64,000 nt of DNA from Bacillota bacterium. Lineage in GTDB: Bacteria > Bacillota > JAAYKD01. Positions within the stretch are counted from its first letter, which is position 1, and each line of letters opens with the position of its first letter. The notes beneath the pieces are model-generated. The model saw nothing but the letters and a program-made list of their open reading frames with translations, did no database searches and was not told the DNA's origin. Shown in pieces: positions 1 to 64,000 of this stretch. The stretch is taken from the NCBI GenBank assembly GCA_963666425.2, contig OY762825.2, forward strand, positions 224,001-288,000, in the 5' to 3' direction. The translations under genes and the position numbers were made by a program.

Positions 1-508
1 ATTCCAGATTCCAATATTACTGCACATAACATATCTTTGTGCAATCTATCGGGAAAACCTTCACTCGGCAGATCAATCGTCACACAATACAATAGTAAGC
101 AATCACTTGGCTATAAAGCAATTTCGCTTGTTGATTGTCAATCCGGGAAATTCCTGTTTACAGGGTCTTCTTGATGTCTCAAACTAATTGCTGATTCTGT
201 AAAAAACAGCAATGACAGATAATTAACAAAATTCGAAGGAAACTGCAAATCACCGTTACTGTTATTAAATTCTCCTCACTTATACACATTAGTACATTTT
301 TTAGGAAAATTCTTTCGTAATATTGTCAAAAATAGATAAAATTACTATTATAAACCATATATTGGCAATATACTCCACGATAATCAGCTGAATATTTCTT
401 AAATAATCCATAATTTAAAATAATTCTTGTTAACCTGTTGACGAATTGGGCTGACTTATAGTATAATGGCTTTCGTTGGGGCAAAGAGTTTGCTTCTGAC
501 TTATCTAT

Positions 509-584
509 AGGGGAGTAGCTCAATTGGTAGAGTACCGGTCTCCAAAACCGTAGGTTGCGGGTTCGAGTCCCTCCTCCCCTGCCA
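509..584 (+). tRNA. tRNA-Trp (CCA)
   Basis: Acceptor stem AGGGGAG/CTCCCCT, D arm GCTC..GAGT, anticodon loop CT-CCA-AA, T loop TTCGAGT, G73 and encoded CCA; one mismatch each in anticodon and T stems. Confidence 0.93.
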
Positions 585-593
585 AAGAAAAAA

Positions 594-639
594 CCGTCAC
601 AATGGATACGTTTTAGTATCTATGTGACGGGTTTTTTTT
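594..639 (+). terminator. Rho-independent terminator between tRNA-Trp and the convergent kinase gene
   Basis: CCGTCACA..GATAC / GTATC..TGTGACGG hairpin, T-run after and A-run before (likely bidirectional). Confidence 0.8.
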
Positions 640-657
640 ATAGATATAATGTTTTTA

Positions 658-1512
658 CTATCGATACTCCTCAACAATAGTAGTAAGTGAATTTAGAGTA
701 TGCAAAATAGATAGAAATTCTTCACTAACTGGTTTTTCAGCGGTATATCCGTTCATCAAAATTTCACGGCTTTCCGCTTTCCAATACCACATATCAAAAA
801 TCGGATGACCGATATAAGCGTCCCCAAAATCGATGATCCCTGTGTATTGATGCGTTGCTTCATCCATAAAGACGTGGCAGATGTAAGGATTGGCATGCAC
901 AGCTACAAACCGATCTGCACATTGTAGCTTTTGCAGCTCTTTCTCCAGTGCATCCAAAGCAAATTCTAATTTTCCTGCGTTTAGGTTCTCTTTGGCTCGC
1001 AAGGCCGCTTGATATCTTCGCCGTAATCTGAATACGACATCTTCAGGTTCATCCTGAGGAAAGAGACCGCTTGCCATCATAGATTTTTGATCGATTTCAT
1101 GGATCTTGCGCAATTCTTTTCCCAACTCGAAAAGCAGTAAGTTTTTTTCCTTTTTGGATATGCGGGCACGTTCCACCGCAATTCCAGGCATCCGTGTCAT
1201 ACAAATGGCTTCGACGCCGTCTTTCTTTCCGTAGCCAAGCACCCGAGGGACGTTTACATTCGTTTGTATTTCAAGCTGTTTGAGAAAGAACACTTCCTTT
1301 TCTAAACTGGTACTGGTGCGCAATTGCTGTGGACGCTGAACTTTTAAGATAATATCGTCATCAACCGCATAGGTGCGTGCCTCGCCGCCCGATTCATCAA
1401 TATTTTTCACGCTCTTTGCTTTCGGTATATATTGCCGGACAATATCAAGTATCACCGCCTCATCCAAGATTGGGTCAGGGGCATTGCGTTGAAAATAGAT
1501 GGTTTCTCTCAT
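658..1512 (-). CDS. Aminoglycoside phosphotransferase (APH)/choline kinase-like fold protein
   Basis: ILKV, E..FL..L, VPRVL and GIIDFGDA motifs; catalytic loop atypical (HANPYICH); RBS AAGGAG. Confidence 0.8.
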   Translation of the reverse strand: MRETIYFQRNAPDPILDEAVILDIVRQYIPKAKSVKNIDESGGEARTYAVDDDIILKVQRPQQLRTSTSLEKEVFFLKQLEIQTNVNVPRVLGYGKKDGVEAICMTRMPGIAVERARISKKEKNLLLFELGKELRKIHEIDQKSMMASGLFPQDEPEDVVFRLRRRYQAALRAKENLNAGKLEFALDALEKELQKLQCADRFVAVHANPYICHVFMDEATHQYTGIIDFGDAYIGHPIFDMWYWKAESREILMNGYTAEKPVSEEFLSILHTLNSLTTIVEEYR

Positions 1513-1689
1513 GATATCTTTCTCCTTTGCTGATCATTCTATTATGACAGATACCACGATTGCAAGCAAAAGGCTCGCACAAGCCGGATACTGCAGCATC
1601 CTTGACCGATACGAGTCTCAGTACCGAGGCAGTTGAACCTTTATGTGACGATCAGTATGCACAATGGTGTATTTCAACTTTCCTAGTGA

Positions 1690-2346
1690 TTATTCTTCCG
1701 ATTGATTTGTATTTCTGATTCTGGCTTTTTGATCCGCTCGATTGAGTATTATACCAAAAGCCATCCCACTGATTAAGCCAATGATCAAACCGTATGCGAT
1801 GCGCTCAAAAGCAATGCCGAGATAGAGTCCGCCGGCTAAACCCAGCAGAAGGTAGATCGGAAGCCAGGTGAATTTCGGTTTTTCCAGTTCGTAGAGTAAA
1901 CCTTCCTCCCCTACACCGATCTGCCGAAAATAATTCTTTGCCAATACTTTTTGCGATGCGGTGTTTTGCGCATCGGTCTCGGCCTGCACGTAAAAACAAT
2001 CCGCATGACGAAACGCCCAGGCGCAGAGCTCTCCCACTGCTTCTGTCATAAAACCTTGATTTTGATATGCTTCTAAAAGGCCATAACCAATTTCGACTTC
2101 GTGATTGAGATTGGGAGGACCTTTGAAGCAGGCACCGCCGATGACAAGACCGGATTCTTTCAAACAGATTTTCCAATTGGTATACCACAGATACTGGTCT
2201 TGACGATCCTTCATACCTTGACGCATGCAGCGATAGGCCTCGTTCAGTTCATGTTCAGCCGTCACTGCGATCAATTGATCCATTTCTTCTTCATCAAGCG
2301 CCGATATGACCAGCCGTTTAGTGGTGACTTTATCGATAAGATACAT
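1690..2346 (-). CDS. RimJ/RimL-type GNAT acetyltransferase with C-terminal two-TM extension
   Basis: EIGYGL..YQNQGFMTEAV and N.ASQKVL motifs; Gly-rich hydrophobic C-terminus. Confidence 0.85.
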   Translation of the reverse strand: MYLIDKVTTKRLVISALDEEEMDQLIAVTAEHELNEAYRCMRQGMKDRQDQYLWYTNWKICLKESGLVIGGACFKGPPNLNHEVEIGYGLLEAYQNQGFMTEAVGELCAWAFRHADCFYVQAETDAQNTASQKVLAKNYFRQIGVGEEGLLYELEKPKFTWLPIYLLLGLAGGLYLGIAFERIAYGLIIGLISGMAFGIILNRADQKARIRNTNQSEE

Positions 2347-2364
2347 GAATCTGCCCTTTCCGCC

Positions 2365-2976
2365 TTATGTTTGCTCACTTTTCTGAAAAGAAATCTTGCG
2401 CTCTGAGTGATTCAGCAGTCGCTGGATATTGCCGTGGTGCAGAATCCAGATCAGAGCAGTCAGACAGCCTGCAAAGAGCAGATCAGGCCATGCGGCAGAA
2501 CTCGCTAAGAGCATCAAGGGCCAAAACAGCGACATTAACAGCGATCCCAAGGAAACATAGCGGGTCAGCCAAACAACGACTACCAGAATGACCAGTGATA
2601 GGATACCGATCCAGGGAAAAAACAGGACGATAACGGTTGTAGAGACCGCAACGCCTTTACCGCCTTTAAAGTGTAAGAAAATCGACCAGTTATGCCCGCA
2701 AATGACAGCCAATCCGCTGATGTAAAAGGCACTTTGCGGTGCTTTCAGGAAAAAAGGCAGAGCAAGAGCCAGAAAAGTTTTCAGGATATCAAAGAGCAGT
2801 GAGATCAAAGCTCCTTTTAAGCCTAAGGTGCGCAGCGCATTGGTTGCTCCTACGTTGCCGCTGCCATATTTTCTGATATCAATGTTCTGCATGATGCGAG
2901 CAATCAGATAGGCCGATGGAATAGAACCGCAAAGGTAGGTGTAAATTGCAAAGTAAAGCAAAGATAATTTCTCCAT
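2365..2976 (-). CDS. plsY: Glycerol-3-phosphate acyltransferase PlsY
   Basis: GSIP, DIRKYGSGNVGATNALR, GHNWSIFLHFKGGKGVA and HHGNIQRL signatures. Confidence 0.96.
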   Translation of the reverse strand: MEKLSLLYFAIYTYLCGSIPSAYLIARIMQNIDIRKYGSGNVGATNALRTLGLKGALISLLFDILKTFLALALPFFLKAPQSAFYISGLAVICGHNWSIFLHFKGGKGVAVSTTVIVLFFPWIGILSLVILVVVVWLTRYVSLGSLLMSLFWPLMLLASSAAWPDLLFAGCLTALIWILHHGNIQRLLNHSERKISFQKSEQT

Positions 2977-3011
2977 TCAAAATCGCCGTTTCTATCGTTT
3001 ATTTGTCATCG

Positions 3012-3521
3012 TTAAAGTGTAGGGGTGGTGGGATTTTTGACTGCTTCTTTCGCTGCTTCTTTCGCTGCTTCTTTCGCTGCTTCTTTAGCAGCTTCCTGCT
3101 TTATTTCTTCCGCTACTTGGTGAAAAGCAGCTTCACTGGCGGTATCCGTAACTTTTTTTTGTTTTTTCATGAATTGGTTCGATACTTTATCCACTAATCC
3201 AGGCATTAAGTCAATCAAACGATCCAAACTGGTATTTGCTTTTTGATTCTGGACTTGCAGCATGGTAACCTGGTCGCCATTGACAACCAAAAAAGCGATC
3301 GGGCAGATTTTCGCACCAGCCCCAGCACCCAAACCGCCGCCTGCTTTGGCTGCATCTTCGGCGTTTTTTTCACTGCCTCCGGAACCGAAACCGAATGTAA
3401 TATTGACTACCGGTAAAATCGTGATAGCGCCGATGACAATCGGTTCTCCAATGACCGTTTCCGAAGTGACAAGATTTTTCAGGTCTCCAATTAATGTGGC
3501 TAGATATTCTTTTTGTTGCAT
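3012..3521 (-). CDS. ytfJ: GerW/YtfJ family protein with C-terminal EAAK repeats
   Basis: TVIGEPI, ILPV..ITFGFGSGG, GGGLGAGA, PIAFLVV and LIDLMPGLVDK family motifs; adjacent to DUF2953 gene. Confidence 0.85.
   Translation of the reverse strand: MQQKEYLATLIGDLKNLVTSETVIGEPIVIGAITILPVVNITFGFGSGGSEKNAEDAAKAGGGLGAGAGAKICPIAFLVVNGDQVTMLQVQNQKANTSLDRLIDLMPGLVDKVSNQFMKKQKKVTDTASEAAFHQVAEEIKQEAAKEAAKEAAKEAAKEAVKNPTTPTL
3041..3096. repeat. 12-bp tandem repeat (CTGCTTCTTTCG) encoding EAAK units
   Basis: Three exact copies, one single-mismatch copy and one degenerate copy. Confidence 0.9.
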
Positions 3522-3612
3522 GATCGTCCATCCTTTCTTTGCTTTTCCTTCTTTTGAATTGGGTGAGTATTCTAAAAACAGCTGCAGGCAAAATCACTCG
3601 AAAAATTAAAAA

Positions 3613-4491
3613 TTAAAGCTCGGCTGCTCTGTAAAGCCGATAGACCTGAATCAGAGGCCGCCTTAAATCTTTGTCCAGTATAAGATGCAGTAAAATTTCT
3701 GTGATGGATATTCTGCATTTCAGTGTTAATTTGAGGTTGCAGATGCTGCCGGTAAAAATAGGTTCTACAGTAAAATAACAGAATGACAAAGAAGGCAGCA
3801 GTGTATAGCATGTAGAAAACAAAAAAGCGGTGTCAGCCGGATCCTCTAATCCCAACTGCCCTTGTAGTTGCAGCGGTTTGATGTGCAGTAATCGAAAAAG
3901 TTTAATCAGGAAGGTAAAAAACATATCTTTATACTGCATGCCCATGCGAATGTAATCTATAATCTCCTGAAAATTAGTGTCTGAGGAGGAACCGGAGGGG
4001 GATGCTTTGGCTTCACTATCCTTTAAGCTTGCCTGTGACGGATCAGCAGAAGCAGTCTTTGCCGGTTCGTTTCGCATATCAGCTGAGGCGCTGCGCGGCG
4101 CTGTAGGCTCCGGCTGTTTCGGGATGGTTTTTGTTTCCGTTCTTCTGCTCTTTCCTTTTTTTACTGCGGCCGGTTTTGCAGCCTCAGTGGCTTTTGCACC
4201 CGGCAATTGATTTTCAATCAAACGAGAGAGATCAAGCAGCCAAGCCCAGCGGAGCTTGATCTGATAATCGAATTTTTCCTCAAAAAAAGAACAGGAAGCT
4301 GTAATATGAAAAGGTAATGCTAAAATTAGAAGGATGAAGAGCAGAAGGCAAGGAAGAATAATGAGCAAAATACTAACAATTCTTCCTATTAACCAAAAAA
4401 GCCAAATGGTACTCTTCAGACAAAGAGCAATAAATAGCACGATACCGATTATTTTCAATGGCAACCATAGAAGCCTATTGATACTCCTCAC
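3613..4491 (-). CDS. DUF2953 (YtfI-like) membrane protein
   Basis: N-terminal TM segments, low-complexity linker, GLEDPADTA..VEPIF motif; upstream of ytfJ. Confidence 0.75.
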   Translation of the reverse strand: MRSINRLLWLPLKIIGIVLFIALCLKSTIWLFWLIGRIVSILLIILPCLLLFILLILALPFHITASCSFFEEKFDYQIKLRWAWLLDLSRLIENQLPGAKATEAAKPAAVKKGKSRRTETKTIPKQPEPTAPRSASADMRNEPAKTASADPSQASLKDSEAKASPSGSSSDTNFQEIIDYIRMGMQYKDMFFTFLIKLFRLLHIKPLQLQGQLGLEDPADTAFLFSTCYTLLPSLSFCYFTVEPIFTGSICNLKLTLKCRISITEILLHLILDKDLRRPLIQVYRLYRAAEL

Positions 4492-4530
4492 CTCGCTTTC
4501 ACACTACAGAGGGTGGACTTCCGGTTTTAG

Positions 4531-5457
4531 GTGCTTTGGGAAAGGATGCTTTTCTTGAGACGATATTATCTTGCGACCGCTGCGCTGCTTCTGGTGACTG
4601 TGATTTGGGGATCCACTTTTCCCCTGTCAAAAATCGTTCTGACCGAAATTTCGCCCCTCTATTATCTGGGCATCCGTTATGCCATTACAACCATCGTAAT
4701 GACAGTGCTTTTTCATCGGCAAATCCATCTGCACTGGCGGACCAGTTGGCAGGCAGCGCTTCCGCTTGGGCTTGCGATTTTTCTTGCCTATCTTCTGCAA
4801 ACGCTGGGTGTGATGGCAACAACAGCCAGCAAAGCCGGCTTTTTTACAGCCTTCGCTGTCGTTTTGGTACCGCTGCTGTTGTTTTTTTTGCAAAAAGAAA
4901 AGCCCCCGATTTCCCTATTTGTTGGTGTTGCTTTGGCGGCGATCGGCTTAGGTTTGCTTTCCGGTATTCTGGAAGAGCAAATGAGCTTCAACCTGGGAGA
5001 TTTCCTGGTTTTACTGAGTGCCTTGTGTTTTGCAGTCCAGATCATTCTGGTTTCCAGAATGAATTCCAACTCAAATGCGGTCTCTATTGCTACCATTCAA
5101 TTTGCTATTGTCGCTTTGTTTTCCTTCTTCTTTGCTTTTTTTCTGGAGAAAGTACCAGTTTGGGCAAACATCCCCTCTGCCTCCTGGTTCATTCTGATTT
5201 TCTTGGCCGTTTTCGCCACTGCGTTTGCCTTCACTATTCAAATTTTGGCACAAAAAGAAATGTCAGCCGGACAAACGGCCATGATCATGACCTTTGAACC
5301 TGTTTTCTCTGCTGGATTCAGTTGGCTGTTTTTACGGGAACAAGTGACTTTGCTTGGATTCTGCGGCGGTGGGTTGATTCTAGTGGGGATGTTGATCAGT
5401 CAATTTTACCCTGTACTGGAAGCAAAACGTGCGAAAAAAATTCTACAAATCGATTGA
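4531..5457 (+). CDS. EamA/DMT family transporter
   Basis: IWGSTF, GDFLVLLSALCFA and FEPVFS motifs, about 10 TM; start may be ATG at 4546. Confidence 0.9.
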   Translation: MLWERMLFLRRYYLATAALLLVTVIWGSTFPLSKIVLTEISPLYYLGIRYAITTIVMTVLFHRQIHLHWRTSWQAALPLGLAIFLAYLLQTLGVMATTASKAGFFTAFAVVLVPLLLFFLQKEKPPISLFVGVALAAIGLGLLSGILEEQMSFNLGDFLVLLSALCFAVQIILVSRMNSNSNAVSIATIQFAIVALFSFFFAFFLEKVPVWANIPSASWFILIFLAVFATAFAFTIQILAQKEMSAGQTAMIMTFEPVFSAGFSWLFLREQVTLLGFCGGGLILVGMLISQFYPVLEAKRAKKILQID

Positions 5458-5546
5458 TGCAACTCGCAAAAAATCCATCAGATGAATCAAAAAGCGCTTC
5501 TCGGTTCGCTCTTGCAGCAAAAAAACCAGGAAGCGCTTCTTACTGA

Positions 5547-6653
5547 CTAAATTTCAGCAAGGAATCTTCGGATTTCCTCCACCGTGTTAAAAAAGGACGG
5601 GCTAACCCTTAATACCCCTGCACGGTAGGTTACGATGATCTTTTTACTGTATAGATCGAGGTAGAGCTGTTTATTTTTTTCGGCGTTGCCAGTGCTGAAA
5701 ATCAGAATGGCAGAGCGTTCGCCGACTTGTTCAATCGGTGAAATGATGCTGTAACCTTTTTGCTGAATTCCTGCAATCAATAGATCGGTTAAATACAGCA
5801 CGCGTGCATAGATTTCCTCGATACCAATCTCCAAAAGCAGATCGAGTCCGGCTGTCCAGGCATAAAACAAAGCATAAGCAATCGAGCCTGTCTCAAAACG
5901 GCGGGCATCCTCGTAATAATGAAGATCACTGAAGATATTCTCCGCGGCAAACATGCCGGGCAGCACCGGTGTGATGAGTGACTGCAGTTCTTGACGGACA
6001 TATAAGAAACCGGTTCCCGGCATACCGAGCAGCCATTTGAAACCAGCACAACATAGAATATCAATGCCATCTTTCTCAATATTAAGCGGCATCACCCCGG
6101 TGGCTTGAATTCCGTCAACTAAGAAGCAAGCTCCGACTTGATGTGCAATTTTGCTTAGAGCCTGCAAGTCGCTGCGAAAACCGGAATTGAACCGCACAGC
6201 GGCAACCGCCACGATGCGGGTGTGCTGATCAACTAAGGCGGCCACCGTTTCCGGCTTGATCCGCTGATCGGCTTCAACCGGAACCACGCGCACCTCAACA
6301 TTCTTCTCTCTTAAGGCCAACCAGGGAAATGTATTATTCCAGTGTTCATCAGCTGGCACAACAATATTATCCCCTGCCTGCCACTGAAATCCGGCAGCTA
6401 CAAGACCGACTCCCACCCCTGTACTGGTAACCAGAGCATATTCTTCGGGTTTTCCTCCCAATAATTGAGCCAGTCTTTTGCGTACTTCTGCTCGGACGTC
6501 TGCCGGTTTGTCCTGTGGCGCCAGACTCGCTGAATTTAAGTATTCTTCCAGTTTTAGCCGAAAGCGCTCATTGAGCGGAGATTCTGCGGCATTGTTTAAA
6601 AAAGTGTAATTTTGGGTTACCGGAAATAATTTCCGTAATTCGGTAATATTCAT
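5547..6653 (-). CDS. Class V PLP-dependent aminotransferase (cysteine desulfurase/lyase-like)
   Basis: FLNNAA, VDGIQ, GFKWLLG PLP lysine, RFETGS, LRVSPSFFN. Confidence 0.88.
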   Translation of the reverse strand: MNITELRKLFPVTQNYTFLNNAAESPLNERFRLKLEEYLNSASLAPQDKPADVRAEVRKRLAQLLGGKPEEYALVTSTGVGVGLVAAGFQWQAGDNIVVPADEHWNNTFPWLALREKNVEVRVVPVEADQRIKPETVAALVDQHTRIVAVAAVRFNSGFRSDLQALSKIAHQVGACFLVDGIQATGVMPLNIEKDGIDILCCAGFKWLLGMPGTGFLYVRQELQSLITPVLPGMFAAENIFSDLHYYEDARRFETGSIAYALFYAWTAGLDLLLEIGIEEIYARVLYLTDLLIAGIQQKGYSIISPIEQVGERSAILIFSTGNAEKNKQLYLDLYSKKIIVTYRAGVLRVSPSFFNTVEEIRRFLAEI

Positions 6654-6687
6654 GATTTCTTCTCCTCTTCGATCAGATGATCGGGCT

Positions 6688-7914
6688 TTATAGTTCTACA
6701 CCATTCAGTTGCAGTAATTTTCTGGCGCTCTCCAGAGAATCTACACCGGTTGAATTTTTAATTGGAGCAAATTCCTTCTCCCGAATGACTTCGAAGGACA
6801 AACAGTTATCCATTAAATGGATCATATCCAGCACCAGCAATTCAAATTTATAGCCATTGGGTTGCTCCGGTTTAATGTGGATGCCATTCTCATCCAGATA
6901 AGGTATTTTCTTTTCAACGACATGTACCGGTATTTGCTGATCTGAAATCGCTTCCAGTTGATCCAATTGGAAAAGGTAATTCAGAATCACACCCCAATTG
7001 AAGAGTAAATCGCCTTTCGCATCTCTGGAATGGATCAGTTCATCCGTCAATTCAAAATATTCAACGATGGATGGTTTCCCATCTTCCAGGCATAATACAC
7101 CAACACGTTCTTCCGGATCTGCTTTCCGTACAACTTTGGCGCCGCAGACACAATTGTGCTGCATAGTCGCGCCGATAAACACCGGATCAGCGATCTGCTG
7201 CAAGGGATTATCAACGGAGAAAATATTCAGCCATTCTACACCTTGCTGTTTCATTTGCTCAACCAAGCCAGCCTTCTGCAGTGAAGTAAACCAGCCGCCA
7301 TTGCCGTTCGGTGAGAGCGAAATTTCGTACGGTTTTTCCAAGTAAACCTTACCGTTATAAGCAACAGAGGGTGCCACCTCTTGCTGAAAGAAGAAAATAA
7401 AATTCTTCTGATAGCCAAAATAATCGTGTTCCGCTAAGAACTCCATCGTGTCCTGATGATTCTTTTCGCTGGTCATAATATAAAGCGGCAGCCAAGCACC
7501 AGCATCCCGCACAACTTCCAGCAGGTTCTGGATCAGAAGCTGAAATAAATAGAGGGTTCGATCGATACCAACATTCAGCATACCCTTTGGTTTATCGAAA
7601 CCCAAACGAGTTCCCTGCCCGCCGGCCAGGAGAATAGCGGCTACTTTATGCTGTCGGATGGCTGCCAGGCCGGTCTCACGGTAAATCTCTTTGTGGGCGT
7701 TGATTTCCGTTATCGTTAAGGCGTTCAGAGGAGCTAGCTTCCCTTTGATGCTTGCTGCCTGTTTGTTTTTAATCAAATCCAACAGAGAAAAATCGATGTG
7801 CTCAATTTGTGAGAGAAGATGCTGTTGCTGCGAAGCGGTTAAGTCATCATAAAACTTTAAAAGATGCTGCTGATCATATTTACTTAATTTATTGATTATA
7901 TTTTGCGCTACCAT
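6688..7914 (-). CDS. UDPGP-family uridylyltransferase (UAP1-like UDP-N-acetylhexosamine pyrophosphorylase)
   Basis: LAGGQGTRLG..PKG, SPNGNGG, VDN, IVEY, KFE and EFAPIKN motifs. Confidence 0.9.
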   Translation of the reverse strand: MVAQNIINKLSKYDQQHLLKFYDDLTASQQQHLLSQIEHIDFSLLDLIKNKQAASIKGKLAPLNALTITEINAHKEIYRETGLAAIRQHKVAAILLAGGQGTRLGFDKPKGMLNVGIDRTLYLFQLLIQNLLEVVRDAGAWLPLYIMTSEKNHQDTMEFLAEHDYFGYQKNFIFFFQQEVAPSVAYNGKVYLEKPYEISLSPNGNGGWFTSLQKAGLVEQMKQQGVEWLNIFSVDNPLQQIADPVFIGATMQHNCVCGAKVVRKADPEERVGVLCLEDGKPSIVEYFELTDELIHSRDAKGDLLFNWGVILNYLFQLDQLEAISDQQIPVHVVEKKIPYLDENGIHIKPEQPNGYKFELLVLDMIHLMDNCLSFEVIREKEFAPIKNSTGVDSLESARKLLQLNGVEL

Positions 7915-8092
7915 TGCAATACAACTCCTTTTCTTGCCAACCCTTGTGGCTTCGCTTGATTTCTATCAATTATAACAGATTCTCTTGAGAGTTCCAAGAG
8001 CATTTCGCGAATAAAAAAAGAAGAGTCTGTTGCAAATCTGCGTTCTCTGTGCCATACTGAAAGAACTGATTCTGGAGGAGGGTTCAATCATA

Positions 8093-9025
8093 ATGAAACT
8101 CGGTTTAAGCAGTTACTCAATTTGCAGCTATTTCCGCAGCGGAGAAAAAACGATTTTTCAGGGGATGGAACTCATTAAAGAAATGGGTTACGAACATATG
8201 GAATTGGTTCCTTTCGGCATAACGTTGCTCGATTCGGAAAGTTTTGAAATCGATCTTCCTTTCGTAAAAGCGATTGCTGAAAAATCCCGGCAGCTGGATT
8301 TGCCTTTATCTGCCTTTTCATTGAATGCCAACCTATTGATGCAGGATGAAAGTGAACAGAAACGAGAACTTTTTCGCGTCAAACGCCATATTGATCTGGC
8401 TGCTCTGCTGGGGGTCGATTCCATGCGCTTTGACATGGCTTCTTTTCGCCATCCCTACGAGCGCAGCACAGCAGCCGACCTGGCTAAGGATCTGCCGCAG
8501 CTCGTGCAGAATGCACGTGAAATCATCGATTATGGCGAGTCGAAAGGCTTGACCATGACCATGGAGAACCATGGCTTTTATCTCAACGGTGCCGAGCGTA
8601 TAGCTCAGATTTTTCAGGCAGTCGATCGACCGAATTATAAACAAACATTGGATGTGGGGAATTTCCTTTGCGTCGATGAAAATCCTCTGACCGAAGTAGC
8701 CAAATGTATCAGACAGGCACATACCATCCACCTCAAGGACTTTTATATCCGAAGAGTAGGAACGCCTCAGGATCAGGCGCTCGCAGCTTCTGCCTTCGGT
8801 AGGAAGGGTTGGATCACCAGTCATTCCGGCAAATACCGCATCTTAGGTTCGATTATCGGGTTGGGGGATCTGGATTTATTTGATATTATCCAGACGATCA
8901 AGCAATCGGGTTTCAACGGCAATATATCAATTGAGTTTGAAGGATTGGAAGAACCCCTGGCTGCTAGCAAAATGTGCCGTGAAAATGCTCTTGCCATCTG
9001 GCAGAGTATTCCTGAAAAAGTGTAA
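8093..9025 (+). CDS. Sugar phosphate isomerase/epimerase (TIM barrel, AP endonuclease 2 family)
   Basis: MENHG, LDVGNF, IHLKD, SIEFEG; ATG 8093 follows a GGAGG RBS. Confidence 0.85.
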   Translation: MKLGLSSYSICSYFRSGEKTIFQGMELIKEMGYEHMELVPFGITLLDSESFEIDLPFVKAIAEKSRQLDLPLSAFSLNANLLMQDESEQKRELFRVKRHIDLAALLGVDSMRFDMASFRHPYERSTAADLAKDLPQLVQNAREIIDYGESKGLTMTMENHGFYLNGAERIAQIFQAVDRPNYKQTLDVGNFLCVDENPLTEVAKCIRQAHTIHLKDFYIRRVGTPQDQALAASAFGRKGWITSHSGKYRILGSIIGLGDLDLFDIIQTIKQSGFNGNISIEFEGLEEPLAASKMCRENALAIWQSIPEKV

Positions 9026-9175
9026 AAGCCAAAGGCAGCCTTTCGTTGCAACGAAAAGCTGCCTTTGGGTTCGTACGTACTCAATCCGCAATTGCTGTCT
9101 TCCAGCCGTTTACATCTGTTAACTTGGCATCGTTTCAAGTTGACTCTTGTGCTTATATTTGAGCGAAACGAATGT

Positions 9176-10078
9176 TTAGAAAATATCTGGCAGCAGATAA
9201 GTCAGCCAAAAGCTGCTAATAAAGGAAGCAGCATTGGCTGTCAGGGCATAAAGAATGGGGTTGCTTTGCAATAATCCATTCTTTTTCTGACAATACCTGA
9301 AGAGATAAAAATAAACTGTTGCTTCAATGCAGCAAACCAATATTTCCAGGAAAACGAAAGCAAGTAAAAAAGCAACTTGCCCTCGATAATAATGAATGAA
9401 ACTGAGCAGAAGATTCAGGATTGTCTGAGTCACTAGATTCGTCAGGAGAATGATCCACAAATGAAGTTTTGACTGATAATGAAAAAGTAAGGCAATACCG
9501 ATCTCCAATAGAATCGCGATTCCGCTTAGGATCAGCAATGACACAATTTCTGATTGAAAACTGTAATTATTTTCTGATCTGACGGTCAAAATCTCAGCAG
9601 CCGTTCCGTTGGGAGTGAGGGCAACTGCCGCTTGATAATTACTGTCAAAAGCATAACGCTCATAAGGTCCACTCACAGCAAAAGAATTCGAAGCCGGAAA
9701 ATAAATTAGGATTTTGAAAACCGTCGGTGGATAGTTACCCCATTGAAAGGATTGGTTATTGCTGCATTTGCCGAAATATTGCAGAAAATAAAAGCCACCC
9801 TGATCGCGATAAGCCAAAAATCGTTGATAGATATCGTAATCCAGATTCCCTGGTCGATAATAAGTTTTTGTGTAGCCATCGGTCAAGGCGCTGTAGGGCC
9901 CGGTTGTGTCTGTTTCGGAGAGTAAGGTAACATAATAAACGACATTCTCCAGTCCGCTAAACTTAATGACAATCGAGGGCTTCTGGCCTACATCGGCATA
10001 TACTATTCCTGAAAGCAATAGACAGCAAAGGAGCAGAAAAAGCAGCAGCATACAGGTTAGCAGACCGCGTTGTTTCAT
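9176..10078 (-). CDS. Hypothetical membrane protein (signal peptide, extracellular domain, 4 C-terminal TM)
   Basis: 300-aa ORF with RBS, hydrophobic N-terminus ending VYAD and hydrophobic C-terminal helices. Confidence 0.75.
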   Translation of the reverse strand: MKQRGLLTCMLLLFLLLCCLLLSGIVYADVGQKPSIVIKFSGLENVVYYVTLLSETDTTGPYSALTDGYTKTYYRPGNLDYDIYQRFLAYRDQGGFYFLQYFGKCSNNQSFQWGNYPPTVFKILIYFPASNSFAVSGPYERYAFDSNYQAAVALTPNGTAAEILTVRSENNYSFQSEIVSLLILSGIAILLEIGIALLFHYQSKLHLWIILLTNLVTQTILNLLLSFIHYYRGQVAFLLAFVFLEILVCCIEATVYFYLFRYCQKKNGLLQSNPILYALTANAASFISSFWLTYLLPDIF

Positions 10079-10273
10079 TTTGCCTCTCCCCTTTCTCCGA
10101 CTAACAGTTTTATCGTCTTGACAAAGATTATAGCATAACCAAGGCTCGAAAGAAATTCAGAAACTCAAAAAAAAGGAGTTTGCGAAATAAATAATCTTTT
10201 GTGATATCATCACAGATAATAGTTCATCTAAACTGTAAAATATAATAATTACTCGATATGCGGAGGTGGAATC

Positions 10274-10690
10274 ATGAAAAAATCTTTGACACTGTTCTTC
10301 CTACTTTTCCTTGCTGCCTTGCTTGTCTCATGCAGTGCCTCTTCAACCGATCATACAGCAGGCTATCAGAAAATCAACGCCCAAGCCGCTAAGGAGCGCA
10401 TCGACAGCCAAGATGAACTGATCATCGTTGATGTTCGCACGGAAGAGGAGTTTCAGGTAAAGCATATTGAAAACGCCATTTTGATTCCAAATGAAACAAT
10501 TACGACCGAAAAACCTGCTCTCTTACCGGATTTTGATGCAGAAATTCTCATCTATTGCCGCTCCGGTAATCGCAGTGCCGAGGCAGCAGCAAAATTAGCG
10601 AAATTGGGTTATCGTAAAATTTATGATTTCGGCGGGATCATCGACTGGCCTTATGCTACAGTAAGTGAACTGAAAAGCAGCACGCATTAG
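10274..10690 (+). CDS. Rhodanese-like lipoprotein
   Basis: Lipobox LVSC, IVDVRT..EF, YCRSGNRS active loop, GGIIDW. Confidence 0.9.
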   Translation: MKKSLTLFFLLFLAALLVSCSASSTDHTAGYQKINAQAAKERIDSQDELIIVDVRTEEEFQVKHIENAILIPNETITTEKPALLPDFDAEILIYCRSGNRSAEAAAKLAKLGYRKIYDFGGIIDWPYATVSELKSSTH

Positions 10691-10766
10691 TTTAGCAAAA
10701 AAGCACCTCCCGAAAGCATCTGTGATCGGGAGGCGTTTTGATGTACCGTTTTTGTTTCAAGTTGAG

Positions 10767-11513
10767 CTATGTAATCTGATAGGTGGCAATTTCGACTAAG
10801 CCGGATTTTGATTTTTCAACCTCAGTCAGTTGACGTTCAAATTGATATCCTTTATATTGGAGGGCAATTTCTAAAAAGCAAAGGCTGATTCCCAAATCAA
10901 TTGTATTAAAATAGCCAAGGAAACTGACAGGAATGAACGACCTGATCTTGTTGCTGCGGTACACCTTGATCTGCTGCTTGTCACTCACAAATCTCCAGCT
11001 TTGTGTATTCATGGCGCTGGGAGCCAGCCGAACTGCTTCCATCACATCGGAATCAAACTCACCTTGCCAGATTTCCTCTTTGCTTTTACGTTTAAACTCT
11101 GAAATGTCCCGGCGAAAATCCTGTTGACTGGACTTACCAAAGGCCAGCATCATCACATATTCCAGCCCATCCAGCATCTTTTGCTTTGTCTTTGCCAACC
11201 CATACCAACAGGCGCCAATTTCCTGAGCGGTGAAAAAGAGATCCATTTGTTCCAGCAGGAAACCTGCATTTAACAAATAATGAGGTTTCTTTTCGCTGTA
11301 AATCAGGAGGCAGTATTCACCGTATTTCGCTGTGGTAAGAGCACGGCTGACAATTTCAAAACGGACTTTGATCTCACTGTCCAGAGGGATCAGTTGAGTC
11401 AGAGCATGCTTAATATGAACCAATTCCTCAGCTTTCAGAGAAAGTGCCGCATCAAATTTCCGGATAGATTTTCTTTTGAAAATCATGTTGTAGAGTTCTT
11501 TCAAGATGTTCAT
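10767..11513 (-). CDS. Nitroreductase family protein
   Basis: RKSIRKF, IGACW, RLAPSAMNTQSW, IDLGI. Confidence 0.85.
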   Translation of the reverse strand: MNILKELYNMIFKRKSIRKFDAALSLKAEELVHIKHALTQLIPLDSEIKVRFEIVSRALTTAKYGEYCLLIYSEKKPHYLLNAGFLLEQMDLFFTAQEIGACWYGLAKTKQKMLDGLEYVMMLAFGKSSQQDFRRDISEFKRKSKEEIWQGEFDSDVMEAVRLAPSAMNTQSWRFVSDKQQIKVYRSNKIRSFIPVSFLGYFNTIDLGISLCFLEIALQYKGYQFERQLTEVEKSKSGLVEIATYQIT

Positions 11514-11795
11514 TTCCTTTCAGCGATCTTCATAGATGGTTTTGCTCAATCATATCTTCCGATAATTTCTTGGCATTTGGTATAAATCAGATTTACTGGG
11601 GATGACTTTAGAATAAATGCATGTTGCTCTTAGATACTATACTATGCAAGCAAAGATTGCAAAACAAATTTTAGTTGGTGACGTAGAGATCATGGTATTA
11701 CAAAGATAATCTCGTATGTAACAAAATCCGAGTAGAGTATTAAAAGAATATTGGAGATATAAGACGGTAGGAACATAGAAAATTACTATCTACAA

Positions 11796-11842
11796 AAAAG
11801 GAGCCAATCAAAACTTATCTTTCAGCTTTGATTGGTCCTTTT
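11796..11842 (-). terminator. Terminator downstream of amtB
   Basis: AAAAAGG..CCAATCAAA / TTTGATTGG..CCTTTTT imperfect hairpin. Confidence 0.65.
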
Positions 11843-11875
11843 TGTAATTCAATCTATAAAACCTGTAATGACCAT

Positions 11876-13093
11876 TTATTCTAAATGGTAAGCTTCCTCG
11901 TGATGGATAGAAATATCCAAACCGTTCTCTTCTACCTCTTTTGACACACGCACTGGCAAAAAACGATTGACCACATACAAAATAAGTAATGTCACGATAA
12001 AAGAATACAGTGAAATAATCAGCACGCCTACTATTTGCATTAAAAATTGGTGAATGTCTCCACTGATTAAACCTCCAATTCCATTGATGGATTTTATAGC
12101 AAAGACTCCAACCAAAATACTACCTAAAATACCACCGACACCATGAACTCCCAATACATCCAGAGCATCATCCAGATCAAGCTTGATACGAAGTTGAACA
12201 GCATAATAACAGACAACTCCAGCAATTAGTCCGATTACGGCAGCTGCCCAAGGTTCGACATAACCTGCTGCCGGAGTGATGGTCGCAAGACCCGCCACCG
12301 CCCCGGTTAAGGCAGCTAAAAAGCTTGGTCTTTTATCCTTTATCCAGGAAATGCTCAACCACGTCACCATGGCCACAGCTGCTGCAATATTGGTATTAAC
12401 AAAAGCAATTGCTGCGATAGAATTTGCTGCCAATGCTCCTCCGGCATTAAAACCAAACCAACCAAACCAAAGTAATGCGACTCCTAAAGCTACATAAGTA
12501 ATATTGTGTGGTTCATGATCCTGATGAGAAGAAATACTTCTTTTACCTACAAATAACACAGATGCCAGCGCAGCTAATCCAGCACTTGCATGAACCACCA
12601 TTCCGCCTGCAAAATCAACTACCCCCATTTGCTGCAGAAAACCGCCACCCCATAACCAATGTGTAATCGGAATGTAAATCAAAAAACTCCAGCCAATTAG
12701 AAAAAGCAAATAACTTTTAAAGTTTACCCGATTGGCAAATGCTCCTGTAATCAGAGCAGGTGTTATCACAGCAAACATTTGCTGATAGCTAAAAAAGGTA
12801 ATAAATGGAATGGTTGCACCATAACTGGAATTCGGTACTAAACCAACGCCATTTAAAAAAGCATATTTCAGACTGCCAATCATACCGAAAATATCGGGAC
12901 CAAATGCAAGTGAAAAACCAACACAAAACCAAATAATTGTTACTACGCCCATAGAAATAAAACTCTGCATCATAATGGTTAAGACATTTTTTTTAGAAAC
13001 CAAACCACCATAGAAAAAAGCCAGCCCTGGTGTCATAAGGCAAACCAGTGCAGCACAAAGTATGATAAATGCGGTATCCCCGCTATTAATCAT
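11876..13093 (-). CDS. amtB: Ammonium transporter AmtB
   Basis: MTPGLAFFYGG, QQMFAVITPAL, DFAGGMVVH, WFGWFGFN, DDALDVLGVHG, conserved C-terminal GLD..H.E.AY. Confidence 0.96.
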   Translation of the reverse strand: MINSGDTAFIILCAALVCLMTPGLAFFYGGLVSKKNVLTIMMQSFISMGVVTIIWFCVGFSLAFGPDIFGMIGSLKYAFLNGVGLVPNSSYGATIPFITFFSYQQMFAVITPALITGAFANRVNFKSYLLFLIGWSFLIYIPITHWLWGGGFLQQMGVVDFAGGMVVHASAGLAALASVLFVGKRSISSHQDHEPHNITYVALGVALLWFGWFGFNAGGALAANSIAAIAFVNTNIAAAVAMVTWLSISWIKDKRPSFLAALTGAVAGLATITPAAGYVEPWAAAVIGLIAGVVCYYAVQLRIKLDLDDALDVLGVHGVGGILGSILVGVFAIKSINGIGGLISGDIHQFLMQIVGVLIISLYSFIVTLLILYVVNRFLPVRVSKEVEENGLDISIHHEEAYHLE

Positions 13094-13170
13094 TAGAGTC
13101 GCTTCCCTTCCCTTAATTGGAGATGTTGTACGATCTCTCTACTTCTAATTTAACCTGATAGAACCAATTC

Positions 13171-13217
13171 ATTATAAAAAAAATAATGGTTTATGGAAAT
13201 ACCATAAAACCATTATT
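13171..13217 (-). promoter_or_regulatory. Inverted repeat with T-run abutting a TATAAT upstream of amtB (terminator and/or operator)
   Basis: AATAATGGTTTATGG / CCATAAAACCATTATT arms at 13182-13217; minus-strand TATAAT at 13171-13176. Confidence 0.6.
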
Positions 13218-13269
13218 CTCACCGGAAGTAACCCTTATTATTCTGTTTATTTTTCTTACCAGTTGATCT

Positions 13270-13911
13270 CTAGATCTCAATTATATGATTACGTACTGCA
13301 TAGAGTACAAGCTCCGTAATGTTTTTGAAATTACTCTTTCTCATGATGCTTGCCCGATGTGTTTCCACCGTTTTTATTGAAATCATCAGCAAATTTGAAA
13401 TTTCTTTATTACTATAACCTTCTGCGATTAATTTTAGTACTTCTCTCTCTCTAGCAGAAAGATCATTACCTTTTTTTTCATTTTCCAGAAAGCCATGCAG
13501 TAAAGTTGGAGCGAGTAAGGAAGAAACATAGATTTTATTCTCCATCACGTCATGAATGGCCTGGATTAATTCTTCCAAAGCACTTTCTTTCAGTACATAC
13601 CCATTTGCACCATTCATAAAAGCTTCAGCTACGAGTTCTTCATTTTTAAACATGGTCAAAAAGATGATTTTTAAATGGGGGAACTGCTTTCTTAGATGTT
13701 TCGCTGCATCAATCCCACTTCTTTTTGGCATAGAAATGTCTAAAATAAGCACATCAGTAATTACTTTCGATAGCTCTTCTTCCACTACAATCCCATCTGC
13801 TGCTTCTCCAACCACTTCAAAATCGCTCTCTTGTTTCAAAAGCATGATTAAGGCATCCCGCAATATTTTGTGGTCATCGGCGATGTAAATTTTAATTTTA
13901 TAATTCATCAA
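13270..13911 (-). CDS. NarL/LuxR-family response regulator (NreC-like)
   Basis: IADDH, LILDISMP, GANGYVLK; LuxR HTH LSAREREVL..GYSNKEI..ISIKTVETHR. Confidence 0.95.
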   Translation of the reverse strand: MMNYKIKIYIADDHKILRDALIMLLKQESDFEVVGEAADGIVVEEELSKVITDVLILDISMPKRSGIDAAKHLRKQFPHLKIIFLTMFKNEELVAEAFMNGANGYVLKESALEELIQAIHDVMENKIYVSSLLAPTLLHGFLENEKKGNDLSAREREVLKLIAEGYSNKEISNLLMISIKTVETHRASIMRKSNFKNITELVLYAVRNHIIEI

Positions 13912-15802
13912 TCAGAGGTACCTCCACAACAACTCTTGTTCCTTTGCCTATAACACTAAAAATCTGAAATTTGCCTCCAAGCATTTTCACTCTATCACTC
14001 ATGGATGGTATTCCCATGCCATATGCTTGATTCTCCGTCTGGAAACCTACTCCGTCATCTATAATCTGAAAGTTATATAAGCTATGTTCACTATCTGCAC
14101 CAGCCAAAATAAGGACGTTTTGCGCTTTTGCATGTTTAACAATGTTGGTCAACGCTTCTTGAATAATTCGATAGATATTCAGGGTTATCATTTCATCAAA
14201 AAGAGGAATCGGTTTGTTTATTTCTAAACTACAATGTATAGACCCCATTTTATTCAAATCCCTTGTCATGGATTCTAATCCACCAATTAAGCCGTTTGAC
14301 TTCAGTATTTCTGGTTTTAGGTTATTCAATACAGCTCGAATTTCATCTATGGAGTTATCTGTTAAAACAGCTGCTTGCTGCGTTTTCTGCAAAAGTTCTT
14401 CCTGTTTGATTTCTGTTTTTGGAGTAAGCAATTGCTTATTTGTTATACCTAAGATAATCTTTAGCGCTGCAAGACTTTGTCCGACTCCATCATGTAAATC
14501 TCTAGCGAGTTTTGTTTTCTCTTGTTCTTCTGTTACTGTTAACAAACGCGTCTGTTTGCGTAATAAATCATTCTTTTGCTTAATTTCAGTTTCATATTCG
14601 CTGATTTCCAGATATTTTTCCCACGAATAAATATCAGAGAATTCTACAATATTGAGCCCTTTTTGTTCTTCCGCTTCCGTAACACGTAAACCAAAACTAT
14701 GATCAATGATTCGAAACATGAGATAAGCTGTGCCAAAAACCCAGCAAAAATTCACTGTTAAGCCGAACAATTGAATCAAAAATTGACTAAAACGATTTGC
14801 GGCACGCATAAACTCCACATTTATAAAAAAAGGAAGCAATAAGGTACCCGCCAAGCCGCCGAATAAGTGGATGGGGATCGCTCCAACTGCATCATCAACA
14901 CCCATTTTATCCAGAATGTGTTTTGATAAATGAACGAACATACCGGATAGAAATCCTATCATTAAAGCTGCCATCGGCTCCAAGTAACATGATCCCGCTG
15001 TAATTGCGACCAACCCGCCCAGCACTCCATTAAATATAGCGATCAAGTAGCCTCCATTTCTCAACAGAAGCATGTTCATCACCAATGCTCCGATCATTCC
15101 GGAAGCAGCTGCGAGATTCGTATTGATTAAGATCAAACCAACCTTTTCGTTAAAAGCAAGCAGACTTCCGCCATTAAAACCAAACCAAGCAAACCAAAGA
15201 ATAAAAACACCTAAGACAGCAAAAGGAATATTTGATTTGCTGTTTTTCATTTTGATTCTCTTCCCAACAACAATGGAACCGGCTAACGCGATAAATCCTG
15301 CTGTCGTATGAACAACAGTAGCACCGGCAAAATCAATAAAGCCCAAAGCAGAAAGCCATGTTCTTTGATTTAAAAACAGACCACCCCATACCCAATGCCC
15401 ATAAATAGGGAAAATAACAATCGCACTGATAAATGCAGCAATCTGTAAAGGGATCAGTTTTGTCCTTTCTGACATAGATCCTGCAAATATGGTGACTGCG
15501 GTTGCTGCAAACATTAATTGAAAAAACACAAAAGCATACCCCAATGAAGAAGCTCCAGAAATACCAGTAAAAAACCAGAAGCCATTGCCGATGAATCCAT
15601 AAAATGTTCTTCCAAACATCAAGGGAAACCCAAAAATACAAAAGCCAACCGTTGTTACCATGAAGGTTAATAGATTTTCTATCGCAACAAATATCACATT
15701 TTTGCTTTGAACAAATCCTACTTCATAGCATATAAATCCCGCTTGCATAAAGAAAACAAAACAGCCACAGATAATAATCCAAAGCATATTTATATTTTGC
15801 AC
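13898..15802 (-). CDS. Ammonium transporter domain fused to HisKA_3/HATPase histidine kinase
   Basis: Amt motifs (FMQAGF, DFAGATVVH, WFAWFGFNGGS, DDAVGAIPIH) followed in frame by LARDLHDGVGQSL, QEALTNIVKHA, DDGVGF and GKGT. Confidence 0.93.
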   Translation of the reverse strand: MQNINMLWIIICGCFVFFMQAGFICYEVGFVQSKNVIFVAIENLLTFMVTTVGFCIFGFPLMFGRTFYGFIGNGFWFFTGISGASSLGYAFVFFQLMFAATAVTIFAGSMSERTKLIPLQIAAFISAIVIFPIYGHWVWGGLFLNQRTWLSALGFIDFAGATVVHTTAGFIALAGSIVVGKRIKMKNSKSNIPFAVLGVFILWFAWFGFNGGSLLAFNEKVGLILINTNLAAASGMIGALVMNMLLLRNGGYLIAIFNGVLGGLVAITAGSCYLEPMAALMIGFLSGMFVHLSKHILDKMGVDDAVGAIPIHLFGGLAGTLLLPFFINVEFMRAANRFSQFLIQLFGLTVNFCWVFGTAYLMFRIIDHSFGLRVTEAEEQKGLNIVEFSDIYSWEKYLEISEYETEIKQKNDLLRKQTRLLTVTEEQEKTKLARDLHDGVGQSLAALKIILGITNKQLLTPKTEIKQEELLQKTQQAAVLTDNSIDEIRAVLNNLKPEILKSNGLIGGLESMTRDLNKMGSIHCSLEINKPIPLFDEMITLNIYRIIQEALTNIVKHAKAQNVLILAGADSEHSLYNFQIIDDGVGFQTENQAYGMGIPSMSDRVKMLGGKFQIFSVIGKGTRVVVEVPLIDEL

Positions 15803-15888
15803 ATCTTAATCCTCCATAGAATATTCATCGTTATTCGCATCCTCTGATGAAAAACATGCAAGCTTTTTAATTTTCTAAATACAGAATG

Positions 15889-16089
15889 CTATACTGTATT
15901 CTGTATTTGATTCATCTTCCAGTAATAGCCATGATTTGCCAGCAACTGCTCATACGTACCACTTTCTACGATCCCGCCATCTTCGATAACAAGAATAAGA
16001 TTCGCATGCCGTATGGTAGACAAGCGATGTGCTACGGCAATAATGGTGCGCGATCCAGCCAGTTGGTTGACAAGATCCTGAATATGCAA
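15889..16089 (-). pseudogene. C-terminal fragment of an ABC exporter ATPase
   Basis: RTIIAVAHRLSTIRHANLILVIEDGGIVESGTYEQLL with no Walker A or signature upstream. Confidence 0.8.
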
Positions 16090-16464
16090 TTCCTTTTAAA
16101 ATTAAGGCAGACATACGGTGCAATAGCAAGATAAGTTTAAAGCGAATCAGTTGATCAATGGAATACATTTCTCGGTCTCCTGGTTTTGTTATGGTATTTT
16201 TTAAAGCAAGTATGACATACTATCTTACAATGTCAAGCTGTTTTCAATCAAAAATCGGTTCGGCTTCTGACAGACTATCGCGTAGACATAAGTATTAGAA
16301 ACTATATTTTTCAGAAAAGAAAATCATTAATATTTTTTTTGAAAAAACACACTTTTGTCACAGTTATTTGATATGATAGGGTTGCAGTGGGTTCCAGTGC
16401 GGATGTTTGCGCACAGGAAATCCAGATAATCTCCACTGCAAATAAGAAAAGGAGGTTTTTGTAA

Positions 16465-17082
16465 ATGAAAAAAATTACTCGGATTTTGCTCGTCGTAACG
16501 ATGATCCTGGCTGTCAGCAGCGGAGCTTTCTTCGTCTTTGCAGCATCCAATTACACCACACCTGCCGAAATCGTTGCAGGCTTGACCGGACGAAGTTTAG
16601 AGAGTGTGATCGCAGAGCATGATGAAACCGGTGATAATTACGGTCAAATCGCCGCAGCTGCCGGTCTGCGCAATGAGTTTATTAATGAAATGGCATTGCT
16701 TCGCCAAGATAAAATTGCCGCTAAAGTAGCTTCGGGAGACATTACCCAGGCACAAGCCGATGAAATCCTCACCCTGCTTGCCGCCCATCAGGCGCTGGGT
16801 AATGGTTTAGCTGCCAGAATCAGCCAGAAGTTAGGTTTGGGTCGCGGTATGATGAATGGCTTTGGCCAAAATATCGAAGTCCTCAAAGAGAAGATCGCTG
16901 CGAAAGTAGCTTCCGGCGCTTTAACCCAAACCCAGGCTGATCAAATTCTTGCTTTGATTGCCGAACGCCAGGCGAATTTCGCGGACGGCAATCCTGGAAC
17001 AGCGAATCATTCACGTATTGGTCTGAGGACTGATTTACGTCAGAGTATCGGCCGCATCTTGAACAACAAAACTAACCGCTAA
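16465..17082 (+). CDS. Secreted helical protein with duplicated KIAAKVASG.TQ.QAD.I motif (DUF2680-like)
   Basis: Signal peptide, TPAEIVAGLTG, two internal repeats, AGGAGG RBS. Confidence 0.75.
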   Translation: MKKITRILLVVTMILAVSSGAFFVFAASNYTTPAEIVAGLTGRSLESVIAEHDETGDNYGQIAAAAGLRNEFINEMALLRQDKIAAKVASGDITQAQADEILTLLAAHQALGNGLAARISQKLGLGRGMMNGFGQNIEVLKEKIAAKVASGALTQTQADQILALIAERQANFADGNPGTANHSRIGLRTDLRQSIGRILNNKTNR

Positions 17083-17109
17083 ACTTCTGCGGAAGCACAT
17101 CTAATGTGA

Positions 17110-17148
17110 AACCCCTATGCCTGAATTTTCAGCAGGTATAGGGGTTTC
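17110..17148. terminator. Terminator between convergent genes
   Basis: AACCCCTATGCCTG / CAGGTATAGGGGTT hairpin. Confidence 0.7.
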
Positions 17149-17172
17149 TTGTTCATCAGAGCAACTTAGTTT

Positions 17173-18186
17173 TCACATCTCATCGTTTTTTTGTATACAA
17201 TGAACATTCTCTTTATTAAAAGATAAATAAACGTGATCATTGACCTTTCGCTGGCTGGCAGCGGAGTTGCCCGATGTATCCACCATCACGGTCTCCCCTG
17301 CCGACAAAACCAGATATCTTGAACTAAACCCCAAATGCTCTTTTTGCAGGATCATACCCGGCATACCGTTTTCGGCAAAATCGATATTCTCTGGGCGCAG
17401 CAACAAAGTTTCCTTGTCATGGCAAACGAATTCTCTGCCTAAAACTTGAGCGATTCCCTGCTGACCATAGAAAAAATTAGCTCGACCAACAAAGTCAGCC
17501 ACAAACTCATTAATCGGCTGTTGATAAACTGCATTAGGCGTATCCGTTTGCCAAATGCGTCCTCGATCCATTACCGAGATACGATCCGCAATACTCATCG
17601 CTTCTTCCTGGTCATGCGTTACGTATATAGCGGTGATTCCTAAATTTTTCTGAATCTGCCTTAAATTGGAGCGCATCGTCACCCGCAGCTTTTCATCTAA
17701 ATTGGATAAAGGTTCATCAAAAAGCAAGACATCCGGTTCTGTGATCAATGCGCGTGCCAGCGCAACCCGCTGCCTTTGTCCTCCCGATAACTCCTGAATC
17801 TGCCGGTGTTCCATTCCTTTCAACTCCATCATGGTCAGGATGCGTTCTGTCTTTTGTTGTATTGCCGCTTTTGGCAGTTTTCGTATCTGCAAACCAAAAA
17901 TAATATTTTCATAAACATTCAAATGCGGAAATAAGGCATAGCTTTGAAAAACCATAGAAGTATTGCGCTTTTGTGCGGGTAATTGCGTAACATCCTGATC
18001 GTTAAAGAAAAGTTTGCCTGTTGTCACCGGAATTAAGCCCGCAATCATACGCAGCAGGGTGCTTTTGCCACAACCGGAAGGTCCCAGTAAAGCCATCATT
18101 TCTTTGTCATAAATAGTCAGCGATACATCTTTTACTGCTTCGGTTTGGTCGTATTTCTTACTGATTGCTTCAAGATTAATCTTCAT
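17173..18186 (-). CDS. ABC transporter ATP-binding subunit (FbpC/AfuC/PotA family)
   Basis: GPSGCGKS, MVFQSYALFPH, LSGGQRQR, FDEPLSNLD, VTHDQEEA. Confidence 0.93.
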   Translation of the reverse strand: MKINLEAISKKYDQTEAVKDVSLTIYDKEMMALLGPSGCGKSTLLRMIAGLIPVTTGKLFFNDQDVTQLPAQKRNTSMVFQSYALFPHLNVYENIIFGLQIRKLPKAAIQQKTERILTMMELKGMEHRQIQELSGGQRQRVALARALITEPDVLLFDEPLSNLDEKLRVTMRSNLRQIQKNLGITAIYVTHDQEEAMSIADRISVMDRGRIWQTDTPNAVYQQPINEFVADFVGRANFFYGQQGIAQVLGREFVCHDKETLLLRPENIDFAENGMPGMILQKEHLGFSSRYLVLSAGETVMVDTSGNSAASQRKVNDHVYLSFNKENVHCIQKNDEM

Positions 18187-19865
18187 CGATTCAGCCTTCC
18201 TATTTTCAATATGACGCTTTTCCCATACGCAAGCAGTTGAAAAAGCAGCATCAACAGCAATGTGAGACCGGAAAGCATCAGAGCCAGCACAGCTGGTACT
18301 CCCAAGCTTAAACCTCCGGTCATGGATTGGAATAAGACTTGCACTATCACTTTGTTGCTAGGCATCAATAAAAAGATAATCACGCCGAGAGAAGTCATTG
18401 TTGATGAAAAAATCTTAATAAAAGAATTGATAAAAGCGTCCTTTAACAAAGGCAATGTAATTTTATGGTAGATATATGCTTCGCCAGCCCCCAGATTTCT
18501 GGCTGCATTCTCAATATCTGGATCAATGTGCTGTAAGATTGCGTAGCACGTCTTCATAGAAACATGGATGTTGCGTGCAATGCAGACAAGGTAAAGAATG
18601 GCGGTTGTACCTAAAAGAATCACTGGCTCTAAATCGGGTAATAGATAACGTCCGATGCCAAAGAAGGGATATTTAAAAGTAACAAGACAACCTACACCGA
18701 AGAGGATACCGGGTACGGCGGCAGGCAGCATTGCCATTGTCTCCAATAAGCGACCTCCCTTCAATCGTCTGCGCTCATTCAGATAAGCGGCAATCACACC
18801 CAGTAAGGCAGAACCCAATCCGGTTGTTATGGCTAACAAAATGCTGTTGAGCAGTGGTTTTAAGTATTTCTGCGGCTCACTCTGCAGAACGGTATTTAAG
18901 TGCGCGAAGGTAAAAGAATAATCCGATCCCCAACTCACTGTAAAAGCCCCGACAAAAACAAAAAGAAAATTCAGGATAAAAACTGACATCATGGCAAGGA
19001 TCAGAAGAATTAAACTCTTGGCGACAAGCGGAAGAATGTTTGTATATTCTATACCAATGCTTTGGCTTTGATCTCCCAGATAACTCTGGCGATTGGCATA
19101 CTTGCTTTGCAGATAGAAAACCAAAAAACAAGGAATTAGCAGCACGATACCAGAGATACTGGCGAGCTGCATATTATACTGCCCTGTGATCTGCAGATAC
19201 AAATCGGTTGCCAATGTTCTGAAATTTCCGCCGATCACCATCGGGGTGGTGAAATCTGACATGGAGCCTAAAAAAACCAAGAGACCGGCAGAAGCGATCT
19301 CCGGCTTCATCATGGGCAGTGTAATCCGAAAGAAAACCTGCTTTTCATTGGCACCTAAATTCCTGGCAGCATCTTCAAGGTTGGTATCAACATGGCGAAC
19401 TGCCCCCGATATGATCAGATAAGCAAGGGTGGTAAAACCGATTGTCTGTAAGAAAAAGACACCTTGCCAGCCAAAGGGAGAGACATTTAAACCCAACATA
19501 CGGTAAGTAATTAATCCTCTCCTGCCAAAGAGCATAATGAAAGAAATGCTGCCAACAAAAGCCGGATTGACCAAAGGCAGCAGCATCAGAACTTTCATCG
19601 CACTTCTTCCGCGGAATTTCAAGCGATGCAGTGTGAAGGCGGTGATGATACCAAAAAATAAAGAACTGACAGTAACCGCGAATCCCAATAATACACTATG
19701 CTGCAATAAACCAAAAGCACGCAGCACTTCCGATAGACCAACCATTTGCTCACTGCTGTTTAAACCATATAAAATCACACTCAAAATCGGCAGAAAACAA
19801 AAATAAAAGACAAAGATCAAAAGGAAGGCTGTAAACAAAGGATTGAGAAAATTCCTGCTTTTCAT
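18183..19865 (-). CDS. ABC transporter permease, fused double TM domain (FbpB/AfuB-like)
   Basis: Two EAA loops (LEDAARNLGA, IENAARNLGA). Confidence 0.9.
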   Translation of the reverse strand: MKSRNFLNPLFTAFLLIFVFYFCFLPILSVILYGLNSSEQMVGLSEVLRAFGLLQHSVLLGFAVTVSSLFFGIITAFTLHRLKFRGRSAMKVLMLLPLVNPAFVGSISFIMLFGRRGLITYRMLGLNVSPFGWQGVFFLQTIGFTTLAYLIISGAVRHVDTNLEDAARNLGANEKQVFFRITLPMMKPEIASAGLLVFLGSMSDFTTPMVIGGNFRTLATDLYLQITGQYNMQLASISGIVLLIPCFLVFYLQSKYANRQSYLGDQSQSIGIEYTNILPLVAKSLILLILAMMSVFILNFLFVFVGAFTVSWGSDYSFTFAHLNTVLQSEPQKYLKPLLNSILLAITTGLGSALLGVIAAYLNERRRLKGGRLLETMAMLPAAVPGILFGVGCLVTFKYPFFGIGRYLLPDLEPVILLGTTAILYLVCIARNIHVSMKTCYAILQHIDPDIENAARNLGAGEAYIYHKITLPLLKDAFINSFIKIFSSTMTSLGVIIFLLMPSNKVIVQVLFQSMTGGLSLGVPAVLALMLSGLTLLLMLLFQLLAYGKSVILKIGRLNR

Positions 19866-19924
19866 CGAATCTCCTTCAAAACAGGCAGCTGTTACAATAC
19901 AGCTGCCTGAATGCTTCTATTCAA

Positions 19925-20992
19925 CTATTTAGCGGCTTTTACTGCCCAGAGTTTCAAAATAGCAGTACGCTGTTGGGCATTGGCTTTAAAGTCGGTTGGA
20001 AATAAAGCAATATCCTTCAATGAGAGAATTCCTTCCGGAGCCGGAATGTCTGCTTTTACCACCAACGCTTGTTGGCATTTGCCGATTTGTTCCAATCCTC
20101 TGGTGGATAAAGCCCAGTCTACAAAGACTTTAGCAGCGTCCGGATGCGCACAACCTTCTAGAATCGCCAGAGGCTGTGGCCACCAACCTGTGCCATCTTC
20201 CGGATAGACCAGGATAATATTGGAGTCGTCACCTTCCATTTTAGCCATTCCGGTTCCGGCCGCAATTCCGACCGCGGCCTCTCCGGCTTGGGTCATCGTG
20301 GTAGGATCTGAGCCTCTGGGCGTGAAAAACGGTACCTGATCGATTAATTTCTCTAAATAAGCCCAGCCGTCTTTATCACCTTTGGTTTGTAAAATAGCGG
20401 ATATCGTATTGTAAGCAGTTCCGGAAGAGGCAGGATCCGGCATGGATACCATACCTTTCAATTCCGGTTGCAGCAAATCTTCCCATTTGCTGGGGATTTT
20501 TGCGCCCAATTGCTTAATGACTGCTTTGTTGACCACCCAATTGACCACGGTCAGAGAGGTTCCGGTCCAATACCCCTTAGCATCCTTCATATCATCAGCA
20601 ATCGTCTTTGCTTCCGGAGATACATAAGCTTTCGTTAAGCCCAATTCAGAACCACTAATAAAAGCATCGGCACCACCGGTGAACCAAAGGTCCGCCAAAA
20701 CCTTGCCGCTGTCTTTTTCATTTTGAATCCGCTGCAGCATTTCACCGTTCTTCAGGGTCAGACTTTCTACCTTGATGCCGGTGTCCTGATAAAATGCTTC
20801 CAAAGCTGGAATAATTGCATCCGTTACGGCATACATGTTCAGAACCAAACCCTTCATGGTTTTTGCATCGTAATATTCAGAACTCCAGTCTTTGTTAGCT
20901 TTTGGATCTGGGGTAGGCGAAGTTTGCTGATTACATCCGGCTATGCCCAATACCATAAGCACTACAAGTAATAATGCAGTAAATTTTCTCAT
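19925..20992 (-). CDS. ABC substrate-binding lipoprotein (AfuA/FbpA-like)
   Basis: Lipobox IAGC, ADLWFTGG, MPDPASSGTAY, YPEDGTGW. Confidence 0.88.
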   Translation of the reverse strand: MRKFTALLLVVLMVLGIAGCNQQTSPTPDPKANKDWSSEYYDAKTMKGLVLNMYAVTDAIIPALEAFYQDTGIKVESLTLKNGEMLQRIQNEKDSGKVLADLWFTGGADAFISGSELGLTKAYVSPEAKTIADDMKDAKGYWTGTSLTVVNWVVNKAVIKQLGAKIPSKWEDLLQPELKGMVSMPDPASSGTAYNTISAILQTKGDKDGWAYLEKLIDQVPFFTPRGSDPTTMTQAGEAAVGIAAGTGMAKMEGDDSNIILVYPEDGTGWWPQPLAILEGCAHPDAAKVFVDWALSTRGLEQIGKCQQALVVKADIPAPEGILSLKDIALFPTDFKANAQQRTAILKLWAVKAAK

Positions 20993-21204
20993 TTTTTCTC
21001 CTTTGCTTTCATCCCTGCTTGATCAATGACAAGAATGTTAACATACCATTCTTGAGAAAGCAAACTCGAAAAATTTATACTTTTTTGTGAAACTATAGTA
21101 ATGTCTGATAAGCCCTAACCCACAGTAATTCGAGGATTGACCGCTATCGGATTTTATGGTAAGCTTCGAATATTCAAAGAATATAGCAATAAATAGGTGA
21201 AAAA

Positions 21205-21843
21205 ATGCTGATTGATTTGCACATACATGAGAAAACCTATTCTCATGACAGTAAGCTCTCTCTTGAAGAGATTGTTCTTGCTGCCAAACAAAAAGGGCTC
21301 GACGCAGTCTGTATCACCGACCATGATGATTTAAGTATTGCTCCAAAAGCAAATGCCTATGCGCAGGAAATCGGTTTTCCTATTTTCGTTGGTGTGGAGT
21401 ATTATTCTTTGCAAGGTGATTTGGTTACTTTTGGTGTGGATACGATCCCCAATCATCGCATCGACGCGCAGAGCTATATCAATTTTATTAATCAGAGCGG
21501 CGGCGTATGCTTCAGCGCTCATCCCTTTCGCAATAACCAACGAGGATTGGCAGAGAACCTGCTGACGATCAAAGGGTTGGCAGGCATTGAAGTACTGAAT
21601 GCCAATACGATAGACGAAGAAAACGAGAAAGCGGCCCTATATTGCAGGAAACTACAGATGCAGGCTTTGGGTGCCAGCGATGCTCATTTTGCAGAAAGAG
21701 TCGGACATTTTGCCAGTTGGTTCCCGCAGCAGATTCATTCGACGGACGAATTGGTTGCAGCCTTAAAAGCACGGCTTGGCAAAGCTGTCTTTTGGACCGT
21801 AGAAGGCTATCAGTTTCTAAGCGAAACAAATAAACCGCTTTAA
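21205..21843 (+). CDS. PHP-domain phosphoesterase
   Basis: IDLHIH, ITDHD, AHPFR and GASDAH metal-binding motifs. Confidence 0.9.
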   Translation: MLIDLHIHEKTYSHDSKLSLEEIVLAAKQKGLDAVCITDHDDLSIAPKANAYAQEIGFPIFVGVEYYSLQGDLVTFGVDTIPNHRIDAQSYINFINQSGGVCFSAHPFRNNQRGLAENLLTIKGLAGIEVLNANTIDEENEKAALYCRKLQMQALGASDAHFAERVGHFASWFPQQIHSTDELVAALKARLGKAVFWTVEGYQFLSETNKPL

Positions 21844-21924
21844 AAATCCCCCTCTGCTCAAATGTCAATTGAGCGTAGGGGGATTTCTTGCTATCAAAAC
21901 AGCAATTTGCTATGCTTTTTTTAT

Positions 21925-23373
21925 TTATAGGCTGTTCGGGAAATCCTTCCTGAACTGGTACACTAATTTTTCCTGCCAATCCGAGGTTGCTTGCAGACGG
22001 CCAAAGAAGAATCTAAGGTTCTTGGGTTCCTCAACAAAGCGTAAACCGCCCACCAGGTGGCGGTTTTGATGCAGCCAGGCAATGCGGTCAACCGCATATT
22101 TAATCTGCGACAGGGTAAATACCCGTCTTGGCACAGCGAGTCTCAATAATTCCATGGCAGAAAATGTTTCATTCCCAGCCGAATCACGCTGTTCAGACAT
22201 TGTCCCACGTTCCATACCGCGCACTCCGCCGGCAAGATAAAGCGCCGCCGCTAAAGCGCCTGCAGGATATTCCTGTTGTGGAATATGATCGACAAAAGCC
22301 TTTGCATCCAAATGACAACCCAAACCACCCGCTGGTGTCACAACCGGCACACCCCTTTTCACCAGTTCACCGGTCATAAAAGCGATGAATTGCGGTCCCT
22401 GGCTGATCACGTCTTCCTCCATGGTTTCATCCAAACCCACGGTCAGTGCTTCCATTTCGCGCACAGACATGCCGCCATAGGTCAGGAATCCTTCGTATAA
22501 AGTGACTAGTTCGCGCATTTTCAAATAGAGCTCCCGGTCGTGCATGCAAATACCGCCGCCTTTGGCAAAGCCCAATTTGCGAGCCGAGAAATAGGTAATA
22601 TCACAGAGTGAAGCAATTGCCAACGTGATTTCTCGGATGCTCATCGATTTGCACTGCTCTTCCCTTTCCTTCATGAAATGCAGATTATCGGCGAGCAAGC
22701 TGGCATCGAGCACTAAGAGAAGCTGATGTTTGGCACAAACACGCTTGACATCCCGCAGATTGGCCAAGGAGAATGGCTGACCGCCGATCAGATTTGTTCC
22801 TGCTTCCATGCGGACAAAAGCGATTTTCTCACTGCCGTGCAGTGCAATGCAAGTCTCCAGCTTGTCGATATCCATGTTGCCTTTGAATAATTCCTGGCTG
22901 GTTACCTCAGTACCACGATCGGAGAGCAGTTCTTCAACTGTGCCGCCATTCAGCATAATATGGGCTTTGGTCGTCGTAAAATGATAGTTCATCGGTGTGA
23001 TCATGCCAGGTTTAACAAAGACTTGCGCCAGGATATTTTCACAGGCTCTGCCCTGATGCGCTGGCAAGAAAAACTCTGTCCCGAAAATCTGATGGATTTT
23101 TTCTTCCAAACGCACGTACGTTTCACTGCCGGCATAACTGTCGTCAGCCACCATCATGGCACCCAATTGACGATCACTCATGGCATTAACACCGCTGTCG
23201 GTCAACATATCCAAGAATACATCGCGATTATTCAATAGGAACGTATTGTTGCCGGCTTTTTTGATACAAAGCAGTCGTTCCTCAATGGGCAGCAGCTGCA
23301 GTTTCTGTACGATACGGACCTTATGCATCTCCAAGGGAATTTGTTCTCCGCTGAAAAATTGAATGTTTGACAT
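21925..23373 (-). CDS. PLP beta-eliminating lyase, tyrosine phenol-lyase-like (tryptophanase/TPL family)
   Basis: DMLTDSG, DDSYAGS, HQGRACE, HFTTT, SARK PLP lysine, ERG, LRLAVPRR, LRFF; specificity positions match TPL. Confidence 0.88.
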   Translation of the reverse strand: MSNIQFFSGEQIPLEMHKVRIVQKLQLLPIEERLLCIKKAGNNTFLLNNRDVFLDMLTDSGVNAMSDRQLGAMMVADDSYAGSETYVRLEEKIHQIFGTEFFLPAHQGRACENILAQVFVKPGMITPMNYHFTTTKAHIMLNGGTVEELLSDRGTEVTSQELFKGNMDIDKLETCIALHGSEKIAFVRMEAGTNLIGGQPFSLANLRDVKRVCAKHQLLLVLDASLLADNLHFMKEREEQCKSMSIREITLAIASLCDITYFSARKLGFAKGGGICMHDRELYLKMRELVTLYEGFLTYGGMSVREMEALTVGLDETMEEDVISQGPQFIAFMTGELVKRGVPVVTPAGGLGCHLDAKAFVDHIPQQEYPAGALAAALYLAGGVRGMERGTMSEQRDSAGNETFSAMELLRLAVPRRVFTLSQIKYAVDRIAWLHQNRHLVGGLRFVEEPKNLRFFFGRLQATSDWQEKLVYQFRKDFPNSL

Positions 23374-23470
23374 GAAATTAACCCTCCTTATTTATTTGAT
23401 TGATTTTCTCGTTGATGAAGCTGCAATAATCATAATCGGCTTTCAATTTCATCATCCCTCTCGTCAGAAA

Positions 23471-23765
23471 TTAAAAAAACCGTCCTTTGTGTATAAAACT
23501 ATACACAAAGGACGGATAATTCTTCCGTGTTACCACCTTAATTTTTTGACATTTCGCAATGCCAATCTTATCAAGTATCGGCCCAAAGGCGAATACTCTA
23601 GCACGATAACGGATGCAGATTTCCGGCTTAACCTACTAAGGGCAACACCCTGTTCAGCAAGCAGCTCTGAAGATGTATTCGGAATACCATTCCTTGCCCC
23701 TCTCACCTGCCGGTAGCTCTCTGTAAGGAATTATCGTATTCGTACTAGTTCTTCGTCAAAGCCAT
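23471..23765 (-). promoter_or_regulatory. T-box riboswitch, Tyr (UAC) specifier, with intrinsic terminator
   Basis: Minus strand: GAAGA..AGTA, CAGAGAG, GGTGAGA, specifier loop GAA-TAC-A (TAC at 23675-23677), T-box AAGGTGGTAACACGG (23525-23539), 16-bp terminator stem 23480-23515 plus U-run. Confidence 0.92.
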
Positions 23766-23779
23766 TCACAATTTTTACT

Positions 23780-23809
23780 ATAGTAACATTACCGGGTAGA
23801 GTATGTCAA
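23780..23809 (-). promoter_or_regulatory. sigmaA-type promoter for the T-box leader
   Basis: TTGACA-18-TACTAT with TG extended -10. Confidence 0.7.
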
Positions 23810-23902
23810 GTATTATTTTCTTTCCAATCTGGCTCTTGTGGTTTCATCATACTGGAGGTTTCTCTCTTCTTTATCGTAATGGATGGCAAATGGTGTGCTA
23901 GG

Positions 23903-24553
23903 TTATTCGTTATTCCTATGATCTCCGGTAATAGCGAATTCAACCCATTCAGCAATATTAACCGAATGATCGCCGATGCGTTCGAAATATTTCGCAATCA
24001 TCAGCAAATCGAGCGCTTGTCTTCCCTTTTCCGGAGCAGTCGTGATGATACCAATCAATTCTTTTTTGATGGTATCGAATAAATCATCAACAATATCATC
24101 CATTTCCATGACTTCCAGTGCAAGTGCTAAATCTCTTTTGACAAACGCATCGATGCTTTTATTGACCATTTTTATCGTTTCTGCTGCCATCAGCGGTAAA
24201 TGTTCAATTTTTTTAATATAAGGCTCATCAGCCAGGTAAACGATGATTTCGGAAATATCCCTCGCCTGGTCGCCGATGCGTTCCATATCCGTAATCATTT
24301 TTAAGGCGGCTGAAATAAACCGCAGGTCTTTCGCCACCGGCTGCTGCTGTAATAAGAGCTTCAGACAGAGATTCTCAATATGGCGCTCCTTTTCATTGAT
24401 ATCCACTTCGAAAGCAATTGTTTTGTTTGCTTCCTCAACGTTTTTCTGCAGCAAGGCGTTTGAAGTACTTTGAATCGAATTTTCAATCATTGACCCCATT
24501 TCAATCAGCTCGGTGTTCAATAGGTCCAGTTGCTCGTCAAATTTCGTTCGCAT
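23903..24553 (-). CDS. phoU: Phosphate signalling protein PhoU
   Basis: QQPVAKDLR, DMERIGD, FERIGDHSVNIAE. Confidence 0.96.
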   Translation of the reverse strand: MRTKFDEQLDLLNTELIEMGSMIENSIQSTSNALLQKNVEEANKTIAFEVDINEKERHIENLCLKLLLQQQPVAKDLRFISAALKMITDMERIGDQARDISEIIVYLADEPYIKKIEHLPLMAAETIKMVNKSIDAFVKRDLALALEVMEMDDIVDDLFDTIKKELIGIITTAPEKGRQALDLLMIAKYFERIGDHSVNIAEWVEFAITGDHRNNE

Positions 24554-24642
24554 CAGTAAAAACCCCTCTTCCTAATTTTTTCTTTGCAATGATCAATATT
24601 AACCGGTTATTATTGGTATGACGAAGCTTCCCGGTAGTCTGT

Positions 24643-25404
24643 TTAGCCAAATCTTCCGGTAATATAATCACTTGTCCGCTGATCCTTGGGATTGGCAAAA
24701 ACCTCTTCGGTAAGACCCTCTTCAATCAGATTGCCCATCAGCATAAAGGCGACTCTATCTGCGATACGTGCTGCCTGCTGCACTGTATGGGGTGCGATAA
24801 TAATGGTATACTGCTCCTTCAATTGCCTTAAAGAGTCCTCGATTTTTGAGGTTGAGACCGGATCAAGGGCTGAACAGGGCCGGTCCAGTAAGATAATCTC
24901 CGGTTCCAGCGCCAAGACACGAGCAATACAAAGACGTTGCTGCTGTCCTCCGGATAACCTGGTTGCCGGTGTATGCAGCCGATCTTTCACTTCATCCCAG
25001 AGTGCAGCCATGCGGAGCGCCTGTTCTGCTTTTTCAGCCAAAACCGCATTGCTTTTCAATCCGAGCATACGGGGACCCAGGGCGATATTATCAAAGATGG
25101 ACATCGGAAGTGAAGTTGGTACATCAAAGACCATGCCCACTTTTCGCCGTAATTCGGTGACATTAACCTCGGGAGAGAAAATACTCTTGCCATCGATCAG
25201 GATCTCACCCGTCCTGTGCGCATTGAGGCTCAAATCGCTGAGCCGATTAAGCGTGCGGAGCAGGGTCGTAATGCCGCTGTTCGCCGGTCCGAAAATCGCT
25301 AGAATTTCATTGGCCTGGATCTCCAGACTAAGGTTCTGGATCGCTTGATTCTTTGCATAATAAAAATTCAATTCCTTAATTGCTATTTTAGCCTGTTGAA
25401 TCAT
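24643..25404 (-). CDS. pstB: PstB paralogue with degenerate Walker A/B
   Basis: ELRRKVGMVF, LSGGQQQRLCIAR, TSDYITGRFG; Walker A GPANSGIT, Walker B ILLDR. Confidence 0.9.
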   Translation of the reverse strand: MIQQAKIAIKELNFYYAKNQAIQNLSLEIQANEILAIFGPANSGITTLLRTLNRLSDLSLNAHRTGEILIDGKSIFSPEVNVTELRRKVGMVFDVPTSLPMSIFDNIALGPRMLGLKSNAVLAEKAEQALRMAALWDEVKDRLHTPATRLSGGQQQRLCIARVLALEPEIILLDRPCSALDPVSTSKIEDSLRQLKEQYTIIIAPHTVQQAARIADRVAFMLMGNLIEEGLTEEVFANPKDQRTSDYITGRFG

Positions 25405-25414
25405 TTTTCACCTC

Positions 25415-26251
25415 TTAACGACCTTTCGATACGAAACGATCGACCAGCATATTGAAGACAACATTGATCAGAAAGATCAGAATCATTAACAGCGCTGCGG
25501 TAGCGTAGGCATTCTCCATGGATAAACCTTCTCGTGCCAGGATGTAGAAATGCACCGCCATGGTTCGGGTCGGTGAAAAGAGCGAAGTTGGCATGCGTAA
25601 GGCAGATCCGGCTGTTAAGATAACAGCGGCTGTTTCGGATACACAGCGACCAATGCTGAGGATGATGCCATTGGCAATTCCCGGTAAAGCAGATGGAATG
25701 ACCGTTTTGGTGATGGTCTGCCATTTGGAGGCTCCCAAAGAAAAACCAACTTCCCGATAGAGATTTGGAACTGTCCGGATTGCTTCTTCCGAGGTGCGAA
25801 TGATGGTTGGCAAAATCATGATTGCCATGGTTAACCCTCCTGAGAGAATCGACCATCCCATATGAAGGTAAGTTACAAAAAAGATAAAACCAAAAAGTCC
25901 AAAAACAATTGAAGGAATTCCGGCCAGCGATTCAGCGCTGAACCGGATCACACGTGTAATTTTACTCTCGCGCGTATACTCGGTAAGATAAATTGCCGTG
26001 CCGATGCCAAAGGGTGTAGCGATCAGGACAGCGACAGCGGTTACCAACAACGTACCAACAATAGATGAAGAAATACCGCCGGAGCGTCCCATATTGCGCG
26101 GAATTTCCGTTAAGAATTGCCAGCTGAGAGCCGGTAAGCCCTTCAGAAGAATATCTCCGATGATCGCAAGAAGAATCACGATGACTAGAAGGGCGGCTGA
26201 CCAGATAACAAATTTTGCTATTTTTTGACTGGTTCGCGGATTAATCTTCAT
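25415..26251 (-). CDS. pstA: Phosphate ABC permease PstA
   Basis: LAGIPSIVFGLFG, LPTIIRTSEEA, GRCVSETA. Confidence 0.94.
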   Translation of the reverse strand: MKINPRTSQKIAKFVIWSAALLVIVILLAIIGDILLKGLPALSWQFLTEIPRNMGRSGGISSSIVGTLLVTAVAVLIATPFGIGTAIYLTEYTRESKITRVIRFSAESLAGIPSIVFGLFGFIFFVTYLHMGWSILSGGLTMAIMILPTIIRTSEEAIRTVPNLYREVGFSLGASKWQTITKTVIPSALPGIANGIILSIGRCVSETAAVILTAGSALRMPTSLFSPTRTMAVHFYILAREGLSMENAYATAALLMILIFLINVVFNMLVDRFVSKGR

Positions 26252-26257
26252 AATGTC

Positions 26258-27103
26258 TCATTTCTTTCTTGTAATATATTGTGCACTGGCATTCAGAATC
26301 ATGATGATGACAAAAAGCACAATACCGGTAGCGAAAAGGGCTTGTTGATGCTCGCCAGCCGCATAACCCATCTCAATGCCAATATTGGTAGTCAGGGTTC
26401 GAGCTGGGTCCAGAATCGATTGAGGAATAGCGACGGCATTACCCAACACCATAATCACAGCCATCGTTTCACCAATGGCGCGGCCGAGTCCAAGAATCAC
26501 AGCGGCAACAATACCGGATTTGGCTGCCGGCAGCAACAGATAATAGATAGTTTGCCAATGCGTTAAACCCAAGGCAAAAGCACCCTCGCGATATTGCCGC
26601 GGTAAGGCAAGCAAGGATACTTCAGAGATGCTGATGATGGTTGGCAAGATCATAATCGCCAGGATAATCGATCCGGCCAAGATACTCAAGCCCGGACCTC
26701 CTAAATAATTACGGATCATCGGTACTATGAAAAGTACACCCCAAAAGCCAAAGACGACCGAAGGGATCCCAGCCAGCAATTGAATCGCCGGTCTGAATAG
26801 TTTTCTAACCGTTGCGGGAGCAAACTCCGTTAAAAAAATACTGCAGCAAATAGCTACCGGAACACCTAAGACTGCGGCTCCCAGGGTTACGGAAACGGAA
26901 CCAACAATCATAGGAAAAATGCCGTAAGCTCCCTGGCTGGGAGCCCATTTCATACCGAAAACGAAATCGATCACGCCAACCTTGGCGATAATCGGTAACC
27001 CATGCATAAAGATAAAGACAGTAATCAATGCCAAAGCCGAGAGAGCCGAAAGGGCAATCACCAGGAAAATGTGTTCCGATAGGTTTTCTTTGAATTTTTT
27101 CAT
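26258..27103 (-). CDS. pstC: Phosphate ABC permease PstC
   Basis: LLAGIPSVVFG, GRAIGETMAV; ATG at 27103 overlaps the pstS stop (ATGA). Confidence 0.94.
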   Translation of the reverse strand: MKKFKENLSEHIFLVIALSALSALALITVFIFMHGLPIIAKVGVIDFVFGMKWAPSQGAYGIFPMIVGSVSVTLGAAVLGVPVAICCSIFLTEFAPATVRKLFRPAIQLLAGIPSVVFGFWGVLFIVPMIRNYLGGPGLSILAGSIILAIMILPTIISISEVSLLALPRQYREGAFALGLTHWQTIYYLLLPAAKSGIVAAVILGLGRAIGETMAVIMVLGNAVAIPQSILDPARTLTTNIGIEMGYAAGEHQQALFATGIVLFVIIMILNASAQYITRKK

Positions 27104-27975
27104 TTTATCGTCCCTTCTGCCGGGGGAATCAATCCCTCGTTGCTCAGGATGGTCTGCCCTTGCGCCGAGAGCGTGAAATCGATGAATTGTTTGGCAATTC
27201 CGTTTGGCTGACTGCTGCAAATGAATAAGAATGGTCTGGTCAGATTATAACTGCCATTGAGAACGTTATCTCTGGTTGCTGCAATTCCTTCTAATTGAAG
27301 CGCTTTAACTGCTGGATTGACTAATCCTAAGGAAATATAACCTATCGCATTGGGATCGTCTTTCACTAGTTGCAGTACCGCTCCATTGGAATCCTGGACG
27401 ATCGCTCTGGAAGTAATTTCGGTTTTTCCCATCACCAATTCAGTAAAGGCGCTTCTTGTTCCGGAACCTTCCTCCCGCGTGATAACATTAATCTTAGCGG
27501 CAGCACCACCCAATTGACTCCAGTCGCTGCTGCTGGCAGAATAGATATCACGCAGTTGATTCAAAGTCAGATTCGCTACCGGATTCGCCGGGTTGACGAT
27601 AACAGCCAATCCATCGCGTGCGATTTCCACAAACCAGAGGGTTTTTTCTTCCGCTTTTAAAGCACGGGAAGACATGCCGATATCAGCGGTACCGGATTGC
27701 GCAGCGTTAATACCGGCGGAGGAACCTCCGCCTTGGATATCAATTTCAGCGCCGGAATAGAGGATCATATATTCTTCGGCTAATATCTCGGCGTACGGCT
27801 GCACTGAAGTGGAACCGGCTAAAATGATCCCGTTCGTATCCGTCTTATTGCAAGCAGTCGTCAGACACAGGGCTAGCAGTATAAGAATGATTGCGAGCAT
27901 GCTGGATATTTTCTTACGAAGTTTTAAGTTTACTATCTTCGATCTCATCGTTTGCATACAACCATCAAACAGCAA
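27100..27975 (-). CDS. pstS: Phosphate-binding lipoprotein PstS
   Basis: Lipobox TTAC, AGSTSVQP, GGGSSAG, REEGSGTR, AIGYIS; exact start uncertain. Confidence 0.93.
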   Translation of the reverse strand: MLFDGCMQTMRSKIVNLKLRKKISSMLAIILILLALCLTTACNKTDTNGIILAGSTSVQPYAEILAEEYMILYSGAEIDIQGGGSSAGINAAQSGTADIGMSSRALKAEEKTLWFVEIARDGLAVIVNPANPVANLTLNQLRDIYSASSSDWSQLGGAAAKINVITREEGSGTRSAFTELVMGKTEITSRAIVQDSNGAVLQLVKDDPNAIGYISLGLVNPAVKALQLEGIAATRDNVLNGSYNLTRPFLFICSSQPNGIAKQFIDFTLSAQGQTILSNEGLIPPAEGTIK

Positions 27976-28096
27976 GTTTTCTGTGTCAAGTCTGTTTGAT
28001 TTACTCCTTTTCCTTAAGAATCTATAAAAATTCCCGCAAAGGGAGCAGAAATTCCAAAAATAGAACTTCTTACTCCGATGAGCTGGTTATCAAATT

Positions 28097-28891
28097 TTAA
28101 CCGAAACGTCCTGTGATATAGTCTTCGGTGCGTTTGTCTTTGGGATTGGAAAAGAGCTGGGCCGTAGGTGCATACTCGACCAGAGTTCCCGCTTTATCCT
28201 GATCCATCATCATAAAAGCGGACATGTCTGATACGCGGACGGCTTGTTCCATATTATGCGTCACAATTACGATGGTATAATCACGTGCCAATTCCTGCAT
28301 GAGATCTTCTATTTTCATCGTAGATGCCGGATCCAGCGCGCTGCACGATTCATCCATCAGAATCACTTCGGGTTCCACAGCCAATGCGCGTGCGATACAG
28401 AGGCGCTGCTGTTGGCCGGGAGCAAGTTCAAAAGCAGAGTGTTTTAAATTGTCTTTCACTTCCTGCCAAAGGGCTACTTGACGCAAACTCCGCTCAACTA
28501 TATCAGTCAACTCAGCTGGGTCACTGATGTTATGATGTTTCGGACCGAAAGCGATATTATCAAAAACGGACATGGGAAAAGGATTTGGTCTTTGAAAAAC
28601 CATACCTACTTTTTTTCTTAACGCAACCACGTCTGTGTTCTTTTCGTAAATAGATGTACCGTCGAGACGAACGATTCCTGCTACTCGGACACCTGGGATT
28701 TGATCGTTCATACGGTTAAAAAGACGCAGCAATGAAGATTTGCCGCAGCCAGATGGGCCAATGATTGCTGTGATAGAACAGCTACGAATCGCAATCGTCA
28801 CGTCTTTTAAAGCATGAAAACTGCCATAATAAAGATTCACCGCTTCGGTAGAAAGTTTAATAGGCTGCTTGCTCAAAATTAGGTCATCCAT
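28097..28891 (-). CDS. pstB: Phosphate ABC ATPase PstB with degenerate signature motif
   Basis: GPSGCGKS, MVFQRPNPFP, ILMDE, VTHNM, TEDYITGRFG; signature reads LAPGQ. Confidence 0.93.
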   Translation of the reverse strand: MDDLILSKQPIKLSTEAVNLYYGSFHALKDVTIAIRSCSITAIIGPSGCGKSSLLRLFNRMNDQIPGVRVAGIVRLDGTSIYEKNTDVVALRKKVGMVFQRPNPFPMSVFDNIAFGPKHHNISDPAELTDIVERSLRQVALWQEVKDNLKHSAFELAPGQQQRLCIARALAVEPEVILMDESCSALDPASTMKIEDLMQELARDYTIVIVTHNMEQAVRVSDMSAFMMMDQDKAGTLVEYAPTAQLFSNPKDKRTEDYITGRFG

Positions 28892-28951
28892 ATCTTACCC
28901 TCACGTTGTTTCTTATCGAATAGTTTAAAAGAAATGATTTTAGATAGATTT

Positions 28952-28985
28952 ATTATAGCAAAGAATCTAAATAAAGTCTATAGAA
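28952..28985 (-). promoter_or_regulatory. Putative pho-box-like 11-bp direct repeat upstream of a TATAAT
   Basis: Minus strand TTCTATAGACT-TTATTTAGATT followed by TG-C-TATAAT, upstream of the pst operon. Confidence 0.45.
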
Positions 28986-29175
28986 ACACACGGTTGTATT
29001 TCTTCATCACGTTCGAAGCTGGCAAACCCGGTTACATGTTCACACGATAATTTCTAGTCCGCTTCTTTAATATTGATGGCATGCTCTGAACGAGAAAACC
29101 AGTCAGAAAACAGTCATCCTTTCTTTGCAGCTTGCTGTTAAATAAAAAACATCAGAATTCTTCAATATTTTTTAA

Positions 29176-29223
29176 TTGACATAATGTATATTATAATATA
29201 CACTATGTTTGTTTTGAAATACA
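29176..29223 (+). promoter_or_regulatory. sigmaA promoter overlapped by two TGT-N12-ACA operators
   Basis: TTGACA-17-TACACT; perfect 18-bp palindrome TGTATATTATAATATACA (29185-29202) and a second site at 29206-29223. Confidence 0.75.
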
Positions 29224-29248
29224 TATAGTAAAAAGGAGTGAGCTTACG

Positions 29249-29767
29249 ATGTCACATCAAGAAAAAAGAACTCTCGTTTCAGTCTTAGCTGAAACAGCAA
29301 TTTTAATCACCTATTGTATCTATGCAGCAGAAAAGGCTCAAACTAGTTCAGCAATGCCGGTTGATCTGAAATCTTGGGCAATGGCAATCTTAACCTTCCT
29401 CAGCATTGGCATTGCAGCCATGATAATCATTCAGATTATCTTTCACATTCTGCTTTCGATTTCACTGGCTATCACAGAACAAGTAAAACACGGTACCTGC
29501 AATGATCCTGACCTCGAGAAGAAAATTGGTAAATCGATCAAACTTGAGATGGCAGAAGACGAAATGGATGAGTTGATTGGTCTAAAATCATCGCGGATTG
29601 GCTTTGCTGTCGTCAGTCTGGGATTTATTGCTGCTTTGCTTGCGCTTATTTTCAATTACTCCTCGGTAGTAATGCTGAACACTTTGTTTATTTCTTTTAT
29701 CGTCGCAACCATGTCGGATGGCTTAACGCAGATTTATTTTTATCATAGCGGAGTCAAAAATGGCTAA
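29249..29767 (+). CDS. Four-TM membrane protein (DUF2178-like)
   Basis: Hydrophobic helices with DEMDELI motif; coupled to XRE gene. Confidence 0.7.
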   Translation: MSHQEKRTLVSVLAETAILITYCIYAAEKAQTSSAMPVDLKSWAMAILTFLSIGIAAMIIIQIIFHILLSISLAITEQVKHGTCNDPDLEKKIGKSIKLEMAEDEMDELIGLKSSRIGFAVVSLGFIAALLALIFNYSSVVMLNTLFISFIVATMSDGLTQIYFYHSGVKNG

Positions 29768-29990
29768 GAAATATCTAATTACCAACAACATTAGAAAATT
29801 GCGTTTCTTTGCCAATGAAATGACGCAGCTGCAGTTGGCAGAAAAAGCAGGAGCTTCCAGGCAGACCATCATAGCAATTGAAGCAGGAAAATACTCTCCT
29901 TCACTGGAACTCGCTTTTCGCATCGCTGACGCTTTTGATCTGCAAATCGGTGATGTTTTTCAGTGTGAAGTGAAAGAGAATGAGATTTAA
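29760..29990 (+). CDS. XRE-family HTH regulator
   Basis: MTQLQLAEKAGASRQTIIAIEAGKYSPSLELAFRIA. Confidence 0.92.
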   Translation: MAKKYLITNNIRKLRFFANEMTQLQLAEKAGASRQTIIAIEAGKYSPSLELAFRIADAFDLQIGDVFQCEVKENEI

Positions 29991-30072
29991 GCATGCTCTG
30001 GTTGGGCTTAAATCTTTTCAAGTGCTTTACGACTGAGCAACTGTCAAATTACTGAATGGAGAGGTACAGATC

Positions 30073-31521
30073 ATGACGCAAAAAAAGGTAATTCTCATTG
30101 GCGGGGGCATGGCGGGCTTAACGGCTGCTGCTTACCTTATTCGCGCCGGATTGTCTGTAACAATTTATGAACAGCAAAGCCAAGCCGGTGGCTATATTTC
30201 TACTTTCCAGCGCAAGGGATTCATTTTTCCTGCCGGACCTAGCAGTTTTGGTTCAAACGGTGTCATCTTCCCTATTCTACAGGAACTAGGTTTGGCGGAA
30301 AAACAACGCTTTATCCCTGTCTATCATCAAATCAGTTGGGCTCAGCATGATATACCACTCAGAAACCCAAAACAGACCAGAGAAGCACTGGCGAATTGTT
30401 TTCCGGTTGAAAAATCCGCCTTGCGGCTATATTTCCGTTGGGTGGAGCACGGTGCTGCCGCCTTCCATGATTCACTAAAGAGTGGCATGATGTTTGGTCG
30501 TCATGTATTTAAATCCCTCCTGCTGACATCCATCCAACATCCTTTTTTTCTTTGGGCTGCTGCTGTTGCCAACAGACACACCAATCGCAGTCTGCATGAG
30601 CACTATTTCCAAAACGGTTTGTTGCGGCAATTATTGAATCAGCTTGGTTATCCAGTGATGTCAGGTAAAAATACATTGGGCATGTGGGCATCTTTCTACT
30701 ACGATTCTTGGCAGCCAACCGGTGGCATGCAAGCCTTTGCCGATCTCTTTGTCCATTATATCCAAGAAAAAGGCGGCGAACTTCGGTTTGGAACACGCAT
30801 CAAACGAATCAGAATAGAAAACGGTCAAGCCACAGGAGTGGAATTACCAAATGGAGAATTCATTGCTGCCGATTGGATTATCTCCGCAATCGATCTAAAG
30901 AAGACTTGTACAGAATTATTGGATGTGCAGTTCATCCCTGCTGCCATGTCCGCCAAATTGAACAGAGCTCATGCTTCCGAGTCGGTCTTTTCTGTCTACT
31001 TAGGTTTAGAAAACTCTTCGGAGTTGACAGCTGTTTTGCAGCGTTTTCAGGAAAGTCATGTTGTTTTTACCTGTGCAGATGGTAAATATCTACAGATCGT
31101 TTGGCTGAATAAAGACGATGCAACGGTAGCTCCCCCAGGTAAACAGTCTTTGTATCTTGGTTTCCTTAGCCCCTATGAAGATTGGCAGTTGCTTAAAGAC
31201 AATCACGAAGCCTATTTACAACAAAAAGCAGCTTACAGCCATGAGCTTATCGCACGGGCTGAAGAATTTTTACCGGGTTTGCAAAAACACATTGAGGTAA
31301 TCGACGCTGCCTCGCCACTGACCTATGAACGCTATACCGGTAATTGGCACGGCAGCACAGCAGGGTGGAATTGGGACCCTCAATATGCCCCACATTTCAA
31401 ATTTCCAGAGGATCTGCCGATCAAGAATTTCTATTCAATTGGTCATACTGTATTTAACCCGGGTGGTGTTCCTACCGCTATGATCACGGCTTGGTATATT
31501 GCGAAAAACATCATCGGCTAA
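30073..31521 (+). CDS. Phytoene desaturase-family FAD oxidoreductase
   Basis: IGGGMAGL, GGYISTF.RKG, PTGGMQ, SPLTYERYT, PGGVP. Confidence 0.85.
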   Translation: MTQKKVILIGGGMAGLTAAAYLIRAGLSVTIYEQQSQAGGYISTFQRKGFIFPAGPSSFGSNGVIFPILQELGLAEKQRFIPVYHQISWAQHDIPLRNPKQTREALANCFPVEKSALRLYFRWVEHGAAAFHDSLKSGMMFGRHVFKSLLLTSIQHPFFLWAAAVANRHTNRSLHEHYFQNGLLRQLLNQLGYPVMSGKNTLGMWASFYYDSWQPTGGMQAFADLFVHYIQEKGGELRFGTRIKRIRIENGQATGVELPNGEFIAADWIISAIDLKKTCTELLDVQFIPAAMSAKLNRAHASESVFSVYLGLENSSELTAVLQRFQESHVVFTCADGKYLQIVWLNKDDATVAPPGKQSLYLGFLSPYEDWQLLKDNHEAYLQQKAAYSHELIARAEEFLPGLQKHIEVIDAASPLTYERYTGNWHGSTAGWNWDPQYAPHFKFPEDLPIKNFYSIGHTVFNPGGVPTAMITAWYIAKNIIG

Positions 31522-31628
31522 ATCAGACTAAAATAGATAAATTTAAAAACGGTAAAGAGCTACAAATCAGCTTCTTTACCGTTTTTAGGATTCCATTCCA
31601 TAGTTTTTCAATTGAAAGCAAAGATGTA

Positions 31629-32054
31629 CTAAGCTGCTTGCTTCCATCTGAAAGCAAGCACGAAGATTGCTAAATTCCCAAGAATTTCTATCGCTGAGAA
31701 AAAAGCGTAGTGAAGTGCTATATTTCCTATAAATAAAGATCCCACTTGGTAGAGAATCATCAGGCTGGAAGCTGCCATATTCGTGATCCGGTTGGCTTTA
31801 TAAGGCAGAATATTGGCTAAGAACAGCATGAGGAATGGAATCTCAAGTGAAAGACCGGCAATGAGCAAAAATCCCTGTGTCACAGGGATTCCTTCGATAT
31901 TACCAGCTAACATCATCCGTAACATCGACGCATCCATACTTGTTAAGACATCACAAAAAATGTAGTTGAGCGAGAGAACGACCCAAATCTTTGATATGAG
32001 TTTTGCCATGTGATCATTGAGCATAGTGGTGAGTTTACTTTGTACTTTCAGCAT
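31629..32054 (-). CDS. Small membrane protein (DUF6326-like)
   Basis: W..L.LNYIFCDVL, EIPFLM, LPYKANR; 4 TM. Confidence 0.7.
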   Translation of the reverse strand: MLKVQSKLTTMLNDHMAKLISKIWVVLSLNYIFCDVLTSMDASMLRMMLAGNIEGIPVTQGFLLIAGLSLEIPFLMLFLANILPYKANRITNMAASSLMILYQVGSLFIGNIALHYAFFSAIEILGNLAIFVLAFRWKQAA

Positions 32055-32115
32055 TGAACATCCTCGTTTCGTAGTTTTCTTGACACAAGAATACCAACTG
32101 CGAGGAGCTTATAAC

Positions 32116-32131
32116 ACCTACTAAAGTAGGT
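32116..32131. promoter_or_regulatory. 7-2-7 palindrome, probable operator of the adjacent LuxR/MalT-like activator
   Basis: ACCTACT-AA-AGTAGGT about 60 bp upstream of the 32054 start. Confidence 0.6.
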
Positions 32132-32159
32132 TCTTTCGTTCTGAAAAGGAGGGGTCTCT

Positions 32160-34523
32160 CTATAATATTCCTAATTCTTTCGCTCTGGCAACGGCTTCAG
32201 TCCGGCGCTTTACTTGTAACTTGCCATAGATTGTTTGATTATAGCCCTTCACGGTGTTCAGCGCTAAAAAAAGTGTATTGCAAATTTCTTGATTAGATAA
32301 CCCAGCTGCGATATACGATAATACCTCCATTTCTCTTATCGTGAGGGGCTCGAGGAGGTTACGGTTAGCAGACTCTCTTTTCAGCAGAGGTTCTTCTTTC
32401 AAGAAGAGTTTGTTGCTGTCTGCAGCCATAAAACCCTGTCGAGAAGTTACTTTTTCACTTGCAGTCATGGATGTTTGTGCGAGACGGACGGAAGCTTCTG
32501 CCTGCTCAATCATGGTTTCCATCTCATCGAACGTAATTTCATTCGGCATAGGATTAGCAAAATAGTTCGCTTTACTTTCTCTGATGCAATCCCGTGCTAA
32601 ATCATAAAAGCCTTCATTGCAATAAATTCTAGCAAGCAAGAGATAATATTTATATTTCCAGTCTCCAAGAGCGTATTTTTGACCATAAATCTTACTTTCT
32701 TCTAGTAGTGCATAAGCGGATGGATATTCGTCTTGTAAAAATGCTGCTTTAGCCAAATCCATAAAAAGGCTGGCAAGAAAAATAGGCTGCTTTTCCTTTT
32801 GAACCTTTATTATCAACTGGTTCAATAATTCATTTGCTTCCATAAAGCGTTTTTGTTGTAGATACAATTCAGCGAGAACCATGCAGATGCCATTGTACGC
32901 CAAAGAATTTCCCATTTTATCAATATCCTGTAGAGATTGTAGAATCACTGCTTCGGCTTCGGATAAATCACCGATACTCCAATGCGCGACAGCCAACATC
33001 ATCGCTGCAAGAGCACGTTTTTGCTGCTGATCACGGGGAATCAGCAGCAAAGCATTGCGGGTATGCTCGAAAATACCATCAATATCGCCTCTAGCAGCAG
33101 CGATATACCCGCGTGCAGATGCGATCGTCGCTGGTAATAGCTCAAACTGAAGCATATCGTTGATCAGAATACCTTCCGGATGTTCTGTCGATTGATACTG
33201 ATCATACAAAAGCATTGCCTTGTCAAACCAAATTGCGCAGCTTTCGATATCTCCTAGATCGAGTAAAGCCCAACCATACCCCATAGTAAGCACAGGGCTT
33301 CTCTCGATGATCTCTATAGGCAATAGCTTCACCATGTTAAGCCAAGTTGCTGGTTGAAGTTGAAGGTCCATTTCAACCCATTTGCACTCAATCAAGGCTG
33401 CGGCTTCCGCATAGGCATTTGCCTCTAGGAAGTGATGAATCGCTTCCTGATCCAATCTTTCCTTTTTGAACCAACAGCCAGCTCGATAATGCAGCTGATC
33501 GAGCTCTGTTTTCGGGGTGTGTTCTATACTTTGCCGAAGCAGTTCCCTAAAAAGAGGATGATATCGATACCACTTCGATGATGAATCAGTGGAAACAATA
33601 AAACAATTGGTTTTCACGAGTTTCCTGATCAAAGTACTTGCTGCATTCGGTTCGAGTTGAATCACAGTTTCACAAAGTTCAGACGAAAAATAATCGAATA
33701 GAGATGTTTTCAGCAAAAAATTCTTCATTTCCGAGGTTTGACGGTCAAGTACTTCTTCAATCAAATAGTCCATAATATACGAATGGCTTCCAGTGAATGC
33801 CTCAATAAATCTATCTACATCCTTAAGCCCCTGCATCGAGAGTGCGGCTAACTGTAAACCGGCAATCCAACCTTCTGTCCGTATGATCAAATGCTGTAAC
33901 TGCAACTCTTCCAATACAAGGTTTGGTTGTTGTAAAAAAAAAGTTCTTACCTCTGTTTCAGTAAATCGTAGTTGTGAAATTCTGAGTTCAAAAAGCTTCT
34001 TGCTCGCTCGCAGTTTGGCCAGTGGGAAAGGAGGGTCTTCTCTACTGATCAGGATGACTTGCATCAATTGCGGTAAATGTTCCAGTAGGGTTCGAAACAT
34101 TTGATGGATTTGTTGGCTTTGGATGACATGATAATCGTCAATGACCATGATGAAAGGATGAGCAACGCTATGCAGCTGAGTGACAAAAACCCGGATTAAC
34201 ATCTCTGGTCCGATGGATGGAAAAGCATCCAGAAGTTGTTCCAGCGCTTCAGCTGCCTGTCTGTCGATCGATTTCATGCCAGCGGCAATATAAGCCAGAA
34301 ATTGCGTTATATCATTATCCCATTCATCGAGTGAATACCAACAATACGGTTTCTTCTGTTCGGAAAGCCAGGCAGAAACAATTGTCGATTTACCAGAGCC
34401 AGCCTGAGCAGACACCAGAATGACATTTGCTGAAGAGCAGCCCTTGAGGAGATCTGTTCTTGCAATGATGTGATCGGGCAATTGAGGTTTCTCTAATTTT
34501 GCAGACAATATAGAAAAAGTCAT
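32160..34523 (-). CDS. MalT-like large ATP-binding LuxR (LAL/STAND) regulator
   Basis: AQAGSGKS, IDDYH, TEGWIAGLQL, YRYHPLF, C-terminal LuxR HTH. Confidence 0.92.
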   Translation of the reverse strand: MTFSILSAKLEKPQLPDHIIARTDLLKGCSSANVILVSAQAGSGKSTIVSAWLSEQKKPYCWYSLDEWDNDITQFLAYIAAGMKSIDRQAAEALEQLLDAFPSIGPEMLIRVFVTQLHSVAHPFIMVIDDYHVIQSQQIHQMFRTLLEHLPQLMQVILISREDPPFPLAKLRASKKLFELRISQLRFTETEVRTFFLQQPNLVLEELQLQHLIIRTEGWIAGLQLAALSMQGLKDVDRFIEAFTGSHSYIMDYLIEEVLDRQTSEMKNFLLKTSLFDYFSSELCETVIQLEPNAASTLIRKLVKTNCFIVSTDSSSKWYRYHPLFRELLRQSIEHTPKTELDQLHYRAGCWFKKERLDQEAIHHFLEANAYAEAAALIECKWVEMDLQLQPATWLNMVKLLPIEIIERSPVLTMGYGWALLDLGDIESCAIWFDKAMLLYDQYQSTEHPEGILINDMLQFELLPATIASARGYIAAARGDIDGIFEHTRNALLLIPRDQQQKRALAAMMLAVAHWSIGDLSEAEAVILQSLQDIDKMGNSLAYNGICMVLAELYLQQKRFMEANELLNQLIIKVQKEKQPIFLASLFMDLAKAAFLQDEYPSAYALLEESKIYGQKYALGDWKYKYYLLLARIYCNEGFYDLARDCIRESKANYFANPMPNEITFDEMETMIEQAEASVRLAQTSMTASEKVTSRQGFMAADSNKLFLKEEPLLKRESANRNLLEPLTIREMEVLSYIAAGLSNQEICNTLFLALNTVKGYNQTIYGKLQVKRRTEAVARAKELGIL

Positions 34524-34665
34524 ACTTTTCCTCCATTCACATCATAGATTCTGGTTTCGGATTCGTTCATTATTTGCCGCACTATTTTGCATCTATAAAC
34601 TGCTCCAATTATACAAATTGAAGATCAGGTTGTAAAGTAAAATATTGGTATTTTGCTCTACTATA

Positions 34666-34720
34666 AAAATTAACCATGGGTAGATAAATCCGTGAAAGAC
34701 TTATCTAACCATAGTTAATT
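34666..34720. terminator. Long imperfect inverted repeat downstream of the DUF4153 gene
   Basis: AAATTAACCATGGGTAGATAA / TTATCTAACCATAGTTAATTT. Confidence 0.5.
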
Positions 34721-34793
34721 TAAAAAAGAGATGGCGAGGCTTTGTCTCGCTCAACGAGGTAGACCGCAATTTTGCTTGTGTGGAATTTTTGCA

Positions 34794-36092
34794 CTAATAT
34801 AGATGCAGCAGCGCCAAAGTCACACCGCTAAAAAGCAGCCAGGGCCTCATCGATTTTTTACCGCTCCACAGAGAATAAACCGCAGCAAGACATGCGAGGA
34901 ACAAAACACTGACCAGCCAGCTGCTCAGCAAGCGAAGCGGAGTGAAGCCAAAATTGCTGATGTAGAGGAACAGCTTGGAAAGAGCGGTGAGGGAAAAAAG
35001 GATGCTCTCGCTCAGCAACAGCGTAGACATCAAGCGTAACGCGCGATGCTGACGAATAGCACTGTCACAACTCAAAACAACGAACAAGAGCAATGTGAAA
35101 TTCAAGGTTAAAATCCCGCAGAGTTCAAAAAAGCCTTGTCGTGCGTATTGAGCAACGGTGAAGTCTGCCGGTAAGTGATGCAGAAAAGCTCCAAACAAAT
35201 AGGAACCTTGTATCAGAAAAAAAGACAGATAGAGCAGCGAAAAAGCAGCTAAAAAAAACAACCAGATTTTAGCCGGTATCTTGCGCAGTGATTCGACGAT
35301 TTTCAAAATAGCCGTTTTTTGTACCTGCAATTGCTCTGCTTCTACTTTCTGTAGACCAATTACCAAGCTATACAAATAGGCGCCAATTGGCAGACTGATC
35401 AGAAAGCGCATTAAAATTTCGTTGAAATTGTCAATTTGAAAAAAACGCAGAACATTCCCGAATATATGATCAAAAAAAGGATCCGCTGCCGAAAGCAGTG
35501 TTGCAGCCAAATAGAAAAGTAAGAGTGATAAAATACAAACAATCAAGATTCCACCTTTCACTGCGGCAGAATCCTTGCTCCTCATTTTATCATTAACCAA
35601 AGTCCAGATCATGCGTAAACGCAGAAAGAATCGCTGAAACGGCAATAGAATGAGACCATTGAACAGGTCGATTACCGCAAAAATTCCCGTCTCCCCTTCC
35701 AACATGCGGCTTGAGCGAGTAAGCAGCCAATAAACTGCATAAAGATGGAGAATCCAGATGGCAGCGTAGCCTAAAATCTGGTTTCTGCCAAATACATAAC
35801 CAACTACACCGAGCCAAAGACAACCCAGCCAAACAAAGCTTTCCCAGCTTGCTTTTCGTTCATGGTAAACCAGTTCCGTAGCCAGAGAGAATCCAAAGAC
35901 AAAAATGACTAAAAACAATTTACTGTAGTGATTCTGGCTTGTGAAAATATAAGTATAGAGATAGGCAAGCAGATAACTGATCGGCAACGCAGCTTTTTCT
36001 AGGAAAGAAGGAACAAGTGTTGTCGTGGATTCACTTTGCGCGAACAGCCGGTTCAATTTAGCTGCTTCGCTGTTATTGCTTTTAAGATCCAT
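34794..36092 (-). CDS. DUF4153/DUF4173 membrane protein
   Basis: LLSAADPFF, YARQGFFEL, YISNFGFTPLR; ATG 36092 has a GGAG RBS. Confidence 0.82.
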   Translation of the reverse strand: MDLKSNNSEAAKLNRLFAQSESTTTLVPSFLEKAALPISYLLAYLYTYIFTSQNHYSKLFLVIFVFGFSLATELVYHERKASWESFVWLGCLWLGVVGYVFGRNQILGYAAIWILHLYAVYWLLTRSSRMLEGETGIFAVIDLFNGLILLPFQRFFLRLRMIWTLVNDKMRSKDSAAVKGGILIVCILSLLLFYLAATLLSAADPFFDHIFGNVLRFFQIDNFNEILMRFLISLPIGAYLYSLVIGLQKVEAEQLQVQKTAILKIVESLRKIPAKIWLFFLAAFSLLYLSFFLIQGSYLFGAFLHHLPADFTVAQYARQGFFELCGILTLNFTLLLFVVLSCDSAIRQHRALRLMSTLLLSESILFSLTALSKLFLYISNFGFTPLRLLSSWLVSVLFLACLAAVYSLWSGKKSMRPWLLFSGVTLALLHLY

Positions 36093-36136
36093 TTCAATTC
36101 TCCGTTCTGTTTTTTTATTGTGCAATAGAGGACAAT

Positions 36137-36349
36137 TTATAAAATGTCATCCCGAAATTCTAAAATATCACCCGGTTGGCATTGCAATTCGTGACATAGT
36201 GCCATTAAAGTGGAAAAGCGAATCGCTTTGGCTCTGCTGTTTTTCAGAATAGATAAGTTTGCCGGGGTAATTCCTACCCGTTCGGCAAGCTCGCCAGCGG
36301 AGATTTTTCGCTTGGCCATCATCACATCGAGATTCACGATAATTTCCAT
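36137..36349 (-). CDS. YozG-like Cro/C1 HTH regulator
   Basis: LDVMMAKRK..ELAERVGIT.ANLSILK..AKAIRFSTL..C.PGDIL. Confidence 0.92.
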   Translation of the reverse strand: MEIIVNLDVMMAKRKISAGELAERVGITPANLSILKNSRAKAIRFSTLMALCHELQCQPGDILEFRDDIL

Positions 36350-36361
36350 TTCAAATCCCCT

Positions 36362-36817
36362 TCAAACCGTAAAATCCAATTCTTCTTGCATGGCGCGGGC
36401 TTGTTCAAACACATTCTTCACGATGCGGACGATTAGTCCAACAAAACCAGCCGCAATTGCAATTAGCATCATCGGAAGGTATAAAAATGCACTGGTAAAA
36501 CCAATGGTGCAGACTGCAAAGCAGCACCAGCTCGTCGTCCGCAGGTAACGAACATTATCAACCTGAAAAATAACCCCTGCTTTCATATTCTGCAGCAGTT
36601 TCCAGAGTGAAAAAAGTAAGATCCAAGCAAATATACTGCAGGAATAAATGACCGCAAAGAGCATGCCGCTATTTTGCAGGCCACCAAGAAGAACAGGGAT
36701 ACTGATCAACCAAGAAACCAACCAGTAGGCTCCAAAATCAATGACAGCTAAAAGAACTGCAAATGCGATGATACAGAGGCGGGACAAGAGAATGCTTTTG
36801 TTCTGATTCCAATTCAT
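36362..36817 (-). CDS. DUF2975 (YoaS-like) membrane protein
   Basis: IF..DNVRYL and C-terminal A..MQEELDFTV; paired with a yozG-like gene. Confidence 0.85.
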   Translation of the reverse strand: MNWNQNKSILLSRLCIIAFAVLLAVIDFGAYWLVSWLISIPVLLGGLQNSGMLFAVIYSCSIFAWILLFSLWKLLQNMKAGVIFQVDNVRYLRTTSWCCFAVCTIGFTSAFLYLPMMLIAIAAGFVGLIVRIVKNVFEQARAMQEELDFTV

Positions 36818-36967
36818 CGTATAACCTCCCCTCAAGAATTGAACCTAATATAACACGGCGCTTGTTGATTGTCAATATATATATATTGTTTATCGATAAT
36901 TATTTTGTTGAAAAAATGCAAAACGGAAATTTCACCGAATTCGTTGTTTTATCTCACAAGAGATAAA

Positions 36968-37029
36968 AAGACTCCCCTTTTCTATCAACCTGACTGTTTA
37001 CTGTCAAGTTGATAGAAAAGAGGAGTCTT
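36968..37029 (-). terminator. Long hairpin terminator
   Basis: AAGACTCCCCTTTTCTATCAAC / GTTGATAGAAAAGAGGAGTCTT arms. Confidence 0.7.
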
Positions 37030-37069
37030 GTAATTTATGCGTTTAGAGTGTAATCTTTGCGTAGCTTTG

Positions 37070-38167
37070 TTAGTAGCTGCTTTTCGCCGCAGCAGCGTTA
37101 TATTCTTGTATCAATGTCTTGACTAATTCCTGCACCGATACGATTTTATCTGTCCGATAGGCATTGGCCCCGGCAAATGCAAAACCGTGCTTCATTCTGC
37201 CCTTTTTCGCATTGATCAATGCCAGCGAAATACAGTAAGGACTGGTTTGATAATTGCAGGTGCTGATACAATGGAACGGGCAGACAAAGGGTTTCTTTTC
37301 ACCAGCACTCACATCCTGCAGAAATTCATTGATGATTGCGCGTCCTGGCATACCGACAGGGCTTTGGATAATGCCAATATCCTCCGCTTGACAGGCAAGA
37401 TAAGTCTTTTTAAATTCCAGCGAGGCATCACATTCCTCTGTTGTCACAAAACGAGTCGCCATTTGCACACCGGCGGCACCCAATTGAAGCATTTGGTAAA
37501 TGTCTTCTCCGCTATAAATACCGCCTGCGGCGATAACCGGTATCGCTTTTCCTGTCAAAGCTTCAATTCTTTTTGTCTCGGTGATGACTTCCGGCACGAT
37601 TTTTTCCAGCTGGTAATTTGGGTCCGCAAGCTGTTCGATCTTAAAGCCCAGGTGACCGCCTGCTTTCGGTCCTTCTACGACAATAGCATCCGGTGGATAG
37701 TTGTATTTTTCCATCCAAATTTTCGCAATTAGTTTGACCGCTCTTGCGGAAGAAACAATCGGTGCCAGCTTGGTTTTACTGGACGGAGTCAGAAAAGAAG
37801 GCAGAGTTAAGGGAAGCCCGGCTCCTGAAATGATCAGATCAACGCCTTCGTCTATTGCGGTTTTTACCATATCTGTAAAATTCGAAGAAGCCACCATGAT
37901 ATTTACACCAAGTACCCCATTGCTCAACGTCCGGGCCAACCTGATTTCTTTTCTTAACGCTCTGATGTTTGCTTCTAAATAGTTCGTGGTAAAATCGGGT
38001 TCCGACATGCCAATACCGGCAGTGGAAATCACCCCGATACCACCCTGGTTGGCTACGGCCGAGGCTAATCCGCTTAAAGAGATACCTACCCCCATGCCGC
38101 CTTGAATGATCGGTAATTTTACTGGTAAGTCACCGATGGTTAAGCTAGGTCCACTCCAAGAAATCAT
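37070..38167 (-). CDS. Nitronate monooxygenase/FabK-superfamily flavoprotein, FabX-like
   Basis: PIIQGGMGVGIS, EGPKAGGHLG, AAGGI, and Cys cluster CPFHCISTC..YCI. Confidence 0.85.
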   Translation of the reverse strand: MISWSGPSLTIGDLPVKLPIIQGGMGVGISLSGLASAVANQGGIGVISTAGIGMSEPDFTTNYLEANIRALRKEIRLARTLSNGVLGVNIMVASSNFTDMVKTAIDEGVDLIISGAGLPLTLPSFLTPSSKTKLAPIVSSARAVKLIAKIWMEKYNYPPDAIVVEGPKAGGHLGFKIEQLADPNYQLEKIVPEVITETKRIEALTGKAIPVIAAGGIYSGEDIYQMLQLGAAGVQMATRFVTTEECDASLEFKKTYLACQAEDIGIIQSPVGMPGRAIINEFLQDVSAGEKKPFVCPFHCISTCNYQTSPYCISLALINAKKGRMKHGFAFAGANAYRTDKIVSVQELVKTLIQEYNAAAAKSSY

Positions 38168-38294
38168 GCTTATTCTCCTTATGCTTTCATTTCATCAACG
38201 TATTATAGCATAAAGCAAACAGCATTGACTAGTAAAATCTATCAACATATCCCTACATGACTCTAAAAGCAGTCAAAGCATTTCCGCATTATTC

Positions 38295-38615
38295 TTATTG
38301 TCTTTTACTGCCAACATACGAACCGACCCCGCCGGCAACGTCCGTCACATCATAGCCCGCTTTAATCAATTGTCGGCAGGCATTTTGGCTTCTCGCTCCG
38401 GAATGGCAAATCAGATAGTACGGCTGATCCTTTTGCAGATAGCTTTCCGGCTGACTCAGCAGCGTTTGCATGGGGATATTCTTGGCGGTTTTGATAGAGC
38501 CATTACGAAATTCACTCGGTTCTCTAATATCAATTAGGTTGATTTTACCGATCAAACAATCGATGTCATTGACATGAATCGATTTTATCGGGGAACGATT
38601 AAAGAAATTAAGCAT
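38295..38615 (-). CDS. Rhodanese-like single-domain protein
   Basis: LIDIREP.EF, ICHSGARS; ATG 38615 follows GGAGG. Confidence 0.88.
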   Translation of the reverse strand: MLNFFNRSPIKSIHVNDIDCLIGKINLIDIREPSEFRNGSIKTAKNIPMQTLLSQPESYLQKDQPYYLICHSGARSQNACRQLIKAGYDVTDVAGGVGSYVGSKRQ

Positions 38616-38690
38616 TTTAAACCTCCGTATAAATATGATTTTGTTTATCTTAACCATTCTCCATGGTGAATTCAGTAACTAAATCACACA

Positions 38691-38760
38691 AAAAAAAAAA
38701 GCTGACCCTGTTGCCAACCTCCGAAGCAATATCGGAACTAGGGTTCGCAGTAGGGACAGC
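38691..38760 (-). terminator. Long imperfect hairpin plus T-run after the USP gene
   Basis: GCTGACCCTGTTGC..GCAGTAGGGACAGC arms with a long plus-strand A-run. Confidence 0.65.
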
Positions 38761-38828
38761 GTTTCATTTTAGAAGAAGAAGCTCATAACTTGGCTGAGTG
38801 AAAAAAGGTGATGTCTGCGATCACGAGT

Positions 38829-39275
38829 TTATTCCGGTACGACTACAACAGCAACTTCGGTGTCACGCACAACCTTTGAAGTGACCGACCCGATCAGCCT
38901 GGACAATCCCATTACGCTGGATTTTGTCATAACGATCATATCAAATCCGCCTTCTTTGGCTGTATCGAGAATCACACCGCCGCTCTGGCCTTCGAGTGAG
39001 AGTTTTGTCACATGATAGCCTTCCAGCATTTTTTCGCCTTCGTCTACGGTCTCAGTGCTTCTCTTTTTGGAAATTTCATACAATTCACTAAAATCATATA
39101 ACGGACTTTCTCCAAAAGACGACATTTGCGGTATATAGGCCGAGAGTTCGATCACGTTGAGCAAAGTGACTTCTGCTTCATCCTTGGTAAAGAATTTTTT
39201 CAGCCAGAGTAAAGAGTGCGTACTTTTCTCCGAACCATCCAACGGGACTAATACTTTCAACTTCACAGATAACAC
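38829..39275 (-). CDS. Universal stress protein
   Basis: VLVPLDGSEKS, DMIVM, LIGSVTSKVV. Confidence 0.9.
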   Translation of the reverse strand: MLSVKLKVLVPLDGSEKSTHSLLWLKKFFTKDEAEVTLLNVIELSAYIPQMSSFGESPLYDFSELYEISKKRSTETVDEGEKMLEGYHVTKLSLEGQSGGVILDTAKEGGFDMIVMTKSSVMGLSRLIGSVTSKVVRDTEVAVVVVPE

Positions 39276-39413
39276 ATCCTTTTCTTTCTAAGATAATTTA
39301 ACTCTTCGACATTATCCTCCGATTCCCTTCCTGTCGCGGTGAATCATGAGAATTGTTATGACTTTGCCTTTTGACGATCGATATTCCAGACAATTTGGAT
39401 ATTTAAAAAAGAA

Positions 39414-41213
39414 CTAAAACGTTTGGACTTTAAGATCAGGTAACACATCGTTCAGGAAAACATCGACAATTTCACTGTCAAAATCAATCCCGGCGCAACG
39501 TTTTAATTCTTTGACCGTTTCCTCAATGCTCAAACGTCTTCGATAGCTTCTCTCACTCGTCATCACATCAAAGGCATCCGCAATGGAAAGAATTCTCGCT
39601 TGCAGCGGGATCTCCTCTTCCTTTAAATGATTTGGGTAACCGGAACCATTCCATTTTTCATGATGCGCAATGATGGTATTGGCTACTTCAGAAAATTCAT
39701 TGACAGAGCTGAGAATGCGCCAGCCAATTTCAGGATGTTTCTTAATTTGATTCATTTCATCCTGGCCGAGTCTGCCCGCCTTATTGAGAATGACTTCATC
39801 AATACCGATTTTACCAATATCATGAACCAAACCCGCGATGCGAATCTGACCGACTTCATCTGGTTTCAGCCCCATTTTAACAGCAAGCGCCTGACTGATC
39901 GCACTGACACGTTGAGAGTGGTTTGATTCTCTGCTGCTTTTCGCAAATAGTGTATTCAGAATAATATCGATGGTATGGCTCCTCAGACTGGATCGCTCAT
40001 AAAGTTTATTGCGGAACAGATCATTTTCTGCATTGATCAGCACCTCGGAAATGACTTGTTCCATGCTTTCTTTGGTATCAGTGCCAAGAGAAATAGAAAA
40101 CCCCGGTTTGCTGGTTTTAAGCTCGAGAGCCAACTCTTTAATTGCATTGATCCTTTCCTGTGCAAAAGCAGGACTGCTATGCGGAAGTATGAGAGCAAAT
40201 TCATCTCCGCCAAGTCGGCAGCAGATATCTTCGCTTCGGCAAACTTTCTGCATGATTTCAGCAGTACTGCGTAGAAATTCATCACCAACCAGATGCCCAA
40301 AAGAGTCATTGATCAATTTCAGGCCGTTGATATCACACATAATGACGGAGAGTGGGAGATTTGCCGGGGCATCAAGACGGCTCAATTCTTCTTCATAAAA
40401 TCTGCGATTATATAGTCCGGTCAATAAATCGTGATAGCTCATATAAACGAATTTTTCTTCTGCTTTCTTTCTGGCTGAAATATCTCTGACAATACAAAGC
40501 AGTACCAATTTATCTTCAAGCATCATGCGACTTTCGCTCACTTCTACTTGAATGGGAACCAGGGTTTTCGTGTAATGGATCGTTTCATAAAAATCGCGGC
40601 TAGATTCTTTTTTCCCGTTATCATGCAGAGACAAAAGAGCCGGATTTGGAGAGCTTAAGTTGAAAAACTGCAACTGTAAGAATTCCTCAAAAGAGTAACC
40701 GTACATGGCGACCGCGGCTTGATTAATCTCCAGAATATGACCTTCCAGATCGATAAATAACATTGCATCACTCGCCTTGTCAGCCAGCAAATGATAGAGA
40801 TTCATTCGATTTTGCAATTTCAGATTTTCTTTTCTCAATTTTGCTTCTTGGGATTCACGAAGTACTACGGACGGGATTCTGCTCATGTTATGTTTCATAA
40901 TACAGTCGCGGCAGCCGCTTCGCATTAATTCAACGGCTTGTTCTTCTCCGATTACCCCTGAGACAATAATAATAGGAAGAAATGGGTTAAACTTCTGGAT
41001 ACTCTTAATTGCCTCAAAAGCATTAAATGATGGCATGGAATAATCGCAGAGGATAATATCCCAATCTTGTTCCTTCAACTGCGCTTCCATCGCTCGCGCG
41101 TTATCCACTTGGCTGTATTCAACAGGGATTTTCGCTTCTTCAAATTTGTTCATGATCAGTTCGGCATCAAGTTCTGAGTCATCAATCAAGAGAATTTTAA
41201 GCGTCTCTTTCAT
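39414..41213 (-). CDS. REC-PAS-GGDEF-HD-GYP c-di-GMP turnover protein
   Basis: LLIDD/LCDYSMP receiver, PAS, HDLLTGLYNRR, RLGGDEF, HDIGK, HHEKWNGSGYP. Confidence 0.93.
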   Translation of the reverse strand: MKETLKILLIDDSELDAELIMNKFEEAKIPVEYSQVDNARAMEAQLKEQDWDIILCDYSMPSFNAFEAIKSIQKFNPFLPIIIVSGVIGEEQAVELMRSGCRDCIMKHNMSRIPSVVLRESQEAKLRKENLKLQNRMNLYHLLADKASDAMLFIDLEGHILEINQAAVAMYGYSFEEFLQLQFFNLSSPNPALLSLHDNGKKESSRDFYETIHYTKTLVPIQVEVSESRMMLEDKLVLLCIVRDISARKKAEEKFVYMSYHDLLTGLYNRRFYEEELSRLDAPANLPLSVIMCDINGLKLINDSFGHLVGDEFLRSTAEIMQKVCRSEDICCRLGGDEFALILPHSSPAFAQERINAIKELALELKTSKPGFSISLGTDTKESMEQVISEVLINAENDLFRNKLYERSSLRSHTIDIILNTLFAKSSRESNHSQRVSAISQALAVKMGLKPDEVGQIRIAGLVHDIGKIGIDEVILNKAGRLGQDEMNQIKKHPEIGWRILSSVNEFSEVANTIIAHHEKWNGSGYPNHLKEEEIPLQARILSIADAFDVMTSERSYRRRLSIEETVKELKRCAGIDFDSEIVDVFLNDVLPDLKVQTF

Positions 41214-41258
41214 TTCTATCCCTTCTTTACTTATTCAAATTCCATGTGCAGATTACCA

Positions 41259-42848
41259 CTAAGATTGCGAACCTCTTTCATTTTTTGGTAAAGTGAAAGA
41301 AAACGTTGCTCCCACACCGGGAATCCCTTCTGCCCAAACGCGTCCTCCATGTCTGCGGATAATTCTCTGAACATTCGCCAATCCGACTCCTGTTCCTTCA
41401 AATTCCTCCGCGTTATGCAGCCGCTGGAAAATCGTGAATAATCTGTCCTTGAACTGCATATCGAAGCCGACACCGTTATCTTTGACATAAATAACAACAT
41501 ATCTGCTATTCATTTCGTCTTGTGACCAACCAATTTCAATTTTTGTTTTTGTTTTGTAGCGTGTAAATTTCAGCGCATTGGAAAGCAGATTTACCAAAAC
41601 AAGCTGAAGCATACTGCGGTCCGCCATCACAACAGGCAGATCCGCCAAGACCCAGTCAATGTCTCTGTCAGCTATCTCAGCACGAAAGCTTTCGATTACC
41701 TTGCTTAGCAGTTCGCTTAAGTCGACTCGCCGATTATTCAAATCCATTCTTCCCATATTTGAAAAATCAAGCAAATTGTCAATCAATCCACCCATATTGT
41801 TGCCAGCTTCAGAAATTACTGTCAGATAGTGCTGACTTTTTTCATCCAGCTTGCCCTGTAAACGCGTATTTAATAATTCGGCAAACCCGATGATATGCCT
41901 TAATGGCGCACGCAGGTCATGCGAAACAGAATAGGAGAAATTCTCCAGTTCCACGTTAGCAGCCAATAAAACATTTTGCTTGACTAATAACTCTTCTTGA
42001 TAAAGGAGCAGCTCTTGCTGTTTAATACTCAGTAAGCTAGATTTTTTAAAGTAATTCTGTGCCAAATAGACTGCCATTAAGGTCATCAAAGAAATGAGCA
42101 GACCGAAATATAATACCGCTCTGCTTTCTGCAATTTTATTTTTTACCAATACCGGGGTCGGAGCAAAGGATGCATTCCAGATCTCAGAATTCAATAAGAC
42201 AATATCCTTATTCACTGTTAATTCTGACCGGCGTAAAAGCCAGCTGCTCGATTCAAAAACACTATTCTCGGCATTGGTAATCTTTATCATATATTCTGTG
42301 CCAATGTCAACCAAAACAGGTGAGATCAGATAATTGCTATTGATAATCCCTAAAATAAAACCGTTCAGTTCATTTGCTTCATAATGTGGCTGCCATATTT
42401 TCACTTCAGAAGGGCTATCGCTGATTTCGGAGGCATTTGTGTTGAGCAGTGCTTCATTGCCCTGTTCGGGAACAATACTGATGATTTTCATATTTTTATC
42501 AATTAAAAGTATTTTCTCAATCTCACGATAAGAACTCATTAAAAAAACAGTTTCATTGACCCAATTCTCACTCTGCTTCAGGTCAAGACCAAGGTTTTGA
42601 TTGGAAAGATTTTCAATTCCCCAATAGATCTTACTATATTGATATTCCGCTTCGCTGGAATAAGCTCTGGATTTCGATAAAGTTTGTTCATATAATTCAG
42701 ATAAGCCACGTGTTTCTTGCGTTTTCCAGATAAAAACACATAGTAAAATCAGAATAACAGTCAGCAACAGCAAGAAAACTCTTGAGGTAAAGAAATCTCT
42801 TATCAATTTAGTAGTATGGTTTTCTCTGTCTTCAGACAACTTCTTCAC
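41259..42848 (-). CDS. Membrane sensor histidine kinase (Cph1/BphP-like kinase core), copy 1
   Basis: 2 TM, FSYSVSHDLRAPLR, NLLSNALKF, DNGVGFD, FQRLH..EFEGTGVGLA. Confidence 0.93.
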   Translation of the reverse strand: MKKLSEDRENHTTKLIRDFFTSRVFLLLLTVILILLCVFIWKTQETRGLSELYEQTLSKSRAYSSEAEYQYSKIYWGIENLSNQNLGLDLKQSENWVNETVFLMSSYREIEKILLIDKNMKIISIVPEQGNEALLNTNASEISDSPSEVKIWQPHYEANELNGFILGIINSNYLISPVLVDIGTEYMIKITNAENSVFESSSWLLRRSELTVNKDIVLLNSEIWNASFAPTPVLVKNKIAESRAVLYFGLLISLMTLMAVYLAQNYFKKSSLLSIKQQELLLYQEELLVKQNVLLAANVELENFSYSVSHDLRAPLRHIIGFAELLNTRLQGKLDEKSQHYLTVISEAGNNMGGLIDNLLDFSNMGRMDLNNRRVDLSELLSKVIESFRAEIADRDIDWVLADLPVVMADRSMLQLVLVNLLSNALKFTRYKTKTKIEIGWSQDEMNSRYVVIYVKDNGVGFDMQFKDRLFTIFQRLHNAEEFEGTGVGLANVQRIIRRHGGRVWAEGIPGVGATFSFTLPKNERGSQS

Positions 42849-42881
42849 CCCTTTTGCTTTGCAACGAAATTGATCAAAATC

Positions 42882-44420
42882 TTAATCTAATTTTTGATTT
42901 TGCCAGGCTGAATTCCATATGGTCTCCAGAGAATGATAGCCTCTTTGTGTTAGCTGGCTCAGGTAATGATCCCAATCCAGCTCAATACTCAATTCTCCGG
43001 TAATAAATCGCTGACTGGCCTCAGTTACATAAGGATCCAACTGTTCATTGAGGATTCGTATGGCTTCGCTTTCTTGAGAGTTGATTTTCAACCTGGGACT
43101 TATTTTGGCAGTCTCATGTGCATTCTGTGAAACGGTCAGAAATTCAACAATTTCGACAGGCTTCTTGTAATCTTCAAATGCTGCATCTTCATTCAGATTA
43201 AACAAGAGGTTATAGCCATACTCCTTGCTGATATTCACTGTCCCGGAAGGGTTTTTGGGTGTCTTGACATTGGCTAGAAACTCTTTCCCCATTGCAGTTT
43301 TCTTGTAGGTAATACCTTCTTCTCCCCAGGTTGTTAAGGTCATTCCTTCCTCGGAATAAACCGCCCAATCCAAGAATGCCAGTAGTTTTTTGAAATAAGG
43401 TTCATTGATCACACGGGATGGAACCACCAAACCTTTTCTGAATTGATCAACCGCAGGTAAAGCTTTGATGCCGATTGTACTGACAGGAACCGGGAGAGCT
43501 GTCCATTCGCCATTCGGAAGATTATTTTCTTTTAGTTTTTCGTTCCAGGTCATGAAACCAGAGGTAATCCAAGTTACTGTGACAAAAGCGCTGCCGTTTT
43601 CCAGCTTTTTTGTAAATTCAGATTCACTCTGTGTGAAAATCGCTGGGTCCAGAATCCCTGCTTCGTAGCAGCGGTTGAGGAAACGGTATAACTCCCGATA
43701 ATTTTCGGTTGCCGGCGCGTACTGCCACTGATCATCAGTAAAATTATAATAGTTTTTCCCAGCCCAGCCAGCCGGTATACCATACCCTGCTCCCATCATG
43801 GCCAGCAAGTGAGCCCCGCCCCAAGTAGCAGTAATCGGCGTCGAATCAGGATAGATTTCTTTTAATTTGAGCAAAGAATTAAATAGTTCATTATAGGTGG
43901 TAGGCATTGGCAAATTATTCTCTGTGAAAGCATCTTTACGATAAATCCATTGCTGCACCTGGATCTCTCTTTGGAAACCTGGCAGAATATAATACTTGCC
44001 ATTTTTCAGTCTCAGTTTATCCAATTCGCTTTGCAGGTTGTGTTCTTTAATGTACGCCATAAAATAAGGCATTTGTGCTTCATAATCACTGAATGGAAGT
44101 AAAATACCGGCTGCTGCATAATTCTCAATCTGTTCCGGCCAACATTTTAAAACAATATCTGGAATGTCGTCCGATTCCAACGTTTGCTGCAGAATTTCAC
44201 CATACGTTTTATTATCACCCAAGCGAATATCAAAAGTAACATTCTGCAGTTCATTATACTTTTGTAAAATAGCCCAATTTTCTTGGAAAGGAGTATCTTC
44301 AGCATCGTTGAGAAGAACCGAAAAAGTAACCGGCGTGGAATCTGTAAATTCCATGTTATTGCAGCCAAACAGCAGCATTATTGCGGAGAGAAGTAAAATA
44401 ATCTTTATAAATTTCATCAA
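42882..44420 (-). CDS. Extracellular solute-binding lipoprotein (carbohydrate ABC SBP family 1-like)
   Basis: Lipobox LFGC, DIPDI, GKYYILP, WIYRKD, P.TYNEL, FITGE; no permease nearby. Confidence 0.85.
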   Translation of the reverse strand: MMKFIKIILLLSAIMLLFGCNNMEFTDSTPVTFSVLLNDAEDTPFQENWAILQKYNELQNVTFDIRLGDNKTYGEILQQTLESDDIPDIVLKCWPEQIENYAAAGILLPFSDYEAQMPYFMAYIKEHNLQSELDKLRLKNGKYYILPGFQREIQVQQWIYRKDAFTENNLPMPTTYNELFNSLLKLKEIYPDSTPITATWGGAHLLAMMGAGYGIPAGWAGKNYYNFTDDQWQYAPATENYRELYRFLNRCYEAGILDPAIFTQSESEFTKKLENGSAFVTVTWITSGFMTWNEKLKENNLPNGEWTALPVPVSTIGIKALPAVDQFRKGLVVPSRVINEPYFKKLLAFLDWAVYSEEGMTLTTWGEEGITYKKTAMGKEFLANVKTPKNPSGTVNISKEYGYNLLFNLNEDAAFEDYKKPVEIVEFLTVSQNAHETAKISPRLKINSQESEAIRILNEQLDPYVTEASQRFITGELSIELDWDHYLSQLTQRGYHSLETIWNSAWQNQKLD

Positions 44421-44642
44421 ATTGCCTCCTTTTTAAAAAATGGGGTATTGATGAGGTCGATCTTGCTGCTTTGTATTTTAACACAGATTTAAAGAATTTC
44501 CAATACTATTTATATCTTTTGATAACATACAATTCAATTTATTTTTAACTTCATTCTATAAATAAAGCATCATAACCCAAGATTGGTGAAATATTTGTTT
44601 TGCAAAGAAAAAGTGAAGAAATGCAATTGTTTTCTTTTCAGA

Positions 44643-45083
44643 TCAGCAGATAGATGGGGGGACATTTGTCACTGCCCAAAACAAGCCGAGTTCCTTAATT
44701 GCACGCACAAAATTGACAAAATCAACGGGCTTTACCACATAAGCGTTAGCTCCGCAGCTATACCCGTCCATTATATCTCTGTCCTCTTTTGAGGATGTCA
44801 GAATGACGACTGGGATTAATTTTAACAAGGGACTTTCTTTTATTTGCTTTAGTACTTCAAAGCCATTTACTTTAGGAAGCTTGAGATCAAGCATAATCAC
44901 AGCTGGGTTCCCAAAAGCTCTTTGCACGTATTTCCCACGGGAATTTAAGTAATCCAAAGCTTCTTCTCCGTCTCTGGCTATATCGACCTTATTGGCTAAA
45001 TTGCACTCAGCTAAAGCCATAAGGGTCAGTTCCAAATCATTACGGTTATCTTCTACCAGCAAAATCCGTTTAAACTCCGTCAT
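44643..45083 (-). CDS. Single-domain response regulator, Rcp1-like
   Basis: LLVEDN, MLDLKLPK, IPVVILTSS, GANAYVVKP, LGLFW. Confidence 0.92.
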   Translation of the reverse strand: MTEFKRILLVEDNRNDLELTLMALAECNLANKVDIARDGEEALDYLNSRGKYVQRAFGNPAVIMLDLKLPKVNGFEVLKQIKESPLLKLIPVVILTSSKEDRDIMDGYSCGANAYVVKPVDFVNFVRAIKELGLFWAVTNVPPSIC

Positions 45084-46603
45084 AGTTGGTCCTCCTTATA
45101 CTTTGGCAGTGAAAAATAAAAAGTTGCTCCTTCGTCAATTACTCCTTCAGCCCAAACTCTGCCACCATGTCTTTGTACGATTCTCTTGACATTCGCTAAA
45201 CCCACACCTGTCCCTTCATACTCTTCAATCGTATGCAATCGTTGAAAAATGCCAAACAGCTTATCCTGGTAACGCATATCAAAGCCCGCTCCGTTGTCTT
45301 TGATATAAATTACAATGTATTTTCGATTGACTTGATCTGGCATCGAAGCAATTTCTATCTGAGCTGTCGTTTTCAAGCGTGTAAATTTCAAGGAATTGGA
45401 TACAAGATTTTCCAAAACCAATTGAATCATATTTCTGTCAGCTTTTACTTCGGGCAAAGGCAGGATTTTCCATTCAACCTTTCTCCCGATGATATCAGGC
45501 TGCATACTTGTGATGACTTGCGTTAAAAGCTCATTGAGATTCACTTGTTGATTAATTAATTCCTTCCTGCCCATTTTGGAAAAAGCAAGCAGATCGTCAA
45601 TTAATCTACCCATGGTCTGACTGGCATCTATTATGACCGCAAGGTAATGCTGGCTCTTCTCATCCAGTTTACCCTCTAAATTCTTATTCAGCATCTCTGC
45701 AAAACCCGACATATGCCTTAATGGTGCCCGTAAATCATGCGATACGGAATAGGAAAAACTTTCTAATTCTTTGTTTACAGCGATCAATTGGTTCTGATAT
45801 TGGATTAATTCCTCCTGATTGACAATCAGCAATCTCGATTTTCTATAATAATTCTGTGCCAGAAAGACGGAAATTAAACTAAAGGTAGAAATGACGATAC
45901 TATAGATAAACGTATTTTGGGCTAAGCCAATGCTGCTCTGAATATATGCTGATGTAGGTGCAAAGGAAATATTCCAAACCACAGAATTGAGTAGTGTAAC
46001 CGTCTTCGTGACAGTGAATTCTTCTTCATGCAATTCCCAGTCAACCGAACTGAAGATGGTATGATCCGGACTGCTGATTTTGATCATATAATCCGTTTTC
46101 ATATCCAGCAGGACCGGTGAAATCAGTTTACTGCTGTCCAGAATTCCTAAAACAAAGCCTTGCAATGCCTGATTTTGATTAATAGCCTGCCAGATGCGAA
46201 TCTCTGAAGAATTATTGATTTCCTGTAGCGCACTGCTGTGAAGCAGCGATTCATTTCCCTGTGCCGGCACTACCTCGTCTATCTGCATACTCGGATTAAC
46301 CAGAGCCAGCATGCGCGCTTCCGGAAATGATTGCAAAAATTGTCTAGCTTTTTGAGTCCATGCTTCATTGTTAGCAAAATCGGCTTCAATTGATCGATCA
46401 GCCAGCTGAGCAATTCCCCAATAAAGATTATTATACTTTAATTCAAGTTGATCGGAATAACTCTGCGCAATGGAATTAATATGCAGAGAAAGCTCAGACA
46501 GACTGCGGTTTTCTTGAATTTTCCAGGTATACAAAGAAACAGCCAGAAGGAAAACAGCCAGAAAGCTTAAGAAAATCCTCGATGTAAAAAAAACAACATG
46601 CAT
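45080..46603 (-). CDS. Membrane sensor histidine kinase, copy 2 (paralogue of 41259..42848)
   Basis: Same architecture and motifs; overlaps the RR start. Confidence 0.92.
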   Translation of the reverse strand: MHVVFFTSRIFLSFLAVFLLAVSLYTWKIQENRSLSELSLHINSIAQSYSDQLELKYNNLYWGIAQLADRSIEADFANNEAWTQKARQFLQSFPEARMLALVNPSMQIDEVVPAQGNESLLHSSALQEINNSSEIRIWQAINQNQALQGFVLGILDSSKLISPVLLDMKTDYMIKISSPDHTIFSSVDWELHEEEFTVTKTVTLLNSVVWNISFAPTSAYIQSSIGLAQNTFIYSIVISTFSLISVFLAQNYYRKSRLLIVNQEELIQYQNQLIAVNKELESFSYSVSHDLRAPLRHMSGFAEMLNKNLEGKLDEKSQHYLAVIIDASQTMGRLIDDLLAFSKMGRKELINQQVNLNELLTQVITSMQPDIIGRKVEWKILPLPEVKADRNMIQLVLENLVSNSLKFTRLKTTAQIEIASMPDQVNRKYIVIYIKDNGAGFDMRYQDKLFGIFQRLHTIEEYEGTGVGLANVKRIVQRHGGRVWAEGVIDEGATFYFSLPKYKEDQL

Positions 46604-46967
46604 TCTGATATCCTTGATTTTTTGATTTTCTTGCGTTTGCTCTCCCCCCTTTGCTGTATCATCGACCGGGACGGTTTTTTCGGATTCGAAGGCTCGTTAA
46701 TTAATTGAACCGTTTTCTTAAATCGATAAGGGAAAAATAAACGGCTAGACATGATCAGCCTTTAAAAAAGTAATTTCCTGTGCTTTTTAAAGTTTATTGT
46801 TAATATTATACATCCGATTACAAAAATAATAAAGTATTATTATTTATTTTTATCTGTTAAAGAAGTAAAAAAAATCACGACAACCCAGTACATCGACTGG
46901 TTCATCGTGAATTCGTACTCATTTCCTTGGTCTCAAATCAACAGGTTTTGAGAGGGGGTTTCTTAAA

Positions 46968-47909
46968 TCACAATTTGCTGTCTATCTCAGCATAAGCTAA
47001 TAAATTGTCTTTACCCATTCCAACACAGGCAGGCTGGCTGTCATACCAGAAAGAAAAATCTAAAAATTCTGCTCTCAATTTTTCATCACGCATGATATTG
47101 CGCAGCACCTCGGCAGGAATGGAACGTGATAAAGCACCGGGACCGGCCATGTGGATTTTCTCTGCACCGTTATCATGCAGAATATGCTGCAGCTCTTCCG
47201 GCAGAAACGCATATGAAATCGGCCAGGGTGCTTTGCCTTTCGCAAATGCTTCTGCTGTTTGATCCGGTGTTTCCATCAATCCAGTCTGAAAAAAAGCCCG
47301 CACCGCTGCCAGATCAGGTCGGTATTCAGCCAGCTGCGGCAGCGCACAATCCACCTGTTGACGCACAAAAGGATCTTTTGCATTGGTATCCAGAATATAT
47401 TTGACTTTCTGTGCCGGATCAAAGAGATAAGTCCACGCCAAACGAGAATAAACGCTGATGATCAATCGCTGCGAACAGATGCGCAGCAGCTCGCTGATCA
47501 CTCTTTCATGATTCGGATAAGTATACGAAATCGGTGCATCAAAAGAGAGAACCAGATCAAATTGCTTTGCTCGGAAGTCACTCAGATCTTCCAATGTACC
47601 ATGGAAAAAGGTCATGTTGTCGCTCACCTTCGCCTGCTTTGCCAGTTCTCTTGCTTTTTCCAACATCGGCAGAGAGATATCAAAATGCGTTACCTGCAGC
47701 CCTCGCTGCGCGAGCGGAATGGAAAAGCGGCCATAACCGGCGCCACCGTCAAATACAGTCTTTATTCCATCAAGATGTGATAAAATCTCGCGTTCAATAT
47801 GCGCCTTGGCGATGATATCATCGATAAAGTTATGCTCCCGATCCATTTCCTCCATGGCTTTTTGCGGCAGATTCCAGAAACGACTGGAGATATCGGTTGA
47901 TTTGCTCAA
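46968..47909 (-). CDS. Class I SAM-dependent methyltransferase
   Basis: VFDGGAGYGRF, FDIS..ML, FDLVL; TTG start at 47909 after AGGAGG. Confidence 0.85.
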   Translation of the reverse strand: MSKSTDISSRFWNLPQKAMEEMDREHNFIDDIIAKAHIEREILSHLDGIKTVFDGGAGYGRFSIPLAQRGLQVTHFDISLPMLEKARELAKQAKVSDNMTFFHGTLEDLSDFRAKQFDLVLSFDAPISYTYPNHERVISELLRICSQRLIISVYSRLAWTYLFDPAQKVKYILDTNAKDPFVRQQVDCALPQLAEYRPDLAAVRAFFQTGLMETPDQTAEAFAKGKAPWPISYAFLPEELQHILHDNGAEKIHMAGPGALSRSIPAEVLRNIMRDEKLRAEFLDFSFWYDSQPACVGMGKDNLLAYAEIDSKL

Positions 47910-47923
47910 AAAGCAACCTCCTT

Positions 47924-48817
47924 TTATTTCATTTGTTCCCACCAAGTAGATGTAATCAACGGTCTGAAACCGATGCTGTAATAAAACTGCTGCGATGAAC
48001 CGACAAAGGCTTGCTTTGCACCTAACTCTCCGCAGCGTCGAATCCCTTCCAAAACAGCCGCACGGCCTAAGCCCATTCTTCGGTAGGCGGGATCGGTTGC
48101 GACCGGTTCGACCAATGCGTTACCGGAAGCGTCATCCTGCCACATGCCGCAATAGGATACAAAATCTCCATTCGGCGCAACAACGGCGATTTTCAAGTTA
48201 AGGTTCACATTGGGACGATTGAAAGAAAGCTCTCTTTCTTGATGAATTCCTTTTCCGAACACGAAGGGGCCTTCTCCGCGTGCTTCATGGTTGAAGCCTT
48301 TCCATAATACTTGACCATATTGATAAAGATCAAAGGTTTCCTGCATACTGGTAATCCGAAAACCTGCCGGTAAGGTATAGGTGATCTTTTCTAAATGGAT
48401 CGGATAAACCGAATCGCATTCTTTGTCTTGGCTGGCAGTAAAACCTTGCGTTGCAGCCATATTTTGAATATCCTGATCGCCATCCAAAATCAGGACAGCA
48501 AACTTTCCTTCTTTTGCTAAAGCCGTTTTGGCATATGCAAGCATTTCTTTAAATAAGTAGCGATAGTCCGGCTGCATCAATAGATAAGCTTTACCAAGCG
48601 TCGTATCATAAGTGGCGACTGCAACCAGTAGGTTGTTCTCTTCCCATAAGCCGATCTTGGGCAAACCACTGGCATCCAGATAGCTGTGAGTGATCATCCA
48701 ATCCCAACGGCCAAACGGGTAGTTGACCTGATCCAGGCGAAGGAGAAAACTGCGCAGCTTATGATAATCGTCGCCGAATAATGGCTCCGGTTGGTATTTG
48801 CGAAAAATAATCGGCAT
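47924..48817 (-). CDS. GNAT acetyltransferase (two-domain)
   Basis: VEPVATDPAYRRMGLG, FYYSIGF; ATG at 48817. Confidence 0.87.
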   Translation of the reverse strand: MPIIFRKYQPEPLFGDDYHKLRSFLLRLDQVNYPFGRWDWMITHSYLDASGLPKIGLWEENNLLVAVATYDTTLGKAYLLMQPDYRYLFKEMLAYAKTALAKEGKFAVLILDGDQDIQNMAATQGFTASQDKECDSVYPIHLEKITYTLPAGFRITSMQETFDLYQYGQVLWKGFNHEARGEGPFVFGKGIHQERELSFNRPNVNLNLKIAVVAPNGDFVSYCGMWQDDASGNALVEPVATDPAYRRMGLGRAAVLEGIRRCGELGAKQAFVGSSQQFYYSIGFRPLITSTWWEQMK

Positions 48818-48972
48818 AGTAAAACCTTCTTTCCTTCTTTTATATAACAAAATAATACATTAGGAATCTCGGCTCGTCAAGTCTCTGTTACGGAGTTTCT
48901 TTTCAGAGTATCTCTTTATTCAGGCTAAAATAGAATGCTTCCAATTCAGCCCAGCGATTCTTTGAAGTTCCT

Positions 48973-49001
48973 TTGACACGGTTACAAATTTGTGGTATAA
49001 T
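48973..49001 (+). promoter_or_regulatory. Consensus sigmaA promoter
   Basis: TTGACA-17-TATAAT with TG extension, upstream of the glycosyltransferase. Confidence 0.85.
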
Positions 49002-49144
49002 AATACTTATAATTTGGTGAAATAAAATGCAAAATATGGCAGATGCGATGCAGAGTCATTTTTAGATGCGTGGTTTTTTCAATATATGCCAGGTTGTGAT
49101 CGTGTGATTCAGAAAAACAAAAGAACACTAAGGAGAGAATTTCA

Positions 49145-50692
49145 TTGAAGAAAAAAAGAGTTTTAGTCGCCAGTCCGGTCTATCAAAAGCCGGCTATCCT
49201 CGCTTTGTTTTTAACCTCCCTGAAAAACCTGAAAATGGACAGCATTGCTTTGGATTATCTGTTCGTTGATGACAATAACGATGAAAATTCCAGTACGCTG
49301 TTAGCGAATTTTCAAAGAGAAGGTTCACAAGTATTGATTCTAAACGGCAAGGAACAGGGAGCTTATCTCTGCAATGATGAATCTCATCACTGGGATGATA
49401 GCTTAATGTTGAAAGTAGCCAACTACAAGAATTCCATGATCAGTTATGCCGTCAAAATGGATTATGATTATCTGTTTTTTGTCGATTCCGATTTGGTTTT
49501 AGCTCCCGGTCTGGTCGAGCATCTCCAGACGGAAAACAAAGATATCGTATCGGAGATTTTCTGGACAAAATGGCATCCCGATAAACCGCTGGAACCCAAT
49601 GTCTGGTTGTTCGATGAATATGATCTGGTACCGAAAAATCTGGGTGAAACGCTGAGCTCGGAAGAGATGGAGCTCAGGCAAAACGGATTTTTGCAGCAAC
49701 TGCGCATCCCGGGTTTGTATGAAGTAGGTGGTTTGGGTGCCTGTACCCTGATCAGCAGAACAGCTCTGCTCAAAGGTGTCAGTTTTCAGCCGATTCGGAA
49801 TTTAACCATTCATGGCGAAGACAGATTCTTCTGCATCCGAGCGGCGGTGCTCGGGCTTGATTTGTTCGTTGACACGCATTATCCGGCTTTCCATATTTAC
49901 AGAGAACAGGATATAGCCGCTGCACAAACTCATTTGCAAAAAAGTGGACAAGATTTGGACTTTGTCCGGCGCTTTAGAACACAGGGGAATAAAATTACCC
50001 TATCTATGATTGTCAAAAATGAAGCGGGACGCTATCTTGAGCAAGTACTCAGCAGCTTGGTCGGTCACATCGATGCGGCAGTGATTATCGATGACGGCAG
50101 TACAGATCAAACAATCACTTTATGCAGAGAAATCCTCAAAGGAATTCCTTTACAACTGATTGAGAATGAGCATTCGTTATTTGCACACGAAATATCTCTG
50201 CGCAAACAGCAATGGGACGAAACGATTAAGACAAATCCCGATTGGATATTGAATTTGGATGCGGATGAAATATTGGATGAAAGTTTTTGGCTGCATGCGC
50301 AGGAATTGATCAATCATCCGGATTGCGATTTATACTGCTTCCGATTATACGATATGTGGGATGAACAGCATTATCGTGAGGATGAATACTGGAATGCGCA
50401 TCGTATTTACCGACCGTTTCTCATGCGTTATCAACCGGATTTTGCTTACAAATGGAATGAAACCCCACAGCACTGCGGCCGATTTCCAGCCAACATCTTT
50501 TCTTTCTCCTCTCTTCATTCGGAAGCACGCATCAGGCATTTAGGCTGGGCAGCCGAATCAGACAGAATGGATAAAAAGAAACGCTACGAACTGCTGGACC
50601 CGGGTGCAATCTACGGCATCAAAGAGCAATATGATTCGATTTTGGACACATCCCCCAGATTGCTGCAATGGCGAGAACAAGAAGACATTTAG
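49145..50692 (+). CDS. Tandem double GT2 glycosyltransferase
   Basis: Domain 1: FVDD, FFVDSD, GGLGACTL, GED; domain 2: LSMIVKNE, IDDGSTD, LDADE, IRHLG. Confidence 0.88.
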   Translation: MKKKRVLVASPVYQKPAILALFLTSLKNLKMDSIALDYLFVDDNNDENSSTLLANFQREGSQVLILNGKEQGAYLCNDESHHWDDSLMLKVANYKNSMISYAVKMDYDYLFFVDSDLVLAPGLVEHLQTENKDIVSEIFWTKWHPDKPLEPNVWLFDEYDLVPKNLGETLSSEEMELRQNGFLQQLRIPGLYEVGGLGACTLISRTALLKGVSFQPIRNLTIHGEDRFFCIRAAVLGLDLFVDTHYPAFHIYREQDIAAAQTHLQKSGQDLDFVRRFRTQGNKITLSMIVKNEAGRYLEQVLSSLVGHIDAAVIIDDGSTDQTITLCREILKGIPLQLIENEHSLFAHEISLRKQQWDETIKTNPDWILNLDADEILDESFWLHAQELINHPDCDLYCFRLYDMWDEQHYREDEYWNAHRIYRPFLMRYQPDFAYKWNETPQHCGRFPANIFSFSSLHSEARIRHLGWAAESDRMDKKKRYELLDPGAIYGIKEQYDSILDTSPRLLQWREQEDI

Positions 50693-50697
50693 CTTAA

Positions 50698-50863
50698 TTG
50701 ACACTCCCCATAGTTAAAGCAAGCGTTTTCCGGCTTCACTCGGTAAAGCCGGACACTTCTTCTACGAATATTGGTAATAGCTTCAGCAACAATCTAGTCT
50801 ACCTGAAAACTGTGGCCATTCACTGAATATTCTACAACCACCTGCGCTGCAGGTGGTTTTTTT
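50698..50863 (-). mobile_element. Degenerate IS200/IS605-like end(s), non-autonomous remnant
   Basis: Minus strand ..GCTTTAACTATGGGGAGTGTCAA resembles IS605-group right ends; second hairpin AACCACCTGC-GCT-GCAGGTGGTT at 50836-50858; no tnpA/tnpB. Confidence 0.5.
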
Positions 50864-51305
50864 AATAAAACTGACCAGATAGTACCCGTGTAAATGTTTC
50901 GGCATCATTACAGGCAAAGCGGGGGTATAATTAATGTTTCTTTCCCGTTAACTATTTTATTATTAACATTGTAGCAGCTTTAATGACAGTTTACCGGCAG
51001 ACGCGTATTCTGTTTATGGAAATCATAAACAAATAAGGTTGAAATTAACTATTGTCTGATTCATTAGGAAGCAATTTTGTTTCTTCTGAAAGCCGAGCTA
51101 TGATAGCTTGGGCTAAACTTAAAAATGAGCCTTTCGTTATTCAAGTTCCTTTAAAAATGCTCATTAAGGTATGATATTCATTTGCAGCGATCGATATGAG
51201 ATTACAGCAGCGTTTGATACAGTATTAAGAGAATTTATTTTATAAATCGCTCCGGAATATATAGGTTGACTTGGTGAAACGATTTGAAGGTACCTTGTTT
51301 ACATT

Positions 51306-52166
51306 TTAAGAATCATCTGGTTTAATGATGAATTTTCCTATGATACAAGTTGCAATAAATAATGAAACAACATCAGATCCGCTCCTGAGCAGTGAGTCTG
51401 ACATAGCATCTTTCGTAATTAACCCCATAAAGCTATTAAATATTATCCAATTAAGTCCAATTGTAAATAGTAATCTTATTGGTACTGAAGTCCATTTTTC
51501 TTTGTTAAATAGCGTTGGGTATACAATTATGTAAACGTACCCTAATATCACGCCAAATGTTAAGGTCCAAATATAACATGGTAAGGCATAGATATTGCAA
51601 TTACTTTGAATTATACCTGTTTTATATCCTACTATACGTTCAATCATAAAAGTAATTGTAATAGCAGCAACCGCCCCTATGCGTTCTACCCTTTTAATAC
51701 TTTGAAATGTGTTTTTTTTTGAATGATTTGCTATTGTAAACAATGCAATTGCCATGCAAAGTAAAAATACAGGGATTGCATCACCGATTCCCATAAAAAA
51801 TTGGTATTTGACAAATTCAAATCCATAGGAATTGAAAGGTGATGATTCAATCACAACTTCTTGCATGCCAAACAGATAAATTAACGCAAAAGATAAACCA
51901 AAACGAACACCTGTAGGCATATTGGAAATCTTAGTTTTATTACAGACATATCGGACTGTGACAGTACATTGAGCATATAATACTAAGAAATAGCAAACTG
52001 CTATGGCAGGAAAACCAAAAAGCATTACTAAAGTACTATTAAATAGTTGAACATTTACTGACGCAGGTAAAATGGCATGCAAAACAATTGTTAAAAAAAC
52101 CGAACATAAAATAGTGAGTATACTTATAAAAATCTCACTTTTTTTGTTTATTTGCTCAAAATTCAT
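51306..52166 (-). CDS. Hypothetical multi-TM membrane protein
   Basis: AT-rich ORF with about 8 hydrophobic helices; GGAGG RBS before ATG 52166. Confidence 0.75.
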   Translation of the reverse strand: MNFEQINKKSEIFISILTILCSVFLTIVLHAILPASVNVQLFNSTLVMLFGFPAIAVCYFLVLYAQCTVTVRYVCNKTKISNMPTGVRFGLSFALIYLFGMQEVVIESSPFNSYGFEFVKYQFFMGIGDAIPVFLLCMAIALFTIANHSKKNTFQSIKRVERIGAVAAITITFMIERIVGYKTGIIQSNCNIYALPCYIWTLTFGVILGYVYIIVYPTLFNKEKWTSVPIRLLFTIGLNWIIFNSFMGLITKDAMSDSLLRSGSDVVSLFIATCIIGKFIIKPDDS

Positions 52167-52545
52167 AAATGTAACCTCCAAAATAAGTTAGTCGTTTTAA
52201 CATGTAAACAAGAAATGATGTGAAAAATTCCTGCCCGAGCCTAGGTGTGCACAACAGGAGCAGCATAATGATTATACTAAATGCAGAGCAGTTGAAGATT
52301 AGCCTGCTTTTTACCGAAAAAGAAAGTTTCTTCAGGATGGTTTGATATGCAGATATTGATATGCACATCACTTCCATCCTGAAGAAACATGTGAACGCTT
52401 TATAAATCCAGATCACTTTCTGCTGGGGTGTTCTACAAACATTTGCTTGTTTTTTGTTCATGAGTTTTTTCACTGACATGAAATTCTATGATTTGTTGGA
52501 TAATCATCGTAAGCTGATTATCACCTACTTACACTTTTTCTCTGA

Positions 52546-52974
52546 TTAAACCTTGCAGCAATCTCCGTTCATTAATGTGCTTTCAACGATGATGTTATTA
52601 CAATCAATCTTACAGGAATCAATAATCATAGCAAATATAGGATCGAGGCACCAGCCGTGGCAGGGATTTGCATTTCCCATTTTTTTAGATAATGCACATA
52701 ACTTGCACATTGTTGCCGTAGCGATATGTCCATCGTGAGTCTTTTCAACAGACCAGTTTGCACAGCCATATATCTCGGAAAGCCTATTAAATACATCTTC
52801 AATATTCTTTATACCCAGCTGCTGGTTTAAAACGGAGGCGGTTAACGTTTGCCTTTCTTTTCTTTTTTCGACAATGTTCTTTAGCACTTTCATACTTTCA
52901 TAAGTGTTTACAGTTTCCGCGATTGCTGCAGCATATGTATACTGCAGCAAAGCAAGTCTTTTCTCGATTTCCAT
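52546..52974 (-). CDS. Hypothetical Cys-rich protein (V4R/ATC-hydrolase-like fold possible)
   Basis: CKLC, PCHGWCLDP and STLMNGDCC pattern; AGGAG RBS. Confidence 0.65.
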   Translation of the reverse strand: MEIEKRLALLQYTYAAAIAETVNTYESMKVLKNIVEKRKERQTLTASVLNQQLGIKNIEDVFNRLSEIYGCANWSVEKTHDGHIATATMCKLCALSKKMGNANPCHGWCLDPIFAMIIDSCKIDCNNIIVESTLMNGDCCKV

Positions 52975-52990
52975 TATTAAATTCTCTCCT

Positions 52991-53557
52991 TTACATATTT
53001 AGTTTGTCAGCAAGGATTGCTGAAATTTCTTCGTGAATTTCATCTTTCGCAATGTACCTGTTTTTTACCACTATGCTTATAATAAGATTCTCAAGAAGAT
53101 GTATAAGAGTTTTTACAACAATAACATTGTTTTCACAGGATTTAAGATGCGGCAACACCAACTGCGAATGACGATCCACAATCGATTTCTCCCAATTTTC
53201 CATAATTGTTGTTAGTTCGTCATCGCCATCAAAAGCAAGATATACCTTTACACCTAGCCGATAAACCTTTTTATCATAACGATTCAAATGGTTCAACTCA
53301 AAAACAAACTCGGTATAAAAATCTATGATGTTTTTGGACTCTATTTTCTTCGCTTGTCTGCTCAAAATTTCGAAATAATCCTTTATGATTATTTCATGAA
53401 ATAATTCCTTTTTGCTTTTGTAATAATAGTAAATCATCGGCAGCGAACATCCAGCATCACTGGCGATTTTGCGGATGGTTGCTCCATAAAAGCCGTCTCT
53501 TTCAAAATGATCAACTGCTATTTCTTTAATTTTGACTCTAAATTCATTCTCTTCCAT
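52991..53557 (-). CDS. TetR/AcrR regulator
   Basis: F.RDGF.GATIRKIA..AGCS..MIYYYYKSKKELF; ATG 53557 after AGGAGG. Confidence 0.92.
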   Translation of the reverse strand: MEENEFRVKIKEIAVDHFERDGFYGATIRKIASDAGCSLPMIYYYYKSKKELFHEIIIKDYFEILSRQAKKIESKNIIDFYTEFVFELNHLNRYDKKVYRLGVKVYLAFDGDDELTTIMENWEKSIVDRHSQLVLPHLKSCENNVIVVKTLIHLLENLIISIVVKNRYIAKDEIHEEISAILADKLNM

Positions 53558-53570
53558 GTGCACCTCCTAT

Positions 53571-53584
53571 CTAACGTACGTTAG
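53571..53584. promoter_or_regulatory. Perfect 14-bp palindrome, probable TetR autoregulatory operator
   Basis: CTAACGTACGTTAG directly upstream of the tetR RBS. Confidence 0.7.
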
Positions 53585-53880
53585 TATTATATCACACGTA
53601 CAAATAGACTGCAAGAGTTTGATTGAATTTAAATCATTAGAAAATTGATAAAGATTGTAAATGGACTCTATTTGCATAACAGTTTTTCAAGCGCTGCTCA
53701 GTGTAGAATAGCTTGCGGCTTCAATTTCAGCGTATTGTTGAGCTGTCTGCGCCTTCTGCTGCGCATCGAGCGGCACCAAAATAAGAGACAGACAGCGCAC
53801 AAAGCACTCCTGACAGATATGCAGTTTTGCTTCTTCCGAGTAATCCCAGAGATAGCCGTAAAAGCGTTTCATTTGCAATA

Positions 53881-54747
53881 TTAGAGATTTAAATCGTCAT
53901 TTTGAATATCTTCATCCCTTAGTGTGTTATTTTCGAGTTTTGCGGGCAGTAACCTTTTCATATCAAAGCCGAATAAGATTTTAATAATCCAGGTAAAAAT
54001 CAATATTACAATTAACGGTATAACACAGGAGGTTATAATCAGAACAGCAATTGCCTCTAAGAATGTACTAAGTGTATCTTCTCCCTTTTTTGTTATTTCA
54101 GATATGCTATTTCCTATTTTAGAAGTAACGTCGGATAAATAAAGTCCGATTTTTTCCATCCAATTTTTATCTTCTGTGAAAATATCTTGTTTCTTTTCTT
54201 CAATATATGATTTATTTTGTTCTACAGTTTCAACCGATTGTTCTATTGAGGCTTGATAAGAAGCATACATTAAGTCACTTACATGTATGCTTGCCGGGAT
54301 TGCCATAAATAGAACAACACCAAATATAGTGAGCTTTATTGCAAGATTTTTTAATACAACATCCTTAGTGTATAAATAAGAAACACCTAAAATACAAGCA
54401 AAAGGAATAATAACATTAAATGACACATAACCAACTACTGCAATTAACATCTTTTCTAATAAAATCGCACATAGTACAACAATGAAGTAAAAACTTAATT
54501 CTGCAATTTGATTAGCGATTGGCGTTGCGGCATCTCCGGGCATTAATGAGAGAGCTGTTGAGGTTGCCGCCGCTGCTGCTGTGAGTCCCATAACAATGAC
54601 TTTTTTATCGTCCAATGATTTTATGGTTGCTGCATTAAAACTTGGGGCTGTTACTATTCTTGATACAACGAAAATTGATAATAACGCTATTACGAGTAGT
54701 ATTATCAGCATTATAGTTCGTTGAGAAGACTTATTGCTTTTTATCAT
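53881..54747 (-). CDS. Hypothetical membrane protein
   Basis: 288-aa ORF, several TM segments, LMPGDAATPIANQIA motif, AAGGAG RBS. Confidence 0.75.
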   Translation of the reverse strand: MIKSNKSSQRTIMLIILLVIALLSIFVVSRIVTAPSFNAATIKSLDDKKVIVMGLTAAAAATSTALSLMPGDAATPIANQIAELSFYFIVVLCAILLEKMLIAVVGYVSFNVIIPFACILGVSYLYTKDVVLKNLAIKLTIFGVVLFMAIPASIHVSDLMYASYQASIEQSVETVEQNKSYIEEKKQDIFTEDKNWMEKIGLYLSDVTSKIGNSISEITKKGEDTLSTFLEAIAVLIITSCVIPLIVILIFTWIIKILFGFDMKRLLPAKLENNTLRDEDIQNDDLNL

Positions 54748-55134
54748 TCGTACTCTCCTTTGTAAATTCTATATTGATAATCAATAGATCATTTCTTATT
54801 TTATATCCAGATTAATTCCAATTATTGTTTTCGTTTTCTGTATCTTTTGATAGTATAGTACCATCTCCCAAACTAGAATTAGCCATAATATAAATAATCT
54901 AAATTTATTATATAGAAAAGAATTATGAAAGTCAATCTGCACATATCAATATAGGGGAGGGATATTTGCCGCACTGAAAATATTTAAGTGTTTTGTTGAG
55001 ATCATATTCCTATAACTGACAGTGTGTCGTACTTAGACGAAATTTCACAGTGCTGCCTTCGTGAGAAGAACAGCGCGAAGTGTTTGCTTTGCAAACATGA
55101 AGTTCAGTGTTCAACAAAAAGCGGAACACTGAGT

Positions 55135-55180
55135 AAAAAGAAGCGGTTATTTGTCTGTAGACAAATAACCGCTTCTTTTT
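55135..55180. terminator. Bidirectional terminator downstream of tRNA-Ala
   Basis: AAAAAGAAGCGGTTATTTGTC-TGTA-GACAAATAACCGCTTCTTTTT perfect hairpin. Confidence 0.88.
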
Positions 55181-55181
55181 A

Positions 55182-55257
55182 TGGTGGAGACGAAGAGGAT
55201 CGAACTCTCGACCTTACGGATGCGAACCGTACGCTCTCCCAGCTGAGCTACGTCCCC
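55182..55257 (-). tRNA. tRNA-Ala (CGC)
   Basis: GGGGACG/CGTCTCC acceptor with G3:U70, anticodon arm TACGG-TT-CGC-AT-CCGTA, TTCGATC, ACCA. Confidence 0.96.
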
Positions 55258-55299
55258 GTAAATCAACGTTCCTCATTATACATAAAAAGAGTCATCCGG

Positions 55300-56226
55300 T
55301 CAAGAGGCAATCACAGTTTTTTTCTCAGTTCCCTTCGTTTCTTCCGTTTCCTCTTTCCTTTTGTTAAACAGTGTCAGTGTCACAACGGAAGCTAAAATCA
55401 TGATGGTTCCAAGCAAGGTTCGGCTGGTAAATCTTTCATGGAAAGCCAGAACGCCCACAACAATACTGGCCAATGGCTCGAAGGTACTCAAGATCGCCGT
55501 ATGCTGCGCACCAACCAGATTGGTGCCGCTTTGGAACAGGATGACGGCGACCAAGGTCAGCGACATGGCGAAAACCACCATCCAAAGCCAAGCCACGCTT
55601 GTCATCTGATAAACAAAGCTTCGCGTCAGCATGGAATAAAGAAAGATTAAAACAGAACAGATAGAAGCGGTGTAGAAACTATATTTAAAGGGGTATAGTT
55701 TTCCCATTCCACTCTTGGCCAAGTAAACGATATAGGCGGCATAACTGACACCGGAAGCGCAAGCAAGGAATATTCCTCTCAAATTTGCTTGTTGTCCTGG
55801 CGTATAGAAAAACAAGATGCCAAGCATACATAAAATAAGGCAGGCTCCGTGCAAAAGATCAATTTTCTCCCGAAAAAACAGCCAGCAGAAAAGAAAAACA
55901 AAGACCGGATAAATAAAGTGCAAAGTCGTTGCCATCCCGGAATTAATATAATGAAAGGAGGAATAAAGTACGATTGGAGTCAGGACCGCACCAATCGCGC
56001 TGCAGAGAAAAAGCTTGCCAAATTCAGCTCGGCTGACCTTCAGATTGATTTTTTTCCATCTCAAAATGAAATAGAGAAAAGGTAAGGGTAAGAAATTACG
56101 GTAAAAGACAATGCTGATGGCATTGCCGCCGCCCAGGTAAATGTTTTTCACAAAGAGCGAAGCGCAGCCAAACATGGTAGCGGAAAGAATGACAAATAGG
56201 CATCCTTTCAAATAACGATTCATCAA
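55300..56226 (-). CDS. EamA/DMT family transporter
   Basis: ILSATMFG, ATTLHFIYP, AILSTFEPL; about 10 TM. Confidence 0.9.
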   Translation of the reverse strand: MMNRYLKGCLFVILSATMFGCASLFVKNIYLGGGNAISIVFYRNFLPLPFLYFILRWKKINLKVSRAEFGKLFLCSAIGAVLTPIVLYSSFHYINSGMATTLHFIYPVFVFLFCWLFFREKIDLLHGACLILCMLGILFFYTPGQQANLRGIFLACASGVSYAAYIVYLAKSGMGKLYPFKYSFYTASICSVLIFLYSMLTRSFVYQMTSVAWLWMVVFAMSLTLVAVILFQSGTNLVGAQHTAILSTFEPLASIVVGVLAFHERFTSRTLLGTIMILASVVTLTLFNKRKEETEETKGTEKKTVIAS

Positions 56227-56322
56227 CGAATACTCCCTTTAAACCGATTTTCTTCTCAACAAGTTACTGGGATACAGCCGCTGTTTTTAAAAAGCCGTAT
56301 CCCAGTTCGTATTTCTAGTACG

Positions 56323-57324
56323 CTAGACGCTGGGAAACTTTGTTTCCAATAAGGCGACAATCAGTTTGATACCGTTTTCCACATCGTTCATGTCGACCAT
56401 TTCAGATGGGGTATGAATGTAACGGGTAGCAATCGACATCACGCCACTGGGTACTCCGGCTTTGGTGGTGTGGATTGCGCCGGAATCGGTGCCGCCTGAC
56501 TCTAAAACCTCCAATTGATAGGGGATTTTATGTTTGGTGGCTACTTCTTTCATGAAGCGGATCATGGTCGGGTGGCACAAGACAGAAGCGTCGCGCACCT
56601 TGACCGTCGGTCCTTTTCCCAATGCGACATCCATCGTAATCGATTTGGGTGTATCTCCGGTGCGGGTCACATCAATGGCAATACCAAAATCGGGATCCAC
56701 GGCAAAGGCGGACGTGCGCGCGCCGCGCAAACCCACTTCTTCCTGGACGGTAAAGACAAAATTCATCTGAACTTTTGCATGTTTTACACGTTTGATGGCT
56801 TCAATTAAAATCACGCAGGCGATACGGTCGTCCATGGCTTTCGATACCATACGATTGCCAAGATCAATGCACTCGTAGCAGCCGCCGGCGCAGTCGCCGA
56901 CCTGAACCTTCTGCTGCGCTTCCGCTTTGCTGTCGGCACCGATGTCGATAAACATCTTGCTTAATTCCAGTGTTTCGCCGGCATTCAATTTTTCCGCGCC
57001 AAAAACACCGACCGTACCGTTGGCAAAGACACAGCGCGTCGCAAACAAGACCTGCGGGCTGAGTCCGCCAAGATTGGTGAAACGTAAAAAACCTTTGTCA
57101 TCGATATGTGTTACCATTACGCCGATTTCGTCCATATGAGCAGCCAACATTACTTTGGGGCCACTGCCATTTTTGACTGCAATAACATTGCCCAAAGCGT
57201 CGATTTTCACACTGTCGACATAAGGCTTGATCTCCTCGACGATCAGATTGGCTACATTGGTTTCATCACCGGTTGGTCCATAAGCAGAGACAATTTTTTT
57301 GGTTAAGTCTTTCAGCTCGTTCAT
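56323..57324 (-). CDS. M42 family metallo-aminopeptidase (copy 3)
   Basis: AHMDEIG, AMDDR, QEEVGLRGA, AIDVT, GGTD, RYIHTP. Confidence 0.93.
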   Translation of the reverse strand: MNELKDLTKKIVSAYGPTGDETNVANLIVEEIKPYVDSVKIDALGNVIAVKNGSGPKVMLAAHMDEIGVMVTHIDDKGFLRFTNLGGLSPQVLFATRCVFANGTVGVFGAEKLNAGETLELSKMFIDIGADSKAEAQQKVQVGDCAGGCYECIDLGNRMVSKAMDDRIACVILIEAIKRVKHAKVQMNFVFTVQEEVGLRGARTSAFAVDPDFGIAIDVTRTGDTPKSITMDVALGKGPTVKVRDASVLCHPTMIRFMKEVATKHKIPYQLEVLESGGTDSGAIHTTKAGVPSGVMSIATRYIHTPSEMVDMNDVENGIKLIVALLETKFPSV

Positions 57325-58349
57325 TTTATTGCAAACCCTCCTCTTTCAATCGCGTGGACAAACGCTTTTACCAATGCGATGGTTTGTTCGTAATCGCTTA
57401 ATTGGATGATCGATATTGGTGAATGGACATAACGGGTCGGTACCGCCAATTCAATGGCGGCCACGCCGCCGCGTGTCTGGTTGATTTTGCCGCCGTCGTT
57501 GCCGCCGGTGGCCGTGTTGCGGAATTGATAAGGTATACCCAATTCCTCCGCGGTCTTCGCTGCCAAGGCAATCAGTTTTTTGTCACTGATCAATGATTTA
57601 TCCATCAGAGTAATGGATGGACCGGCACCAAGGTGCGTGGAAACCAAATGATCTTCCACATCGGTCACATCATGGGCGGTACAACCTTCAATGGCAATGC
57701 CAACCTGCGGATCGATCGCGAAGGCGGCAGTACCGGCGCCGCGCAGACCGATTTCTTCCGAAACGGAAAAAACAGCGTAAACCGGCACAGTGAACTTCTC
57801 TTTCAGGACTTCCACGATCACGGCGCAGCCGATGCGGTCGTCAAATGCTTTGGCTTTGGCTTTGCCATCGCCGAATTCTTCGTAGTCTGTATCAAAAACA
57901 GCAAAATCGCCAACGGAAACAACCTTTTCCGCTTCATCTTTATTCTTTGCTCCGATATCGATCAATAACGCGTCAATCGGCAGCGGAGATTGCCGCTCTT
58001 CCGGTTTCTGCAAATGAATCGCTTTGGCTCCGATTACACCGGGAATTTTCTTAGTCCCAATCCGGACTGTTTTCGCTACCAAAACTCTGGGGTCAATGCC
58101 GCCAACCGGTTTAAAACGCAGCAGGCCGGTCGGTTCGATAAAAACGATCATCAGTCCAATTTCATCCATATGTGCATCCAACAAAATCCGGGGACCTTTG
58201 GCATCCTTGTTTTGTACGGCGATCAAATTACCCAGCATATCGGTATGGATCTCGTCCACAACACCCTCCAGGGCTGCTCTGATAACTGCACGCACTTCAT
58301 ATTCATCACCGGCCACACCGGCCGCTTCCGTGATCTTTTTTAGTAACAT
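57321..58349 (-). CDS. M42 family metallo-aminopeptidase (copy 2)
   Basis: AHMDEIG, AFDDR, SEEIGLRGA, AIEG, GGND, RYVHSP. Confidence 0.93.
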   Translation of the reverse strand: MLLKKITEAAGVAGDEYEVRAVIRAALEGVVDEIHTDMLGNLIAVQNKDAKGPRILLDAHMDEIGLMIVFIEPTGLLRFKPVGGIDPRVLVAKTVRIGTKKIPGVIGAKAIHLQKPEERQSPLPIDALLIDIGAKNKDEAEKVVSVGDFAVFDTDYEEFGDGKAKAKAFDDRIGCAVIVEVLKEKFTVPVYAVFSVSEEIGLRGAGTAAFAIDPQVGIAIEGCTAHDVTDVEDHLVSTHLGAGPSITLMDKSLISDKKLIALAAKTAEELGIPYQFRNTATGGNDGGKINQTRGGVAAIELAVPTRYVHSPISIIQLSDYEQTIALVKAFVHAIERGGFAIK

Positions 58350-59395
58350 GTCAAGCCCTCCACAAAAGCACTGTCGATGGCGGCAATGAAATAAGCCAAC
58401 AGCTTGCCGGATTGACGCACATCGGAATAGGATAAGGTTTCCACTGCGGTATGCATATAGCGCAAGGGTATCGATATCACACCGGTGGCAACTCCGGTCT
58501 GCGCAATTTGCATGGTCCAGGCATCTGTACCGGTAGCACCCGGCGCCGGTTCCGGTGAAATGGCAATATGCTGATCCGCAGCCACTTTTTTCAGCAAAGC
58601 AAATACTTTGGGATGGATATTGGGACCCATCGCCACTGCCGGACCGCCGCCGATCGGTGAAGCATCATAATCAGCTACACCGGGCATTCTGCCGTGGCAG
58701 ACATCAATGGCAATCCCAATCTGAGGATTGATACCGTAAGCGGAAGTCAAAGCACCGCGGCAGCCCACTTCTTCCTGGACTGTTGCAACCGCATAAACAT
58801 CTGCCGCATGATGCAGTTTTTTTAGCTCCTGTAAGCATTCCAGCATGACCAGCACACCGGCTCGGTCATCCATTGCTTTTCCGGCCAGCCAATCACCCTG
58901 CAGTTCCTGCATGCTCCGCCGGATGGTGATCAAATCACCCACCGACACGAGTTCTCTGGCTTGCACGGCCGAATAACCAATATCGATCAATAAGTCGGAG
59001 AGCGGCACTGTTTTCTTGCGTTCTTCGGCTGTCAAAAGGTGCGGTGGTTTGGCAGCGACCACACCCAGGCAATCTCTTTTGCCATGCACGATCACTTCCT
59101 GCGCCGGTAAGGTGCGCTGATCAAAACCGCCGATTTGAGCGACATGCAAAAAGCCAAGGTCATCCACTTTGGTTACCATTAAGCCGATTTCATCCATATG
59201 TCCTGCCAGCATAACGGAAATATTATGCTCTTTTGCATCCCCTTTGACTTTGGCGATCACACTGCCCATTGGATCAAGGCGAATTTCGTTTGTAAACTCC
59301 AGAAAATTCTGATAAATTGCGCTGGCTACCGGAGCTTCAAAACCGGATACGCCGGTATTTTCGATTAAACTCTTGAGTATTGCTTTCCCATCCAA
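58340..59395 (-). CDS. M42 family metallo-aminopeptidase (copy 1)
   Basis: GHMDEIG, AMDDR, QEEVG, AIDVCH, TGTDA, RYMHT. Confidence 0.93.
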   Translation of the reverse strand: MDGKAILKSLIENTGVSGFEAPVASAIYQNFLEFTNEIRLDPMGSVIAKVKGDAKEHNISVMLAGHMDEIGLMVTKVDDLGFLHVAQIGGFDQRTLPAQEVIVHGKRDCLGVVAAKPPHLLTAEERKKTVPLSDLLIDIGYSAVQARELVSVGDLITIRRSMQELQGDWLAGKAMDDRAGVLVMLECLQELKKLHHAADVYAVATVQEEVGCRGALTSAYGINPQIGIAIDVCHGRMPGVADYDASPIGGGPAVAMGPNIHPKVFALLKKVAADQHIAISPEPAPGATGTDAWTMQIAQTGVATGVISIPLRYMHTAVETLSYSDVRQSGKLLAYFIAAIDSAFVEGLTCY

Positions 59396-59437
59396 ATCAA
59401 ATACCTCCTCAGCATCATAATCTGACCAACGGATCAG

Positions 59438-60304
59438 TTAAAGATCTGTTCTAATACCCAGGAACTTCGCAATATTGGCTTGAGTGGATTTTATTCCTTG
59501 GATTTTCCCTGTTTTGCTGGTAAAAAGGGTAGTTACACCGGGACCGTGCCCCATAATCACGCAGTTGCTGTGCACCACAACGCCAACGGTCACCGCACCT
59601 TTCAGATAACCGCGGCCATAACTGGTATCGCAGTCATGCAGGAGCACCAAATCGCCAAAGCGCAGTTTACCCAGACCGAATTGTTGAAACGATTCCGGAT
59701 CGGCAGTCATAATGTCATAATCGCCGGTATCGGCTGTAGAAGAGCCGATGCCGGAGCCCATTAAATATGCCGGTACTTCCGTCACCACCGGAATCTGCAG
59801 CACCCCGTCTATGAGTTGGAGCTGCATTTTTTCTAAAAGATCCGGATCGCAGTTTTTCACCATGACTTCCGGTGCATCCTCGATTTTCAAACCTAAGCCG
59901 ACGCTTTTTACCATAATTCTGTCGCCGATCACCATTTTTTCCAGGTCTTCCGGTTTAAACCAGACCAAGGTATGCTCGATACCGCCATGGAAGCCGGTGA
60001 CAAATCCGAGAGCACCCTTTGCGTCACCGGTCACTACTTTGGCCGTATTGCCAACGCAGGAAAAAGCGTTGAGACCGCTGTTCTTGTCCGGATCGTCCAG
60101 CTTCATACTGACACCAGGCTCCACATGGTCGGCGACCAGGTCCATACAAGAGTCACCAATCGCAAAATTATAGGTGATTCCGCCGGTTCCCGGCAGGGGA
60201 ATCGCCTGTCCGGTGGTGGCAATGCGATAAACATTGGGCTTCTTTGGCTGAGAAATCTCTCCAATCACACCAATCATAGGTAATTTGTCCCGATTTGTTT
60301 TCAT
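59438..60304 (-). CDS. DUF4438 (TM1086-like) protein
   Basis: PGTGGITYN, DHVEPGVS, CVGN, HGGIEH, GDYDI, GHGPGVT. Confidence 0.8.
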   Translation of the reverse strand: MKTNRDKLPMIGVIGEISQPKKPNVYRIATTGQAIPLPGTGGITYNFAIGDSCMDLVADHVEPGVSMKLDDPDKNSGLNAFSCVGNTAKVVTGDAKGALGFVTGFHGGIEHTLVWFKPEDLEKMVIGDRIMVKSVGLGLKIEDAPEVMVKNCDPDLLEKMQLQLIDGVLQIPVVTEVPAYLMGSGIGSSTADTGDYDIMTADPESFQQFGLGKLRFGDLVLLHDCDTSYGRGYLKGAVTVGVVVHSNCVIMGHGPGVTTLFTSKTGKIQGIKSTQANIAKFLGIRTDL

Positions 60305-60461
60305 TCTTTAACGCCTCCTCACATTGATTATGATTCAATTCTTGCATGGCTGACATTACTCCTTCCCTTTCTGCAAGGAATCATATATTTTCCTACATCA
60401 AGACAGGACATAAAAAAAACCGGCCGCAGTGCTCTGCAGTCGGGTTTATTTTAGCAAGAAA

Positions 60462-61103
60462 TTAATCGGATACGGAGGGTTTCATCTTTAGACCGATTTT
60501 ACGTTTGATCCGGCAGAGTGCATTGTCTACTGCCTTGGTAGAGGTTTTGAGTTGATGAGCAATTTCCTGATAGGAAGCCTTTTTTAAGTAAAGCAAGAAA
60601 ACATTGTATTCAAACTTGCTTAAAGTATCCATCAGTTGGTTCTTGATGGAAGTCAATTCTTCCCGATTCATCACAACTTCTTCCGGGTCGGTCATCCGCG
60701 TGCTGGGAATCATATCGATCAGCGTGCGGTCGGTTCCGTCATCATAAACGGGTTTATTCAAAGAAATATAGGAATTCAGAGGTGAATGTTTTAAGCGGGT
60801 TGATGTTTTCACAGCCGTAATAATCTGACGTGAAACGCATAATTCGGCAAAATGTTTAAACGGAATTCCTTTTTCGTATTGGAAATCGCGAATTGCCTTA
60901 TGTAAACCAATCCAACCTTCCTGCAAAATATCCTCTTGGTCCGCACCGGTGAGGAAATAAGGTTTGGCTTTACTGCGAATGATATGTCTGTATTTATGCA
61001 GCAGATATTCGGAGGCATATTCCTGGCCTTGTTGTGCCAATAGGACAACTTCTTCATCCTTCATCGTTTTTAAAACCTGGTTCTGGGAAAGGTGTGCAAA
61101 CAT
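60462..61103 (-). CDS. sigH: RNA polymerase sigma factor SigH
   Basis: YFLTGADQEDILQEG.IGL.KAIRDF, RQIITAVK..TR.KH.PLNSYISL, SYQEIA, K.VDNAL.RIKRK. Confidence 0.95.
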   Translation of the reverse strand: MFAHLSQNQVLKTMKDEEVVLLAQQGQEYASEYLLHKYRHIIRSKAKPYFLTGADQEDILQEGWIGLHKAIRDFQYEKGIPFKHFAELCVSRQIITAVKTSTRLKHSPLNSYISLNKPVYDDGTDRTLIDMIPSTRMTDPEEVVMNREELTSIKNQLMDTLSKFEYNVFLLYLKKASYQEIAHQLKTSTKAVDNALCRIKRKIGLKMKPSVSD

Positions 61104-61476
61104 AGCTTATCCTCCATTCGTACCCTTTGGCTTATCATAAAGAGAAAGGCTTAGGAAGTCAAGTAAACGACATCATTTAACACAATGTTACATTTAAATA
61201 GAAAGGGATTTGCGAGAGGAATGTCGACAAAAAAGAAAAACCGCTGCAATAGCGGTCTCGAAGCGGCGATTTAAAGTTTTTCAGATCATGTCTATAATAT
61301 ACCTGATTTGCTCGCTGAAGTCAAGGAAGAAAGCAGCGGAAAGTAAGAGTACATCGCTGATTTTTTATGAATTTTCTATTGCAGCCAACTGAAAAAAGAG
61401 AGTCGCAGTTTCTCAAAAGCCAAGCAACAAACAAAAAAGGAAGCGAAGTCTATCGACTCTGCTTCCTCATAACATC

Positions 61477-61553
61477 TGGTCGGGCTGCCGCGATTCGAAC
61501 GCGGGGCCTCTTGAACCCCATTCAAGCGCGCTACCAAACTGCGCTACAGCCCG
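61477..61553 (-). tRNA. tRNA-Pro (GGG)
   Basis: CGGGCTG/CAGCCCG acceptor, CTTGA-AT-GGG-GT-TCAAG anticodon arm, TTCGAAT, ACCA. Confidence 0.96.
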
Positions 61554-61707
61554 TTGGAAAGAATAACGTTATTATACCGAATCGAAGCGAAAAAAGCAAG
61601 CGCAATTTGCAAAGAGTTTCGTAGGATTTCCCTAGAAAATGCGCGCAGCTGAGCATTTCATTGCCATAATTTAGCAAGATGCTGGTTTTTTGCTCTGGAA
61701 TATTCTA

Positions 61708-63426
61708 TTAGGTCAGGAAACGTTTCCAGTGTTCTGCTCGGTTGATCAGATCCTGCGCCAAATTTTGTGCAGAAGCGTTATCCGGATCTCCTGCCATTAA
61801 GCGTGTCAGTTCCTTTAAAACTTCACCGCTGCTTAAGGTTTTCAAAATGGTATGGGTACGATTCTCTGCTTCTTCTTTTCGGATCAGGATATGCTGATCC
61901 GCCATCGCGGCTACCACCGGCTGGTGGGTCACTAAAAGCAATTGATAATTCTTGGCCAAACGGGCGAGCTTTTCCGCTACTTTTTGCACGGTCTCACCGC
62001 TGATACCGGTATCGATCTCGTCAAAAATCACTAAGGGGATCTCCTCATTCAGCATCACGCAGCGCAGCGCCAGCATGATACGGGACAGCTCTCCTCCGGA
62101 AGCGATTTTCAGCAGGGGCTTGAGCGGCTCACCAAGGTTTGTGGAAATCATGAATTCACAGTGTTCACTGCCATCTGCTGAAAAACGTACTTGCTCACCG
62201 GCTTCGGTTTCACTTGCAAAATCGATAACAAAGCGGCACTTCGGCATCGAGAGATCAGCCAGCTGGGCCATGACGGAAGTACTCAATTGATCAGCCAAGC
62301 GATGACGGGAAAGGTTTAAGTCTCCGGCTAGTCTTGTCAGTTGTCGGAGGTTTGTTTCCAACTCAACACGGTACTCTTCTATTTTCTCCGCGCTGCTGTC
62401 TGCTTCGCTCAAGCGTTGGCGAATTGTTTGCTCATACGCTAAAATATCAGCAACCGAGTTGCTGTATTTACGTTTCAGCTGAGCTATTTGGCTCAAGCGT
62501 TCTTCCGTTGCTTCCAAACGTTGGGGATCATCTTCCAAAGCATTTTTATATTGCTCAATTTCCGTGGCGATTTCCTGCAGCAAATAGAAGCAGGAAGCCA
62601 GCTGTTCACTGCTGTTTTGCAGCGTACGATCCGATTGTAAAATGCTCTCCAGCTCTCGCATGGCAATGCGCAGAGCAGAAATCGCTGCATAACAACCGGG
62701 TTTATCTTCCTGCAGCAGTCCATAGATTTTTTCTAAACCGGCATGATTGCGCTGAACGTGCTGCAACCGTTTTCTTTCCTGGCTGAGGCTCTCCTCTTCC
62801 TCCGGCTGCAGCTTTGCTTTCGCAATTTCATTTTGCTGATAAAGCCAGAGTTCCTTCATCTGTAAACTTTCACGTTCTCCGTTTTGCAGGGTCTGCAGTT
62901 GATGCAGATTGTCCCGCCATTGATGATAAACCTGCCTGTATTGCTGCAGAAGCTGGTGATGCTCATGATTGCCGGATTGATCGAGAAAGATCAAATGATT
63001 CTTCGGATTGAATAATTGCTGATAACCATGCTGACCATTGATTTCAATCAAAAAGTCCGATAACTCCCGCAATATGTTCAAGCTGACCGGCTTACCGTTG
63101 ATGCGAATTTGACCTTTACCTTTGTCATTCAGTTCACGCCAGATGCTGAGAAGCTCGCAGTCTTCCTCCTCCAGATCCTGTTCCCGCAGGATGTCAGCTA
63201 AGCGGCTGCCTTCGCTGACCGTAAAATAACCCGTTACAGTCATTTTTGCCTTGCCGGTGCGTATCGCTCCGGTGTTGCCGCGGGAACCCAGCAGAAAGGC
63301 AATGGCATCAAATAAAATCGATTTGCCAGCCCCAGTCTCTCCGGTAAAAACAGTTAAGCCTTCGGCAAGATCCAGTTCCAGTTCTTCGATGAGAGCAAAG
63401 TTTTGAATGATCAGTTTTTCCAGCAT
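61708..63426 (-). CDS. recN: DNA repair protein RecN
   Basis: TGETGAGKS, INGQH, IASGGELSRIMLA, FDEIDTGISG, VTHQP. Confidence 0.97.
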   Translation of the reverse strand: MLEKLIIQNFALIEELELDLAEGLTVFTGETGAGKSILFDAIAFLLGSRGNTGAIRTGKAKMTVTGYFTVSEGSRLADILREQDLEEEDCELLSIWRELNDKGKGQIRINGKPVSLNILRELSDFLIEINGQHGYQQLFNPKNHLIFLDQSGNHEHHQLLQQYRQVYHQWRDNLHQLQTLQNGERESLQMKELWLYQQNEIAKAKLQPEEEESLSQERKRLQHVQRNHAGLEKIYGLLQEDKPGCYAAISALRIAMRELESILQSDRTLQNSSEQLASCFYLLQEIATEIEQYKNALEDDPQRLEATEERLSQIAQLKRKYSNSVADILAYEQTIRQRLSEADSSAEKIEEYRVELETNLRQLTRLAGDLNLSRHRLADQLSTSVMAQLADLSMPKCRFVIDFASETEAGEQVRFSADGSEHCEFMISTNLGEPLKPLLKIASGGELSRIMLALRCVMLNEEIPLVIFDEIDTGISGETVQKVAEKLARLAKNYQLLLVTHQPVVAAMADQHILIRKEEAENRTHTILKTLSSGEVLKELTRLMAGDPDNASAQNLAQDLINRAEHWKRFLT

Positions 63427-63429
63427 TTT

Positions 63430-63888
63430 TTACTCCATGATTTCATATAAACGCGCGATAAAAGGTTCAATATGTCCCGGTAAGCGCAGAATCACCAGAA
63501 TAGTATCGTCGCCGGCCAATGTCCCTACCACGTTTTCCCAGCCCATAGCGTCAAAAAGGGCTGCGATGCTGTGGGCATTGCCCGGCATCGTTCTCAGTAT
63601 AATCATATTGCCGGCGTAATCGATGGAAACCAGGTTATCCAGCAGCGCTCGTTTCACCTTCTCCAGAGAGGGTGTAATCTGACCGACTACACCCGGTAAG
63701 GCATAGCGGGAGCGTCCGTTATCCATCGTAACCTTTAATAAACCGAGTTCTTTGATATCCCGGCTGACCGTAGCCTGTGTTACGACCATCCCATGTTTTT
63801 CACGCAGCAGTTCAACCAGTTCCTCCTGAGTCTCAACAGAACTGGTTTTAATTAATTGCCTGATCAGTGTGAGTCGTTTTCCTTTCAT
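63430..63888 (-). CDS. argR: Arginine repressor
   Basis: TQEEL, VTQATVSRDIKEL, GTLAGDDT; ATG 63888 after GGAGG. Confidence 0.96.
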   Translation of the reverse strand: MKGKRLTLIRQLIKTSSVETQEELVELLREKHGMVVTQATVSRDIKELGLLKVTMDNGRSRYALPGVVGQITPSLEKVKRALLDNLVSIDYAGNMIILRTMPGNAHSIAALFDAMGWENVVGTLAGDDTILVILRLPGHIEPFIARLYEIME

Positions 63889-63903
63889 CGAAGCCACCTC
63901 CAT

Positions 63904-64000
63904 TTATTCTTGCTCAATTTGAAAGAATTCTTTGAAACACAGAGTTAAACTGTCTGCATCCAATTCTAAGGATTGATACAGCTGCTCGGCGGTGCCCTGT
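63904..64000 (-). CDS. dxs: Partial CDS (3' end), probably 1-deoxy-D-xylulose-5-phosphate synthase
   Basis: QGTAEQLYQSLELDADSL resembles the DXS/transketolase C-terminus; dxs usually lies upstream of argR-recN. Confidence 0.55.
   Translation of the reverse strand, partial: QGTAEQLYQSLELDADSLTLCFKEFFQIEQE

What the first reader, a model, noticed from the sequence alone, without database searches (positions are those of the whole stretch)
21925..23809. Tyr T-box controls a tyrosine phenol-lyase-like gene: possible phenol-to-tyrosine salvage/biosynthesis
Seen in sequence: a complete transcriptional T-box with specifier UAC (Tyr) and antiterminator bulge UGG-U, which pairs with discriminator A73 as in tRNA-Tyr (tRNA-Trp has G73). 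The downstream lyase carries the three residues known to separate TPL from tryptophanase: FTTT (Thr124 vs Asp), ERG (Arg381 vs Ile) and LRFF (Phe448 vs His). Established: T-boxes turn genes ON when the cognate amino acid is scarce, whereas catabolic tpl/tnaA are induced by substrate excess; TPL is reversible (phenol + pyruvate + NH4+, or beta-replacement from Ser/Cys). Inference: this enzyme supplies Tyr from environmental phenol or a Tyr derivative rather than degrading it, which would be a non-canonical Tyr route. I cannot confirm from here that this is undescribed.
Basis: partly seen in the sequence, partly recalled or inferred. Interest (0 to 1): 0.9.

Follow-up and report, generated by a model that had tools for sequence, protein, structure and literature searches.

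The report
Tyrosine T-box controls phenol-lyase-like enzyme
A switch that turns genes on when tyrosine runs short sits in front of an enzyme resembling the one that normally destroys tyrosine, and the same pairing recurs in many anaerobes, so the enzyme probably makes tyrosine, possibly from phenol.

Summary
Window 23505-23768 (-) is a T-box leader (Rfam RF00230, 101 bits, cut-off 93). It has specifier UAC, bulge UGGU, a promoter and a 16-bp terminator. The host tRNA-Tyr ends in ACCA.

The leader precedes a monocistronic 482-aa PLP enzyme at 21925-23373 (-). This enzyme keeps the tyrosine phenol-lyase (TPL) pocket residues. It fails the TPL equivalog model (435.7 vs 720.7 bits) and belongs to a separate, strongly supported clade. 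The clade has its own substitutions at sites that are invariant in TPL and tryptophanase.

The pairing is not an orphan:
- 23 of 80 homologue loci carry a T-box, plus 2 of 7 loci from relatives. All of these have the UAC specifier.
- In one locus the gene heads a DAHP synthase, prephenate dehydrogenase, EPSP synthase operon.
- The host genome has no tyrA or pheA hit.
- tyrA is missing in 12 of 23 T-box-bearing genomes and in 1 of 57 others.

The best reading is a starvation-induced, tyrosine-forming enzyme. This rests on inference; there is no biochemistry, and the phenol substrate is a guess. Four literature searches found no paper linking a T-box to this enzyme family.

The parts
23780..23809 (-). 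Sigma-70-type promoter: TTGACA, 18-nt spacer, TACTAT, with TG before the -10 hexamer
   Evidence: 10 of 12 consensus matches. It lies about 12 nt upstream of the first T-box model position (23768).
23505..23768 (-). T-box leader RNA (Stem I with specifier loop, Stem III, antiterminator/T-box sequence)
   Evidence: RF00230, 101.0 bits (cut-off 93), E 4.2e-21, full model 1-219.
23675..23677 (-). Specifier codon UAC (Tyr), in GAA-UAC-A
   Evidence: The same column reads UAC in all 23 leaders of homologue loci and in L101 and L107. It is also UAC in the leaders of the host's two tyrS-like genes (read by eye).
23532..23535 (-). Antiterminator bulge UGGU, complementary to the 3' ACCA of uncharged tRNA-Tyr
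   Evidence: The host tRNA-Tyr(GTA) ends in ACCA and tRNA-Trp in GCCA.
23473..23515 (-). Intrinsic terminator of the leader: 16-bp stem, 4-nt loop, run of seven U
   Evidence: Fold -33.4 kcal/mol, z -6.96. The 5' arm overlaps the 3' end of the T-box model, as expected for the terminator/antiterminator alternative.
21925..23373 (-). Gene for a 482-aa PLP-dependent TPL-like lyase (P0001). AAGGAGGG ribosome-binding site at about 23382-23389.
   Evidence: Single copy in the genome, with no canonical TPL or TnaA paralogue (tblastn).
21849..21893 (.). Imperfect G+C-rich hairpin flanked by T-runs on both strands, between the lyase gene and the convergent PHP-domain gene. Probable two-way terminator.
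   Evidence: Read by eye. The pattern scan did not report it (its loop and mismatches fall outside the scan's rules), so this part is tentative.

Best explanation
This is a self-contained, tyrosine-starvation-induced unit. A promoter drives a T-box leader whose UAC specifier reads the anticodon of tRNA-Tyr.

When the tRNA is uncharged, its free ACCA end pairs with the UGGU bulge. This holds the antiterminator, and RNA polymerase reads into the single downstream gene. When the tRNA is charged, the 16-bp terminator forms.

The gene encodes a member of a distinct, highly conserved clade of the TPL/tryptophanase family. The clade keeps the phenol-ring pocket of TPL (Thr124, Arg381, Phe448/449, Tyr71) but has a remodelled cofactor environment.

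I infer that the enzyme works in the tyrosine-forming direction. It would act either by reversing the lyase reaction (phenol + pyruvate + ammonium) or by beta-replacement (phenol + serine or cysteine). That would give anaerobes that lack prephenate dehydrogenase a way to make tyrosine from phenol released by neighbouring fermenters.

Shown: the leader, its specifier, the match to the host tRNA, the gene, its clade, and the recurrence of the pairing. Inferred: control by tRNA-Tyr (from what is established for T-boxes), the direction of catalysis, and phenol as substrate.
For: (1) Leader anatomy and tRNA match.

(2) Recurrence. 23 of 80 homologue loci have RF00230 over the cut-off upstream on the same strand. 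All 23 have UAC followed by A, and UGGU. L101 (same genus) and L107 do too, making 2 of 7 family-type loci in relatives. 0 of 4 canonical-type paralogue loci have one.

(3) The T-box label needs at least 6 changes on the protein tree. The leaders fall into at least two sequence groups: 17 are 58-73% identical to the window's, and 6 are 37-47% identical. The window's leader is 42% and 58% identical to the host's own tyrS leaders. Leader and gene therefore travel together.

(4) In L041 the order is T-box, lyase, DAHP synthase, prephenate dehydrogenase, EPSP synthase, all on one strand with a 60-nt gap or overlaps. In L036 the lyase is followed by the same DAHP synthase.

(5) The host genome (98.5% complete) has no PF02153 hit and no PF00800 hit, but it does have chorismate synthase.

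(6) PF02153 is missing (no hit at E<=1e-10) in 12 of 23 T-box-bearing genomes and in 1 of 57 others. That one has only 293 nt upstream, so its T-box status is unknown. The naive Fisher p is 5e-8, or 7e-5 within Bacillota.

(7) G010 keeps pheA and aroC, but its tyrA is a 77-aa N-terminal remnant. Its relative G020 has a 369-aa tyrA. Both have the T-box lyase.

(8) Canonical tpl is induced by tyrosine through TyrR, the opposite logic (passages read in PMC10170061 and PMC1173090).

(9) TPL is used preparatively in the synthetic direction from phenols (PMC10170061 abstract and passages; PMC13578870 passages).
Against: No enzyme assay or expression data exist, and no RNA run was listed.

The protein scores 435.7 bits against a 720.7-bit TPL cut-off. 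It also replaces residues that are invariant or nearly so in TPL and TnaA representatives: R217L, K256R, D258L, H343L, E69D, T53V (TPL numbering by my count). Its chemistry may therefore differ from TPL.

11 of 23 T-box-bearing genomes still have tyrA.

In the window's own taxonomic order, 0 of 10 genomes have PF02153 and only 3 have this lyase. tyrA loss there is lineage-wide and the lyase is not required for it.

11 of the 12 tyrA-less T-box genomes also lack pheA, and 4 lack aroC. This fits general aromatic auxotrophy or incomplete MAGs as well as it fits specific replacement of tyrA.

The phylogenetically paired test has only 3 usable pairs and is not significant.

57 of 80 homologues have no T-box, among them many Pseudomonadota with tyrA, so the clade as a whole need not be anabolic.

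No internal phenol source was found: UbiD and chorismate lyase families gave 0 hits.

Completeness of the MAGs behind L001-L080 was not reported by the tool.
Confidence: 0.55

Rival explanations
1. The enzyme has become a tyrosine-forming aminotransferase, or another last-step enzyme, built on a TPL scaffold. It would bind the 4-hydroxyphenyl side chain in the conserved pocket and convert 4-hydroxyphenylpyruvate to tyrosine. The keto acid would come from TyrA where that is present. Where TyrA is absent, it would come from reductive carboxylation of 4-hydroxyphenylacetate by a 2-oxoacid:ferredoxin oxidoreductase.
For: The family replaces residues that are conserved in all sampled lyases of the superfamily (R217L, K256R, D258L, H343L), which hints at a changed reaction specificity. 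In L041 it sits in one operon with tyrA, whose product needs a transaminase. The host genome has an IorA-like gene (51% identity to the L006 protein). In L006 a second T-box (UUC by eye) precedes a POR_N oxidoreductase directly downstream of the lyase. This shows that T-box-controlled aryl-acid salvage is plausible in these organisms.
Against: Tyr71, Thr124, Arg381 and Phe448/449 serve the elimination step in TPL (my recollection of the TPL literature). They are invariant in all 20 sampled family members. Ordinary aminotransferases can already make tyrosine from the keto acid. No TPL-family member is known to me as a physiological transaminase.
Confidence: 0.12
2. The enzyme is a detoxifier. 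It destroys a tyrosine look-alike (for example D-tyrosine, meta-tyrosine or a substituted tyrosine) that blocks tyrosyl-tRNA synthetase. The T-box senses the resulting uncharged tRNA-Tyr and switches the lyase on.
For: T-boxes respond to uncharged tRNA whatever the cause. The host has two tyrS-like genes, each with its own UAC leader, an arrangement linked elsewhere to analogue resistance (my recollection for Bacillus subtilis tyrZ). A lyase running in its usual degradative direction needs no special thermodynamics.
Against: This does not explain the operon with DAHP synthase, tyrA and aroA, the enrichment in tyrA-less genomes, or the tyrA remnant in G010. No analogue-producing or export genes are conserved nearby; neighbours are not conserved at all.
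Confidence: 0.1
3. The enzyme is an ordinary catabolic tyrosine phenol-lyase, and the leader is a chance or relic association left by deletion of tyrS or a transporter.
For: The pocket residues are those of TPL. The gene is annotated 'tryptophanase' or 'tyrosine phenol-lyase' by public sources.
Against: 25 independent loci plus the window keep the same pairing with an intact promoter-leader-terminator-gene order. The leader is conserved together with the gene across classes of Bacillota. The protein fails the TPL equivalog cut-off and forms its own clade with 100% local support.
Confidence: 0.04

Closest known systems
Tyrosine phenol-lyase (Tpl, EC 4.1.99.2) of Citrobacter freundii / Erwinia herbicola
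   Same: Same fold and family (phmmer E 3e-112 to 1tpl). Same PLP lysine, Tyr71, Thr124, Arg381, Arg404 and Phe448/449. TPL is reversible and also catalyses beta-replacement, and it is used to make tyrosine derivatives from phenols (PMC10170061, PMC13578870; passages read).
   Different: Pairwise identity to the canonical TPL-type library representatives is 40-43%. It fails TIGR02618 (435.7 vs 720.7 bits) and forms a separate clade. R217L, K256R, D258L, H343L and E69D are fixed in the clade. It is about 25 residues longer, with a C-terminal extension. Canonical tpl is activated by TyrR plus tyrosine, i.e. by excess. This gene is wired to tyrosine shortage.
Tryptophanase (TnaA)
   Same: Same superfamily. 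Public annotation of this clade is mostly 'tryptophanase', and it matches the broad NCBIfam subfamily NF009709 (586.6 bits).
   Different: It scores TIGR02617 338.8 against 825.8. At the positions that distinguish TnaA it carries Thr, Arg and Phe, where the TnaA-type representatives have Asp, a hydrophobic residue and His. The leader senses Tyr, not Trp.
Tryptophan synthase beta subunit under a Trp T-box
   Same: A functional analogy: a PLP enzyme that joins an aromatic ring (indole) to a three-carbon amino-acid unit, switched on by uncharged cognate tRNA. The host genome has a UGG-specifier leader upstream of a TrpB-like ORF (gene named by eye).
   Different: Unrelated fold type. The TrpB reaction is essentially irreversible and its indole comes from TrpA. 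Here no ring donor is encoded.
Engineered 'tyrosine synthase' (TyrS, evolved from TrpB)
   Same: It performs the chemistry proposed here: phenol plus serine to tyrosine (PMC13578870, passages read; the original report, Almhjell 2024, could not be opened).
   Different: It is a laboratory product on the TrpB scaffold. The present enzyme is natural and sits on the TPL scaffold.
Known Tyr T-box regulon members (tyrS, tyrZ, aromatic pathway genes)
   Same: Same leader class and same UAC specifier. The host's two tyrS-like genes carry such leaders.
   Different: The regulated gene belongs to a family otherwise known as catabolic. I found no paper naming it as a T-box target. The main comparative T-box survey (Vitreschak 2008) and all supplements could not be read.

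Membership tests
T-box leader (Rfam RF00230) | Covariance-model score at or above the curated gathering score over the full model | tested here: met
   101.0 bits vs 93, model 1-219.
T-box leader (Rfam RF00230) | Specifier loop presenting a codon followed by a purine | tested here: met
   GAA-UAC-A at 23674-23680. The same column is UAC in 23 of 23 aligned homologue leaders.
T-box leader (Rfam RF00230) | Conserved T-box sequence with a UGGN bulge matching the tRNA discriminator base | tested here: met
   AAGGUGGUAACACGG with UGGU. The host tRNA-Tyr has A73-CCA.
T-box leader (Rfam RF00230) | Mutually exclusive terminator downstream (transcriptional type) | tested here: met
   16-bp stem plus U7. 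The 5' arm overlaps the 3' side of the antiterminator.
T-box leader (Rfam RF00230) | Read-through induced by uncharged cognate tRNA | not testable with these tools
   Needs in vitro antitermination or reporter assays.
Tyrosine phenol-lyase (NCBIfam TIGR02618 equivalog) | Whole-protein score at or above the curated cut-off | tested here: not met
   435.7 vs 720.7 bits. A library representative, P0137, passes with 733.
Tyrosine phenol-lyase (NCBIfam TIGR02618 equivalog) | Specificity residues Thr124, Arg381, Phe448 and the general acid Tyr71 (roles recalled from the TPL literature) | tested here: met
   Present in P0001 and in 20 of 20 sampled clade members.
Tyrosine phenol-lyase (NCBIfam TIGR02618 equivalog) | Cofactor-environment residues shared by TPL and TnaA (Arg217, Lys256, Asp258, His343, Glu69) | tested here: not met
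   Leu, Arg, Leu, Leu and Asp in at least 98% of 83 clade rows. Among the 18 TPL/TnaA representatives the commonest residues are R, K, D, H and E, held by 83-94%.
Tyrosine phenol-lyase (NCBIfam TIGR02618 equivalog) | Groups with bona fide TPL in a tree | tested here: not met
   The clade of 83 rows (81 loci and window, plus P0121 and P0128) has 100% local support and is separate from the TPL and TnaA groups. The order of the three is unresolved (FastTree).
Tyrosine phenol-lyase (NCBIfam TIGR02618 equivalog) | Catalyses tyrosine = phenol + pyruvate + ammonium | not testable with these tools
   Needs an enzyme assay.
Tryptophanase (NCBIfam TIGR02617 equivalog) | Whole-protein score at or above the cut-off, and Asp/His at the specificity positions | tested here: not met
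   338.8 vs 825.8 bits. Thr and Phe stand in place of Asp and His.
Beta-eliminating lyase superfamily (Pfam PF01212) | Domain match over the cut-off, with PLP lysine and Asp214 present | tested here: met
   165.1 bits vs 27. Lys and Asp are conserved.

The most novel reading that the evidence does not exclude
This clade is a natural tyrosine synthase: a TPL-derived enzyme whose physiological job is to build tyrosine from environmental phenol. It would be carried with its own Tyr T-box as a mobile cassette among anaerobic Bacillota, and it would let lineages discard prephenate dehydrogenase. That would be a second biological route to tyrosine that bypasses prephenate. It would parallel indole salvage by TrpB, and it would link phenol produced by tyrosine fermenters back into protein synthesis in digesters, sediments and guts.
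Probability: 0.45. Interest if true: 0.85.

Novelty: new variant of a known kind. Interest (0 to 1): 0.75.

Why it matters
Tyrosine phenol-lyase is treated as a catabolic enzyme, induced by tyrosine. Chemists have had to force it backwards, or re-engineer TrpB, to obtain a 'tyrosine synthase'.

Here a regulatory element whose logic is well established reports when the cell wants the product. It says 'when tyrosine is short', and it does so in at least 26 loci across several classes of Bacillota.

If the enzyme does make tyrosine, several things follow:
- A prephenate-independent route to tyrosine would exist in nature.
- It would explain how some tyrA-less anaerobes cope.
- It would reveal a cross-feeding loop through phenol.
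- It would provide a ready-made, evolutionarily tuned biocatalyst whose diagnostic substitutions (R217L, K256R, D258L, H343L) point to how the balance between synthesis and cleavage may be set.

The public annotation of this clade as 'tryptophanase' is at least imprecise. The clade carries the TPL-type pocket residues rather than the tryptophanase ones, and in these loci it is controlled by tyrosine rather than tryptophan.

Tried and rejected
An endogenous phenol route (chorismate to 4-hydroxybenzoate to phenol) was considered. PF04345 (chorismate lyase) and PF01977 (UbiD) gave 0 hits in the host genome, so I dropped it for this organism.

Conserved operon partners that might name the substrate were sought among the three ORFs on each side of the lyase in 79 loci (no lyase ORF was called for L072). 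No cluster covered more than 5 loci. The small recurrent neighbours were chromate-transporter-family proteins in L010, L020 and L070, and DUF554 in four Syntrophomonadaceae-type loci. I could not interpret them.

A phylogenetically paired test of T-box against tyrA loss gave only 3 usable pairs, too few to decide.

Expression: no RNA holder was listed for the 1931-bp stretch.

Literature searches:
- 'T-box' + 'tyrosine phenol-lyase': 1 paper, irrelevant on reading the passages.
- 'T-box' + 'tryptophanase' + 'specifier': 0 papers.
- 'T-box riboswitch' + 'phenol-lyase': 0 papers.
- TPL + tyrosine auxotroph, TPL + assimilation + anaerobic, TPL + reverse reaction, and 'tyrosine synthase' turned up only engineering and review papers.
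- PMC3766115 holds none of the words phenol, tryptophanase, tnaA or tyrosine.

The library lacks most subscription journals, and supplements are closed. A listing of this gene in a T-box survey table or in TBDB cannot be excluded.

A motif regex flagged 25 of 80 loci. cmscan did not confirm two of them. L051 has its leader cut by the contig end. L053 is a Rhodomicrobium locus with no T-box.

I did not run structure prediction, fold search, complex prediction or the protein atlas. The sequence match to solved TPLs is unambiguous, and the tools return no coordinates with which to measure the R217L/K256R neighbourhood.
Full report
**What is there**

On the minus strand of the window there is a compact unit, read from high to low coordinates.

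- A promoter, TTGACA-18-TACTAT with a TG extension, at 23780-23809.
- A 264-nt leader that matches the Rfam T-box model over its full length, 101.0 bits against a gathering score of 93.
- A terminator with a 16-bp stem and seven U. The region folds far better than shuffles, z = -6.96.
- A strong ribosome-binding site.
- A 482-codon ORF at 21925-23373.

The flanking genes are unrelated. Upstream on the same strand is a pst-type phosphate transporter operon ending in phoU. Downstream is a convergent PHP-domain gene. The unit is therefore monocistronic.

**The specifier**

In the cmscan alignment the specifier loop reads GAA-UAC-A, and the T-box sequence reads AAGGUGGUAACACGG, with the bulge UGGU. 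The host genome encodes two identical tRNA-Tyr(GTA) genes that end in ACCA. Its tRNA-Trp ends in GCCA.

The genome has 18 T-box matches. By eye, three carry UAC: this one and the leaders of two tyrS-like genes of 411 and 403 aa. Two carry UGG, one before a lipoprotein and one before a TrpB-like ORF. The Tyr call is as firm as sequence can make it.

**The protein**

It is a Beta_elim_lyase. Its nearest solved relatives are tyrosine phenol-lyases, E 1e-110 to 1e-116. Tryptophanases follow at 1e-77 to 1e-90.

It is not an orthodox TPL, however. It scores 435.7 bits on the TPL equivalog model, whose cut-off is 720.7, and 338.8 against 825.8 on the tryptophanase model. It passes only the broad subfamily NF009709.

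I built a FastTree of 106 rows. They were the window protein, 80 homologue loci and 25 representatives from the 50%-identity library. The 482-aa proteins, together with P0121 and P0128, form a clade with 100% local support. That clade is distinct from the TPL-type and TnaA-type representatives. The branching order of the three groups is unresolved.

My TPL and TnaA labels rest on the best NCBIfam hit and on the specificity residues. Only P0137 passes the TPL cut-off, and P0162 falls just short of the TnaA cut-off.

The clade has fixed substitutions at positions where the 18 TPL/TnaA representatives mostly share one residue (83-100%). In TPL numbering, counted by me, these are T53V, E69D, R217L, K256R, D258L and H343L, and there are several more. 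I recall most of these as lying around the cofactor and the monovalent-cation site. That is memory and was not tested here.

The clade is remarkably conserved. Members are 70-81% identical across Bacillota, Pseudomonadota (many purple phototrophs), Campylobacterota, Chloroflexota, Bacteroidota and Actinomycetota. This points to strong constraint and to horizontal spread.

**Is the pairing real?**

The scan of genome contigs gave 580 relatives, of which the best 80 were kept. Rfam scans of all 80 loci found an RF00230 hit over the cut-off, upstream and on the same strand as the lyase, in 23. The rest are Pseudomonadota, other phyla, and 28 Bacillota loci. Five of those Bacillota loci have under 300 nt of upstream sequence.

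Aligned, all 23 leaders show UAC followed by A in the specifier column, and all show UGGU.

Among 60 relatives of the host, 7 carry a family-type gene (53-94% identity). Two of these, L101 from the same genus and L107, have a T-box, again with UAC. Four loci with canonical-type paralogues (38-40% identity) have none.

On the protein tree the T-box label needs at least six changes. Seventeen of the leaders are 58-73% identical to the window's. The host's own tyrS leaders are 42% and 58% identical to it. Six leaders are only 37-47% identical. So one leader-gene cassette has moved among lineages, and the remaining leaders are either very diverged or were recruited separately. This removes the 'orphan leader' rival.

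**Which way does the enzyme run?**

Established knowledge of T-boxes says that the gene is wanted when tRNA-Tyr is uncharged. Canonical tpl is activated by TyrR with tyrosine bound (PMC10170061 and PMC1173090, passages). Four further observations point to tyrosine supply.

(i) In L041, a Dethiobacteria MAG, the T-box is followed on one strand by the lyase, a DAHP synthase with a ferredoxin-like domain, a prephenate dehydrogenase and an EPSP synthase. The spacing is a 60-nt gap and then overlaps. L036 shows the first two genes before its contig ends.

(ii) The host genome is 98.5% complete with 6.9% contamination, and the window lies on the 2.9-Mb main contig. It has no hit to PF02153 (prephenate dehydrogenase) or PF00800 (prephenate dehydratase). 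It does have chorismate synthase, and a chorismate-mutase domain fused to shikimate dehydrogenase and shikimate kinase.

(iii) I took a PF02153 hit at E<=1e-10 as 'tyrA present'. By that rule tyrA is missing in 12 of the 23 T-box-bearing genomes and in 1 of the other 57. That one is G062, whose upstream flank is too short to judge. Within Bacillota the figures are 12 of 23 against 0 of 23, after dropping the five loci with short flanks.

(iv) G010 keeps pheA and aroC in its aro cluster, but its tyrA is a 77-residue N-terminal stump next to a GIY-YIG ORF. About 800 bp are missing relative to the 369-aa gene of its relative G020. Both genomes carry the T-box lyase.

**What weakens this**

- The naive Fisher tests (p 5e-8 and 7e-5) ignore relatedness. 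The paired test finds only three usable pairs. None goes the wrong way, but the test is not significant.
- The completeness of these MAGs was not reported.
- Eleven of the twelve tyrA-less T-box genomes also lack pheA, and four lack aroC. Many are therefore broadly auxotrophic or incomplete, rather than specifically tyrA-less.
- In the host's own order, none of 10 genomes has PF02153 and only 3 have the lyase. tyrA loss there came first or came independently, and the lyase is an accessory rather than a necessity.
- Eleven T-box-bearing genomes keep tyrA.
- Nothing identifies the aromatic substrate. No ring-donor gene is linked, and the host has no UbiD or chorismate-lyase route to phenol.
- The clade's substitutions at lyase-invariant sites leave room for a different reaction. 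That is why I keep a TPL-derived aminotransferase as the main rival.

**Mechanism proposed**

1. Uncharged tRNA-Tyr pairs through its GUA anticodon with UAC, and through its ACCA end with UGGU.
2. The antiterminator is stabilised and the lyase mRNA is completed.
3. The enzyme binds phenol in the Thr124/Arg381/Phe448 pocket. It joins phenol to an aminoacrylate made on PLP, either from pyruvate plus ammonium or from serine or cysteine.
4. Tyrosine is released.

Steps 1 and 2 follow from the sequence plus established T-box biology. Steps 3 and 4 are inference.

The habitats suggested by the record titles of the homologue MAGs are anaerobic digesters, sludge and sediments. Tyrosine fermentation releases phenol and ammonium in such places. 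This is consistent with the proposal but is not evidence for it.

**Novelty**

T-boxes and TPL-family enzymes are both well known. The new elements are the pairing, the distinct clade, and the implied anabolic role.

I found no paper that holds both a T-box term and phenol-lyase or tryptophanase in a relevant sense. The 2008 T-box survey, TBDB and all supplements were out of reach. I therefore rate it 'new variant of a known kind', with the caveat that the pairing may already sit unremarked in a table.

Noticed in passing
L006:4625-4863 and L006:4929-5948: Directly downstream of the T-box lyase in this Tissierella MAG lies a second T-box (114.5 bits). By eye its specifier is UUC (Phe) with a UGGU bulge. 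It precedes a 2-oxoacid:ferredoxin oxidoreductase alpha-type ORF (Pfam POR_N), which looks like IorA to me. This may be T-box-controlled phenylalanine synthesis from phenylacetate in a genome with no tyrA or pheA hit.
   Followed up: partly
L041:2600-2900: Between the leader terminator and the lyase start codon there are about seven tandem copies of a roughly 40-nt unit. They stretch the leader-to-gene distance to 631 nt. L036 has a 399-nt gap. The related L073 has only 114 nt.
   Followed up: no
L041:208-1678 (- strand): A second, divergent T-box (106.6 bits) precedes a DAHP synthase that is split into two ORFs of 160 and 212 aa. This is either a frameshift or an assembly error. Its specifier was not read.
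   Followed up: no
Host genome G000:C1:1314459-1316309 (L112:58-1908, - strand): A 616-aa fusion of chorismate mutase (CM_2), a shikimate dehydrogenase N-domain and shikimate kinase lies next to chorismate synthase. The genome has no prephenate dehydratase or dehydrogenase hit, so the fate of prephenate is unexplained.
   Followed up: partly
L113 (G010:C68) 4429-5129: tyrA is reduced to a 77-aa N-terminal fragment beside a GIY-YIG nuclease-domain ORF. The syntenic cluster of G020 has an intact 369-aa tyrA and no such ORF. The deletion may be linked to a mobile GIY-YIG element.
   Followed up: partly
Proteins P0122, P0124-P0127, P0132-P0134, P0138, P0139, P0147: The representative library holds proteins of 850-930 aa with two matched stretches, i.e. 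tandem duplications of the whole lyase domain (31-37% identity to the query). I know of no description of such double TPL/TnaA proteins.
   Followed up: no
Host genome C1:2144833-2145076 (+) and C1:1830374-1830636 (+): There are two tyrosyl-tRNA-synthetase-like genes (411 and 403 aa, named by eye), each behind its own UAC T-box. With the lyase this makes a three-member Tyr T-box regulon.
   Followed up: partly
L010, L020 (upstream) and L070:4768-5292 (downstream): Chromate-transporter-family (PF02417) genes lie next to the T-box lyase in three loci from two different subclades. Their meaning is unknown. A transporter for an aromatic substrate is conceivable.
   Followed up: no
L001-L080 as a set: The clade is 70-81% identical across six phyla and is common in purple phototrophs (Rhodobacter, Rhodovulum, Thiocapsa, Rhodocyclus, Rhodomicrobium), where it has no T-box and tyrA is present. 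Its role and regulation there are open.
   Followed up: no
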